Source of the DNA: Paraphysomonas bandaiensis | Taxonomy: Eukaryota > Protista > Chrysophyceae | DNA: 64,000 nucleotides | Assembly: GCA_965644295.1 (NCBI GenBank) | Contig: CBFFRP010000255.1 | Span: 62,001-126,000, forward strand | Direction: 5' to 3' | Part shown: piece by piece, positions 1 to 64,000 of the stretch | Layout of the letters: each line of letters opens with the position of its first letter | Numbering within the stretch: the first letter of the stretch is position 1 | The notes under the pieces: generated by a model | Told to the model about the DNA's origin: nothing | Databases searched by the model: none | Seen by the model: the letters and a program-made list of their open reading frames with translations, nothing else | Position numbers and translations under genes: made by a program

Positions 1-2192
1 CATGTATTGGATGAGTATTGTATACCACCAGTTGAATCCGAGCAATACGCCTCAAGAGTCGTAGATGTGACCGTGGCACCGCCATCTCGCAGTGACTGCA
101 AAACGGGGCCAGAAGAGTCACAGTCATCGCAGTATTTTTCTGGTTTCGACTTCTTTCGGCGCCTTTTCTTTTTAGGCTCCTCACATACTTCTTCTTTATC
201 ACGCAGAGCAATGTTTTCTTTAATACAAAGATTTTCGTTAGCATGATCAATCAATCGACATGAGACAAATGTTCTAATTATATTAATGGCGACCTCCTCC
301 TCGACGGAATGGTTGAGTTGAACGACCCCGACACAGCGAGAATGAAGTTCTCGCATTAGGGCCACAGCATCCATTATTAGATTTGTATTGTCTGGAAGCC
401 TTTTCAGCTCTGCGCCATCCATAAAATCATCTCTGATTCCGTCGTCCTTCAATTCTATCGAGACATCAACTGTGCTGTCTGTGGGCATAGCCACCAAGCC
501 ACAGTCCCCAACAACAACAGCCAAGCTGATAATTTTACAGAGTATTCTAGCTGTAGCGAGGAAAAATCGTCTACTTGCATTCTCGGAACTCTGTGCCGAT
601 AGAAGTTGAATGCCATTAATCCGAATATTGTTCATCACTTGGAGAATGGAATGAAAAGTGCCGTTTACCCAGGTTATTGAAGACGGTAACCCATGACAGT
701 CGCAGTGTAATGCTTGTATTCGCGAGAGCAGATCACCGGATGAAAGTAGTGCTCCGTGTAACACAGAATCGATGTCTCCTGCTGAAAATCCACCAATATA
801 CACCCTGACACACACACGAATCGCTTCTGCTGTCAACGGAATCACTGTGTTGGCACTCAGTGACGTGATGTTGGGGACAGATGTGTTCAAGGCAGACAAC
901 AATAATGGGATACGGGAATGAATTACTCTATCTGCATCAGACCACGATGCACAGCTAGCGATATACTCCTCTCTTCGATTAAGGGAGCATACAGCATCAA
1001 GAGCAGCTCCTCGAATATCGTCATTAGTTTCCTGCGCTATAGCCTTACTTAGTGCCCCAAATACATCGTCCACCAAGGCAGCTGTGCGCAGACTCTCCAC
1101 ACCTCGTCCAAGTAAATGTTTCAAAAGCAGCAGTCCTGAGTGACGCACCGTCCATATGCTCTCATAGGAACACATTTCCAGTGCACTGCGGAGAGCAATC
1201 TCTGTTGCCTCGATATCACCTGTCTCATGGTGGGCGAACGTTGCACACACAACAGCTACAAGCTCTGCAGCAGCCTCTTTCACTGGTGAGTATAACGGGG
1301 TATTCGTAGTGTGTCCAGCATCATCGCTCTCACCTGCTACGTCCATAAAACGGTCCAGCAAAAGGACTGACAGTCCGGTCGCCAGAATATCTTCTGCAAG
1401 AAACGGTGGTATACGAGGGCTATCTTCGGGATTCGGGTTCATCAGCGACAATCCTTCCAGCACACCGACAAGACTATGACAGCGCCCATGACGTGATACC
1501 CAACTGTCAGCCAAAAGACCCGATACCATGAACCGCAGCAAACGCACAAACCAACTCTCGTTTGATTCATTATCCCGCAATTCCAAGTTTCCGCTTCCAT
1601 TATTCTCCGAACTGTACGCAGAGTTCTCTGAATCTTGTGGTGTAATGGTGACATCCTTGCTTCCTAGCAAATCCTTCACGCGCATGTACCGCACAGACAC
1701 CGCTGCATCTCGACTGGCTGTTTCCTTGCCCAACCGTCTCCGTAAGGCCGACCTCTGCTGTTTTACCCATTGGGAACCGTATATAAGGTCCCCATCTGTT
1801 TCACTTTTACCGCTATCGCCATAGAGCTCCACCCCATTAGACACTATATGGCTGATATCGATATCATGTCTAGATAATATGACCCCATCCGACTCACCTA
1901 TGAGAAAACAACAATCAAATCATTACACTGGTACACTCAACACCCTCCCCTTACCAGACTCCAGGAGCGGTATTAAGGTCGACTGATACTTCACACATAA
2001 TTCCCTTAATACCTTGGCCACGCTGAGTCTTGCGTTGACATTATTGTGTGTGGCGTAACTTGTGCAGAGTACATGCACCACTTCTGATATATCTGATTCA
2101 GTAACTATGTCTAATAGAGCATCACACGCTATGCTGCCAGAGAGGGTGCTGCCATCCAAGAGGCGACACACATCTTTCCAAGAATACTTCAT
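1..2192 (-). CDS. BTAF1: TATA-binding protein-associated factor Mot1/BTAF1 (N-terminal HEAT region; gene runs off the left edge)
   Basis: Start MKYSWKDVCRLLDG at 2192; GT-AG intron 1898-1954; then an open minus frame to position 1 (absent from the ORF track, apparently because no stop is reached). Motifs LLLDRFMDV...SPVKEAAAELV and WTVRHSGLLLLKHLL match Mot1/BTAF1 LDRFGD...APVRETCAQ and WEVRHGGLLGLKY. Confidence 0.75.
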
Positions 2193-2588
2193 CAGAGAAA
2201 GAGTGGTATGCTTCCTATATGAAATCCCCAATATAAGTGTCTCTTCAAGGTGATACTTTCACTTCGACTTCATTACTCGATCTTTGAGGACTGTATGTGT
2301 GTACCATTTTGTTTTTCACGTCGTGGGAATGGTATGGAGGCAAGAGCAATGAAATACACTGTGTAGAAATCAAAAAGAGGTATTTTATGCAAAACAATGT
2401 GGTATTTCGAGATATATTTCGAGATTTTCGAGATGAATAGCTGAAAAGTGGCTACTAACTTGCATATATTTATACAGCATACAGACAGACAGCGCATGAT
2501 GCCTTTCAACATAGCATACATATATAGTCGATGAGGGCTTCAGAGTAACATAGTTCGCATCTTCTGATTGTACGGGAGTGTGTTGAGC

Positions 2589-5500
2589 ATGGAGGATAGA
2601 GTAGATATAGAGCAGGTCGTGTGTGAGGGCGGGTCGGATCTGGTTAAGGATATTATTCCAGCTATTCATTTTCTCCGCACCCTTTGCGAGCCAGGAATGA
2701 CTGAAGAGGAAGAAGTGAAGGCAATTATGAGTAATCTTCCTCATATCGAGAGCCTCTATGAGGGATTCGATGATATGAAAGTTGTCAAGGTCATCCGACA
2801 GACACTTGAAGACTATGTATCTGCAGGCGCATCACAGCCGCCTGCACTGAATGTGAGACCGGATGAAGGAATTGCAGTCAGCAGGTAACATATATATGTA
2901 GAAACTCTATCATTTAAAGTATACCAGCGAGGTATATAGAAAAGGAATGGAGCCTATTCGACGAAAGGTAATGAATATTTCGAATCATTAGATTGCGTTC
3001 ACTTTTTTCAGCTTCAAGAGGACGTAGGCACCAACGTGCAGGCCGTTACAGAAGATGACTTGCTTCGAAATCGCCTCGAGGTCTCAAGGAAGAAAAGTAA
3101 ATATATGTTTTCAGTACATATGCCTGTTGATATAACTTTAGGTCGAGGAGGAGGCTTTTCTATTTTCAACTTTGACGACCTTCCTGACTTTGAGCCTTTG
3201 GAAGTAGTACTTCAGTTGTTGCGTGACAAGGACACGGTAGTGCATGGGCTTAACAAACTCTTGGTAGTGGGGATGGATGAGCTCTTCGAACATCCACAGT
3301 GGCCAGACCTCCTTTCCTTGTTGACTGGTCTGCTCACGGAATCCCTATCCGAAGAGTGCACGATTAAGACACTGCAGATCATGTGTAGATTATTTATTTT
3401 ACTCCCGCCAGGAAGTGCGCAATGTTTGGATGCTCTTTTGACCACTCTTCAGCACTTATGGAGCTCTATGAGTGGCGCGCTCGGTGTTGCTCGAGGGTAC
3501 AGCTATCCCGATCGTGCAGCAATGGCAAGAATCCTCTCCCATCGACTACATCGTACTCAGCTAGCAGTTTTTGTACGAGCGATGAGGCGCATCGCCCAGG
3601 TGTCCCTGGAACTCGGTACTGACCGCTGTGCAGGAAAAATGATTGCCTTGTCGTTTCTCATAATAGCACATGGATGCTTTCCAGATGAAGGTAACCAAAA
3701 CGTTCCAGTGTCAGTGCTTTCACTGCTACCGTGCACGGACATCCTTCCCCTGTATGATGACACCAACGAACTTTTTGTGGTCGACGCGTTAATGCTACAC
3801 TGTGCCCCAGTGAGTGTACTCTGCTATGCAATTCATACTGGCTTGGTGGGAGTCCTCACCCAGCAACTGAAAAGCTTAGTAATGCTGCTGTCGAGCCCAG
3901 AAAATGAGAATCTGGATCTCTGTCGTCGAGATTTCGTTTTTATTGCTACATTATGGCTCTCAGTTTTAAGACCTTTTCCCATGCACGCGTGGGTGAAGCA
4001 TATTTGTACCAGCGACGGAAGTGAGGCAGGTTTGAGTGTTGCGAAATGGAAAGCATTCAATGAGGAAATTGGCCAATGCTTTCACGCCCCATGTGTTGTG
4101 GATATGGAGGGGACAAACAAGAAGCTGACCCATTTGGATTGCGGCTATGACCTTGATACTGGTGTGTGGTGCCTTTTGACAAAGAAAGTAAGTGAAGACA
4201 TTACGTTCACAGTGGAAGAATTTGAATCGCTCTTAACTTTAATGGGAGGGGTGTTATGTTCATGTCTCTCCTTCAGCTCGGACTGTACTTTTGAATCTAA
4301 AGTACATCAAATTTCAAGCAGTGCACAACTTCGCGTCCTCAATGATATACTTACTCAAGCATGGCACTGTTCCGATTTAACTCTACAGAATGTTTTGTCT
4401 GTGTACAATCGTTGTGTGTGTAGTTCGAACTTGGATACCTGTCGAACTATCTGTGAAGTATTGACGGGTAGTATTTCTAAGGCCACCGTTGCGCTGAGAA
4501 TGCGATCCCGTGAAGTATATTTACTTCTAATTACTATAGTCCAATCGCTTTTCGTTGCTGTAGTTGGCCCAGTATGTTGTGAGAAAATTGTGCGTGCTGT
4601 TTCAACACTTGTTAAAGTTACTGGTGTACGTGAGGCTGCGGGTTTAAGGAAAGAGGTGTGTTCGATGTGTGGTGCAACGTTCCGATTACTTTTATCTTCG
4701 GACATAACTATTCGTGTTGCATACGTCGCAGCAGCTCTATTAAATGAGGTGTCCATGCCCCATATATTTCATGGTCTGGACGATGATGTACGTGGACTTT
4801 ATGATGAATTGCTTTGCTACATCCTACTCAATACTGAAGTTGTAAGAGAGGTTAAGTATGTGACTCCCATAATAGTTAAGAGATATATGAATGACACTCC
4901 CTGTTGTTTGCTAAAAAAAATATGTGATGCAGTTTCGAATGTACCAGAGTCTGGTTGCACTACCAATGCTCACCAATTACAGCCTGTGCTGATAGATATA
5001 ACTGAACAGTTAGGGGTTGCTGGATTGTTGACTGACACTGCTAGTTTGCTCTTTCAACTAAAAAAAGAAAAGGATTCTAATGTGGCTGATGAATCTTGCG
5101 TCGAAATGCCTCCAGAAGAATATAGTATTTCTAACTTAGCATTGTGTTTGCTGCGTAAATCTGCCAAGGCTGAGAGTCAGGGTACTCCATTCCTCGATTT
5201 GAAGGTAGTGTTACCTATAATGCTGGATCTAAACAGTTGTGTACACTTAAGATGTTTGTTGAAAAAGCACTTCGAAGAGAGGAATATATCCAGCTACAAA
5301 TTTGACCGACTGCTTGGAAAATCCCTCAGTATACGTGATGGTGTGGACGGTGATGTGTTGCTGGAGTTCATTATACGACGCAGGCTTCTTGATATGTTCA
5401 CGGATGGAAACCTTGCATTGCATCATGTATGGATCGCGTTTTATGGCGAGGGATCATATGATAGTGGAAAAGAAGATGCAATGATGACTGAGTTTTGCCG

Positions 5501-6323
5501 CTTGAGATCTATCGATGATTCAGCTGAATCATCAGAACTTCGTGTCGTACAAGACGAGACCTGTGGTACTCAACTATGTGCTATAGCTGAGAATTGTCTC
5601 GTAGACTTTTTTGCTGCCTTTTTTGTATTATATGATGATCTCTCGAGAAATGTAGGGGAAGTATATCGCTTAATCTGCGAGGAAAACCAACAGTCTTGTG
5701 TATCAACAAATATGGATGCCGATGTAGAAATATTTCCTGTGATCACTGAGGCAGCACAACTGTTGGCTGCTGCTGGAAGGAATCTTTCTTCTGTAGGTTT
5801 TGATTTGGTGGCTAAAGAGGTGGCGATTCTGATGTCTAGTTGTAGTAGCTCAAGTTTGGAGCGTATTGATTGGTATTTTGGATCAGTATCTCTTCTCATT
5901 GTGCACTCGAAATCGGGTCGACTCTTCCGGCGGCACAATGTCAATTCGGTACCTCTTGGATTGGAGGATGAAGCGAATACTCTACTACTTAGTTTTAGAA
6001 ATGGGGCAATGGTGAATATGCTAAGACAACATGGTGTATCTTTCTACATTATTGTTAGAAATGTGATAAACAACTGGTTTTTTGGATGGCTCTGTACTGA
6101 AGACGTGCTGCTGACAACATTAGTGTCATTGCTCCGTGGGTATGACTTCGCCGCCATCGTTGTGGCTGCAATAGTATGTGACTGTGTGGATAAATTGCTG
6201 TCGGTAGAATGTTCTTCGAAAGAGGATGCTCTTGAGGCACTTCTGCTTGGAATTAACAGGGCCCCGATGTCACTCCGCTCTCTGCGCGGATATATGATGG
6301 ATATCATGTCTGTGCAACAATAA
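2589..6323 (+). CDS. Broad-minded (BROMI/TBC1D32)-like protein
   Basis: Two short 5' exons spliced in frame into the 1095-aa ORF; a probable 45-nt in-frame intron near 3098-3142. N-terminal ...DELFEHPQWPDLLSLL... and C-terminal DWYFGSVSLLI...NWFFGWL...GYDF...YM resemble BROMI (DWFVSSLFMIM, QCFWNYL, GPDY), by recalled similarity. Confidence 0.55.
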
Positions 6324-6653
6324 TACTTCTGTCGTGCGTTGACTTCAATGACAGAATGTAATAATTATATCGACAATGATATAGCGCAGTCGGAATAGCT
6401 ACTAGCTACACATGTACCACAGCGGTGGATTAGTGGTGATATATGGTATATGTACCGTAATTATATATTGCTGATTTCCAGCGGGCCACACCATTGTAAG
6501 AACTTCTACTACTCGCCGTATACCATACTAGCTAGTTTTAGAAGCAAAATAATATAGTGAATCAGATGTCTTAAGAATTGTGAAATGCTGCGCACTGCGC
6601 AATACCTTCTCGTAGCTTTAAAGCTGTTTGAACTAGCCTAAACATTTCAGTTG

Positions 6654-7096
6654 TGAATGTCAGAACTAATGTAGCAAAACAATTTAACTAAGTGGTGCTT
6701 AACTCTGGTATCCTTCTATTTAACGCTACGGAGGCTGCGTGTGGGTGTGTGCGTCACTGCAAGCACCAAGGTGCAACCACTTTCGCTCTAACACTCAAAC
6801 TAAACGCAGTGAACAAGCGGAATGTTGATATACCTGATATCTATCTGCTGACTTTTCAGGATTTTTGAATCCTTAAGGTGAACAGCCCGGATGCTTGACT
6901 TCAGTAGGAATACCTGTTTACTTGTCAAGTCCCAAAGACGTCTACACAAGTGACACTTAATAATGTCCCTTGTACCACACCAGCATTTGGCTATGAGTGG
7001 ACACAAAATTATCTGCTGACTATATTTGCAGTTCCCGGAGAACTCTCTCTGGTACTTATCCCCAGAACACCACAAAAAGCGGCGAGCCCGACTTTG
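6654..7096 (-). mobile_element. Ribozyme-headed SINE-like element, copy A (long subfamily, degenerate head)
   Basis: Homologous to the other copies; 3' end GACATTCA at 6654; head lacks the first CCCTCAAC. Confidence 0.85.
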
Positions 7097-7190
7097 GCTA
7101 TTTTATTAGATTCTTTCCTGTTCAAGTTAGTTATAAACTGCAATATGCTAAAACTTAGCTCTGACTCTTAAAGGCCTATTGCTAATAATA

Positions 7191-7551
7191 CCCTCAACAA
7201 AGTCGAACTCGCTCCTTTTCGTGGTGTTCTGGGAATAAGTACCGGAGAGAGTTCTCCGGAAAAACTAACATGAGCCACATATATAGCCAGCAGCTGAGAT
7301 ATTGTTCTGCCCACTCATAGCCAAATAATGCTAGTGTGGTACAATTTGTCACTTTTGTAGACGTCTTTGGGCTTTGATGAATAAACAGGCATCCGGGAAT
7401 GGGCCCACCACCTCAAGGGTAACTCTGGGGTTTGGGCATCCTGCTGAAGTTAAGCATCCGGGATGTTCACCTTAAGGACTCAACAACCATGAAGTCAGCA
7501 CATGTCAGGTATATCAAATTTCTGCTTTCTCACTGCGTTTGCTTTGAGTGA
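7191..7551 (+). mobile_element. SINE-like element, copy B (complete-length head, 3'-truncated)
   Basis: Begins CCCTCAACAAAGTCG at 7191; directly preceded by a 3'-end fragment (…cctattgctaataata) of another copy. Confidence 0.85.
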
Positions 7552-7640
7552 TTCATGCCGAGTACGAGTTCACATTATTCGGTATCTGTGTGGCCAATGA
7601 CCGAGGAAATGCGTCAAACTTTCCTCATGAATTCATGGCA

Positions 7641-8132
7641 TATATATGGAAAGTCTTATTATTAGCAATAGGCGTTAAAAAGCTGCATCAACTTAGTAGC
7701 TAGATGAATGCTAGACAAACTAGTAAGACCTCTACCTGTAACTAATCAGTACACACTCTTTTATCCTACTATTTAACGCTACGGAAGCTGCTTGTGCGTC
7801 GCCGCAAGCACCAAGGTGCGACCACTTCCGCTCTGAGTTCTTAAGAGGTGAACATCCCGGATGCTTGACTTCAGCAGGCAGTCCAATACCCGGTTACCCT
7901 TCAGGTAGTAGGCTCATTCCCGGATGCCTGTTTATTCGTCAGGGCCCAAAGACGTCTACATAAGTGACACTTGTTGGTGTCCCTTGTACCACACAAGAGC
8001 ATTAGGCAATGAGTGGGCAGAAAAATATCTGCTGACTATGTTTGCGGCTTACGTTAGTTTCCCAGAGAGAGTCTCTCCGGTACTTATCCCCCAGAACACC
8101 ACGAAAAGGTGCGAGTCCGACTTGGTTGAGGG
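7641..8132 (-). mobile_element. SINE-like element, copy C (full length, 492 bp, 13-bp TSD)
   Basis: Flanked by TGAATTCATGGCA at 7628-7640 and 8133-8145; short (AT)n tail; head CCCTCAAC at 8132. Confidence 0.92.
8044..8132 (-). ncRNA. HDV-like ribozyme candidate at the SINE 5' end (copy C)
   Basis: Nested pseudoknot order P1-P2-P3(ACC/GGU)-L3(UUUUCGU)-P1'-P4 hairpin-J4/2(ACUAA)-P2'. Confidence 0.7.
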
Positions 8133-9019
8133 TGAATTCATGGCAATAATGACAATGTGATTTGACCTGTTGTTTCTTCTCACACGTCTACTGCCTAGTC
8201 TTGGCTTCTCCTGACCCAGCAGGTTATTGAGATTTTAAACAACGCTCTGTCACTGTTCATCAAGAAGTGTCAGGTACATTTGTGGTGCTATTATTTTATT
8301 CTTGCTTATTAGTAGGTTTTCATTCGAGCGGAGAAGGTGCACTGTTTTATACTAGCATATTTATAAGTTACTCTGGAGAAGAGTTCAAGAAAGTCTGGAG
8401 GGGAGAGTAGAGTAGCTCTAGCGCCGGTCACGAAGCGGTCTCACTGGTGCAATCTTGGATACTGACGCATGAAACAGACATCTACAAAAATCTGCTACAA
8501 ATTCAAGCTGACTCCAATGTCTTCCCTCATTGTACGCACTCGTCCAGCACATGCATCCACCTGCTGCTGTGAACATCACCTTGAAGTTGGTCATAAAGAT
8601 CTACCGCATATACAGGAGACATATACCGCAAGTTGTATGTGCTAGGACAAGTAGATTGGGCAGGAGCATATGATCCGGCTTAAACACGCAACTCGTTTTC
8701 GTCCTATATATAGCTAACTAAACTAAACCGTATTGTATAGTTGAGCACTTCTTGTCGATGCATGCAATAGTAACTAGATGAGAGTGTCGCGCGAGTTGTT
8801 AGGTTGGTCGCGGCAACGCACAAGCTTGCGCTTCTTTTAATAATATGATAATATTGCTAAGAATAAAACATTCACCACACAAAATCACACTCGAATATAT
8901 AGATGCATTACATTACATATTGTAGTGAAGCTAGTTAATGATACATGATACTTCTGAATTGTAATTTTGAATCGGTAAGAAAGTATATCAATGTTGTTGA
9001 TAGGACATTAACTTACAGC

Positions 9020-9278
9020 CACTGGTGAAATCAATGTAGTTTATTCGACAGTGAATTGTCAGTTAATCTGAAAAGTGTGGTTCATATGACCGTTCATCCG
9101 ACAGTGAATTCGAGAGCTATGAAAATATTCTTAAGGCGTCTGTTCATGTGGCAGTGCATATGGCAGTTCAGATATTTGCTCTGTGCATATGACGGTTCAC
9201 TGTCAGATGAACGAACAATTAACTGTCATATGAACTACCATATGGACTGTCATATGAACTACCTCCATTTCACTAGTG
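9020..9278. mobile_element. MITE-like element with CACT(G/A)GTGAAAT terminal inverted repeats (CACTA-like)
   Basis: Left end CACTGGTGAAATCAATGTAGTTTAT; reverse complement of right end CACTAGTGAAATGGAGGTAGTTCAT; many internal CATATG/GTTCA repeats; no clean TSD. Confidence 0.55.
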
Positions 9279-9786
9279 TAGCGGTGCAAAACAATTGATT
9301 TTCAATTGATTGTCACACATTGAAATTGCGATAATGAAATACATTGGGGCAGCTAACTATAACTGCATCTATAATTGATTACATGCCCTGCTGCCTTACA
9401 ATACTATTGCAATATATTCTTTGCCAGCTCTCCTCTACATCTCCCTATCATTTGCATATCTCAAAGATACTTTCTTACATGATACTTTCTTACATATAAC
9501 AGAACACATTGATTGCTGCGATGGTGCACTATCAACGCTTGAAACACGTGTTTTGCATACTACTAATGAGAAATATGATTGACAGTAAGTATCATCTCTT
9601 CATTTTGCCCTCAATCACGGATTACTTATACATAAACTAAACATCCACCAAGTAAAAATATCCCACAAAGGCAGCAAAATAGCTTTCCTATAAAACAACC
9701 GAAGAAAAAAATACAGACAACCGCATAGATCGTATCAGTACCGTAATATTTATTCATAATGCCATGCACTTTAGTTTTTAGCCATA

Positions 9787-12700
9787 TCAATTCCCCTGTT
9801 TACTTCTTCGGAATAACCATTTTGAAAGGTGAGCTGAAAATCGGTGTTTTTTCGCAGTGGTCTGAGGATCTTTATCTAGACTATCCTCAGCTGTGGTCAA
9901 CTCTAATTGGCGCACAGCCTCACTGGTATCACTTCTACCAACAAGATCTTGCTTCATTTCGTCAAGAGTAGCAGAAGTAAACCTTTGAAATTTTTTTGGG
10001 TTTTGTTTATCTGACCCAATATTTCGAGAAGACAATTGATGATATAGCATTCTCTTAGAGTGGGCGACGCCGAATATATTGTCAAGACTAGTTGTATCAG
10101 ATAGAGACTGCTGTATTTCAGTCAAACCCCCTACAGCTTCAGCTAGCTGGGCAACCAAATCGTGGCTCTCAACTTTTAACAACAACATGTTCTTGCGTGC
10201 TTTTAGTCTGACAAGTTTAGAATTATTTTCATCCAAGCTTCGTTTCAAGCTATCAACCAAACCAGTACATTCGTCAATAGTCATCTTTGATGAATCTGAG
10301 TCAGTAAATCTACTAACGTCATCCGTTTTGCTTTTCCGTTGCTTCCTATCATACAGGGCCAATGCTTTTACTAAACGAGTTTCCGCAGCTTGTATCTCTT
10401 TCATTTTTTGCTCTCGGGATACTTTAAGAAGTCTGATCTCTGCTTCAACGCGAGATAACTCCGTCAATGAAGATACACGACATCTCTCCATATTAGAGAG
10501 TGTTTCAATAAGCGCAGAAGCAGAAGCAGCGATTTCCGAAACGTACATACACACATCCAAATGGAGTGCACTACGATCTAAATCAGAACTTTGGTCGCTA
10601 CGCGACCGTTGGACTTCTGGATGAGCAAATGACTCCGTTTCCATAGCATCAATGTTCTGAACAAGCTTACTGTTTTCTGCATGGAGATCAGCATTCTGCT
10701 GCTTCAACTCGTGTATGCGACCTCGTAACTGCTTAATCTTGTCTTCAAAACTTTCGATTTCTTCGAACCAATGAGGGTTCTCGACTAATCTCGCCTCCAG
10801 AGTAAGCTATGCAACCGTACATTATAAATATCAAAAAGCTAAATCGTGAAATTACCATAAACAATTCTTTGGCCTTGGATATACGTTCATTTTGTTCCAT
10901 CTTAGCCTGAATCTAAAAAATCGTGAGAGCAACGAAAGAATACCATTCGCATATACCTTTGACTCCTTTAATGAAATAGCATGCACGTGAGCGCGCTTAC
11001 GTCTCCAGCATGATTGTATACGTATGACAGCCAAAATTTTTCGCCTCCGGCGGCGTACGGCATTCCACACGACTGAGTACCGTCGTATAGTTGCGGCGGA
11101 TTTAAAAAGGAGTAAATACATCCGCCGTGACACATGCCTTCTGTAACATGCTTGTATTGCCGTTGCAGCAAGGTTTCGGTATAAAGTAATCATGCGTCTA
11201 GCTCTATAACCTCTGAAAGCTGCCTTTACTTTAGAAATCCCTTGCTTTACTCGCCGTAGCCGCATCACAGCAATATATACACGAGCCTTTCGTTGCAAAA
11301 GCATTGCCGCTGCAATCCTTTCCACTACTCTACGCCTCTTGAAGTCAGAGAAATAGAGAAGTGCTTTGACGGCTGCGAATGGCGCCTTTGCCCTTGAATA
11401 ATCGTTTCTACTAAGCATGGCAGCTCTCCATCTTCGCTGTAATCGACGGGCCATTAAGACAACACTGCGCTCATAAAGGTGTTCCAAATGATTAAAAACT
11501 GATTCCTGCAAAAATATTTGTGAGCGGCCTAGCTGGAGACCAGTCATCAAGTTGACAGGGGTGTCTTCATTGCTAACATTTTCAATGGCATTTAAAATGT
11601 ACTCAGAGAGTCGGATCACACCAATAAGCTTCGAGGCTGCGAGTCTCCAGTACTTTTCTTGCTCAGTGCGTCTACCTTTCTCCAGTGATCGGTAAAACTC
11701 CCTCGTCCATACGTTAATCCCACATACTGTTACGAATGCGGAATAACGACTGACGAAGACAGGAAAGTAGATTCGATTCGAAAATCCTGACTTAAATACT
11801 GTCACAGCCTCCATCACGCCACTACACCTGAGTTGCGACACCACCATGCCGTTATCAAAAACATTAGGAACAAGTGCGTTGTTAGGTTTAATGCAGCGAA
11901 TAAAGTGAGACCTCGTCGTTCGAATTTTCGAAACCAATTGCTGTAGTTGCTTGCAAAAATCGGAAGATACTGTTGACATTTTTGGTCCAACACTCTTGAT
12001 GCTTCTACTAGCACCATGATGCCGCACCATGGGGGTGTGTATCCTCCCGATGGAATTAACGAAAACGCTTCGGGATTGCTGCAGCACATCGACTATTTCT
12101 GGTGCAACATCACTTCTATTTTTGTTCAAAACTCCACGTAAGCTGTACTGTACACTGTCAGCGTAGTGGTGCACTGTAAATTGAAGATTATTTTTATTGT
12201 GATGGGTCGCATGAAAATAACAGCTGGAGGAGCAACGACTGTACAATACATTTGCAACCTTGTCATCTGTTGGCTTTGGGAGCTTCAGCTGTTCATCGAA
12301 TATCGAAAACACTCCCATCACCTTATGCTCAAAGAGTTTCAATCTATCACTATTGCTGGGGTAGTCATGAAAATTCCAGATAAGACCTTCGTCTTCGTAA
12401 ATTTCCTGCTCGCTTTTAAACACTGAGTAGTTGAAATGGTCCTGAAGCTTCTCGTTGGCATAGTTGATACATAGCTGTTCGAACGAATTGGTTTCAAAAA
12501 ATTCAAATCCGAATATGTCTAGCACACCAATGAACGAAGCAACCTCACTCGCACAATCCGAGTACAAAGACTGATTTACAGCAAAAATAATCCATTTGAA
12601 TAATAGATCGTATAAGGTTTTGGCAAAAGAGTCCCTTGCAGCAACGGCTTTGTCAATATTCAAAACTTTCCGAATGGTAGTCCCAGCAACAAGCAAATTT

Positions 12701-13966
12701 CTTGTAGAAACGGCTGCTGTTAAGACTGTCTCATCAATCTCTAAAAGTGCACAGATATAATCCACGTGGCGCTTGCAATCCTTTGATAGCACAGCGGCCT
12801 CTTCATTAGTCGTAGTTGACTCCTCAAACGAAAGATTACCAATATGTAGAACTGCAGCAAGTACTCTAAACATAGAGTCCTGCTCATCATTGCGCACGTG
12901 TATTTGGCTCAGCGCCTCCTGTAGACGCTTAAAATTATCACCATCACTCACGTCATCATGACGAAAGTATTCACCACTTCTATTTGTGTAGTAAAAATCC
13001 TCGGGAGCCCGCATTCCTAACTCCAGCAGATGAGTTGGAGAAAGTCCAGAGAAGCACTCGTAGAAAACGTGGTAGTTGCGCTCGCCTTTACTCTGAGAAA
13101 CCACACGTACGGTCTCCAGCAGATAGGTGTGTATCGTCACCCCTTCAATAAATCCATCTGCAGTATAGTTCAGTTCTATGAATTTACCGAATCTGGAGGA
13201 GTTGTTATTCCGAGAAGTTCTCGCGTTCCCGAAAGACTCAGTGATTGGATTGACTGCGTTAATTAGAGACTCAAAGTCCATTGTACCGGAACAATTAAGC
13301 ACATCCGTTGCCACCTTTGACGAAACTGTGGCGAGGTAATGAAGTATAAGTTTGGTGCTCTCAGTCTTACCTACAATTATACGTATAACAGCATGCAAAC
13401 AGAATCGACGTACACTCACCTGACCCGGATTCGCCATTGATCAGAATTGTTTGATTTTCCCGTTTGTCGGGATTGTACTTATCAATGAACATTTTTTGAT
13501 AGGCTCTATCACTGAGTTGATAAATATGTGGTCCCAACTTCATTTTAGGAAACTCTCCCTCTCGGAAGTAAGAGTTCAGATTATCGTGGGAATATATGGG
13601 TAACTTCTCAAAAGGGTTCAATGCCAACAGAATAGTGCCGATGTTGGTGTACATGCACTTCGTCAAGTAACGCTGTCGTACACATTCTATAATTTCAGGT
13701 TCATTTAAATAAGGAAGAAGTGTTAAGTCTTGAACGTGTGTCGTCTGAGGTGCTCTGCGTTTGACATGAGCGAACTCATTACTCTTATCGAGGTATGATG
13801 TGGATATATTCAACATAGAGTCTCCTGATATGATAACAAACGCCCATGTGCCGTTATCAATATACTCCATCGCAGCCACTACTCCAGACTCCCATACAGC
13901 GGGCTGAGAAGAGGTGCAGTACCACACATCTCGATCTTGCCACGACTGACTCTCCAGCGCACTCAT
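9787..13966 (-). CDS. Myosin heavy chain (motor domain, IQ motifs, coiled-coil tail)
   Basis: P-loop GESGS|GKTE split by intron 13371-13419; FGNARTSRNNNSSRFGK, LDIFGFE, NSFEQLCINYANE, HFIRCIKPN; IQ repeats; tail exon 9787-~10808. Confidence 0.95.
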
Positions 13967-14639
13967 ATTAGCTGCTTAACACTGTATCTCTCCTGATAGT
14001 ATCATCGGGGTTTGGGTCGTAGCGTGCGTATCTTTCACTATGAGTTATGGGGGAAGTGGAATGAAGTGAGACTATCTTCACTGAAGAACGATACACGGTA
14101 CTTGTATACCTATTTGCCTGTTACAGACTGTATTACAGCTATATGTACTCTGTAGACTGTAGATATAATCGCTAGACAGCTAGAGAGTATGTACTACTGC
14201 AAACGTAATACTACGAATATTGTACATAGAATTTCGTACTTCGAACCGTAGTACTGCTTGATATCTTCTCCAGTAGATACTCTGTATACCTATATATGGT
14301 ATACCGGCATACTCTGTACACAGTATAATCCACCTCTCGTACGTACTGTGGTTTTTAGTTCCGAAGCAATTCATAAAACCCTTATTTTTAGTAAAAATCT
14401 TTCCTATTCATTCATATCCACAAGAAACTCCAACTCTCTTCTCAGCCTCACATCGTTTTTTGTGCCTAATGTTCGGAAGATACTGACTGTCCAGGATCGA
14501 ACAATCTGGATAGCAGGAGTCTGGTCTCTGGTATACATGCAGCATGTATAGAGGTGCAGTGTGGTACTATACATAATAACCACAGTTCAATATTACCAAT
14601 ATAACGTGCTAGTTGCTTGAATAGACTGAGCTATCAAGT

Positions 14640-17600
14640 ATGGCGGAGCGTGTAGTTTTACCGACATGTGTTACACCCACACACTACAAACTAGAGATCG
14701 AGCCGAACTTCAATCTTCTTACATTTACAGGCGTGGAAGAAATCGATGTCAACGTCACCGGTATGATAGTTTAGCATTAGGAAATGTGTTGTTCTTATTC
14801 CGTGTAAAATACAGAGTCTACCAAAACCATTATGTTACACTCCAAGGAGATCACAGTTAAGGAGGCCAGCTATGTCAACAAGTCCACTGGCAAGGGCCCT
14901 GAGCTCTGTGAAATCTCTTACCACTTGGTTGATACCACACTTACACTCGGATTCGATGATAATATTCCTCTTGGAGAGGGAACGTTGTGTATAAAGTTCG
15001 ATGGTATATTGAACGGGGATATGGCTGGATTTTACAAGTCCGCATATACCGATGCCGATGGCAACAAGCAAATAATGGCATCCACTCAATTCGAGGTTGC
15101 TGAATAAATGTTGCAACCACTATTATAAATGACTTTTTGCAGGCGTTGGATGCACGTCGAGCATTTCCCTGCTGGGATGAGGTGCGCTGACCTAGTACAT
15201 CATTTTTGTTTCACTAATTGCGTGCACAGCCTGCAATCAAGGCCACTTTTGCTGTAACATTAGTGGTTCCGTCAAACCTTACAGCCGTATCCAATATGCC
15301 CGAAATATCTACTTGCCACCTTTCAGATGGAAAGAAGCGTGTGATCTTTGATACCTCCCCTAAGATGTCTACCTATCTGCTAGCCTGGGCAATCGGTCAA
15401 TTCGACTATGTGCAGGGAAAAACAAAAAATGGTGTCACCATCCGTGTATTTTCTCCCCCGGGTAGAGCACAGCATGGAATGTTTGCGCTTGATACTGGTA
15501 AGAGGGCACTTGATTTCTATGACGACTTCTTTCAAGTGCCCTATCCTCTCCCGAAACTGGATATGATTTGCTGCACAGAATTCGCGATGGTATGTGGCGT
15601 ATAGTGATGAGAACACTTTTTAACGTCTTTGTATGTGTAGGGTGCTATGGAGAACTGGTGGGTATATGTTTGACCAATAGTATATCTATAAGCTTACAAT
15701 CTAATATATTTTGCTGTGCAGGGGTTTAGTGACCTACCGTGAGGTCGACCTCATGATTGACGAGGAGAAGGCTTCTTCCAAGCAGCGACAAAGGGTCGCC
15801 ATTGTTGTCACTCATGAGCTAGCACATCAGTGGTTCGGCAACTTGGTGACGATGCAGTGGTGGAATGACTTGTGGTTGAACGAGGGATTTGCTTGTTACA
15901 TGGAGCATTTCTCTACTGATGCACTTTTCCCTGACTATCGTATATGGGAGCAATATACTACTGGTGCGATGGCTGCTGCACTTCGACTGGACTCCCTGAA
16001 GTCATCTCACCCCATCCAGGTGCCAATTGTACGAGCAGAGGAGGTGGAACAGGTGTTTGACGCAATTAGCTACTGCAAGGGATCAACTGTTGTTCGTATG
16101 GTTGCAGCTATACTTGGACCAGAGAAATTCCGCCAAGGTCTTCAGCAGTACATGCAGAAGTACCAGTACGGGAATACAGTCACACATGACTTGTGGTCCT
16201 CGTGGGCGGAGGTGTCTGGTATTGATATTCCAGCTATTATGAACACCTGGACGGAGCAAATGGGACATCCCTCTTTGAGGGTGTTGTCAGAGGAATGGAC
16301 CGCTAGCAGCCTCACTATTGAACTCGAACAGAATTGGTTTCTAGCTGATGGAAGCTCCTCTGACTCAGACGCGGACAAAATATGGACCATTCCCCTTACG
16401 TTTGCTACTTCAAAGTGTGTGTCAGAGGCTGCAGTTCTAATGACACAGAAACGCCAAACATTTTGTATCCCACTTGCTGGAGAAGGTGACTGGGTGAAGC
16501 TTAATGCCGGACAGCAAGCCCTAGTAAGAGTCGCCCATACTCCTGCCATGATTGATCGCCTTCTGGAGCCAATCCGCTCCAAAACGCTTTCCCCCATTGA
16601 CAGGGCATCTTTGTTACTTGACGCTTACGCCCTTGCCAAGGCTGGCAGCGCTCCAGTTGAAGGGATTGTGCGCTTGTTGCGTGCCTTTGAACACGAGGAC
16701 AACTTCACCGTATGGAGTGCTATTCAGGGTGTCCTGCTCGGTCTCCACGCCATGATGGAGCAGGTTGGCGGGGATGCCTACCTATCGTACTGCAGTTTTG
16801 GTACCAGAATTGTGAAGAACGCCTTATCTGTTCTTGGATGGGAACATCTTCCGACTGATGACCACTCAGATAAGCTCTTGCGCACCACTGTGATCAGCCT
16901 GTTGGATGTTTTTGGTGCCAACGACGAAGAAATTATTGCAGAAGCTCGTCTGCGTTTCAATAAGCACTGGGAGGACCCATCCGCCTTGCATTCTGATTTT
17001 AAGGTAACTGGTGTTAAGCAGTCGGGCATCTTCATGAATACTTTTTGTAGGCAACTGTCTACAAAATTGTCCTTCGGGCCGGTGGAAAGGAGGAATACGA
17101 GAGGGTTCTGAAATCTTTCTACGACACAGGTATATTCTTTTAGTGAGTATGCTTAAGTAAAGTAAATATGTTCCTCAGATGATAATTCGGAGAAGAAATA
17201 TGCGATGTACAGTCTAGGTAGCACTTCTGACCTCAAGCTCAAACAACGCACGTTGGACTGGGCTGTGAAGAGTGGTGATGTCAAGTTACAAGACTTCTTC
17301 TACCCAATCGGCCCCGTCGGAAGCAGGTAATCAGGTCCTAATTGGCGCGTGTTTTTTGTTTTTAACTTTGGCTCACAGCCTGGCTGGTGCTGAGTTGGCT
17401 TGGTCGTATTTCAAAGAGGTATGTACGAAGATGTGGTATTCTAGCATTTGTAATATTCAATGCATAGAATGTGGAGTTCATAAAGGAAAAGCTTGCAAAG
17501 GCATCACCGTCCCTGATGGACGCTGTCATCGTTAACTGCATTGGTGGATTCAGTACGCTTGAGCAGGCCGAGGAGGTTGAGAGCTATTTTAAGGCTCACC

Positions 17601-17716
17601 CGTTCCCGAAGTCCGAAAGGCGCATTGGACAGGCTGTTGAGTCAATTCGGAATAGCGGGTCTATGCTGCTTAAAGTCAAGGCTTCTGATCTTGTAAAAGC
17701 CAGCTTCTGGGAGTAA
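14640..17716 (+). CDS. Puromycin-sensitive M1 aminopeptidase
   Basis: Multi-exon gene: STQFE|ALDARRAFPCWDE|P, GAMENW, zinc motif HELAHQWFGNLVT...WLNEGF, FDAISYCKG; ERAP1-like C-terminal domain. Confidence 0.95.
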
Positions 17717-18037
17717 TTTTTATTGACTACCATTGCTTTCAGTATTCTCCACATTGGAGATTTTAGTGCCATCTATTTTGTAGTGGCGACGACATAGTCT
17801 AAGTAATAATTCTTTGTCGTTTAAAATGTACGTTTTTTTGTATTATCGAGGAGTGTTCATGCCATTTGCGAGACAATAGTACGGTAATACGCTACAGTAG
17901 ATAGTAGATGGCAATGGTTTAGCGTACTAATTATGACATAATAACTTAATATACCTTTTCATAACTCGTCAGAAAAATAAGGCTGTCTCAAGCATACACT
18001 ATTCAAGAAAAATAGTCCCAATGTTAATGATTAAAAT

Positions 18038-18225
18038 TTTGAGAATGGAATAGCAAATATCCAAGCAGACGAGGATATTAATTTGAAATATGTGAGAAAA
18101 ATGATCGACACTAGACACTAGCATATATTAATAATTAATATCACTTTGCGCATATTTAATTTAGTTTTGTTCGATTGTGGTAATGACGATGTCACCGACA
18201 ACGGCTCAGAAGTTGAGTATAAAAA
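18038..18225 (+). pseudogene. hAT-like transposase relic
   Basis: Fragments FENGIANIQ and IFNLVLFDCGNDDVTDNGSEVEY; the latter is similar to the C-terminus of the relic at 20988-21335. Confidence 0.45.
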
Positions 18226-18642
18226 CCAGGGATTTATTTCTGAACCTAGTCTATTTGGTGTAATTTCCTAGTCACACCAGAAATAGCGTAAAAACTTAAT
18301 GGTTGTTGAAATTCTATTCATATTTTGAGTTTACAATGACTAGGATGATTAGGTGTTTATGCTATTTGCCTAGCCATCAATTAATGAATGTAGATATTGA
18401 ATTAATTTTTTGCTTTGACTAGGTTCTTACACCAGAATTAGTGTTACTAAGTAATTTAATCAGTTTGACTAGATTAAAAAATATTTCCAATGAGAAATAT
18501 CGTGATTAGCTCTGCGGTAGGTATTAGTTGGATGTCAGATAAGTGGATTTGATTATCATGTGATCTCAATGGCTTGTATTAAAACTGGAATATATGATGA
18601 TGATATTAACGTATTGCAATGTATGGTAATACTATTGTTGGG

Positions 18643-18781
18643 CCCTCAAGAAAGTTGGACTCGCACATTTTCGTGGTATTCTGGGGATAAGTACCGGAGA
18701 TATTTCTCCGGGAAACTAACGTGAGCCGCATATATAGCCAGCAGATATTGTTCTGCCCACTCATAGCCTAATGCTAGTGTG
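18643..18781 (+). mobile_element. SINE-like element, copy D (head-only fragment containing the ribozyme region 18643-18729)
   Basis: CCCTCAAGAAAGTTGGACTCGCAC...CCGGAGATATTTCTCCGGGAAACTAACGTGAGCCGC. Confidence 0.85.
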
Positions 18782-19209
18782 CTTCAATCATACAATGGAC
18801 TGGTTGAGTGCAGCTCCCTCGCCTATGATTGGACTGAACTCGAATTGCTGTATATGGCTGTATATGGCTGTATATAGCTGTATTCGGTATTCACAAGATG
18901 AGCAATGTACTGCTGCTGGTGGTGTACATTGTATACGCAGTATATACCGCCGTATAAGACATGCCATCAATGCCTGTCGCTGTGTTTTTGTATGTTGCAC
19001 AGGCTGCTGCTGTATGTGAGAGGGCGGCATGGTGGAGGTACATGACGCATGATGTATGTGTGTATGTATTCTAGGCTGGGCAATGCGTGTGTGTGTTGTG
19101 TTGCATGATGCTGTTCATTGTCTGTTATTTAGAGGAGATAAATAGAACTAAACCGCACCGCTAATTGCAACGCTGACGACATCTGTCCAATTAAACCTAC
19201 TGCACTAAT

Positions 19210-19584
19210 ATGATTACAAGAGGATTATTGCGCCGGGGTTTATTGAAGAGTGGTTCGAGAGCTCTCAAGGGAGGTGATGGACCCCGCATGCTTCCCTTTG
19301 CTCGTCTAGCTCCTCCCACAGAAAAATTACCCGAGCATGCTGATCTTATTTGGGATGATGGTGTAGCCCCTGAGGCTGCTGTGGACATTGAAGTCCCTCA
19401 TATTCCTCTTGGAACTATCATTCTTCATCAGTTGACAGCTGCGGCTTTACTTCTCGGACTCTATGGGCTCTGTGTTTTGATCGATCCCGCCAACCTCCAG
19501 CCGGTTGCTCCCCGAAAACTTGCTCTTCCAACGAGGGAAGAGATGGAGTTTGATGATGATCATGGGCGTGCTGTTATTCGCTAG
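19210..19584 (+). CDS. NDUFB8: NADH:ubiquinone oxidoreductase subunit NDUFB8/ASHI (plant/protist type)
   Basis: Arg-rich mitochondrial presequence, LPEHADLIWDDGVAPEAAVD (cf. plant ELMWDNGTAFPEPCID), one transmembrane helix, then PVAPR. Confidence 0.75.
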   Translation: MITRGLLRRGLLKSGSRALKGGDGPRMLPFARLAPPTEKLPEHADLIWDDGVAPEAAVDIEVPHIPLGTIILHQLTAAALLLGLYGLCVLIDPANLQPVAPRKLALPTREEMEFDDDHGRAVIR

Positions 19585-19928
19585 AGTATAGATGTATTTA
19601 CGGTGTAATGGCAGAAAGGCACATGAAAATTAATATTTACCAGTAAAAGTTGTAGGAAATTCTCGAGTATTCTAATAAACGCCCATATGTGAAGTTCGTC
19701 TTCATTATGTTATTTCCGATATGCGTCACAGAACGTTCGTCGTATGATGTCGAACGTGACAATTTGCAATGCATAAAGATAGAAGTACTAAACAAAATGC
19801 ATTGTGAGAGCTCCAACAGAACTGATTATTTAAGTTTTAGATTGCGTGATAAGTATCACATATAGGGTGGAGGAACAATATATTATATTGTAATAGTATT
19901 CAGGGATAGGGAAAAATATATTGCAATA

Positions 19929-20777
19929 TTGAATGTCTGATTATTTAGCAATAGGCGTTGAAAGCCTGCACCAATTAGTGGCTAGAAGAATGCTAGTCAT
20001 ACTAGTTAGACTACTACCCGTAACTAATCAATACAAACTCTTTTATCCTACTATTTAACGCTACAGAAGCTGCTTGTGCGTCGCCGCAAGCACCAAGGTG
20101 CAACCACTTCCGTTCTTAGTGTGTATTATGAGGCTCGCCATGATCGTGTGTCCTGTGACTCACCGGCGCGTGTGATCTGGAGGTCTCCTCTTGGGATGAG
20201 ACTCCACTCGCTATATGATAGATAGCCTTTTGTACCTCACGGGGACTGACTTATTAGCCTTATGGCAGTTAGGGGAAACAGTAATATGCCCTTCTGAGAT
20301 TGGCGATCTGGTGGCCTTCCTTTAGGCATTGTTCCAAGTGGCTCGGAGGTATGTGGATGAAGGTCTTGCAAAAGGTTATGGCCTGCTGTGAAGAAGCGTC
20401 GAAATCGGCTCTTTTGCTGTCTTAGCCAGCGGTAGAGAACACATGCAAGAGGGTGTATAGCTGTACAGGGGTGGGATGTGAGGGTCATCCGGTGTGTCCA
20501 GCTACAGGGAGTCGAGAGGGAGTGTGATGGTGCAAGAGAGGCAACATCTGATTGAGGAGAGGGGGACTGCGCAACAGAACAAGAGTCACTGAGGTCGAGT
20601 ACTCTAATAGACCTATGCACGAGATGATCGTGATGATGATGGTGGTCTGGAGGAGACACTCGGACGTCCTCAGCTGCCCTTTTTAGTGTCTGTGTTGGTG
20701 CAGGGGGGTACAGACTGAGGCATAGAGAGTGTGTGTAAGGAAGATGACGGCAAGGTATCAGAGACGAAGGGAGGGGA
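19929..20777 (-). mobile_element. 5'-truncated non-LTR retroelement (copy E): ORF C-terminus plus the SINE-family 3' end; candidate partner LINE fragment
   Basis: Flanked by a perfect 59-bp direct repeat (19870-19928 and 20778-20836). 19930-~20119 matches the SINE 3' end. The minus frame is open from 20776 to the stop at 20237 and includes KGRPPD. Confidence 0.65.
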
Positions 20778-20987
20778 GAGGAACAATATATTATATTGTA
20801 ATAGTATTCAGGGATAGGGAAAAATATATTGCAATACTATTGTTAGATAGCGTTCCATCAATAGTATTGATGGTGTTTTTAAATCGGCCCTACAATACTA
20901 TTGCAATATATTGTACATATAATAATACATATATATATATCAGTAAGTAAACACATCCGTAGTTTTTAGTACTTGTCATTATAAGGT

Positions 20988-21335
20988 CTAACGTCGCTTG
21001 ATAATCAGACCCGCTACTCTTAACTGATTAAAAGTTTCCTCATACTCATCCTGTGAGCCATCATCAGTAACATCATCATCACCATATTCATCCAATATTA
21101 ATTGAAATATGCATGCATCCAGCCACAAGTGTCGGTTAGCTTTCAGAAACAACAGCATATTAAGTGTAGTAGAATGCATACTGTTTTGCTGCGCTGAACA
21201 GTCATACTACATGACTCGTGCACCTGTACTTAGATATTTCAAATTTCCGTTTCTTAAATGTTTGAGCTGATTGAAGAATATTCTCCACATATCCAACTTC
21301 AGCTTCATCATCCTCTGTATTGTTGCTATAATCAC
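20988..21335 (-). pseudogene. hAT transposase C-terminal dimerisation-domain relic
   Basis: SKYRCTSHV*LFSAAK...SMHSTTLNMLLFLKANRHLW corresponds to the hAT C-terminal pattern (TS..VERLFS.A...R.SM....E.LLFLK.N) with deletions and a stop. Imperfect TIR-like ends at ~19863 (TAGGGTGGAGGAACAATAT) and ~21579 (reverse complement CAGTGTTATGGAAGAATAT). Confidence 0.6.
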
Positions 21336-21675
21336 TGTCTGAACGGAGGTTTATATACATGGACTTATATTTTTTACCCTACAGTTAAGAATCTTTCTGT
21401 GTATATGACTATCATTATATTGATTGCAACTTAACAGAAACAATATTGACGGAATATTTGACCAGTCTACCAACCAATATAATTTACAATATATTGTTCT
21501 CTATCTCTGATAGTATTGTAAGTATAAGGTAGTGCCCCGTCGATAATATTGGAATATAAAATATTCTTCCATAACACTGTTATAAAATTGAGCAAAACTT
21601 AAATATACAATGAGAAGTTGTTTTAATGAAACCTTAATGCTACTTTAACTGCAGTTGTTATTTTGTCTGCACAAG

Positions 21676-22311
21676 TGAATGCTATATTTTATTAGAAATA
21701 GGCGTTAAAGAGTCAATGCTTAATCTGATATCCTACTATTTAACGCTACAAAAGTGCTCGCAGCGATGCACAAGCAGTCCCGAGACGGTTGCCCGCCACT
21801 AGTAGTATATAGCAAGTCCAGTTTTTAGTCAGTCTATAGATGTAAAACTAGTTTCTGTACACAACCGTTCTCATGTAATAATCAGACTTTCTTATATAAC
21901 AACGCTACAAAAGTTGCTTGTGAGTCTTCACAAGCATCAAGATGCAACCACTTTCGCACTATATCACTCAAAGCAAAAACGCAGTGAGCAAGTAGAATGT
22001 TGCATATACCCGACATCTGCTGACTTCAGGATTTTGAATCCTTAAGAGGTGAACAGCCCGGATGCTTTACTTCAGCAGGCAGCCCATTACCACGGAAGCT
22101 TGTTTATTTGTCAAGTACGAAAGACGTCTACATAAGTAACACCTATTAGTTATTAGTGTCCCTTGTCTCACACAAGCATTTGGCTATGAGTGGGCACAAA
22201 ATTATCTGATTATATATTATATATGCGGTTCAATTTATTTTCCCGGATAAATATCTCCGTACTTATCCCCCAGAACACGACGAAAGTATGTGAGTCCGAC
22301 ACTGTTGAAGG
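21676..22311 (-). mobile_element. SINE-like element, copy F (long subfamily, composite with a duplicated 3' segment)
   Basis: Head CCTTCAACAGTGTCGGACTC at 22311; two AACGCTACAAAAG segments; 3' end at 21676. Confidence 0.8.
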
Positions 22312-22969
22312 CTTTTTCTGCCCTACTGAATAATATCTTGTCTCTGTAAACCTCCCTCTTTTCACAATATAAATATATAATATATGAAAAAGTCCCACTT
22401 ACAATTGTCACAGTTGCAAAAGTATTGATGAATAGTTTAGATATAATATTTTGACTAGTCTCTGTCGGTCAAATTACCAAGCTATCTGCCATTCGTTTAG
22501 AGTTGAATATACGGCTCGAAAGCTAATAGAGAAATGTAGTTCAGAGCGCAGGGCTGGGAAACAATAACTTGCACTTTTCAATAAAAACGATGAGCCAGAA
22601 TAAATTTAAGCGTATTAAAATAAGATTCAAATTGCGAAATATCTTACTTACTGAAGCAATTTAAAATTCTAGTCCAAACAACCGTCAATATTCTTATTAT
22701 TTTTTCTGTGAATGAGGCTGCTTCCTATTCATTGATATTACAAGTTTTATTCACTGTCAACTTTTTTTGTACTGCTACCCTTGCATAGACTTTAATATAT
22801 AAGGATTTCAATTATTATGGAATAGACTAATTGCTAACAGTTCATAATTACACGGTTTTATCGACCATTACAAGAAGAAATAAGCGCACACAGATACATA
22901 TACAAATATTTATTCAAATAGAAACGAAGATATCTTGCACCAGCGACTCCAGGTCATTTATGCATTAGT

Positions 22970-25900
22970 TTACTTTCCCGTCGGATGGCACCTCGCATAG
23001 TAGTTTTTCTTCTGCTTTTAGGCTTTTCAGGAGACACAATATCATTCAATGGTCCCAGGACTCCTATAGCATGTCGCGCCTGCCTAACCACTTCCATATT
23101 CTCTGCGTGTGTCTCTAGCGCAATACTGCAAACCTACAAGGTGTCAAAATAACACATTATATTTGCTGCACATATACCTCCATAATCCCGCACTTTCTTA
23201 TTTTAAGTCTGATATCATCACCAGCCAATGCAAGGTTGCTAATTGCCCAGCAACCGAACTGTTGCACTCCCGCGTCATTCCTACAGAGCGGTTACACGGA
23301 CGGATAACGATAAAACAGCCTACTCACTTGTGAAGTACCATAGCAGTCATAATTTTTTCATCTCCTCCTTGTGATACTATTTCTCTGGATACTCCATCTG
23401 AACCAGCTAATGTAAGTATTGCCCAGCATGCTTGTCTTTGAATCTTTGCCGATGTCGTGCGATGAGCTGCCATGGCCACCAAAAGAGCATCCACACCACC
23501 AGCCTCTTGAAATCTGTGACGTCTAAAATTAAACAGCAACACAAGGAGCAATACCATACCGTCCCCGATTATCAGCGCTATTATGGGCCAGGTTAGTTAG
23601 TGCAGTACATGCATGTAGAATAACATTCTCATCATCAGTATGAGTTTCCAATGATATCACAATTCTCCGCATTGCACCTTTTTCTCCACAATGTCTCCGA
23701 ACAACATCATTACCAAACACTAATGCTGCTAAGGCGCGAAGACATTGTCCTTGTACGGTGCTCGATTCAGGAAAAGCAGCTAGACCGGCAATCAATATTT
23801 CTTCACATTTGTGTTCAACACACTGCTTGCGAACTACATCGTCTTTTACAAACAAGTCTCTCACAGCTCGGGCGCCACGCCACGTCGTATGCTCACACTA
23901 CCATAAAATTAGTATATTAACTATTTATGAACAGCAACAAATACTCTTATTTACATCGAGATTTTCCCACATGACTCTTATTATATTAGCAACTCCACCG
24001 TGCTCCCTTGCCTGCAAAATCCTCAATTTCGCCGCCGAATCCATTTCCCTGGGACAAACATATCATTAATGGAATCAGATCAATGCGAAGTAAAACCTCT
24101 TGCGTTCCATTTCGTCTTGATCGTGACCAAGAGATTGGGCGCGCTGTAGCTTTTCTAAGTTTTCTTTTGTTTTTTTGGCTGTTCTAATTAAGTCTGTAAC
24201 ATTCCCACCTCCAAATGTATGGAACCTCGAAACAGAATCAGTACTCAATGCATCATTCTCTGCAGTCCCGACGTCGCCTTCTTTAACTTTTCGAAGCCTT
24301 GTATTGATAGAGTACCTTCGCAATTGTTCCCTATCATGCAGTATTCGCTGTCTAGTATCGCTACTCTGGTCAATCGGTATAGGGGCCCCACTGTCAAATG
24401 CATCAGTTTCCTCACCACCAAAATCGTCGTCGTCAGCATACTCGTTATCTTCCTCAGCGTCCATGCCACATACACGGGGGCTTTGAATAGTAGATAAAGC
24501 TGCAGAACCAGCAACAGACCCTCCGGTGTCTTTGCTTTCATTCGCGGTGACTTCCACATCACCCACCCTGACCTTCTGTTTCAATTCCGCATACAGCTGC
24601 TCCGCTCTCCGCCGAGAAATCTTTGATGCCTCGACCGACTCTTTCGCATCGTGAAGTTCGTTTCGTATTGTCTCTGTGATGGATATCAGGTTCTTCTTGT
24701 CGGACTCCAAGCGTTCGATCTGGAACGAGCAAGAACTAAGTTGCTTATTAAGTGTCTCAATGTTGCTTTCCATACGAGATACATCGTCTTTCAATTTGTC
24801 ACAAGTTCCCTGTAAAGAATTACGCTCCTCCGAGACAGTACTTAACTCTTCCGTCATTGATCGCAGTTTCTCGCGCAGTTCTTCGATAGTGACTTCCTGC
24901 TCATGTTTGACAGATCTAAGAGCATCGTTTTCGTCCGATTTGGTGCGGATATCATCCTCCAAGTCCTGAAATCGTGCTCGAATCTCGTCTGGTAGTGGCA
25001 ATGAGTCATACATATTTAGGCGACGAGTAAGTCTGTCGATCTCTTCTTTGGTTCGAAGTTCTTTTTCTACAAGTTCGGCGCATGTGACTCGCAGTCGAGT
25101 ACAACGTTCCGTTTCCATCATCACCATTTCCTTTTCCTGTTTCCATCGAACTAGAGTTTGTTCTAGCCGCATTTCGAGCTCCCGACTCTGGTCTACCTGC
25201 ATTTCCAATTGAAACTTCAAGTTGTTCTCATTACTCTTTGACGTTGTCTCCTCATGTTTCGCTTCACGAAATTCCTCCATAACCTGATTGTTTTTTTCCT
25301 TCAGAGACTCCAACGCTACTTTGACTTCCTGTAACTCTTCTTCTGCTCGTTTTTCTCGAGCTCTGGTCTCCTCAAGTACTTGCTGCACAGTTTCTTTCTC
25401 TTGAAGAAGGGACTGAATACGCTGCTCTTTTTGCCCGCCTCGTTCCTCCCACTCACGTAATTGACCACGCAGCTCTTCACATTCGTGTACTCTAGCAGCT
25501 GCCTCTTCCTCAGCAGCGGCGACGCGAGCATTCGCATCATCCAATTTCCGCAAAATCCCGTCCACACGACCGGCCTCGTCACGCCATCTTTGTTCCTCCA
25601 CTGCCAATCGTCTGGAAGTCTGCTCTAATGCAAGTCGGATATCTCCTGCCCTCTCCTCCAATGACTCGTCTAACCACCGACGAGCCATTACGCCAATATC
25701 ACACTGAGGTGGAAGGCGTCGTGAAGGTGGATAGTACCGGTCGTTACTGATAACATCTTTCAGAGACAAACACACCGCAGATGCACTTGGACGCTCATTA
25801 GGTTGGTAGCTAATAGTTGTGCGCAGCAAGTTGTCAAGTGGCTCGCACCTCTGAATTGCAAGGCGCTGTTGATCTTCCCGTCTATCTATACGAGGGTACT

Positions 25901-26585
25901 CCCCGCAACACATCTGTATTAGGAGAATGCCAAAGCTAAAAATATCTATCTTCGAAGTGTACTTGCCAGTGAGAACTTCTGGGGCGCTGTATGCCATTGC
26001 TCCAGGCATGCTGGTCTGTCGACTCAGCGCAGAAGCGCCAAATATTTTTGCTTGACCTAGGTCAGCAATCTTCGCGCGATTACCTCCAAGGAGAATATTT
26101 TTCGCAGAAATATCGCGATGTACAACCTGTGGATTATGGCTATGTAAGTAGTCCAGTCCAGTAGCCACATCAAGAGCAATATCAAGGATTTCTGGTATAT
26201 TCAGCTTTATTTTATGGACTTCTAAAACATCGTATAAGCTACCCGGTAACAATTCTGTAAGAATAGTTGTGGGCTGCCTAGTACGAGGGTTATAGCCAAT
26301 ACCAAGAAAGAGAACTAGATTAGGATGCCGCATTTTTGATAGAGTGTGCATTTCTGCACGGAACGAATCAGCTATTGAAGCATTTTCGTACTGCAAATCG
26401 CGCAACTCAGAATCTTGTTCAGCTACAAGAGCATGCAGGCGTTTAGCTGCAACATCAATATTTCTCCACTTCGCAACACGAACTTCACCAAAGGCACCCT
26501 TGCCAATAATTTTATCTGATATTGTAATCTCCCTCTCCGAAAAAACCCATTCCTTGTTGAGGTCAGCGTCGTCTGTGATGTTCAT
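22970..26585 (-). CDS. TKL-type protein kinase - long coiled coil - armadillo repeat protein
   Basis: GKGAFG, VAAK, HRDISAKN, DLG and APE motifs; about 350 aa of coiled coil; downstream exons (24049-22970) encode ARM repeats (ACTALTNLA, ACWAILTLA). Confidence 0.9.
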
Positions 26586-26773
26586 AGTGGAATGAATATA
26601 TGCTTACACGCCCACCTAACACTGACTAAAAATCTTATTGCACAACTTTACTACACATCACAACAACTATCTAGCTCGCACATCACCGTCACAAAGGTGT
26701 GTACAGGAACACACACCTTAATAACGAACCAATGTGCAATTTGTGAAATAGTTCTCATACAGTGACCGTTTCT

Positions 26774-27620
26774 TGTATGTATGTATGTATGTATGTATGT
26801 ATGTATGTATGTATGTATGTATGTATGTATGTATGTATGTATGTATGTATGTATGTATGTATGTATGTATGTATGTATGTATGTATGTATGTATGTATGT
26901 ATGTATGTATTTATGTATGTATGTATGTATGTATGTATGTATGTATGTATGTATGTATGTATGTATGTATGTATGTATGTATGTATGTATGTATGTATGT
27001 ATGTATGTATGTATGTATGTATGTATGTATGTATGTATGTATGTATGTATGTATGTATGTATGTATGTATGTATGTATGTATGTATGTATGTATGTATGT
27101 ATGTATGTATGTATGTATGTATGTATGTATGTATGTATGTATGTATGTATGTATGTATGTATGTATGTATGTATGTATGTATGTATGTATGTATGTATGT
27201 ATGTATGTATGTATGTATGTATGTATGTATGTATGTATGTATGTATGTATGTATGTATGTATGTATGTATGTATGTATGTATGTATGTATGTATGTATGT
27301 ATGTATGTATGTATGTATGTATGTATGTATGTATGTATGTATGTATGTATGTATGTATGTATGTATGTATGTATGTATGTATGTATGTATGTATGTATGT
27401 ATGTATGTATGTATGTATGTATGTATGTATGTATGTATGTATGTATGTATGTATGTATGTATGTATGTATGTATGTATGTATGTATGTATGTATGTATGT
27501 ATGTATGTATGTATGTATGTATGTATGTATGTATGTATGTATGTATGTATGTATGTATGTATGTATGTATGTATGTATGTATGTATGTATGTATGTATGT
27601 ATGTATGTATGTATGTATGT
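26774..27620. repeat. (TATG)n microsatellite, ~847 bp
   Basis: Nearly perfect tetranucleotide array with one variant unit near 26911. Confidence 0.98.
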
Positions 27621-27691
27621 GTGCATGTTTGGGCAGGTGTTATCCTTTGCCATCAGCCTTATATATATTTATAACTTAACCGCGATATACC

Positions 27692-29321
27692 ATGTCAGGA
27701 AAAGAAGAAGACGAAGTTAATGTTGTGAACGACTCTGAAAGTCGTAAGCGTAAAATTGAGGAGGAAGATGAGCATGAAGATGCTGTATCTAAGAGGGGTA
27801 GGGCAATGCAGCTCGACTGAGTATTCGAAACCATTAACTCTATATCATGTCCAGTTGCAACAGGACTTGATTCGGAGAGGTCGGCCCCACAGCCGGTGTT
27901 TTTTAAGATGCTCTGTCCGAATCCAATGACGGGCGGTATTATCGGCAAGGGCGGTTCTACTCTAGCAAGTCTCATGGAAACCACTGATACAAAGATAAAG
28001 CTGTCTCAAAATAATGAATTTTTCCCTGAAACCCAAGATAGAATCATTGCAATATCCGGTCAGCCAGATAGTGTGCACAATTGCATTGCTGAAGTTACTA
28101 AGAAGTTATGCGAGGTAAGTTCAAATTGCTCTCACCGTACTGTATTACACGCACAACACAACTCACGTATTGTCTTTTATTTAAAAACCGCAATTGCCGG
28201 ATCATTTCCCACTCCACTACACATTATTGCACCTATACACTACACTTTCTCCGCTACTCTCACAGCTGGCCGATAAAGAGAGTGCACGTATATCAGCTCC
28301 TAGACCCAATCACGCTGGAGGAAAGTACCTTGTCCGTTCTTTGGTCCCATCGACTGCAACGGGCTGCCTTATTGGCCAGAAAGGTTGCATTATCAAGGAT
28401 ATATCCGAAAAATCTGGTGCGAAACTGAAACTTGGTGATGCTGCTGACCCTTACCACACCAGAGAGCGCATCATGAACGCCTGGGGCCCAAGCGTAGACA
28501 ACGTAATATCTGTAAGTATCTAATTTCTTCAGATCTTGTGTACTGACTGGTGCGTGTAGGCTATGCAGAGAGTCTTTGCGCAACTCCTGTCGGAGCCCAC
28601 GAGTGGTTCGTATTCTAATACGACAACCACATACGGTGTCTCCGCTCCGCAGCAGCAAATTCCCTCTCCGTATACTGCATATGCTCAGCCGCAGCATCAG
28701 CCATTGCATGTACAGACGCCGCAGGTAGTGGTGTCACGCTCAAGATTATATCTATCTCACATCTGGCGCTGTTTATACAGTCATATTATCCACCTGCACA
28801 GCCGTATTCTTCATCTGCACATGTGCCTTACCAGCAGCAGGGCTATTCTTCCTATACGGCAGGGCAGTATAGTGGTGGTCGAGACCCGGCACCTGGATAT
28901 GAATCATACGGTGGTCGTGCTGCAGCCCCCACTGGAAATTCCCCAGCCGTTGCTGATCCTTACTCCTCTACCCACAACACCGTGCATATCGCTGTTCCAG
29001 AGAACTTGGTTGGTGCTGTACTTGGAAAAGGGGGTTATATCATTAAGGATATGATGGCCCAATCTGGTGCTAAAATATTGGTGATTTATATAATTTCATA
29101 TTTAGAGTTGTTTATGGTAACTGATGATGTCCAGCTTTCACAAAAGGGCGAGTACATTCCAGGCACAACGCAACGCAGTCTGTCAATATCTGGGAGCAAA
29201 CAACAGGTGTGTAGATTAAGTTGCAAATGAATTCGAGTCATTGCAAGCACAGGTGGATCATGCTCGAGATCTTGTGATGCATCAGTTGAATACGAACGCA
29301 GTGACTGGCGGTCGCCGGTAG
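27692..29321 (+). CDS. Triple KH-domain RNA-binding protein (Nova/BTR1-like)
   Basis: Three GxxG KH motifs (GGIIGKGG, GCLIGQKG, GAVLGKGG); KIKLSQNNEFFPETQDRII is typical of Nova/BTR1 KH1; multi-exon. Confidence 0.9.
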
Positions 29322-29754
29322 GCAGTAGATTAATCTTTTAGCATCGAAGTAATAATTGTAGTTCTTATATATCTGAAATCAAATTATAAATGCTGAGCTT
29401 TGTAAATATTTCTTCGTCACAGGATTATAAACTTGTTGCACACATTACGCATCATCAACATCACGTTTCTGAAATAATTTATTGGAGAATTGTTGATTAT
29501 TGGTGTTCCGGATAATTAAAATATGAATGTACGAGCTAGTCGTAGCGTGCTGTGCTTGTTATTTTTCTATGTATAAATTCTGGTAGTAGAATAGCTGAGC
29601 AAGGCAACGTCGCTATTATAACTAGTTCGATTATTATATTATATAGTATATAGAACTATAAGCTCTTCGTAAATAGTAAATAAATGGAAATAGCTAATTA
29701 TGTAAGTACAAACCTTCAGACTTTGTAAATATTTGTTACACAAACCTTATATGA

Positions 29755-29937
29755 GTGGTCGCACCTTGGTGCTTGCTGCGACGCACAAGCAGCTTCTGTA
29801 GCGCTAAATAGTAGGATAATAGAATTTGTGCTGATTAGTTATGGGTAGAGGTCTAACTAGTATGTCTAGCATTCAACTAGCCACTATATTGGCACGAGTT
29901 TTTAACGCCTATTGCTAAATAATAAGACTTTCAATTT
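29755..29937 (+). mobile_element. SINE/LINE-family 3' fragment, copy G (5'-truncated, 12-bp TSD)
   Basis: AACCTTATATGA at 29743-29754 and 29938-29949 flank a 183-bp piece ending GACTTTCAATTT. Confidence 0.92.
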
Positions 29938-30000
29938 AACCTTATATGAATTACGTTATTACTTATTGCGTATTATGCGTGCAATATTAACTTCAACATT

Positions 30001-31437
30001 TCAAGGAACATCACAACAGGAAAAAATAAATTTCTTGATACCACTGTCCAACATCAGCACAACATGAGGTACCTCCTCACTGCCTTCTTCAAGTACTCTA
30101 GCGCTTCCTAAACCCGCTTGAGTCCTGAAGAAATTTTCAATTTCCTCATCTGTGTATCGAAGCGAAAAGTGAGTCAAGACAAACGTCCTACATGCTCTAT
30201 CACTAAGCAGCGTGTCGCGTACAATGTCCCTTAGGGCTGTCCATACGACATGTCCACGACGAGTGGCCTCGCCATCCATATCTCCATGTAAATATGTGCA
30301 CTCTATTATGACGACAGGACAGGATAAAATAATTTCTGCTTGAGCACAAGTTGTCAGTGCACTGGTAGTGGTGTCTAATACATATGCACAAATAGGAAAC
30401 TCTTGCTCAACAGTTATTTCTTCCCCTTTCTCCTTCGCGGCTCTCACCCGCTCAGCTGTAGTCTTCTTGTCCATTCCCTCCAGATCTCGTCGTAGCTTCA
30501 TGCGTTTATCAGATATTACATACCCCACTGTTGAGACTGTATGATCGACTTCCACAGGATGGATATTGAACAGACGCTTCGAGCCTTTGCCAAGAGCTAC
30601 AGGAATGCACTGACCTGCCTCCTAATAAAAGCACAGAGTGTGAGTTGCAAACATTGACATCTCAAACATTGAGATTGCAGGCTTCTTGAATAACCACATG
30701 AGGTATTAGCTGTACACCATAGCATCCTGATCCCCACTCACCACTGGGTACCACCGCCTTCTGGTTTCTTCCCAGTCCGCATATACGGCTTTGCACTCAT
30801 CTGCAGCACCCGAACCACCGCCCTCCATTGTTCGCGTAGATGAAGCGTATGTATGACGAGGAGGAGAAGAGTAGTGATCAGGGACTGATCGACAAGTTTT
30901 ATAATGTCATAACAATAGTATTTGAGTTTCTAGGTATACAGAACATTGACAATATGGTATCACGTTAACCTTCATTGCACTCGTCAACTTTGATAGCGAA
31001 GGACATCTGCACAAATTCTCTCAGTCTGTGAAGCACAGGTCGGGGGCAGAAAATGTGAGTTAAAGACTTCTCCCTGTTGAATACATATCTGAGGGGGAAT
31101 AGGTGTACATTATACATACCCATGCAATATTGTATACCTGCTGTATCGTGCCAACATTGGCATTGCATTGCAGTGATCTATGTGGGTATGGGTGATTGCA
31201 ATCATATCTAATGGAGCCATATCTAGAAAACAAACAGGAGACTGTTATCTTCAAGGCATTTATACGATCTCTACCTGGCACATCAACTCCTGCATCAAGC
31301 ATGATTCTAGCTCCCCCTCCAGTCAATATAAACCCTGTCCTCTCCAGTGCTCTGGAGTGACCAGATAAAGTCCACTGAGTGCCAGGTAATGTAAACTTAT
31401 GTCGAAAATAAGATGCCTGTGGAAGGGTAGATGTCAT
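30001..31437 (-). CDS. Short-form (TM-type-like) tRNase Z / metallo-beta-lactamase nuclease
   Basis: SGHSRALERTGF, LDAG, THTHIDH (HxHxDH), DHTV...GY, IECTY and LTHFSLRY motifs across exons. Confidence 0.8.
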
Positions 31438-32397
31438 CTTGATTGATTTCGTTAGTAACAGCGAAGAGCAACAATAATGTGCTTGACTCGCACTATTTTA
31501 TCCAATACTGTTGCATTGTTATGGCTGGGATCTTCAGGTGCATAATGCCTCACACACCGTCACCTTATTCCTGGAAAATAATTACTTCGTCCAGCTAAAA
31601 TATTCGAGTATTTGTAAAATTCTATACTGGAAATTACATACATACTTATGTACAGTATGTTTCGGTATAAAATTGAGGGTATTTTGTATTTTGGTATTTA
31701 TTGTATACCAGTATGAACTCCTGGTGTGTGTGGTCAGGTAAAGATACGGTCACGGCCCTCAACAATGTATCTATATATCGGTAGGTGCTTGAATAAGCAT
31801 ATACATGTATATAGAGGTGCTAGCGAGCGATGATGCGGTATCGGATGATTTCTTCGATGTAGCAACATTAGTTATATCCCCAGGACGTCTGTAAATAGTA
31901 AGATAAGGTCTGCACATATAATATTATCGGAACATATGTGTATATAAATATATCCGATTGGAAAAGTCTGCGTATTTCGCCGTCGATTTACAATATTCTA
32001 TTCGTTTTCTGGGTTAAAGTGGTGGTGTAAATGGCCAGTCAACCGAGATGATCTTTGTTGCTGCGTATTTTATTTTAATGTAATTGTATATGTGTATAGT
32101 AGTACCATGCGAAGATGAATAGGATATTCTGAATATTGGATGAGTCGGTGCGAGGAGAAAGTGTAAATCGAGCGATTGTATAAAGAAGTGAGGGGCGTCG
32201 TTTGCGGTTTGAATAACGGTATTAAGTTTGACTTGGATCGAATCTTTATCGTTTGTTAGTTCTGATCCTGAAGTAGTGGTCCCTCAAAGTATCCCTATTA
32301 CTTAGAGTACAGTGTGTTGTCAAGTGATTTATTTGTACGGTTCCGTTGGAAACACCGTCTTGAAGGTGTGTTTATGAAATGTCCTGCGAAATATAGA

Positions 32398-32529
32398 ATG
32401 TCTCCTTTGGTTGTAATATATCGACTAGGAATTCTCCAAGTATATGAAAATCTTGAACAGATGATGTCTCCTTCGATTGTAAGATATCGACAAGTAATTC
32501 CCCAGGGACATGAAAATCTTGTACAGATA
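32398..32529. repeat. Degenerate 66-bp tandem duplication, probably within a DNA-transposon relic
   Basis: ATGTCTCCTT...ATATCGAC...GAAAATCTTG.ACAGAT occurs twice; followed by AGGGAACAATATATTGCAAT, which is related to motifs at ~9400, ~19910 and ~21490. Confidence 0.6.
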
Positions 32530-33089
32530 TTGTTTTGGGCAGGACTAGGGAACAATATATTGCAATGCTATTGTAAGATATCGTCACATCCGTAATATTA
32601 CTGTACTTTTTTAATCGGGCCAGGTTGCATGTTTGCAGCGACCTTGTATGTCGATAGCATGACATGGTAGGAGTTTGTTGTTCTACTAAAATAAGTGATC
32701 CCTTTTTTGTAGTGTCTAACTCTATTCATTTTTGCATTCACTAAATACGATTAGCATATAGTAGTGAATGAATTAAGTGTTACTAAGTGTGGTAGTAGTG
32801 TTACTAAGTGTGAATAGAAGTAAGTGTTACTAAGACCTTAACACTGCAAGGCGATATCAAAAAGTTCAATTAAATGCTGGGTTTTATCATATTGATTAGA
32901 TTTGCGATTTGTGTTACGTGTCACTATGCCAAGCCTACGTTACAATGCCAAGCCTATTTAGTATGCTTCTATGCTAATTTGAATTAAAATTTCTGACATA
33001 ACTTAACATCGTTACAGCATTATTACTGACCACAACATCATCTATATATCTACCTCTGAACGCAGGTAGTTCAAAAGTCTAAAACTAAC

Positions 33090-34058
33090 TTACTTCACGC
33101 GCAAAATGTCGCCAACGCATACGGACCCACCTTCAATATTATGATTATCCATTTGAACTCCGAAGAATACAGCCTCATTCCATGACTTACGCAATGACAA
33201 ATCCTTTCCAGTGCGGAAAGAATTTAAAACTTGAGTTACTTGGAAGTTTTCATCCATTACGCCTGTGTCAGGATCAACATTCGGCATCTTGCACCTCGAG
33301 CACAGCTTCGCTACAGTCATGCGTACACCTCCTGCTACAACTTCTCTCCATTTATCCTCGGCAAATTCTTCGACTCCATCGACCACTATATTGGGTCGAA
33401 AGTTTACAGAAGATGCTTTATTGTATATAGGCATCCGACTGTTCAGAGCATCTATACTCTTAACAGATGTCAATAGAAATGGAAACATATCTGCAAAGCC
33501 AGTTTGCCCAGAATGCGAAAAGCTTCTGTGCGTGGGACGTACGAAAGAGTCTGACATTCGTACCAGTTTCAGGTTAGGTACATTCAAATATGTCGAAAAC
33601 CACTCGGAGGCCTCGTGATTTGGTTCAAAGCCTTGACAATCATCAGACCAGACAGTCACATTGATGGTATCTACCGAACTAGGTTCGGCCAATGCTACCT
33701 TCATATCGGGCATACTAGGGGCTGACAAAATAAGGTGATCTCCATCGATGTTGGTAGACACAGTTGCAAGCTTAGGGTGGGTTCGCTGAGTTACAAACCT
33801 CAAACTACTATTTACTACCATAAATATTCGATCATTTTCAAAACCACGAGCACTGATTTTGCAGCTGTCAACTTTTATCCCTTTACAACTCTTGACGGGG
33901 TAGATATACAGCGCTACAACCTTTGCATGCCCATAATTAATTCTACCCGCCAGTAGATTTATCCCATAATATATAGCTAGTACAACAATAGCAACGCAAT
34001 ATGATTGGCATGTATATGAGCATGAAGAAAACAGGGCCAATGCGTACTCCAGATTCAT
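33090..34058 (-). CDS. MOSC-domain protein (mARC-like)
   Basis: N-terminal membrane anchor, LYIYPVKSCKG, DRIFMVV, FADMFPFLL, FRPNIVV, CSRC...PNVDPDTG. Confidence 0.93.
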   Translation of the reverse strand: MNLEYALALFSSCSYTCQSYCVAIVVLAIYYGINLLAGRINYGHAKVVALYIYPVKSCKGIKVDSCKISARGFENDRIFMVVNSSLRFVTQRTHPKLATVSTNIDGDHLILSAPSMPDMKVALAEPSSVDTINVTVWSDDCQGFEPNHEASEWFSTYLNVPNLKLVRMSDSFVRPTHRSFSHSGQTGFADMFPFLLTSVKSIDALNSRMPIYNKASSVNFRPNIVVDGVEEFAEDKWREVVAGGVRMTVAKLCSRCKMPNVDPDTGVMDENFQVTQVLNSFRTGKDLSLRKSWNEAVFFGVQMDNHNIEGGSVCVGDILRVK

Positions 34059-34450
34059 CTTTCAACAGGGAAGCAGATACAAAAACACTATTGCTGAAAA
34101 TAGAGACGCCAGATCACGTGGAAGTGCTGACAAACCTATGAATATTGATTGGTAGATTGCATTGGATGCTTGCATCGAATCGCCATATCAGTATCCCACA
34201 TGTATGCGGTATGTACACAGCTACGAAGGAATGTATGTATGCATGTACGTTGTACAGCAGTATATAGTATGTATACTGCTGTATTGCGTAGGGATGTATA
34301 GCGATCAGGATCTCACTCTATTCCCCCACATGTCCATGGCTATGTACATTTTGACCACAATTTCAAAGGAAGAGCTCTGCAGAATGCAATGCTTCGTTCC
34401 GTTAAACCCAAAGAAAAAAGCTCGCCTCTTCTATGCCCGAGTTCGGTAAG

Positions 34451-35300
34451 GATTCGCAACACTTGTCGAAGACAATGTGTGAAAAGTGAATACAATTGGG
34501 GCGACAGTTAACACGAGTTCTTGGTTGTGGTGCCAACCCAAATGGTGGGTATGATTTTGCCATTTGCATATATGATGTCCTTATCGTGTTAGGAAGGGTG
34601 CAGCGATGAGCTGCGCGAAGCCCTTGAAGGCGCGCATATGGTCTTCATCACGGCAAGAGTGGGTGGAGGCACTGGGACTGGAGCTGTACCCGATATTGCA
34701 GAGAATTGTGATGATCTTGGTGTGTTGACAGTCGGAGTCGTGTCGACACATTTCGTGCACGAGGGTAGTGTGAGGTCCAGACTGGCGGTGGAGGGTACCA
34801 CTGCACTTCACGACAGGGTTGATACACTAATAGTCATCCCTAACCAAACCTACTGAAAATGGACAGAGGTACAACTAGGATGGAGGAAGCCATTGGTTTG
34901 CAAATGCTGTTCTACTGCTATCAAAAATATAACCGACCTTTTGACGAAGCTGGAAATCATTAATCTTGGCTTTGTTGACGTGCGGACTGTCATGCGGGGA
35001 GTGGGTAGAGGTATAATGGGCACAAGACAGGCAAGTGGGGAAGGGAGGGCGGTGGCTGCAACCAGGGATGCATTTAACAACCCACAGTTAGGTTCAGAGT
35101 TGTCTATTACGCCTGCGAAAAGGGTATTGATGAACCCCAGTGGGGGTTCAGATATGACACTCTTTGAGGTAAACGAGACCGCGGAGTTTATACAAAAAGA
35201 GATTACGATGAAAATGCTACCAATATGTTCGGTGTATTAATCAACCCTGCCATAGAGGGATCAATCCATATATATATCAGTGGTAGCAACGTGAATCGAT
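34451..35300 (+). pseudogene. ftsZ: FtsZ pseudogene, mitochondrial (alphaproteobacterial) type
   Basis: DSQHL..EK*IQLG..LT.VLGCGANP, intron 34549-34592, MVFITARVGGGTGTGA, VDTLIVIPNQ, IINLGFVDVRTVM, DMTLFEV, SVVAT*ID; in-frame stops and frameshifts. Confidence 0.88.
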
Positions 35301-35478
35301 GGTTCACTGGGTTAGGATTAGAACTTGTATTATGGATTATAGATATACATGTTCCGGTGAGTTTTGTAAGATAGCATCTATTATTAAATACGATTCCAAG
35401 ACAAGTTTACTTCTAACTAGTATCAGGGACTGATAGTATCGGTACATCATTAGATAGACGCACGTGACATAATAATGT

Positions 35479-35992
35479 ATTGAAAGTCTTATTATTAGCA
35501 ATAGGCGTTAAAAACCTGCACCAACTTAGTAGCTAGATGAATGCTAGACAAACTATTTAGACCTCTACCTGTAAATAATCAGTACACACTTTTTTTATCC
35601 TACTCTATTTAATGCTACGGAAGCTGCTTGTGTGTCGCCGCAAGCACCAAGGTGCGACCACTTCCGTTCTGAGTCCTTAAGGTGAACATCCCGGATGCTT
35701 GACTTCAGCAGCAGGCAGCCCAATACCCCGGTTACCCTTCAGGTGGGCCCTGTCCCGGATGCCCTTTAGGTGGGTCCATTCCCGGGTGCCTGTTCATTCG
35801 TCAGGGCCCAAAGACGTCTACACAAGTGACACTTATTGGTGTCCCTTGTACCACACAAGCATTCGGCTATGAGTGGGCAGAACAATATCTGCTGACTATG
35901 TTTGCGGCTGACGTTAGTTTCCCAGAGAGAATCTCTCCGGTACTTATCCCCCAGAACACCACGAAAAGGTGCGAGTCCGACTTTGTTAAGGG
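35479..35992 (-). mobile_element. SINE-like element, copy H (full length, 514 bp, 14-bp TSD)
   Basis: TGACATAATAATGT at 35465-35478 and 35993-36006; head CCCTTAACAAAGTCGG; ribozyme region 35904-35992. Confidence 0.92.
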
Positions 35993-36197
35993 TGACATAA
36001 TAATGTTAGTTGTATATTCTACCATCTACCATGACATGTGTACAGTTCTGTCTCAAAGAAGTGTTTGTTTTACCTGAATTGGTCAGAACGCTCATATTGG
36101 CCCCGGGAAAATATACGTATTCAACTTCAATTTTCGGTTTGAACAGGAACTCTCTTCAATCTTAATTATGATTATTGACAACTATTTGCATGTGATT

Positions 36198-36330
36198 CCT
36201 TCAACAAAGTCGGATTTGCCCCCCTTCGTGGAGTTCTGGGGGATAGATACCGGATGGACTTCTTCGGTAAACTAAAGTAAGCCAAAACATAGACAGCTGA
36301 TAAGGTTCTGCCTACTCATAGCCGAATACT
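36198..36330 (+). mobile_element. SINE-like element, copy I (diverged head-only fragment)
   Basis: CCTTCAACAAAGTCGG...TTCGTGGAGTTCTGGGGG...AAACTAA...CTCATAGCCGAAT. Confidence 0.8.
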
Positions 36331-36758
36331 TTCTCAACAAAGTCGAACTCATCTTTTCGTAGTGTTCTGAGGGATACGTACCGAAGATATTTCTCCGGGA
36401 AACTAACGTGAATTGCATATATATAATCAGCAGATAATTTTCAGCCCACTCATAGCCTAATGCTTGTGTGGTACAACTATCACTTGTGTAGACGTCTTTA
36501 GTCTTTGGACGCTAAGTAATAAACAGGCATCCGGAAAACGACTCACCTCAAGGGCTGCCGGGGTATTGGGCTGCCACTACTAAAGTCAAGCATCCCGGCC
36601 AGTTCACCATAAGAACAGAGAGCGAAAGTGGTTGCACAAGCAGCTTTTGTAGCGTAAAATAGTAAGATATCAGAGCTAAGCACTGGTTAGCTATAAATTG
36701 TTTTTCCACATTAATTCTGACTCGTGCATGCTTACTATTGATAATAATCAGTCATTCA
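36331..36758 (+). mobile_element. SINE-like element, copy J (near full length, directly after copy I)
   Basis: TTCTCAACAAAGTCG head through to the 3' end ...ATAATAATCAGTCATTCA. Confidence 0.85.
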
Positions 36759-37350
36759 CTGCACTGTCTATTATGAGCGATATTACTTATTAGTATGAAT
36801 CAATGGCCATTACCATTATAATTGCCGGGACATTTTTTATTGATTCCACTATAATTTCCGCAAACCGGGCACCCATTAATGGGCCATTAATTGTTGCATT
36901 GTTACAAGGCCCTGGGATAGGGAGTGTAGTCCCGCGCTCAAAATTTCAAACAAGGGCGATCATTATGATGCCAGTGCCAGTGATCTATCTTAATTTTACC
37001 ACGACTTCAATACTTGTGCAACGTAAGCTGACGTTAGTTTTCTCAGCGGTAAGTAGTTTTTCGGTTACTTCATAGAATATATGTACGTACTACGCTGTAT
37101 AAACCAATGGAAAAAAGTGAACTATTCCGTGCATGCAACATAACATATTAATGAATGTGAATAAAATATTTACGAGTTAAATTAAACTTGTTACATCCAA
37201 CAACCAGAAAACTACAACATATTATCCGTTTTGCAGTCACTAATTTCGGTTGCAACTGGAAAACTTCTCCCCGCAAGTCAAAATTATACAGATCATAGAG
37301 CTTTTCACAAAGTAGAAGAAAATGTGGAAATGCCAACAATCGCTACGTAA

Positions 37351-39636
37351 TCATAGTGATGATATCTTAGCAATATCATTTCGTTTAGTTTTCAGATCAG
37401 ATAGATTCATTTCCAATGAAAAAAACGTAGGAATATCAGTCCTACCTTTCTCTTTAAGCGAGTCAATTTGCTTTTGCACACGTATTATTCCGTCATCTAA
37501 GCGTTTGACCACACTCTCTATAGATGAGGCCGCCGTTCTCGTCGAGTTAGATATCATTCCGCAGAGTTCACCGAACCGAAGACTCTGCAAGGTCTCATCA
37601 CCGTGTACCTTATCATCTGATCTACATGTTACAATAACGCCCGTTCGACTATTACCACCAAAGGCCGCCTTAAGCATAGTAGTTAACAGAGACTCGTAGT
37701 ACGGTACATGATATTCGGAATGAGACAAGCGGCTGATTACTTTTCCCAAGACCAGCAGTGAGGAGTTGATAGCACGTGCCTCTCTCAACTGTGCACCTTG
37801 TGCCTTGCTTTTTTTAACACGTTCGCTTCCCGCCAAGTCTACCAGGTATAGGTGCGACTTTACCTGCGTATGTGTGTTGGCGGAGTACTGTGCGAGATGC
37901 AAAACTATTGCTGTATGAGATCGTGAGGAGTGGTCGTTCATCGCAGTAGCGGCAAAATGCTTCCTCGCATTTCCTGTTTGAAGCGCAGTAGCGGCATCTG
38001 TCATACACTCAATAGGGACCTCAACGGCACCATGTAGCTCTCCCGTTGCCCTCCGAACACTGACACGATTACCTGTCATAAGGTCTGTAGCACGCTCGTT
38101 GTATATTTCCACAAACTGTAAAGTCACCCGAAGTGCTACTTCACCACGTCGCTCAAATATTTTCTTCGCACGGAGTACCTCCGCAAATGCGCGATGTACC
38201 ACTCCTGCCCCAGAATCGCTGCGACAAATATCCTCAAGACTATCTATATCATCCTTTCCCTCTTGGAACAAATTTGGGATACTTCCATAGTCCTTTCCAA
38301 ACATCGTGTGTGTCTTACCAGATCCCGTCTGCCCATAACAGAGAAGACACCCGTTCATCCCATTCAGTGCAGATACGACGATATCTCTCGCACTTTTATC
38401 ATATACACGGGCCTGGCCGTCTCGATCAGGAAACACCTTGTTAAAGTGGAATGGGCGGATTCCTGACCCAGGAACGCTCATTGTAACTGTCGCTTTTTCA
38501 CGACTTACACTGATTATACGAGCGCTCTCAGCCTTTGACTGTCTCCAGCGGGGCGCAAGTTCATCTGAAGAATCAGCAGTCTCACCACCACTCTGCTGCG
38601 ATTCCATCTCTTCACTCGAATCATTTGCTTCCCTCTCGTCAACTTCTCCCCGCACCTCTTCAATAATATCCTCTTCACCGAATTCCAACTCCTCCTCTTC
38701 CGGTTGCACCTCGTCTACAGCAACCACACCTTGAACAACAGGAGTAATATCCTGTCCTGTGCGCGCACGGTACTCCCTCTCGTGAACATCTAGCTGGGCC
38801 CTACGTGAAACACACTGCAGCTGTTCTGCTGCCACTAGCGCTTCAAGCAGCCGAGGATCTACGTCATCAACGAGGCCCATAACGTCCTCTGCTTCTACTC
38901 CAATGTCCACATTTTTCTGTCGTTTTCGGAATACAGCTATTTCCTGTGCGAGATCCGGAAGTGGAATTAGAGACTCCATTGTAAGTTTAGCCCCGCTGAA
39001 TGGATCCTTGCCTCCGCGCAAGACACAGGAGATTGCTACAGACCTGTCAAGAACTCGCTGAGAGTCAGGAAGCATTACTGGATCTTGCATCAAGGTTCCA
39101 AGCAAGCCATCCACATAGTTCTCAGGTGCATTTTCCCCTACAAAAATTCGGTCTTTCTGGCCGCTCTTTTGTTGCGACCGTACTTTTAAAAATTGATGGA
39201 GGGGAAGAGCAAATTTCTTTTGGCATTTTTCACCGGGACGAAAACGACTGGAAACATGAATTTTGAAATTTTGTTGCGAATTTTCTTCGGCTTGCCATTT
39301 CCGTCTAGAAATCCATAGGCAGTTGAAGAAATATTCTCTGGGACTCAGCAATGGAGATGGAAGGTATAGTCCATACTGACCTGACCAGAATATCAGTTAC
39401 AATACAGAGAGGAGTGAAAGGAAGGACTTACCGGAAAAAGATATGCACATAGCATGCCAATACCCGCAGTCGGTACTACAAGTCTTTATCATCGCTGCAT
39501 ACTCTCTGCTCAGTTCAGATAAATGAGCCAATTCACTGAAAGAGAGAAAAGGAAGAAGATTAGGGTGCAGTAGAACGTTAAGGTGATAGAGCTGGTGGTA
39601 TGCGCTTTGATTAGTTTCGCCTTCCATAAGGTCCAT
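37351..39636 (-). CDS. Kinesin with F-box-like N-terminus and U-box insertion
   Basis: Motor motifs YGQTGSGKT, NDHSSRSH, DLAGSE, HVPYYESLLT; U-box LMQDPVMLP...DRS....DPFS...L.P; exon 1 39432-39636, intron ~39380-39431. Confidence 0.9.
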
Positions 39637-40186
39637 GATCGAATGCTCCGTTATTCACTCCTGTACTATAAAGTAAGAGCTGTTCAACCTTAATACTCAA
39701 CCCTCATCCAGTACCCTCATAGCACAGTGAACCCGAGAAGAGAACTACAACTGTACACTGCTGTATACTCTACACAGAGCGCATCATCCCATAAGAAAAA
39801 AACTTTAGTAGAATACATGCGACTACGGTAGAAGTTTATGGATAGTTTCGAATAGGAATAACGACTATGGAATTATGGGGAAAATTCACCGAAAAACTGA
39901 AACCATTTCTACTACACAAGATACTTAACTGCTGCTAGTGATAACAGAATATTGCCACCTGGCTTCAACAGAAGGCCACGTCATCAGAGATTCAGCTATA
40001 GATCCCAAGATACGGTGAACTACAGTCGAAGTTAGGTGAGGGAATATGATGATCCACATCACAACAGTAACATACATCACTGATAGGAGAGATAAGGAAC
40101 ACATTGGAGGGTTATTACAGTCACAGTTATTGTGGGAGTCAGATCTGATTTCTATTATCTTTGTGGGTTACTAATTGTCAGCTGTC

Positions 40187-40909
40187 ATGCTTCGGTTTAA
40201 TAAAAAGGCTCAAGCAACATGCAGCGCAGCCAAAGGTCTCGTGGACCCCTCTCGTATGACAATACCCATAAAATCAAAGAAATCTGTCCGGTTCTCTGAT
40301 ATATGTAAGGTGGTTCTCATCCCGATGAGACAGGAGTACTCTGCGGCGGGTCTATCGCGTCACTTATGGTGGACGCGGAAGGATTTTTTAGCCTTCAGAC
40401 AGAAAGGCTCTATCTGTGACGATAAGGACTCCAAGCCCCCTTCACCTGCTCATATGACGGACGTACCTCCACAGTCAAGAGTACCGACTCTTTCCTCTCA
40501 ATTGGATAGGATTCTTATTGTTAGTGACAGTGCTGACATGCGGAAGTCTCTGGTATCCAAGCTCTCCACTATCGTTCCGAAATCGGCGAATTTCGTATCA
40601 TGCTGTCACAGCGAAGTTGCAAGTATGCATGCAGGTAACCACTCCTATAGTGCTGTCGTTGTTGATGGCACCCAGAAAATCGTGGACGACACAACCCTTG
40701 CCCCTCCAGCGTGTGTTGTCACTGCGCACTTAGCGCGCGCCCTTTCTCCAAACACTAAAATCACGGTCTTTGTTGAAGACGAAAGTGTTTCGAAAGGTCC
40801 CATTGCCGCTCTGTGCGCAGAGGGCAATGTTGCTCTCTCTGATATGATGGTACTGACTTTGGACTGTTGGAGAGAGTTTCAATCCCTTGTGAATAGAGCT
40901 GGTACATAG
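40187..40909 (+). CDS. Hypothetical protein with RVxF-like motif and receiver-like C-terminal domain
   Basis: 240-aa ORF; KKSVRF..KVVLIP..EY....LWW; C-terminal RILIVSDS..R..L...YSAVVVDG...KITVFV. Confidence 0.7.
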   Translation: MLRFNKKAQATCSAAKGLVDPSRMTIPIKSKKSVRFSDICKVVLIPMRQEYSAAGLSRHLWWTRKDFLAFRQKGSICDDKDSKPPSPAHMTDVPPQSRVPTLSSQLDRILIVSDSADMRKSLVSKLSTIVPKSANFVSCCHSEVASMHAGNHSYSAVVVDGTQKIVDDTTLAPPACVVTAHLARALSPNTKITVFVEDESVSKGPIAALCAEGNVALSDMMVLTLDCWREFQSLVNRAGT

Positions 40910-41468
40910 GATGTATGTAAGATGATTTACTGGGTATTTGATGAATATTATTGACAGTTGCAATTATTGTTGTCACTCATACGCAACGACTATATTTTTC
41001 TATTTCATCGATTAGGGAGTTTAATTCTATACGAGACTGTGATGGCAGTTGTTGAGGTTACGTTTCTTCTTACAGAAGATGGTGTTTATGCGTACCTCTG
41101 TTTGCAATGTATAAATTAGTAGTGGCTTACGATCATAGTAGTATGCCTTGTATTTCTTTGAATTCTCCCTGTAACTAACTATTTTAACCTGATTTAAACG
41201 TACGCATCTGTGTAATATCTTAATACACGGTATTTATGTATCAATTTATTAGTTACTTTGCAAGGTTTCGGGGCAGTACTCTCCACTGGTGAGTATATGC
41301 AAATGCGCAAAAAGCTGGCTTGATGATGGAGGGCTATGGCCGGTTAATGGATAACGATCGAGAGCTGTTCGGTCTCAAGGACACTTTGTTATTAATAACT
41401 GCAGTTGGCAACATCTACTGAATACGTATCTACAATCTACGTGCCATCTTATCGGGCAATTATAAACT

Positions 41469-44031
41469 CTACGTCGCAGAACGCTTTATGCGCATAATAT
41501 TAGCACGCGCCTTCGCTATCTCCTTTTTTAAAGCATATCTACAATATTTCAGTAATGCACAAATCTCCGCATATGACCTTATCTAAGTCACCTATTTGCT
41601 TCCGACAGCGATTCCTGCTCCAGGCGTCTCTCAATATTAGCGATATGTACTTGAAGTTCCTGCATTTTTATTTGATCACAAGAAAGTCCACCGCTATCAT
41701 GTTGTTGAGCCTTATCACTATCCGATATGGCAGTACTACCGCTCTTGAACACTGTTTCTGGCATTTTGCTGCGTAGAGCCTGTACATAAATATGACCACA
41801 AATGACAGAAAATCAACAATACATACCGCAAGTATAGCATCAGTGCCTTTCTGAAGCGTCGCTTGCCGCACGGTTCGTTGAGGATTGCCATGAAGGGTTA
41901 GCGTAGTTAGGCACTGCAACCGACAAAGCTCCAGTGGAACCGCATCAATCTCATTGTTCTCGAGGAGCAGACTGCGCAATGCGGAGGCGTCGTATATGCA
42001 CCCCAATGACGTCAAACGATTGTTACTAAGGTCAACCACCTCAAGGTGGTTTAATCGGGAAAAATCTATATTTGTCAAGCTCGTCAGTCGATTGAACGCT
42101 AGATGAAGCTCGCGAAGTCCGTTGTGCAGAGAGATACTAGTCGGACCGGTGGCTATGCTGTTTCTAGAAGCATCCAGACGTAGAAGAGAAAAACCTCGTA
42201 CAGAGTGGGAAGTAAATGATGTGAGGATACGTTCGAGATGATCCGTGGAAAGAGAATTACTCGACACGCTGAGATCTTTAAGGTTAGGAGGAACAGACGA
42301 TGGGCGGGTGCAGTTATCTTCATCGCCGAAGCAAAAGAAGTCAACAGCAGGACAGTCCCCCAGTCTATTGTTAGAGATGTTCAGGGAGGTAAGTGACGGC
42401 AACGAATGATGAATTATATCTCCCGGTATACATCGGAACTCGTTTTTAGACAAGTTAATGCTCGCTACAGGCACAGAAACTTCCATTGAATCTATGTTTC
42501 GTGCACGTTCAACCTGTATAACATGCATCTTTAGGAAAACGAAACACAAAGAAAATACACTACCATTGGTATCCACCCTGACGGCATCGTGCTGATCCGC
42601 AGTCCTGATAGGTCAAGAACACCTCCACTAATTAAACCTGTGAGCAGTTTTATTGCTAAAAAGCAATACTTACCCAATATCTCGTAGTCGTGCCACCACC
42701 TCTGGCGTGGCTCCTTTACTATCTAGCCCCTCATTACCCATTTCATCACCACATGTTCCTCCAACACCAGACAAAGGCGGCCCCCTAGTACGTAAGTACT
42801 TCTTCAAATCAGCAGTAGATTGCGAGAGAAGGGTGCGACGGATAGAGCGTATCGGGTTACCTTCTACTGCTACCCTTAAAAGACAAAATCATAGTAGATA
42901 TAGTTATTATCATATACTTACCGCTGCAACGACTCCATGTAACCAATCGTTGCGGGGAGGTCGCCAATATCATTATTAGCAATATCTAACACTTTCAGAG
43001 AGGACATCTTGGCTACCTCGTCTGGGAGGTTAGATAGCTTATTGTCGTGCAAATGAAGCTCGAAAAGAGATCCCGAACACTTATCCAAGGAGTGCATATC
43101 TATCACCCGAATAGAATTACAGTCCAGGTGTAGTCTACCTAGCTGACCATTTTTAGGAAGGACAGGCATCTTCACAAACAAAATCCGCAGAAAAAATAAG
43201 GCGACCAGAACTGATATGACTATATACATACCTCCACCAAGGCGTTTTCTCCTGCATCCAACAACTGCAACGCACACATCCCTGAGAGGTCCGGAAGTGT
43301 GCTGATTCTATTCTTCCGCACATCTAACATTGTCAGTCTCGTAAGGCTGCCCCCAAGAGAGGCTGGAAGCTCAATAAGTTTATTATTCTTGAGTGAGATG
43401 CGAACCAAGCCACGTAAATTACAGATATCATGTGGAACGTGAGACAGAAAATTCGAATTCAAGTCAAGCACCTTGAGGTCCCTGGAATCACTTAAAAAGC
43501 TCGGGTAGTCTGTAAGTTTATTTTCACCTAATAAACATTCCTGAAGATCAGAAAGAGAAGAAGTCATATGCTCTGATACGCATATTTCGTTGGAGGACAA
43601 GTCCAGGTGCTTCAGCATACGACAAGCACACAACACCGAAGGCAGTGTAGAAATGCGATTTCCACGCATTTGCAAAGACACCAAATCTTGTAAATTGGAT
43701 ATATCAGGTGGAATTTCTTGTATTCGATTGTGGCTTAGATCTGTAAATCAAAGAGTGTAAACATATCATACATTTGACAGTCAGCAGAGATGCAAATACG
43801 TCGCCCATCATACTCACCTAATTTCATCAATGGAGACATTTCCCAAAACTTTTCACCTTCCTCAGCATGAGATTCCAAATTAAAAATTTCATGTGGGATA
43901 GTCTGAATGCCCTTAGACGATAGGATGAGAGCCCCGGTCTCTCGTGCGGCTCTGTATAGAGTGGAGAGGGATTTGGAGGAGCTACTGGCTTGACGGTTTT
44001 GAAAGAATGCCTCGTTCCGCTTTCCTTTCAT
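41469..44031 (-). CDS. Leucine-rich repeat protein, LRRC40-like
   Basis: N-terminus LYRAARETGALILS...KFWEMSPLMKLDLSHN resembles LRRC40; many LxxLxLxxN repeats and two GNP.R.(I/V)R LRR caps; multi-exon. Confidence 0.85.
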
Positions 44032-44513
44032 ACTACTTTCACTAACTTTTTCTTCTGCTGTTTGTGTCTGGTGCTTGTATACACTGACAGCTTTTGTGTA
44101 GTGGTCTTCCAAATATGGCTATCTGTGTTAGAGTCTAGTCCCCTAACAGCTCCATCTATTCAAAAACAACTACACCACCACTATACACTGTACCGTGTAG
44201 CAATGTATTGTATACTGCTGTATATATCTATATGCGTATTTGGTATCCGTATTCTGTATGCAGTGGTGTATTGTGCCCGTTGTTACACTCTCAGTCCGGT
44301 GAGTGAACTTCTACTTCCTTCTGGGCTAGTGCGTCCTTTCCGCTACAGTCTCACTACCATATCGCTGCTCTGGTATATGAAGTCACTGAGCGTGGTTGTA
44401 TTTCACGCCTGTATGTCTGTATGTGCTGTCATCATAAGGGTGGTATGACTGTATATAGCCACACATAACACCCTCATACATATATACATACACACATAGC
44501 TGTGTGTGGAATT

Positions 44514-46472
44514 ATGCCCCGAAGAAAACCCGTGAAGAAATATTCCGAAATATTGAAGTCTTATGACACCTTTGAGACCAGATATAACCATGCAGACGGA
44601 TCAACGTATCTGTTTAATCCCCTCACAGGTGAAACTGCCACCCCTGATGAGTATGGCTACATCAACAGGAAGTTCTCTCTGTGGGCTCCTGTAGAAAAAC
44701 GCCCCTCCACTTTTGTGGACTGTATATCACTTCTTCCAGAATTTTACGCATCTCGTCAATGGGGAAGAAGGAAATATGTGCCGTTCCACGACGAGGACTT
44801 CGCTGCCACTCTCATAACTAGTGCTGCTCGTGGTTACATTGCCCGCAAGGCTTTGCGAGCGTATTATAAGGACCGCTACAGCAAAGTGATGGACATGAAT
44901 TCTGGATATTACTACTTTCAAGACAACTATTTTAACGACGTAGAGCCAATGTGGTACAAGCCTTTTCTTGCCTTTCCGGACGATGTAGAAGTATACGAGT
45001 ACACCCCAGACGATCCACAAGATTTTATGAAAGGGAAAGGTAATAAGTATACGTACAAAGGATTTATTACTGGGCCGTATGTACGTCGACAGCTTGGGGG
45101 CGTTGGTAAAAAGAACACTACCCGCGCAGAAAACGGACACTTTGTCTTCACTAATCCATTGCGACCTGATGCGATAGTGTTTCCTGAAGAGGTCGACTTG
45201 GAGAGCACCCCACTAGGATCTCTAATCAACCTCATGGACGGGCTCGCGCCGAAGCAAGTTCTTATTACCGACTATGTGGCGATGCGCCGAGCTGTTTGCT
45301 TTGACAACTGTGACTATATCGTGCACCTGATGGAAGAGCATATGGATCGCCCACTTATGCAGGCCTACGGATTTCACGCAATTTCGAAAATCATTGTGCC
45401 TACTGATGAGGCTGGAAATCTCTCGTACAGTGGTAGGAAGGCGCATCGGAGATGCTTTGATGTTATTGTAGACTCGCACCGAGAGTACTCCTATACTCTC
45501 AAGATATTTGCTTTGAGGGCTCTTCATAACATTCTCAACTCCCCGGCCGGTCGAGCCGAATTCTTTGATACAAGCAGTGATCCACAGGGGCTGGGGGCGC
45601 TAGAGGGACCTGCCGGTAAAATTATACTCAGTCGCATGCGAACTCTGTGCAGGTTTGTGAATGCCTTATTTTGCTATGAAATTGTGACGGCTGTTGTTGT
45701 GTTGGTGTTGCTAGGCTCTTGGAAAACTTGCCACTGAATGTGACGACAATAAAGATTAGAGACGGTCGTCAGTTACAGACAACAGTTATTGAAACAGTGA
45801 CAGAGGAAGCTTCCCAGGCAGCAGAATTTATGCTTCAGGTTTTTAAACTTAATGTCTACTGTTTTGCTTCTGACCATGCTTTAGTGTATATCGTTACTAT
45901 CCTGGAATCAGGATATGAGGGAAATAGTCGGAGAGGTTTTTCTGGAGTCTGTACTCATAGGAATGCAGGTTTGTATATTAGCGAATTATATTTTCCCGGC
46001 ATAAGTCAATTATGTAGACATGTCACGAAGAGGCAGGACCTGTGGCTGCTGGGTTTAAAGCCTTGTATAATTTTGTATACAGGTAATAAATGCTAAGCAG
46101 TGTTGATATTTTTGACACCGTGGCAGATGTGAAGTCAATCACCAACTAGTGAATAACTTTGATATCGATCATATAATATCCAATGCACGGAACAACTTTC
46201 CGGGGGATGCTACTATATCAATGGCATGCCGTAAACTGGAACTAGCCTTGTCTCGTGATGGATGGAGAGGCAACGTCGAACGTGTGTTGGAGAGAGAGTA
46301 TGCGGCTAGACTTGATGGTACATACAAAGAGTTATCTGCGGAGGACTCTGTCTCCCTTTTGGATGGTAGTGAAGTGGAAGAAATCCCAGAAAAGAAACCT
46401 CAGAAACGTATCGCGGGAGCTGGAAAGAAGCGACTGAGTCAAATGCTGGGTGAGGATAAAGGTGAGAAATAA
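44514..46472 (+). CDS. WW-like/IQ-motif protein with helical-repeat C-terminus
   Basis: YLFNPLTGET and YYYFQDN...WYKP (WW-like); ITSAARGYIARKALR (IQ); further exons to the stop at 46472. Confidence 0.75.
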
Positions 46473-47505
46473 TAGTGGTTTAGCGCAGTGTGGAATGTGT
46501 TCTTGTATAAAAGTTGTTGCCGTTTAAGCAGTAAAGTGAGAAGTAATTAATAGCTCAAATTTTGTGAGGAATAAATTCTGCAAACACGTATTCACAACGA
46601 ACACATTTCAGTGATAGTTATGGAAATGTCTAGGTAACAGTATTTTACAGTAATACTAATTGCTTCTTACTACTAGTTAAATTTTACTACAAGTCTTTGC
46701 CGATGCAATCGTTTCAATTCAGTGCACTGCACATTATTTTCTTTGTGTTTTGTGTTGTCTACACACAAGAAGAAAATAAAGGGGGTTACCTCCCTTTGTT
46801 TGTTGTCTTATCGTTAAAGTGAAGCAACGAACTGTTTATTCTATGAAATTATAGCTAATATCATTGCCGTTGGGATAAGAAAATAACATAAAATATATGT
46901 GTAATGAGTAATGTGTACTAACATAAAATATTGAAAAATGGATATGCTGAAGAAGTTGTTATGCGTATTATTGATTCGATACAATGCCCAGAGGTTCTTA
47001 GCAGATTAGTAGGATCCCTAAAACGAATTATATTACACACAAAACGAAGCATAAATTACCAAGTCTTGAATATATATGTATAGACACCACTATTTGCACT
47101 GATATTGTTTTCACGTATACTTTCTAATCTTATTAAAGCGCCCAGAGGTGTAACACATAGCACACAGGCCCTAATTGTAAATTGATACAGGTAGATACAT
47201 TGTATCTGTGGACTACACACTATACACAGCAAGAGTATTATAAGTTGCGTACTAGTAGACTGGTGGTGCTCCATGCTCAATCCAACATGTAATGTAAAGT
47301 AGAAATAACAGCAGGTAGTCTAATATTTAAATGAAAAAGTAGTTTCATAATACACAATTTATACAAACGATATATTATATTTAGGAGTATAATTGTAGCT
47401 CACATTACTGCTGATTAGCCACTTGCACAATACCACATTGAATTACTCCAATCACTAACACTTGTAACAAATATTATGACCACATAATCGCCCTTTTCAA
47501 TCGTA

Positions 47506-50500
47506 TTAACTGTCGTCTTTCTCATCTTTCGAATTTAAGGCGGCTAACTCAGCCTCCAAACTTGGAACTCTAAACGACCTACACATATTATCACTACATG
47601 TACAACACATATCGAGACCTTACTTCAATATATGACCACCCTCTTTGCTACCTGGGGGGGCCACCAGTTCGGCCTTCGTCACAGGCGTGTACCTAACAAA
47701 TTCCATTAAAACACTCGTAGAAAATGTAGCAAATATAAGAACCTTGGCGAAAGCATCTCTTGTAACTCTTCGAGGGTTTGCTGCTCCCATGCAGCGCTGT
47801 CCTGGGCGTGATCTACCTGTTGCCAGTTAATTGCACTTGAGAGGGACTCCAGCGATCCTGGGGCATTATTTCCTTCCTCTGTATTTAGTTCGCATGTCAT
47901 ATGCGACGGAGGCACGGGTGCCCATTGAATACTCCGGTCGTCATCTTTTGTCACTGGACCACTACTTGCACCATCGCCATCTTCCTCAGCGATACCGTCC
48001 CTGCGATCGATAGGATAATCATCAACAGCTTCAGCTTTGTCTCCTCTTCTATGCACCGTACTGTTTATCACGCGCACTGTAGAAGTACTACTGGTCAACC
48101 GCCGCTCACCAAAACTGAAGCTACTGCTGCGTTCGGTGGACATGGTCTGCTTCACTGGGCGCTCCGAATCTCTTCGAGCACTATTTGGTTTGCGGGAGTC
48201 GACTCCAATCGCAGAGCGCTTTATTGTCTCCTCTGCCATACGTGCGCTCTGCACTTGACCTCCACCAGAAGACTCACGCAGGACTGACCGTTTCATGCGA
48301 CTATCGAAGTGAGTAGGTGGCAAGCCTATAGTGAAAAGAATACCGTACAGGTAAGTTAGTTAAACGTCACAAGAAATCGGAAAGTATACCAGAATGATTC
48401 TTGCCCTTTGTGGCCTCTACATGAGTGGCGCAGATCTTTCTCGGGATTGCAGCCCCAGAAGCAGGAATACTGGTACTTGTTGCCGCCGTCGTACCGGAGG
48501 GAACAGATGTACCTGCTACCCCACTCACGGCAGTACGCAGCTTTCCTGCCTTCGACCGGTAATTTTCTCCACCTCCCTTTCCCCGGCCATCTTCGCTACC
48601 TGCCGTCGAGCTCCTGTCCGCTACTGCAGTTGCACCCTCTTCAGCATCATATAAGTCCATGGTCGGCTTCTTAGTCTTCCCAGCAAGGCTCCTCGTCGAG
48701 TTGCCACGTTGCATAGACGTCGGCTTGCTATTTTCGCGGGACTGCGCTCCACTGTCACCACGTTCTGTACTCGTATTTTCTGTACTGTGGATTGCTTTAA
48801 TCTCCTTCTCTAACTTCATATCCTCTACAGTCTGCATCTCCAGCGGAACAAAGTTCTTCACAGCTTCCACGAGTCGGGCCTTACTCCTTTCCAAGAGACC
48901 CCTGAATACAGTTTCTTTCTCAAGAATTTCCTCCCTAGTCAACATGGTCTCAATCACTAAGCGAGGATTTTTGCTCTGTTTACGTATTTAATAACGTGGC
49001 GCGAATGACTGAACTACACACCTTGTAGTCCTCTTCCGCCTCCTTCTCAGCTTGTCGCAGAAATTCGTCATCATCCGAAAATGGTTCTTCATCTTCTTCC
49101 ACCTCTTGCTGCTCGGCTGGAGGGACTACCTTAGTTTCGTCTTCTGTGTTACCTTCCTTAGATCCATCAGCCAATGACATCGACCCGTCCTCCCTACTCA
49201 AAGCACAAGCCTATTACAACGTGTCCGAACATTGAATAATATAACACACTACCATGTGTGGAATACATCAGCATCGGCCACTCTGGATCTCTTTTTCTTC
49301 TTCTTATCAGCCCCTGGCACTGGAGGAGCACGTCCGTCAACCGTCATTAAAAGTGGACACTGTACTGCCAGGGCCTGCTCAAACGTGAGTACCTCAGGTT
49401 CTTTCTCCTCACCATCTTCTGTAGTACGTAGTGATGATCCCCCAGCAGACGATTGGTCGTCCAGAGTACCCTTTGGAATGGGATTGCCCGATATGCATAC
49501 ATCTGTCAGCTTCCTAAGCTTGCTGAACATCGATTGATTATAAGATACCAATATTCCAAAATTGAAGCATAGCAGGAAGTAACACTAAATCACACACCTG
49601 AATTGAGCCAATAGAAATGCCTCTGAGTCAGAAACATCGTTGTTGCTAATATCCAGCGTGTCCAGGTTCTACATCAAAGTGATTATTGTAAAATGCATGG
49701 CAGACACGTTTCACACCGTTCCATATGAATCAAAACCCTTCAAGGTTTTGATATTGTTATCAGCTAAATAGAGCTCCGCCAGGCACTGTAGACCAACCAC
49801 TTCTTTGCCCGTAGTTTTGGTCGAAGAGCTAGCAGCACTCAAGGACTTATCCTCACCCCCGGCCGAAGCAGATGACTTCTTCCTCGACATTGGTTGCTTC
49901 CCTCTTTTAGACCCAGATACGGTGCCAGTTTGGTTACTCGCAGACCTGGCAGACCCGGCGACAGACCCTACCCCGGAAGGGTCACTCTTGGATTCAGTTC
50001 GTGTACTGCTCCCACCACCTGCCGGGTCCAGTTCCTTGTTGAGGTGAGAAAAATAGGTCTGGGGTATATGGATGCTTCCAATTGCATTGTGCTCTGGAAA
50101 AGCATATATATTAGTCGACTCCGTAGAGCAAACAGAGTACTCTACCTGCATGTAACACCTCCACTGTAGGAAGAAGCTGCAAGCCATGTAAATCTTTCAT
50201 ATAATTATACGATACATCCAACTCAGTTAATGACGGAAGCGCTCTGAGGTGTTTTAGGCTGGTTAGATTGTTATGGCTCACTGACAACTCTTGTAGGTTT
50301 TGCAATCCCGCAATACCCTGTAAAGAACATCACAATTTTCTAGTTGAACATATCTAGAGTCTACCTCCAGTGACGTAAGTTTGTTCCATGATATATTGAG
50401 TGTTCTCAAGTTCGAGCAGATGCTAAGGTTTTCAACGGATGTTAATTGGTTGCGATCCAACCTCAACACCCGCAATTTATTGAACGAATTGCCGTGGGGG

Positions 50501-50956
50501 ATAGACGAGATTCCGTTCTGTTGCAGCATAAGAGCCTCCATTCGTTTAATCCTGAATTTCACAGCTCTGACAGAGTTCCAATAGAAACATCCGCTTACCC
50601 GCATAAGCATTCAATATCAGTAATTCGGCAGCAATAGGCAGATAGATGGCGAATCTGATTAAGCTGTTCAATCCTATTCAGGGAAGAGATCGGATTGAAG
50701 GATACGTCTACTTTTCTGAGGGATAAACTAAACACAATCTATGTTAGAGCGGCGACATCTAGAGGGCATGAACCTACACTTCCGACAGGTCCCCTATGGC
50801 AGTGATGCCCTGTTCCTGACAAAACACTTCCGACGGAGTTTCCTTCTCAGTAGATTGAAGCTATGGATATAAGGTTATGTATATATCGATAGTCATGTAT
50901 ATCGCAATAGCACACACCACATATGCTGAGTCCAGTGTGATTCCAGCCTCCGACAT
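47506..50956 (-). CDS. SDS22-like leucine-rich repeat protein with long low-complexity C-terminus
   Basis: LRVLRLDRNQLTSVENL, LQELSVSHNNL, LYLADNNI, ISGNP..., LMTVDG cap; many short exons. Confidence 0.8.
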
Positions 50957-51356
50957 GCAATAAAACAGATGTGGAACTACTCTATTATTCTAGTGGATGA
51001 TCTGAGAACACTGCTAATGATCGAGTACTTATATTTGAAATACCAGGTGCGACCTCCTCTGTTTCAATACACTCCTGTGTATATAAGCACAGAGATACGG
51101 AGTGATGGAACAGGAAGATGATGATATGGAAATACAGGTAGACTTTTCTTCGTATTTTTCGAATGAAGTATAAAAACAACCGTCATAAACCAGAAACCCC
51201 ACATTATATGTCATACTCTACTATAAAATGTCTGATTTTTAAGGCTGAAAAGAGTGACTTGCTGAAGTAAGTTTAAGTTGTGAGTAGTAACTATTTTAAT
51301 CATCAGCATCAGAAGACCTCTTATGGATTACGTATAGAATCAACGCGGTGCGTAGA

Positions 51357-52358
51357 ATGGATGAGGATGAAATATCATGCCGCATATGCCTGGAGTCGTC
51401 AAACAGACAGGACGTGATCGCCCCCTGCTCCTGCTCCGGCTCCTCAAGGTGGGTTCATCGAGAGTGTTTGGATAGGTGGCGGACTACGCGGGAAGACAGG
51501 GCATTTAGCAAATGTACAGAGTGCTTGACTCCATATAAATTTGTTCCTCGTGTTGATGACCGTCATGCGAAGTGTGTTAGGAATGTACGCTTTCTCTGTT
51601 ACTGCGCACGTGATATTGTCGGGGCGCTGATAGCTGCACAGTTTGTTGTACTGAGCTTTGCCTTCATGGTGTACCTGGGTGATAAAAATTCGCGATACCT
51701 GGTTGAGCTGTTTGAGTGTGAGGGACATGCACTCCTTTTATATTATGTCTGTGGAATGATCCTGGCCCTCGCTGGTATCGGGATTTTCTACAGCATTATG
51801 TTGTGCTGTCGCGGCCGTAGTTCTAGGAATATGAATCGCCATGAGTGCGATAACTGTTGTTTGGGTTGCGCAACTCCAGGATATTCGTATTATCCTATTT
51901 ATGTTTACCCCGATGTTGCACCAAATTGCTGTTGCTGCTGCGAATGTGGACCTGAATGCTCTGGTTTGTCATGCGACGGCTGTACCTGCGCGGAATGTAC
52001 AAGTGGCGCGGGCTGCGGAGAGGAAGCTGCCATATTCGTCTTAATTGCGATGGTAATTTTCGTCCTTATTGGTATTATTGTTAGTGTATTTGCTGGTATT
52101 GTTTTTGTCCAACAAGTGTATCGAACACACGTTCACATACTTCAGAAACAATCACTGGCTAAAGATTTCATTGTCGAGGATTTGGCCGCATCTGGTGGGA
52201 TTGACTTGGAGATGGGGACGTTAAACAATAAAACGATAAGTATGAATCGTGACGATGACCATTCGGATTCAGAACCCCTCCATAGTGAAGACACTGTAGC
52301 ACAGGGATATATGACGAGGGATCAACAACGGGAGCTTGATCGAATGGGATTATTGTAA
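51357..52358 (+). CDS. RING-CH (RINGv/MARCH-like) membrane E3 ubiquitin ligase
   Basis: CRIC...PCSCSGS.RWVHRECL.RW...CTEC; three transmembrane segments; Cys-rich loop. Confidence 0.92.
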   Translation: MDEDEISCRICLESSNRQDVIAPCSCSGSSRWVHRECLDRWRTTREDRAFSKCTECLTPYKFVPRVDDRHAKCVRNVRFLCYCARDIVGALIAAQFVVLSFAFMVYLGDKNSRYLVELFECEGHALLLYYVCGMILALAGIGIFYSIMLCCRGRSSRNMNRHECDNCCLGCATPGYSYYPIYVYPDVAPNCCCCCECGPECSGLSCDGCTCAECTSGAGCGEEAAIFVLIAMVIFVLIGIIVSVFAGIVFVQQVYRTHVHILQKQSLAKDFIVEDLAASGGIDLEMGTLNNKTISMNRDDDHSDSEPLHSEDTVAQGYMTRDQQRELDRMGLL

Positions 52359-53464
52359 TTGAATATGCCGTGAATAGTATTAGTTTTGGTTGTAATATTT
52401 GTTCATAATTCACCTTGATTTTCTCATGATGCTATTTGTATGAGACTGTTCATTATTCCGAATTCTCGACATAAGAAATTTAACTAGGATGAATTAATAT
52501 TTACAATTTACAGCAGTATATAAGGCACACTGTGTCAACTATTGCTACTTACATATTTGGTCCATACACATATGTTGAAGTTATTAATTATTTATTCACT
52601 TTGTACGCATAGGGCTAGTACAATTGCAGGTATATCCGTATATCCAGAGCACCAATACAATTATCAAAGAATGCAGTTTCTTCGGACAATGCTATACGCG
52701 TTGGTCACAACTAATCTCAAAATGGACTCTTCGAACATACAGGAGAACAACGACGATAAATATTCGTGTGTGCATTACACGTGTAAGCAATGACGTAACC
52801 AGGGGTGTCTAAGCATCATCTTGTGCAACGACTACCTTAGTAGAGAGGAGAGGTTTGATTTCCGCAACTAATGCAGAGCCGGGAACTCCATATGTTCAGT
52901 AATAATTCTCGAAATACACTTCAAATAAAGTCTTCTCTGTCATATAATTCATTTCTATTCCGTTATTTCAGTTAAAGATCCTCCACCTGTTATTACAGGC
53001 ATTATCAGTCTCACAGAGCACTTTTTAGGGGAGAGACTCTATTTATATTTCTCAGTTCCGGAATGTAAGTCACAGTGCACCAGGAAGCACTACAGGAGAC
53101 TATACCATACGATAGCATATCAAGATATCATTACAACGAGGAGCAGCTGGAGGATATGGAGCGCATGATACCACAGACCGGAGAAGAGATTTCGTTCCTT
53201 CAATTTTGTCCAAAAATCAGGAAATCCCAGATAAATAGGCGATTTTCTTGCATATAAATATTGGAAATACTGTGTATATAGAACTATCGCTCGCACTATA
53301 CCCCATATTTCCGTATTTCGCTGGGCTTCGTAGCCTCTGCCTGCAGACTGGACACTCGAATGGGCTCAATATACACACACATTGTACTGGGATGTGACAT
53401 GTATACTCTGCAGTGATCTATCTCTCATCTAAGTTTATCTAGATAAGTCTAATATCAGAGTATC

Positions 53465-54973
53465 ATGAGGATAGTGCTAAAGATTTGTTTCGTGTATCTT
53501 GCAATGAGATCCATTGGTTCGGTTGATAGAGATATAGAGATTCACTCACAGAGACCTCCCGCGAGAGGGAAGAGTTTGAAAAGTGTTTGGGACTTGTTGG
53601 GATTGTCTACTGGTACTGAAACAAGTATGAGTTCGAAGCGAGTATTTCGAGAACAACCAAAACAATATCACCGCCCCAATAGTAGCACACAAAATCGTGC
53701 TCGTTCAAGGGACAGGGTTAATGCGCTTCCGCAACACCGCCCCGATAGTAGCACACGTTACCACGTGGGTTCAAACGCAAGGGTTAATGCGCTATTGCGG
53801 AGTCCGCGAGGTCCGCGACTTAATGAAACCGAGAAGATGCCACCTTGCAGAGTCTGTAACAACTGGTTGATTAGAGGAAAGAGTAATAGTAACCCCACAA
53901 GAAAAGGAATGATATTTTTGCATATGAGGAAGAGTGGTGGAACAATGTTTCTACATCATATACTGCAGTGGTTATTACGCAAGCGGTGTGTGAGCTACAA
54001 ATCCTTGTGGAACTATAATTTAACTGCTGTTGGGGGCATACATAATTCGCACTACTACGTCAGAAAACTTCGACAGGTAAGAATGACTGGGTGTAATGAA
54101 TTAGAACTGCGCCAAGTGGAATACACCTGCCTTAACGGGCCTTTCGTGCTAAGCCTTCCTCGTCGTGAGCAACGGCGACACATTGCGTTGGAATTATTTA
54201 CTATAATTCGAGATCCAATAGAGCGAATTGTATCACAAGCATTTTATGTGGGCCCTGGAAAGTCTCTCGTAAATAAGAAATTTGACACACTTTGTCGAAA
54301 GACAACAATCTGCCGAAATTCGTCTCTATGTATCGAATGCAGGAGGAATGCAACCTCTATTGCCGCGAACGAAATGAAGACAGCTGAGTCCACATGGTTT
54401 GAGTGGTTAAAGTCTGCTCATGGGTTCGGAGAGAAATACATGCCCAACTACTTCATAAAGCGCCTCACAGCCGGAATAGCAACTTCTACTCAAAAATCAG
54501 ATAATGCGATTGCTCTGAAATGTCTTGAGACTATTCTAAACTCCGGGCCACAAGGAGTGCCAGTGTATTCTTCTCATTCCTGCGCAAGTAGTATCGACAT
54601 GCTCTCGGCATTGGTTTCCCCGTCCGTCAATAGCAAGACATCACTTAATGAACAAGAGCTTGAACACCATTTGGAAATGGCGAAGAAAATATTGGAAGAA
54701 CACTTTGATTTTATTATAATGGAGTTGTTCGATGCCGATTGGAGCCGCGTAGTACTAAAAGGTGTCCTAGGAGAACATATTCCTGTGGACTTTAGTCAGA
54801 GAGCTAATGTTGGTGATATTGCACCGCCAAAGAATAGCCCAAAAGAAAGTCATTACTATCGAAAGTTTCTGCCCGACTCTGTGCTGCAGTACTTGATCAA
54901 AGAGAATGCTGCGGACCTAAAGTTTTACGAGTTTGCGGTCGACCTATTTAAAAGAAGAATGAAAGGTTTGTAG
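53465..54973 (+). CDS. Golgi-type sulfotransferase family protein
   Basis: N-terminal anchor; 5'-PSB FLHMRKSGGT; 3'-PB IIRDPIERIVS; C-terminal N.AD..FY.FA; a 22-aa internal duplication in the stem. Confidence 0.85.
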   Translation: MRIVLKICFVYLAMRSIGSVDRDIEIHSQRPPARGKSLKSVWDLLGLSTGTETSMSSKRVFREQPKQYHRPNSSTQNRARSRDRVNALPQHRPDSSTRYHVGSNARVNALLRSPRGPRLNETEKMPPCRVCNNWLIRGKSNSNPTRKGMIFLHMRKSGGTMFLHHILQWLLRKRCVSYKSLWNYNLTAVGGIHNSHYYVRKLRQVRMTGCNELELRQVEYTCLNGPFVLSLPRREQRRHIALELFTIIRDPIERIVSQAFYVGPGKSLVNKKFDTLCRKTTICRNSSLCIECRRNATSIAANEMKTAESTWFEWLKSAHGFGEKYMPNYFIKRLTAGIATSTQKSDNAIALKCLETILNSGPQGVPVYSSHSCASSIDMLSALVSPSVNSKTSLNEQELEHHLEMAKKILEEHFDFIIMELFDADWSRVVLKGVLGEHIPVDFSQRANVGDIAPPKNSPKESHYYRKFLPDSVLQYLIKENAADLKFYEFAVDLFKRRMKGL

Positions 54974-55549
54974 GAGGCAGTTGGTCATATATCCTTCCCT
55001 CTATTATATAGAATAATGCAAATTTTGAGCACTTTTTGTACAGTACACTCATGTTATAGATGTGAGCTGTAGTCACGGTTTCGTGACGGAATTTAGTCAT
55101 ATGTATATATTATTTCAGGTTTCGAAGCTAGCCATAGCAAGAACAAGACACGGTTTTGACAATACTTTAGCAAATGCCACTTTTAGAAAATGTTACAGAC
55201 TAGTATATCATATATTATATCTAAAATTATTAACTACAACCTACTTGAAGTATGCAGTCAAGTGCTTCAATTAAGCAAGCTTACTTACTAACTATCGCTA
55301 GTAGCCATGTAGCCATCCTGTATTCCGTGTAGCAATCAAATATAGAATCTACAAAGAAACTACAACAACAGGAATAAAATATGCAACGAATTTGAAAATA
55401 CAATAGCTGATAAAGATAAGACTTGTAGATTGTAGAGAAAAATATTGGCGTTGGTGATTGATGTGTAGCTATAACAACAAACACAGCTTCACTATCTCTC
55501 CAAATATAATTCAGCGATACCAAGCAAGTATCTTCCAAAAAAACAAATA

Positions 55550-55834
55550 TACAGGAATGACCCCCCTCAAGGGTATCATGAGGTATTGAGCTGCCTGCTG
55601 AAGTCAAGTATCCGGGTTGTTCATCTTAAGGACTCAAGAGTTCTGAAGCTAGCAGATGTCAGGTGCATCAACATTCTGCTTGCTCACTGCGTTTGCTTTG
55701 AGTGACAGAGCGAAAGCTGTTGCACCTTAGTGCTTGCGGAGACACACAAGCAGCCTTCGTAGGGTTAAATAGTAGGATATCAAAGATTGTTAAATTTCAA
55801 TGCTAAACACCTATTGCTAATAATAAGACTTTCA
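55550..55834 (+). mobile_element. SINE-like element, copy K (5'-truncated, long subfamily)
   Basis: CCTCAAGGG...GCTGCCTGCTGAAGTCAAG... ending CTATTGCTAATAATAAGACTTTCA. Confidence 0.85.
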
Positions 55835-56042
55835 CATCTAGGATTTTCAATCAAATTGACTAGGTAAATACTACTTCCCGACTTTTAGTATTTTATTATC
55901 ATATATCACTACAAAACTGTAACTAGTTGAGTGTAAAAGTTGGTTATATACTAACACTAATTCTTTTGTAAGGCATAATTACGCTAATTTCTAATTAGAA
56001 TTTCGAAATCAATATTTATAAAGCTCTACTTTACTTAGGTGT

Positions 56043-57122
56043 TTATACAACTGGATCTAATTTGGAACTTAAATAGTGTTGTAGTGCAATAGAAATATGA
56101 TCAATGCACCCGCCGGGAAGCATTGTATCCACCACCATTTTTCGCCCATCTGTACTATCTATCTCCATGGGAATAACGAGCTCTTGAGATGGATAAATAT
56201 CTCTTGTAGCAACAAATTCTACCAGCATAGTATTCGAACAAGTTACCTTCATATCAGCATTTTCCATATTATACCACTGATATTTCAAATTAGGATAATT
56301 GTCACCGTTGTTGGCACAATAGCTTTGTTGGTCATATTCAGTGGAATTGACACTACGATAGAGAGCTCCATTGCCTAGTACTAACATCATACCTACACCT
56401 TTAGATGGAACAGGAGCGAACCATGCATAAGACTGTAATTTTGTTGCTTGGCCATGCCATGCTGAGAATATGAGTGCTCTAGACACTTCAACAGTTTCAC
56501 CAGAGCGAATAAACCTTGCGGCAACAACACGCCCATCCGACGTTTGTACAGTCATATCAGATGGACAACCCCGAACTATTTGCGCGGAATTTTCATCATT
56601 ATTTTTTTGTATTAGTCTTCGATCTCTAAACCATGTGTCGCCATAGAAAATCGTCAACTGTTCACCTTCATCTATGCCACGATTAGCAATTACTTTGAAA
56701 TCTGATAGCAAGGAATCGCGTTCGAGTATTGACAAAACTACATGTGCTGAGCTATTAGTGTCGTGATTATAAACCTGATCGCTACGTTAGCAGACTACAA
56801 CAATGGATATGCATACCATTCCGTGACCAAACAGCACAGCATTTTGATCACCCGTATGCGAAAATGAATAGGTGTTCAGAACTGATGATGTCTTCAGTTT
56901 TTCATGCTTCACTAAAACCATGAATCCTTCTTCGATAATATCCCCCTTATTATATTTCTTCCCAGCATAAACACCCATTCCAGTAAACTTATCTATTTTC
57001 TGCTGTAGTCTGCACGGAGGGTTGACTGTTACTGCATCAGCATACAACTGCTCAATCAACACCCCGCACCATGCACATATACTGATACACAGAATAGATA
57101 CAGGGCGACTCTTATGTTTCAT
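56043..57122 (-). CDS. Tandem SET-domain protein with putative signal peptide
   Basis: GMGVYAG, LFGHGM|VYNH, ANRGIDEGEQLTIFYG; second repeat LGNGALY...ATRDIYPSQEL; intron ~56776-56816. Confidence 0.8.
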
Positions 57123-57496
57123 ACTAGACGATGTATGATATTATGGGGTGATGCATGCTTATGTCATGCAGAGACAAGAACAAACAGATGCAGCTATGAA
57201 GATCTTCATACACTGACATGAACAAGTTTTATGGTCCTGCAGAAGGAAGCATAAAACAGGGGGTTTTGGAAGAAAAACACACTAAAAATTGAAAATTCAT
57301 TGTTGCTTTCAGGCAGCTACGACGTACTGAACCTGCTCAACACACAGTGCTGTGGACTCTGTATATGTGAACGAGTGAACGAGCAGCTAAATCAGTGGGA
57401 GTAACATATTAAAGATATATCTGCAATCGCACGCTGCCTTATTATGAATTGACTGGTCGCCGCGAATCATCTTTTTAAAGCTTCGTATTTCGTATT

Positions 57497-57774
57497 ATGG
57501 AGGTCGGTGCATGTGACCCATCACCCATGCTCTAAGTGACGCTATATATATATAGGTTCCTTATTCAAGCCCAGTAGACCCTTCGCTTTATGCTAACTAC
57601 GCCGGATTATCAATGCTTATAGGTGCAGTTACAATGGCTATGTTTTTCATGGTTCAAATGAGAGAGCCTCAGAAGCGCAGCATATTTATTGAGTTACTTC
57701 TTGCTTTAGTATCATCAGCTTTTCTTGGACTAGGAACATTATTTACAATGCTTATATTTGGTGTATATCCGTGA
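57497..57774 (+). CDS. TMEM258: TMEM258/OST5 oligosaccharyltransferase subunit
   Basis: ATG GAG, intron 57503-57555, then VPYSSPVDPSLY...ELLLALVSSAFLGLGTLFTMLIFGVYP*; matches TMEM258 (YTSPVNP...ELLISLVASLFMGFG...GIYV). Not in the ORF track. Confidence 0.9.
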
Positions 57775-58668
57775 TATTGGGGATTGAAATCTACAAAGTA
57801 TGCCTCGTATACCCTTCATTCTATAAATAACATATGGTTGTTGGCATAGTTGTTCATGTGATTTGTCTTGGCAAACTCATCGTCGTTTTCTTTCCATTTT
57901 CGTGTCAGTTGTTTCAAAGATTGGGTACTCCAATTATATGAAAAAAATTGTAGTTTTTTAGCAAGTTTATTCCGTAGATTCACTGTGACATTTTTCGTTC
58001 AGCCGGTCTACTGTGCTTTAAAATTCGATTCACGTTTCTCTTTTGACGTATAATATATAATCAATAATCAGTTACAATTACTAGCATGTAAACTAAGATT
58101 AAATCCTTTTTATGTCAACAATCTTACTCCTACATTTTAATTCTTCTTATTGCTAAGATTAGCAAAAATAATATTTCCACACAACACACACAATACGACA
58201 TAATATATATATACTATATAGTGTTACTAAGTTGTTACTAAGTGTGAATAGAAGTAAGTGTTACTAAGTATGTTTTCAATAGCTTTTAATTCATTGTTGA
58301 ATTCAATTTTTCCAATTTCAACAGTGAGCTTGAAAATGACTGAATAATTTGTTCATCTATGGTCTATATTTGTTTTTATACGAAATATATATTCTTTCAA
58401 AGTTAAGAATCATTTATATCAAACTGGATTGGATTGAATTCTGATTTCACACCATATATTGCCAGAAAAAATAAATAATAATGATAATTATAATAGTATA
58501 TTAATCACCAATTCATAGATGATAAATATATTGATATATATTGGGCGCTAAGGAAAAAATATAAGATCTTTCGGTAGTAAATAGTCAGTAGAGGTTTCAA
58601 CATGATGATGAAGACCTGGTCCTGTCAATTTATCCTGGTATTGCTTTTATCATAGGCAGAAATTTTCA

Positions 58669-59126
58669 TATTGAAAGTTATTATTAGCAATAGGTGTTAA
58701 AAACCTGCACCAACTTAGTAGATAGATGAATGCTAGACAAACTAGTTAGACCTCTACCTGTAACTAATCAGTACACACTTTTTTCATTCTACTATTTTCC
58801 GCTACGGAAGCTGTTTGTGCGTCGCCGCAAGCACCAAAGTGCGACCACTTCCGCTCTGAGCTCTTAAGATGAACATCCCGCAGGCAGCCCAATACCCGGT
58901 TACCCTTTAGGTGGGCCCTGTCCCGGATGCCCTTGAGGTGGGCCCATTCCAGTCTACACAAGTGACACTTATTGGTGTTCCTTGTACCACACTTATTCAG
59001 CTATGAGTGTGCAGAAGAATATTTGCTGACTATGTTTGCGGCTCACATTAGTTTCCCAAAGAGAATCTCTCCGGTACTTATCCCCCAGAACACCACGACA
59101 AGGTGCGAGTCCGACTTTGTTGAGGG
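58669..59126 (-). mobile_element. SINE-like element, copy L (both ends intact, 12-bp TSD with 1 mismatch)
   Basis: CAGAAATTTTCA at 58657-58668 vs CAGAATTTTTCA at 59127-59138; head CCCTCAACAAAGTCGG; ribozyme region 59038-59126. Confidence 0.9.
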
Positions 59127-59398
59127 CAGAATTTTTCAACACTTATATCTTAGAAATAGTGTCGATCCTTTCGATTAGAGATTAGAACCGACCTGTAGAA
59201 CAGAGTACTAGTTGTCTACCGATCATTATACGGTTGAAAATCAGTGATAGCTCTTTATATAATTTCACAACTTAAAACTAAAAAAGTATGGGCAAAGCAA
59301 TATTAAAATGGTTAACAACTACATTATTACCTCGTTGGATGAAATTTTAAAAGGTAACAATAAGCGATGTCATATATAGAATTTCTATAATAACAGGA

Positions 59399-61609
59399 CT
59401 ATAACAACAGGCTATCGTCTCGAGAAATCACACTGGAGCTATTCAGAGACGACGATTTGGTGTCAACTAATCTACTGGTGGTTCCATTTGAATCGGCAGA
59501 CAAGAAAACAACACCAACTCTCTCTAAGAATTCCATACCTTCTTTCTCAGAGTCAAACACAAGTTCCGCGATGACAAAGTCGGCTTCAACTGTTGGTCTA
59601 TAGCACTTCATCATTCTATGTAGAGCCTTCAATCTCCACGCATCAAGAATCCCTTTGAGTATGCAGTTTCCAAGATTTGGGGTAGTTCTATATAGCTTAA
59701 AAAACTTATGGTAATTCTCAAGAAGAATTGCTTCGCGCATTAAAAGTGCATGCTTGACCGCGTCATCGCTAAATGAGAATATTTCAACCCAAATCAAAGA
59801 TTTCAAAATGCATAACGCACCTATATGCTTCCGGAGATATAGTACGCATGAGGTGGGCAACATCCTGTGAGCCATGCTGGTACTTTTTATTCCCCTGCAG
59901 ATATAAATAATACAGAACACGATAGGCGGTAAACTCCATTTCCGCTCCGGGAAGTCCAGACGCGTAGAGTTGCTTGAGTTGAGTCTGGCATTGGTTGTAC
60001 TCATTCAGATCACTGTTCTCAAGGGCAATACGGCCATGAGACTCATAGACATCAACAGTGAACTCTAACAGATAAAATAAGACCAGTCAGCATTACTAAA
60101 AACACTTACCATTTTGTATGTGCTGTACCATCACATCCTGACGAATGGACTTTAACTGGCTGCACACATACACATAGCACTCTGGTGTACCCTTATTTGC
60201 CTCCCATCGTGATTTAACCATTTCCAGAGCTTCCTTCAAAACCTCTAAGGGACGCACGGTGCTGGGGTCGGGTGCAGATGTCAATCGCAGATAGTCTTTC
60301 TCCACACGCTGACATGTACCGACCACTCTCAAATTCTCGAGATCAATATCTGTAAGAACTGTGGACGACGAATCCGTACTGCTTGTAGAAGCAGCAGCGC
60401 CCAAACGCTGCCGCTTTTTCTTGTTGCTCTGATCGGCAACAGAAGGTGTATTGTCTTTCATAAATCGCGCAGCACGATTTTGTCTGGCGGCCACTTCTGC
60501 GGGTGTGAGAACAGCAGGTGGTGCGTATATACCTCCCTTTGTATTAGTGGGCTTAGCAGCTGGCTCTTCTACTGCCTGAAAGCGAGATTTTTTCCGCTTC
60601 TTACCCGCCTTAGTGGTACCAGAGTTGTCATTGTCTGCTGGACCATACTTACCATGCTCCTTGCTAGGGGTCTCAGAGTCATTCGTAGACTTGGCAGCTG
60701 AAACAGAGGGAGGAAGAGGAGTTGGCTCTAGATCCCAGCGGTGTTTATGGAGCCGTCCATCTGCAGTTACAGCCGTAATGAGTTCCTTGAGCTTCGTTTC
60801 CATGTAAGCCCGGTCAGCATCAGTTTCACATCGAGAAAAGGACTGTTCTACAAAAGTACGTAGCGAAGGCGGCCAAGGATTCTGCTGACCTGAAGACGAA
60901 GAGGTGGTAGTAGTGGACTGCGTAGATGCAGATTTGGGCGCCGGTGCAGGTTTGGGGGCAGGAGCAGGAGGGAATCTCTGTGTCGTTGAGGTAGCAAATC
61001 TTGTAGCATTAGGTTTCTTGGAAGCTGCTGCGACAGTTGGGTTGTTTGCAGGAGTAGGGGGAGCACGCCAGGCAGTTGCTTGTTGACCAGGGATAACTAC
61101 ACTGCTCGACTGAGCACTTGAGACAGCAGGAGCAGCCGCAGGGCTTGGTGTAGGAGTAGATGTGGCGGCCTGTAGATAACTGGGGCGTGCTTGTGCCATT
61201 TGCTGCTGAGGCAGGGTGGATTGCTGTTGAGCATAATAACTATACAAAACAAATAAATAGGTAAACGGATGCGATGATAAAAAGTACTTTCTGTAATACT
61301 CGTAGTATTGCTTGTAGTAATCTTCAGGGGATATCTGAGAAGGCTGTCCTGTACTTGCGGGAATAGACTACGAATATATATTATAAATTCACGCGTAATC
61401 CAAACAAGCCTCACGTTCTGGTACTGATTAGCGTTGACAGCTGTGTGTTGAGAATAGTAAGACGATGCTTGTAAATATGGGTATTGTTGCATGTATTGCG
61501 CAGATTGATTATATTGAGCTGGGGGGGCACCCACAGGGGCGTTGACAGTGCTACAATTCACTTCATCCAGCACCCCTTTACACCAGTGCGAAGCCGGCTG
61601 CTGAGACAT
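59399..61609 (-). CDS. SAC3/GANP family protein (LENG8/Thp3-like)
   Basis: [69 protein letters not shown]. Confidence 0.92.
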
Positions 61610-62326
61610 TACAATAAATATATACCTGTATATCGACAACGAGTGACTGTATGGGGTGGAAGGAGAGGGACGGGGATACAGCCAGCACAACAGAGAAATA
61701 ATAGGGATAATATAATAAGAACGATTGTATGCGCTAAACAGACATTCAGCACATAAAATGGTGAATCGTTGAGCCCCTCTACACTCAACCAAATGATGAC
61801 TCGATGCCGTTTAATACACGGCCTGTTAATTAATAATCGATTAATTAGAGTGCTGAGTGCTGGACATGCACAACACACCACACCACACTCCACAATACAA
61901 TACCGCCTACCCGTATAACGATATACGGATACGCCAGATACACACGCTGGAATACTACATACTACATATACAGTACATGTAGATGTTTGTGGTATACCGG
62001 TATACCGCCGTATACTGTACACTAAACGTGCCTAAATTGTGAGATGACTGCTGTGTACTTTTCAAAAAAACCATCAAAATACTACAAAATCTGGTATTTT
62101 TGGAGGTATTGGTTGGAAATAGCTGTAGAGAAGCTCCTCTCATTCAGAACAAGTACAGCAGTATTCTGTATATACTTCGGCCAGACACATGAGTGTGTTC
62201 GTATTAAGACATCGAGTGACCACTCCAGCTGGACGTATGCTGTACCGTATTAGTTAACGCAGCATCTACTGCGCCTTATTTAAGTAACGAGCTGATAGTT
62301 TCCAAGTGAAGTGGTCTAGTAACAGT

Positions 62327-63545
62327 ATGTTCACATTCAGTAAATTCCCGAAGCTGGACCCAGTCGATATCGCCCTCATCGTTGACTCGAAGGACTCAGA
62401 TGTCGTATCCGCACTATATAATTTAACGACGAGTATACTGTTAATGGACTCGATTGATGGATTGGAGACATCTCGAATGATTCGTGCGATAATATTTGTC
62501 GCTGATGCTGCCAGAGAGGCGGACATATCATGGGCACGCAGCTCATTTCCTAAAGCATTTGTGGCAGTCTACAACCCTTCTGCTGCATATAACCCTAATG
62601 TCAGACTGATGAATTTTGACGCTGGGGCGAATATGGTTGCACATGATATTGCGAGTCTTGTTACCACACTGTGCAAAGCGGTCCTGTACGCGGGATCAGG
62701 TGGCGGATACTATGAATGTCCGTACTGTAATTTCCACTCGTTGACTGAGGATGAGCTTCGTAGTCACTTGCCTGCGTATCATATTAACTGGCCACACAAT
62801 CGGGGAGCTGTTAGATGCCCTATATGTCGGGAGACTGTACGCAAGCCTTTACAGGTTCATATCCATGACGATCACGGTCCTGCTGCTCGTCGTCGACGTG
62901 GTGCTCCCATGCGGGAGCATTCCAAAATACGATTCTATGGTTTTGGCCTAGTTGTTTGTCGGCACCCAAGTACAGGGGCTTATCTTCTCTGCCAAGAGTT
63001 TGCCAATCAGGGTTTTTGGGTGCCTGGGGGGGCAGTGGATGCAGGCGAAACCTTTGTCGCTGCTGCTACTCGAGAGACTTTAGAGGAGGCAGGCATCAAT
63101 ATCGAGGTCAAGGGTATATTGTCCATAGATCACAGTCCACAGTGCGACGGAGATGGTACAGTTAGCATAGTACTCTTCATTGATAGCTGTGGTGCTGTAT
63201 GTCACACTGGATGTGCTAGCTGAATTAATTCGTAGTTAATAAAGCTCATGGCTTTATACTTCAGATTACTACGCGAAGATGAGAGTGATATTCTACGCGG
63301 AGCCCATCGATGCCTCACAGGTTCCGAAGAGTATACCTGATTTCGAGTCAGCCGGGGCATGCTGGTGCTCGTATCAGCAGATTATGTCTGGGCTGAAGCT
63401 ACGCGGCTCCGAGCCGAAGCAGTGGGCGAGGTAATTATATATCTCACGAGTGCCTTACCACGAGTGTAGCTTATGTATTCTATGCAGCTATTTGGAAAAT
63501 GGCGGTCAAATATTTCCGCTTTCATTGCTGAAAGAAAGAAGTTAG
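62327..63545 (+). CDS. Zinc-finger-Nudix hydrolase
   Basis: CPYC...H...H and CPIC...H...H fingers; Nudix box GGAVDAGETFVAAATRETLEEAG; 3' exons to TAG at 63543-63545. Confidence 0.88.
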
Positions 63546-64000
63546 TCCACATACCTTGCGCCTGCATTCGTCGTCCACATCCAGCATAAAAGTGATAGTG
63601 TATTTTGAAATTTATGGAGCGCTTCCAAGTACTGCATGGAAAATAAATTTCTTGACAAGTGCTTTATAAAACACTGCTGTCTATTAGTTACTACTCTTTG
63701 AAATCTGTAAAATAAATTTATGAATTTTAATTTCATGTAAATGTTGGTTGCTAGCTTGATTCATAAAATCCGTGATAATCTCGCGTTGTACAGTTGTACA
63801 GGAAGCGTGAGGTTGAATACTTGATATCTCAAAGTATTTTTACTTCACTATTTTCTTTTTAACTTAAAATATTTATGCTATTTGATTTCATGATATATGT
63901 TATTGTGATTGCTCTTACGTTTCCCAGAAATGTAGTTGACGCTCTTTTTTTTGGTGTTATATTGTGATGGTGTATCAATGGTAAATTCATAATATAAAGA

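Follow-up and report, generated by a model that had tools for sequence, protein, structure and literature searches.

Here, we describe a family of short, non-coding retroposons whose 88-nt head is, to judge from sequence and predicted structure, almost certainly a homologue of the L1Tc-type HDV-like ribozymes. We consider it probable that this head is a diverged member of the L1Tc/Pr77 branch that several LINE-dependent, non-coding families of retroposons have in common as their 5' module, and we likewise favor the view that it still cleaves and thereby defines the 5' end of the element. The preliminary description had read the elements as ribozyme-headed retroposons whose 5' end is released by self-cleavage from host read-through transcripts. 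Sequence and structure support placing the head in this ribozyme class, the predicted cleavage site falls on the start of the element, and the element is inserted by TPRT; cleavage activity and release from read-through transcripts are what we infer. Ribozyme-headed retroposons are known from trypanosomatids and animals. A search of full-text literature on HDV-like ribozymes together with stramenopiles or protists returned no description of this retroposon family.

The family was followed from one copy within the window, by which we mean the whole 64,000-nucleotide stretch of DNA analyzed. This copy lies on the minus strand with its first base at window position 59126, so that element position equals 59127 minus window position, and the head sequence as quoted is the minus strand read from 59126 to 59038. 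The copies and their boundaries are as follows.

59039..59126, minus strand: element head, HDV-like (L1Tc-type), element positions 1-88, matched by covariance models R1 and R2
58668..59126, minus strand: whole copy, ~458 bp, ending ...TTTCAATAT, without poly(A)
59127..59137, minus strand: 5' copy of the target site duplication (TSD), GAAAAATTCTG
58657..58667, minus strand: 3' copy of the TSD, GAAAATTTCTG, matching at 10/11 positions
35905..35992, minus strand: head belonging to a second full copy (TSD of 13 bp); R2 model 35.8 bits, start 35992
8045..8132, minus strand: head belonging to a third full copy (TSD of 12 bp, GCCATGAATTCA); R2 model 37.2 bits, start 8132
18643..18728, plus strand: head of a type C element, which has only positions 1-140 in common with type A
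7191..7277, plus strand: decayed head of a type B element, which has positions 1-317 in common with type A

Full copies measure about 458-533 bp, are non-coding and end in ...TTTCAATA(T) without poly(A); compared with the type A element of ~510 bp, the 59126 copy has an internal deletion. TSDs of 8-14 bp abut the first C of CCCTCAAC in three window copies (59126, 35992 and 8132) and at no fewer than 10 other loci, and the flanks upstream of the copies are unrelated to each other. Together these features indicate a retroposon inserted by TPRT from an RNA beginning exactly at C1. That TSD-flanked copies start at the first C of P1 had been proposed from the window alone, and it holds at all three positions; at 59126 the start is ambiguous by 0-2 nt because a CC follows the 3' TSD copy, while at 8132 and elsewhere it is unambiguous.

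The family is abundant. A 25-mer from the head has five window matches at up to three mismatches and none in shuffled sequence, an nhmmer profile search recovers at least nine heads in the window, and the 62.5-Mb genome holds at least 1,767 head candidates. A strict core pattern gives 419 exact matches in the genome, compared to zero when the pattern is reversed as a control. At least three types of element, differing in their 3' parts, share the first 140 nt; this argues for the head being a functional 5' module and does not tell a ribozyme from a promoter. The family consensus given in the preliminary description proved correct, and the 59126 copy departs from it by three private changes, U28G (59099), C68U (59059) and C80U (59047). 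The first of these alters the predicted P1.1 partner, and with the three changes this particular copy may be inactive even if its master was active.

Several arrangements of copies were seen alongside these. At 6700-7190 of the window lies a decayed minus-strand head that ends near 7103 and whose first bases are lost or unrecognizable, and a plus-strand fragment of ~90 nt (7098-7190) resembling the tail of another element directly abuts the head at 7191. Elsewhere in the same genome, two full-length copies (L006 and L012), each with its own TSD, sit inside the head of an older copy; their insertion points are 2 nt apart in the 3' strand of P1 (after ...GTTCT and after ...ATCTGG), which may reflect an endonuclease target preference or chance. 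The window also contains a 1,095-aa open frame without a Pfam match (3036-6323, plus strand).

The head of the 59126 copy reads CCCTCAAC (1-8), AAAGT, CGGACTCGC (14-22), ACC and the L3 loop TTGTCGT (26-32), continues with GGT, GTTCTGGGGG (36-45), ATAAGTA and the P4 hairpin CCGGAGAG-ATT-CTCTTTGG (53-71), and closes with J4/2 GAAACTAAT (72-80) and the 3' strand of P2, GTGAGCCG (81-88). Its predicted parts are listed below.

59119..59126, minus strand: 5' strand of P1, CCCUCAAC, with predicted cleavage directly 5' of the C at 59126 (R2 model position 1; abutting TSD)
59105..59113, minus strand: 5' strand of P2, CGG-A-CUCGC, 8 bp with one bulged A, pairing with 59039-59046 (MFE fold, R1)
59092..59104, minus strand: P3 (ACC/GGU) closing the 7-nt L3 (core pattern match)
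59082..59091, minus strand: 3' strand region of P1, GUUCUGGGGG, 10 nt (7 nt in 22/22 environmental relatives)
59075..59081, minus strand: J1/4, AUAAGUA, in which A46 (59081) is the P1.1 partner of L3 position 3 (59099)
59056..59074, minus strand: P4 hairpin, its stem kept in 8-, 7- and 6-bp subfamily variants
59047..59055, minus strand: J4/2, GAAACUAAU, with candidate catalytic C76 at 59051 in C-U-A-A (invariant in relatives; L1Tc primers)
59039..59046, minus strand: 3' strand of P2, GUGAGCCG (MFE fold, R1)

The fold in HDV order proposed in the preliminary description is borne out by the full-length R1 and R2 alignments, which contain the strand order P1-J1/2-P2-P3-L3-P3'-P1'-J1/4-P4-J4/2-P2'. 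J4/2 was rightly singled out for its ACUAA with a would-be catalytic C: this is C76, followed by U-A-A, at 59051, and the surrounding GAA-N-CUAA is invariant among relatives. L3 is UUGUCGU in the 59126 copy and UUUUCGU in the family, and reads U-N3-C-G-U in both as well as in the environmental relatives. In HDV structures the U...CG of L3 forms a metal-binding reverse wobble. The L3 of L1Tc presumably also reads U-N3-C-G-U, as given in the preliminary description. By contrast, the suggestion that P1.1 would rely on G-U pairs gives way to a simpler one: most probably P1.1 consists of the A46-U28 pair alone, matching the environmental relatives and L1Tc. The family consensus would allow this one pair, and G28 of the 59126 copy breaks it.

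P4 was expected to keep its stem while its loop varied, and the subfamily forms CCGGAGAG/CUCUCUGG, CCGGAGA/UCUCCGG and CCGGAG/CUCUGG are indeed each paired, with the top of the hairpin and the loop varying between subfamilies. P1, P2 and P3 are identical in all subfamily masters seen, and comparison of the genomic copies gave no usable covariation in these helices. As the differences between copies are post-insertion decay from identical masters, a genome-wide R-scape analysis is uninformative for the fold. Minimum free energy folding of the head is no better than that of shuffles (z-score 0.18), as expected for a pseudoknot.

Further evidence for the fold comes from outside this genome. From the unpaired letters common with L1Tc we built a 25-base pattern (ACCT-N3-CGTGGT, gap, GGG-N3-AGTAC, gap, GAA-N-CTAA) whose fixed positions are confined to those unpaired letters, P3 and the GGG of P1'. 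The three best heads of the window fit this pattern. A scan of 596 Gb of bacterial and archaeal DNA gave no match to it, and metagenome contigs gave 22 (L091-L112). Each of the 22 has exactly 7 nt between P3' and J1/4, and in about half of them a fully complementary 7-mer lies a few bases before P2. In an alignment of eight independent environmental sequences, 91.6% of cells pair, compared to 37-49% in slid-partner controls. Fourteen pairs change on both sides, including 8/8 of P2 and three of P1, and P1.1 covaries (column pair 24/39) as U-A in seven sequences and G-C in one; none of 500 shuffles reached these pairing and covariation values. The P1 covariation is partly circular because the P1 5' strands were chosen by complementarity, a choice that does not affect P2 or P1.1. 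Two environmental members also match Rfam RF02682 (HDV-F-prausnitzii) end to end, at 22-23 bits and thus below the threshold of 44. The covariation and these matches indicate that the signature marks a real class of HDV-like ribozymes.

Some of the environmental ribozymes adjoin recognizable genes. On contig L093, an L1Tc-type ribozyme (572-678, minus strand) lies ~550 nt downstream of the pol ORF of a Ty3/gypsy chromovirus (ORFs 1228-4794 and 4848-6257, minus strand; pol comprises protease, RT, RNase H, integrase and chromodomain), possibly inside the 3' LTR. The ribozyme has a long J1/2 insert of 25-30 nt, and the same family is present on L091, L095, L098, L099, L102 and L111. On L107 (706-792, minus strand) and L100 (4730-4816, plus strand), a canonical ribozyme begins 58 nt past the stop of a 1,242-aa ORF whose sole Pfam match is a weak Ulp1 protease domain. 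ORFs downstream of the environmental ribozymes yielded nothing informative.

We determined the relationship of the head to this class with two covariance models, R1 (P2, P3 and P4) and R2 (P1, P3 and P4), both built from the eight environmental sequences and neither containing any sequence from this genome. With R1, heads in the window reach 33-37 bits (E about 1e-7 to 3e-6). Beyond these, the model gives only three matches in the 64 kb, each of them weaker and on a decayed head; in the own-genome loci examined it finds 75 heads. The 59126 copy scores 37.3 bits with R1 (59039-59122) and 33.1 bits with R2 (59039-59126), the latter spanning the full model from 1 to 85. R2 gives 33-39 bits for the heads tested, namely the window copies and those at two other loci of the genome (L004 and L032), which is the same range as for held-out canonical members (L109, 39.7; L102, 34.3; L091, 33.9; L093, 30.9 bits). 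Moreover, R2 model position 1 falls on the TSD-defined first base at 59126, 35992, 8132, L004:1597 and L032:1501, so that two independent definitions of +1 coincide. The search of heads with HDV models that had been suggested at the outset fared differently, as the Rfam HDV models gave no match to the head at E up to 10. This test is weak because even canonical relatives reach only 22-23 bits against the threshold of 44.

The main irregularity of the head is in P1. The canonical continuous P1 of ~7 bp abutting P3' is absent from the window element, and the early description of P1 as imperfect was apt: it can be drawn either as 6 bp with a linker or as 8 bp with a CU bulge. In the R2 alignment, C1-A6 pair with U40-G45 while A7 opposite C39 is unpaired, and two insertions are required, one of 3 nt following P3' and one of 4 nt within J1/2. 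The alternative, first drawn in the preliminary description, joins CCCUC/GGGGG to AAC/GUU and keeps the C-G pair beside P3' that is seen in most relatives. The two are close in stability in context (-18.9 kcal/mol for the CU-bulge P1 vs -19.3 kcal/mol for the 6-bp P1). As an isolated duplex the 6-bp P1 has -8.7 kcal/mol, within the -6.2 to -13.6 kcal/mol spanned by the relatives checked, and 1.15% of random window 8-mers reach this duplex energy. The canonical 7-nt form of P1' occurs in zero copies in the genome; the long, 10-nt form is carried by the matches listed among the 419 genomic cores.

Environmental P1 helices can also be irregular, with a one-base bulge (C) in L093 and L099 and two U-U mismatches in L103 (7755-7844, minus strand), so P1 irregularity is not unique to the window family. 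It is conceivable, and we put it forward tentatively, that the expanded P1 is fully active, either as a bulged 8-bp helix or as 6 bp with a 4-nt linker between P3 and P1, and that the L1Tc-type core is an old and widely exchanged 5' module of eukaryotic retroelements. If so, the HDV fold would tolerate an insertion at the P3-P1 junction that is absent in 22/22 relatives, and the L1Tc-type core would be no trypanosomatid peculiarity, spanning trypanosomatids, a marine protist and environmental eukaryotes, including positions beside LTR elements.

RNA data were available as Logan contigs, from which RNA starts and ends are unreadable. The element turns up in runs with three organism labels as well as in a marine poly(A) metatranscriptome, and nearly all contigs carry the family letter at 59099. 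Two contigs from the metatranscriptome continue past 59126 and carry 354 and 147 nt of other sequence upstream of it. Unless they stem from DNA carry-over, these contigs are uncleaved read-through RNA; they fit co-transcription and lend no support to efficient cleavage.

This result bears on the strongest alternative, in which the head is a vestigial, non-cleaving ribozyme kept as an internal pol II promoter resembling Pr77, with the 5' end of the element set by transcription start at +1. In L1Tc, Pr77 is both promoter and ribozyme (PMC3383444), and among the Pr77 ribozymes of trypanosomatids some are inactive despite being well folded, and activity drops with mismatches (PMC4035085). In addition to these precedents, the non-canonical P1 of every genomic copy and the RNA-library contigs crossing the predicted site speak for this alternative. 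On the other hand, the core letters, P2, P3, P4 and an in-register P1 complementarity are kept in every subfamily master seen; for promoter function by itself, helices involving both strands would be unnecessary. The contigs bridging the site also point to transcripts driven from upstream. We regard loss of cleavage as unlikely, and a Pr77-like promoter role as a live rival or a second function of the head.

Two further explanations are very improbable and were rejected. A classical pol III SINE with a tRNA-, 5S- or 7SL-derived head, on which an HDV-like drawing was accidental, would suit a short, abundant, non-coding element with TSDs, but there is no tRNA-like part, no Rfam family reaches its gathering score in the whole window, the T4 at 26-29 and the T5 in the tail would be expected to terminate pol III, and ribozyme models from unrelated DNA match at E about 1e-7. 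Chance or purely sequence-level resemblance with no common fold could appeal to the unremarkable MFE and the missing Rfam match, but it is scarcely compatible with the absence of the signature from 596 Gb of control DNA, the covariation in environmental relatives and the coincidence of model start and element start.

The evidence supports a non-autonomous TPRT retroposon without a tRNA, 5S or 7SL head, which likely depends on a LINE. The only EN-bearing element seen with a similar 3' tail is a decayed one (L062:3340-3440). Across the aligned portions of the EN-centered loci, which extend to as much as the full 3.7 kb, identity is 98-99.8%. This places the 5' end of the LINE outside these loci, more than 1.5 kb upstream of the EN domain in each of them. 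Comparing R1 matches with EN coordinates revealed no LINE with a ribozyme at a plausible distance among the 150 of ~4,000 candidates that were scored.

The LINEs of this genome have features of their own. Young copies, 98-99.8% identical over up to 3.7 kb, include G000 C644:8171-8899, C440:8739-9452 and C433:110891-111604. The open frames around the APE domain of young APE-type LINEs reach 2,000-3,731 aa, far above ordinary LINEs, and the full-length LINE families are of the APE-RT-RNase H type. At G000:C505:58521-63476 (L071 and L072), an APE endonuclease domain reappears at intervals of 2,178 bp, each time within a 498-aa open frame, a pattern that resembles a tandemly repeated 5' part of a LINE.

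Under the reading we prefer, in which the head cleaves, copies would be transcribed mainly by read-through from neighboring pol II units, with possible additional transcription from an internal Pr77-like promoter. The RNA would fold into a double pseudoknot in which P1, P1.1 and P4 stack beside P2 and P3, and C76 in J4/2, together with the U...CG metal site of L3, would cleave just 5' of C1. The reverse transcriptase of a LINE would then recognize the poly(A)-less 3' tail and copy the processed RNA by TPRT, a step expected to yield the 8-14 bp TSDs abutting C1.

Cleavage by the head would extend the strategy of L1Tc and NARTc to a distant eukaryotic lineage and would provide a natural HDV-like variant with an altered P1, informative on the tolerance of the fold. 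It would also place more than 1,000 potential self-cleavage sites in or near host transcripts, where they could affect mRNA stability. SIDER2 affects mRNA stability in Leishmania. The 25-base signature and the two models make a simple and specific finder for this type of ribozyme in eukaryotic and environmental DNA.

The closest known system is the L1Tc-ingi clade (L1TcRz/Pr77) with NARTc, RIME and SIDER, in which an HDV-like head occupies +1 to ~+77-90 of TSD-flanked non-LTR retroposons (PMC3185411, PMC4035085, PMC3383444). The signature of L1Tc given in the preliminary description is confirmed by printed primers for +1..15, which read CCCTGGCTCAGCCGG (PMC4748587), and for +27..77, which run through TGGT, GCCAGGG, TCT-AGTAC, a short P4, GGAAGCTAAG and the 3' strand of P2 (PMC3185411). 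The window element correspondingly starts with CCCT and runs through GGT, GTTCTGGGGG, ATA-AGTAC, P4, GGAAACTAAC and the 3' strand of P2, such that both have the letters CCCT at the start and then ...T-GGT-P1'-N3-AGTAC-P4-GGAA-R-CTAA-P2'. L1TcRz cleaves at +1; its P3 comprises 3 bp and its P1.1 1-2 bp (PMC3185411). Cleavage 5' of +1 is predicted at the same place here, and a 3-bp P3, a predicted 1-bp P1.1 and a head common to several element families are further points of likeness. The window family differs from L1Tc in its P1 3' strand of 10 rather than 7 nt, a J1/2 of 5 nt, a P2 with a bulged A, an element without a poly(A) tail, and a marine eukaryote as host, which the preliminary description took for a probable stramenopile. 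Comparison with a protein atlas yielded no informative taxonomy for the host.

The environmental ribozymes L091-L112 have an identical core signature, with P1, P2 and P1.1 covarying among them, and L109 has the same L3 (UUUUCGU) and J1/4 (AUAAGUAC) as the window family. In contrast to the latter, the relatives have a 7-nt P1 3' strand that abuts P3, and some adjoin other elements, following either a Ty3/gypsy pol or a Ulp1-domain ORF. Compared by description, the R2 and RTE elements of animals likewise have a 5' ribozyme that frees the RNA of the retrotransposon from a co-transcript, acting at the 5' junction or close to it (PMC3774820, PMC4035085). The R2 element is site-specific in rDNA and autonomous, whereas the window element is dispersed and non-coding.
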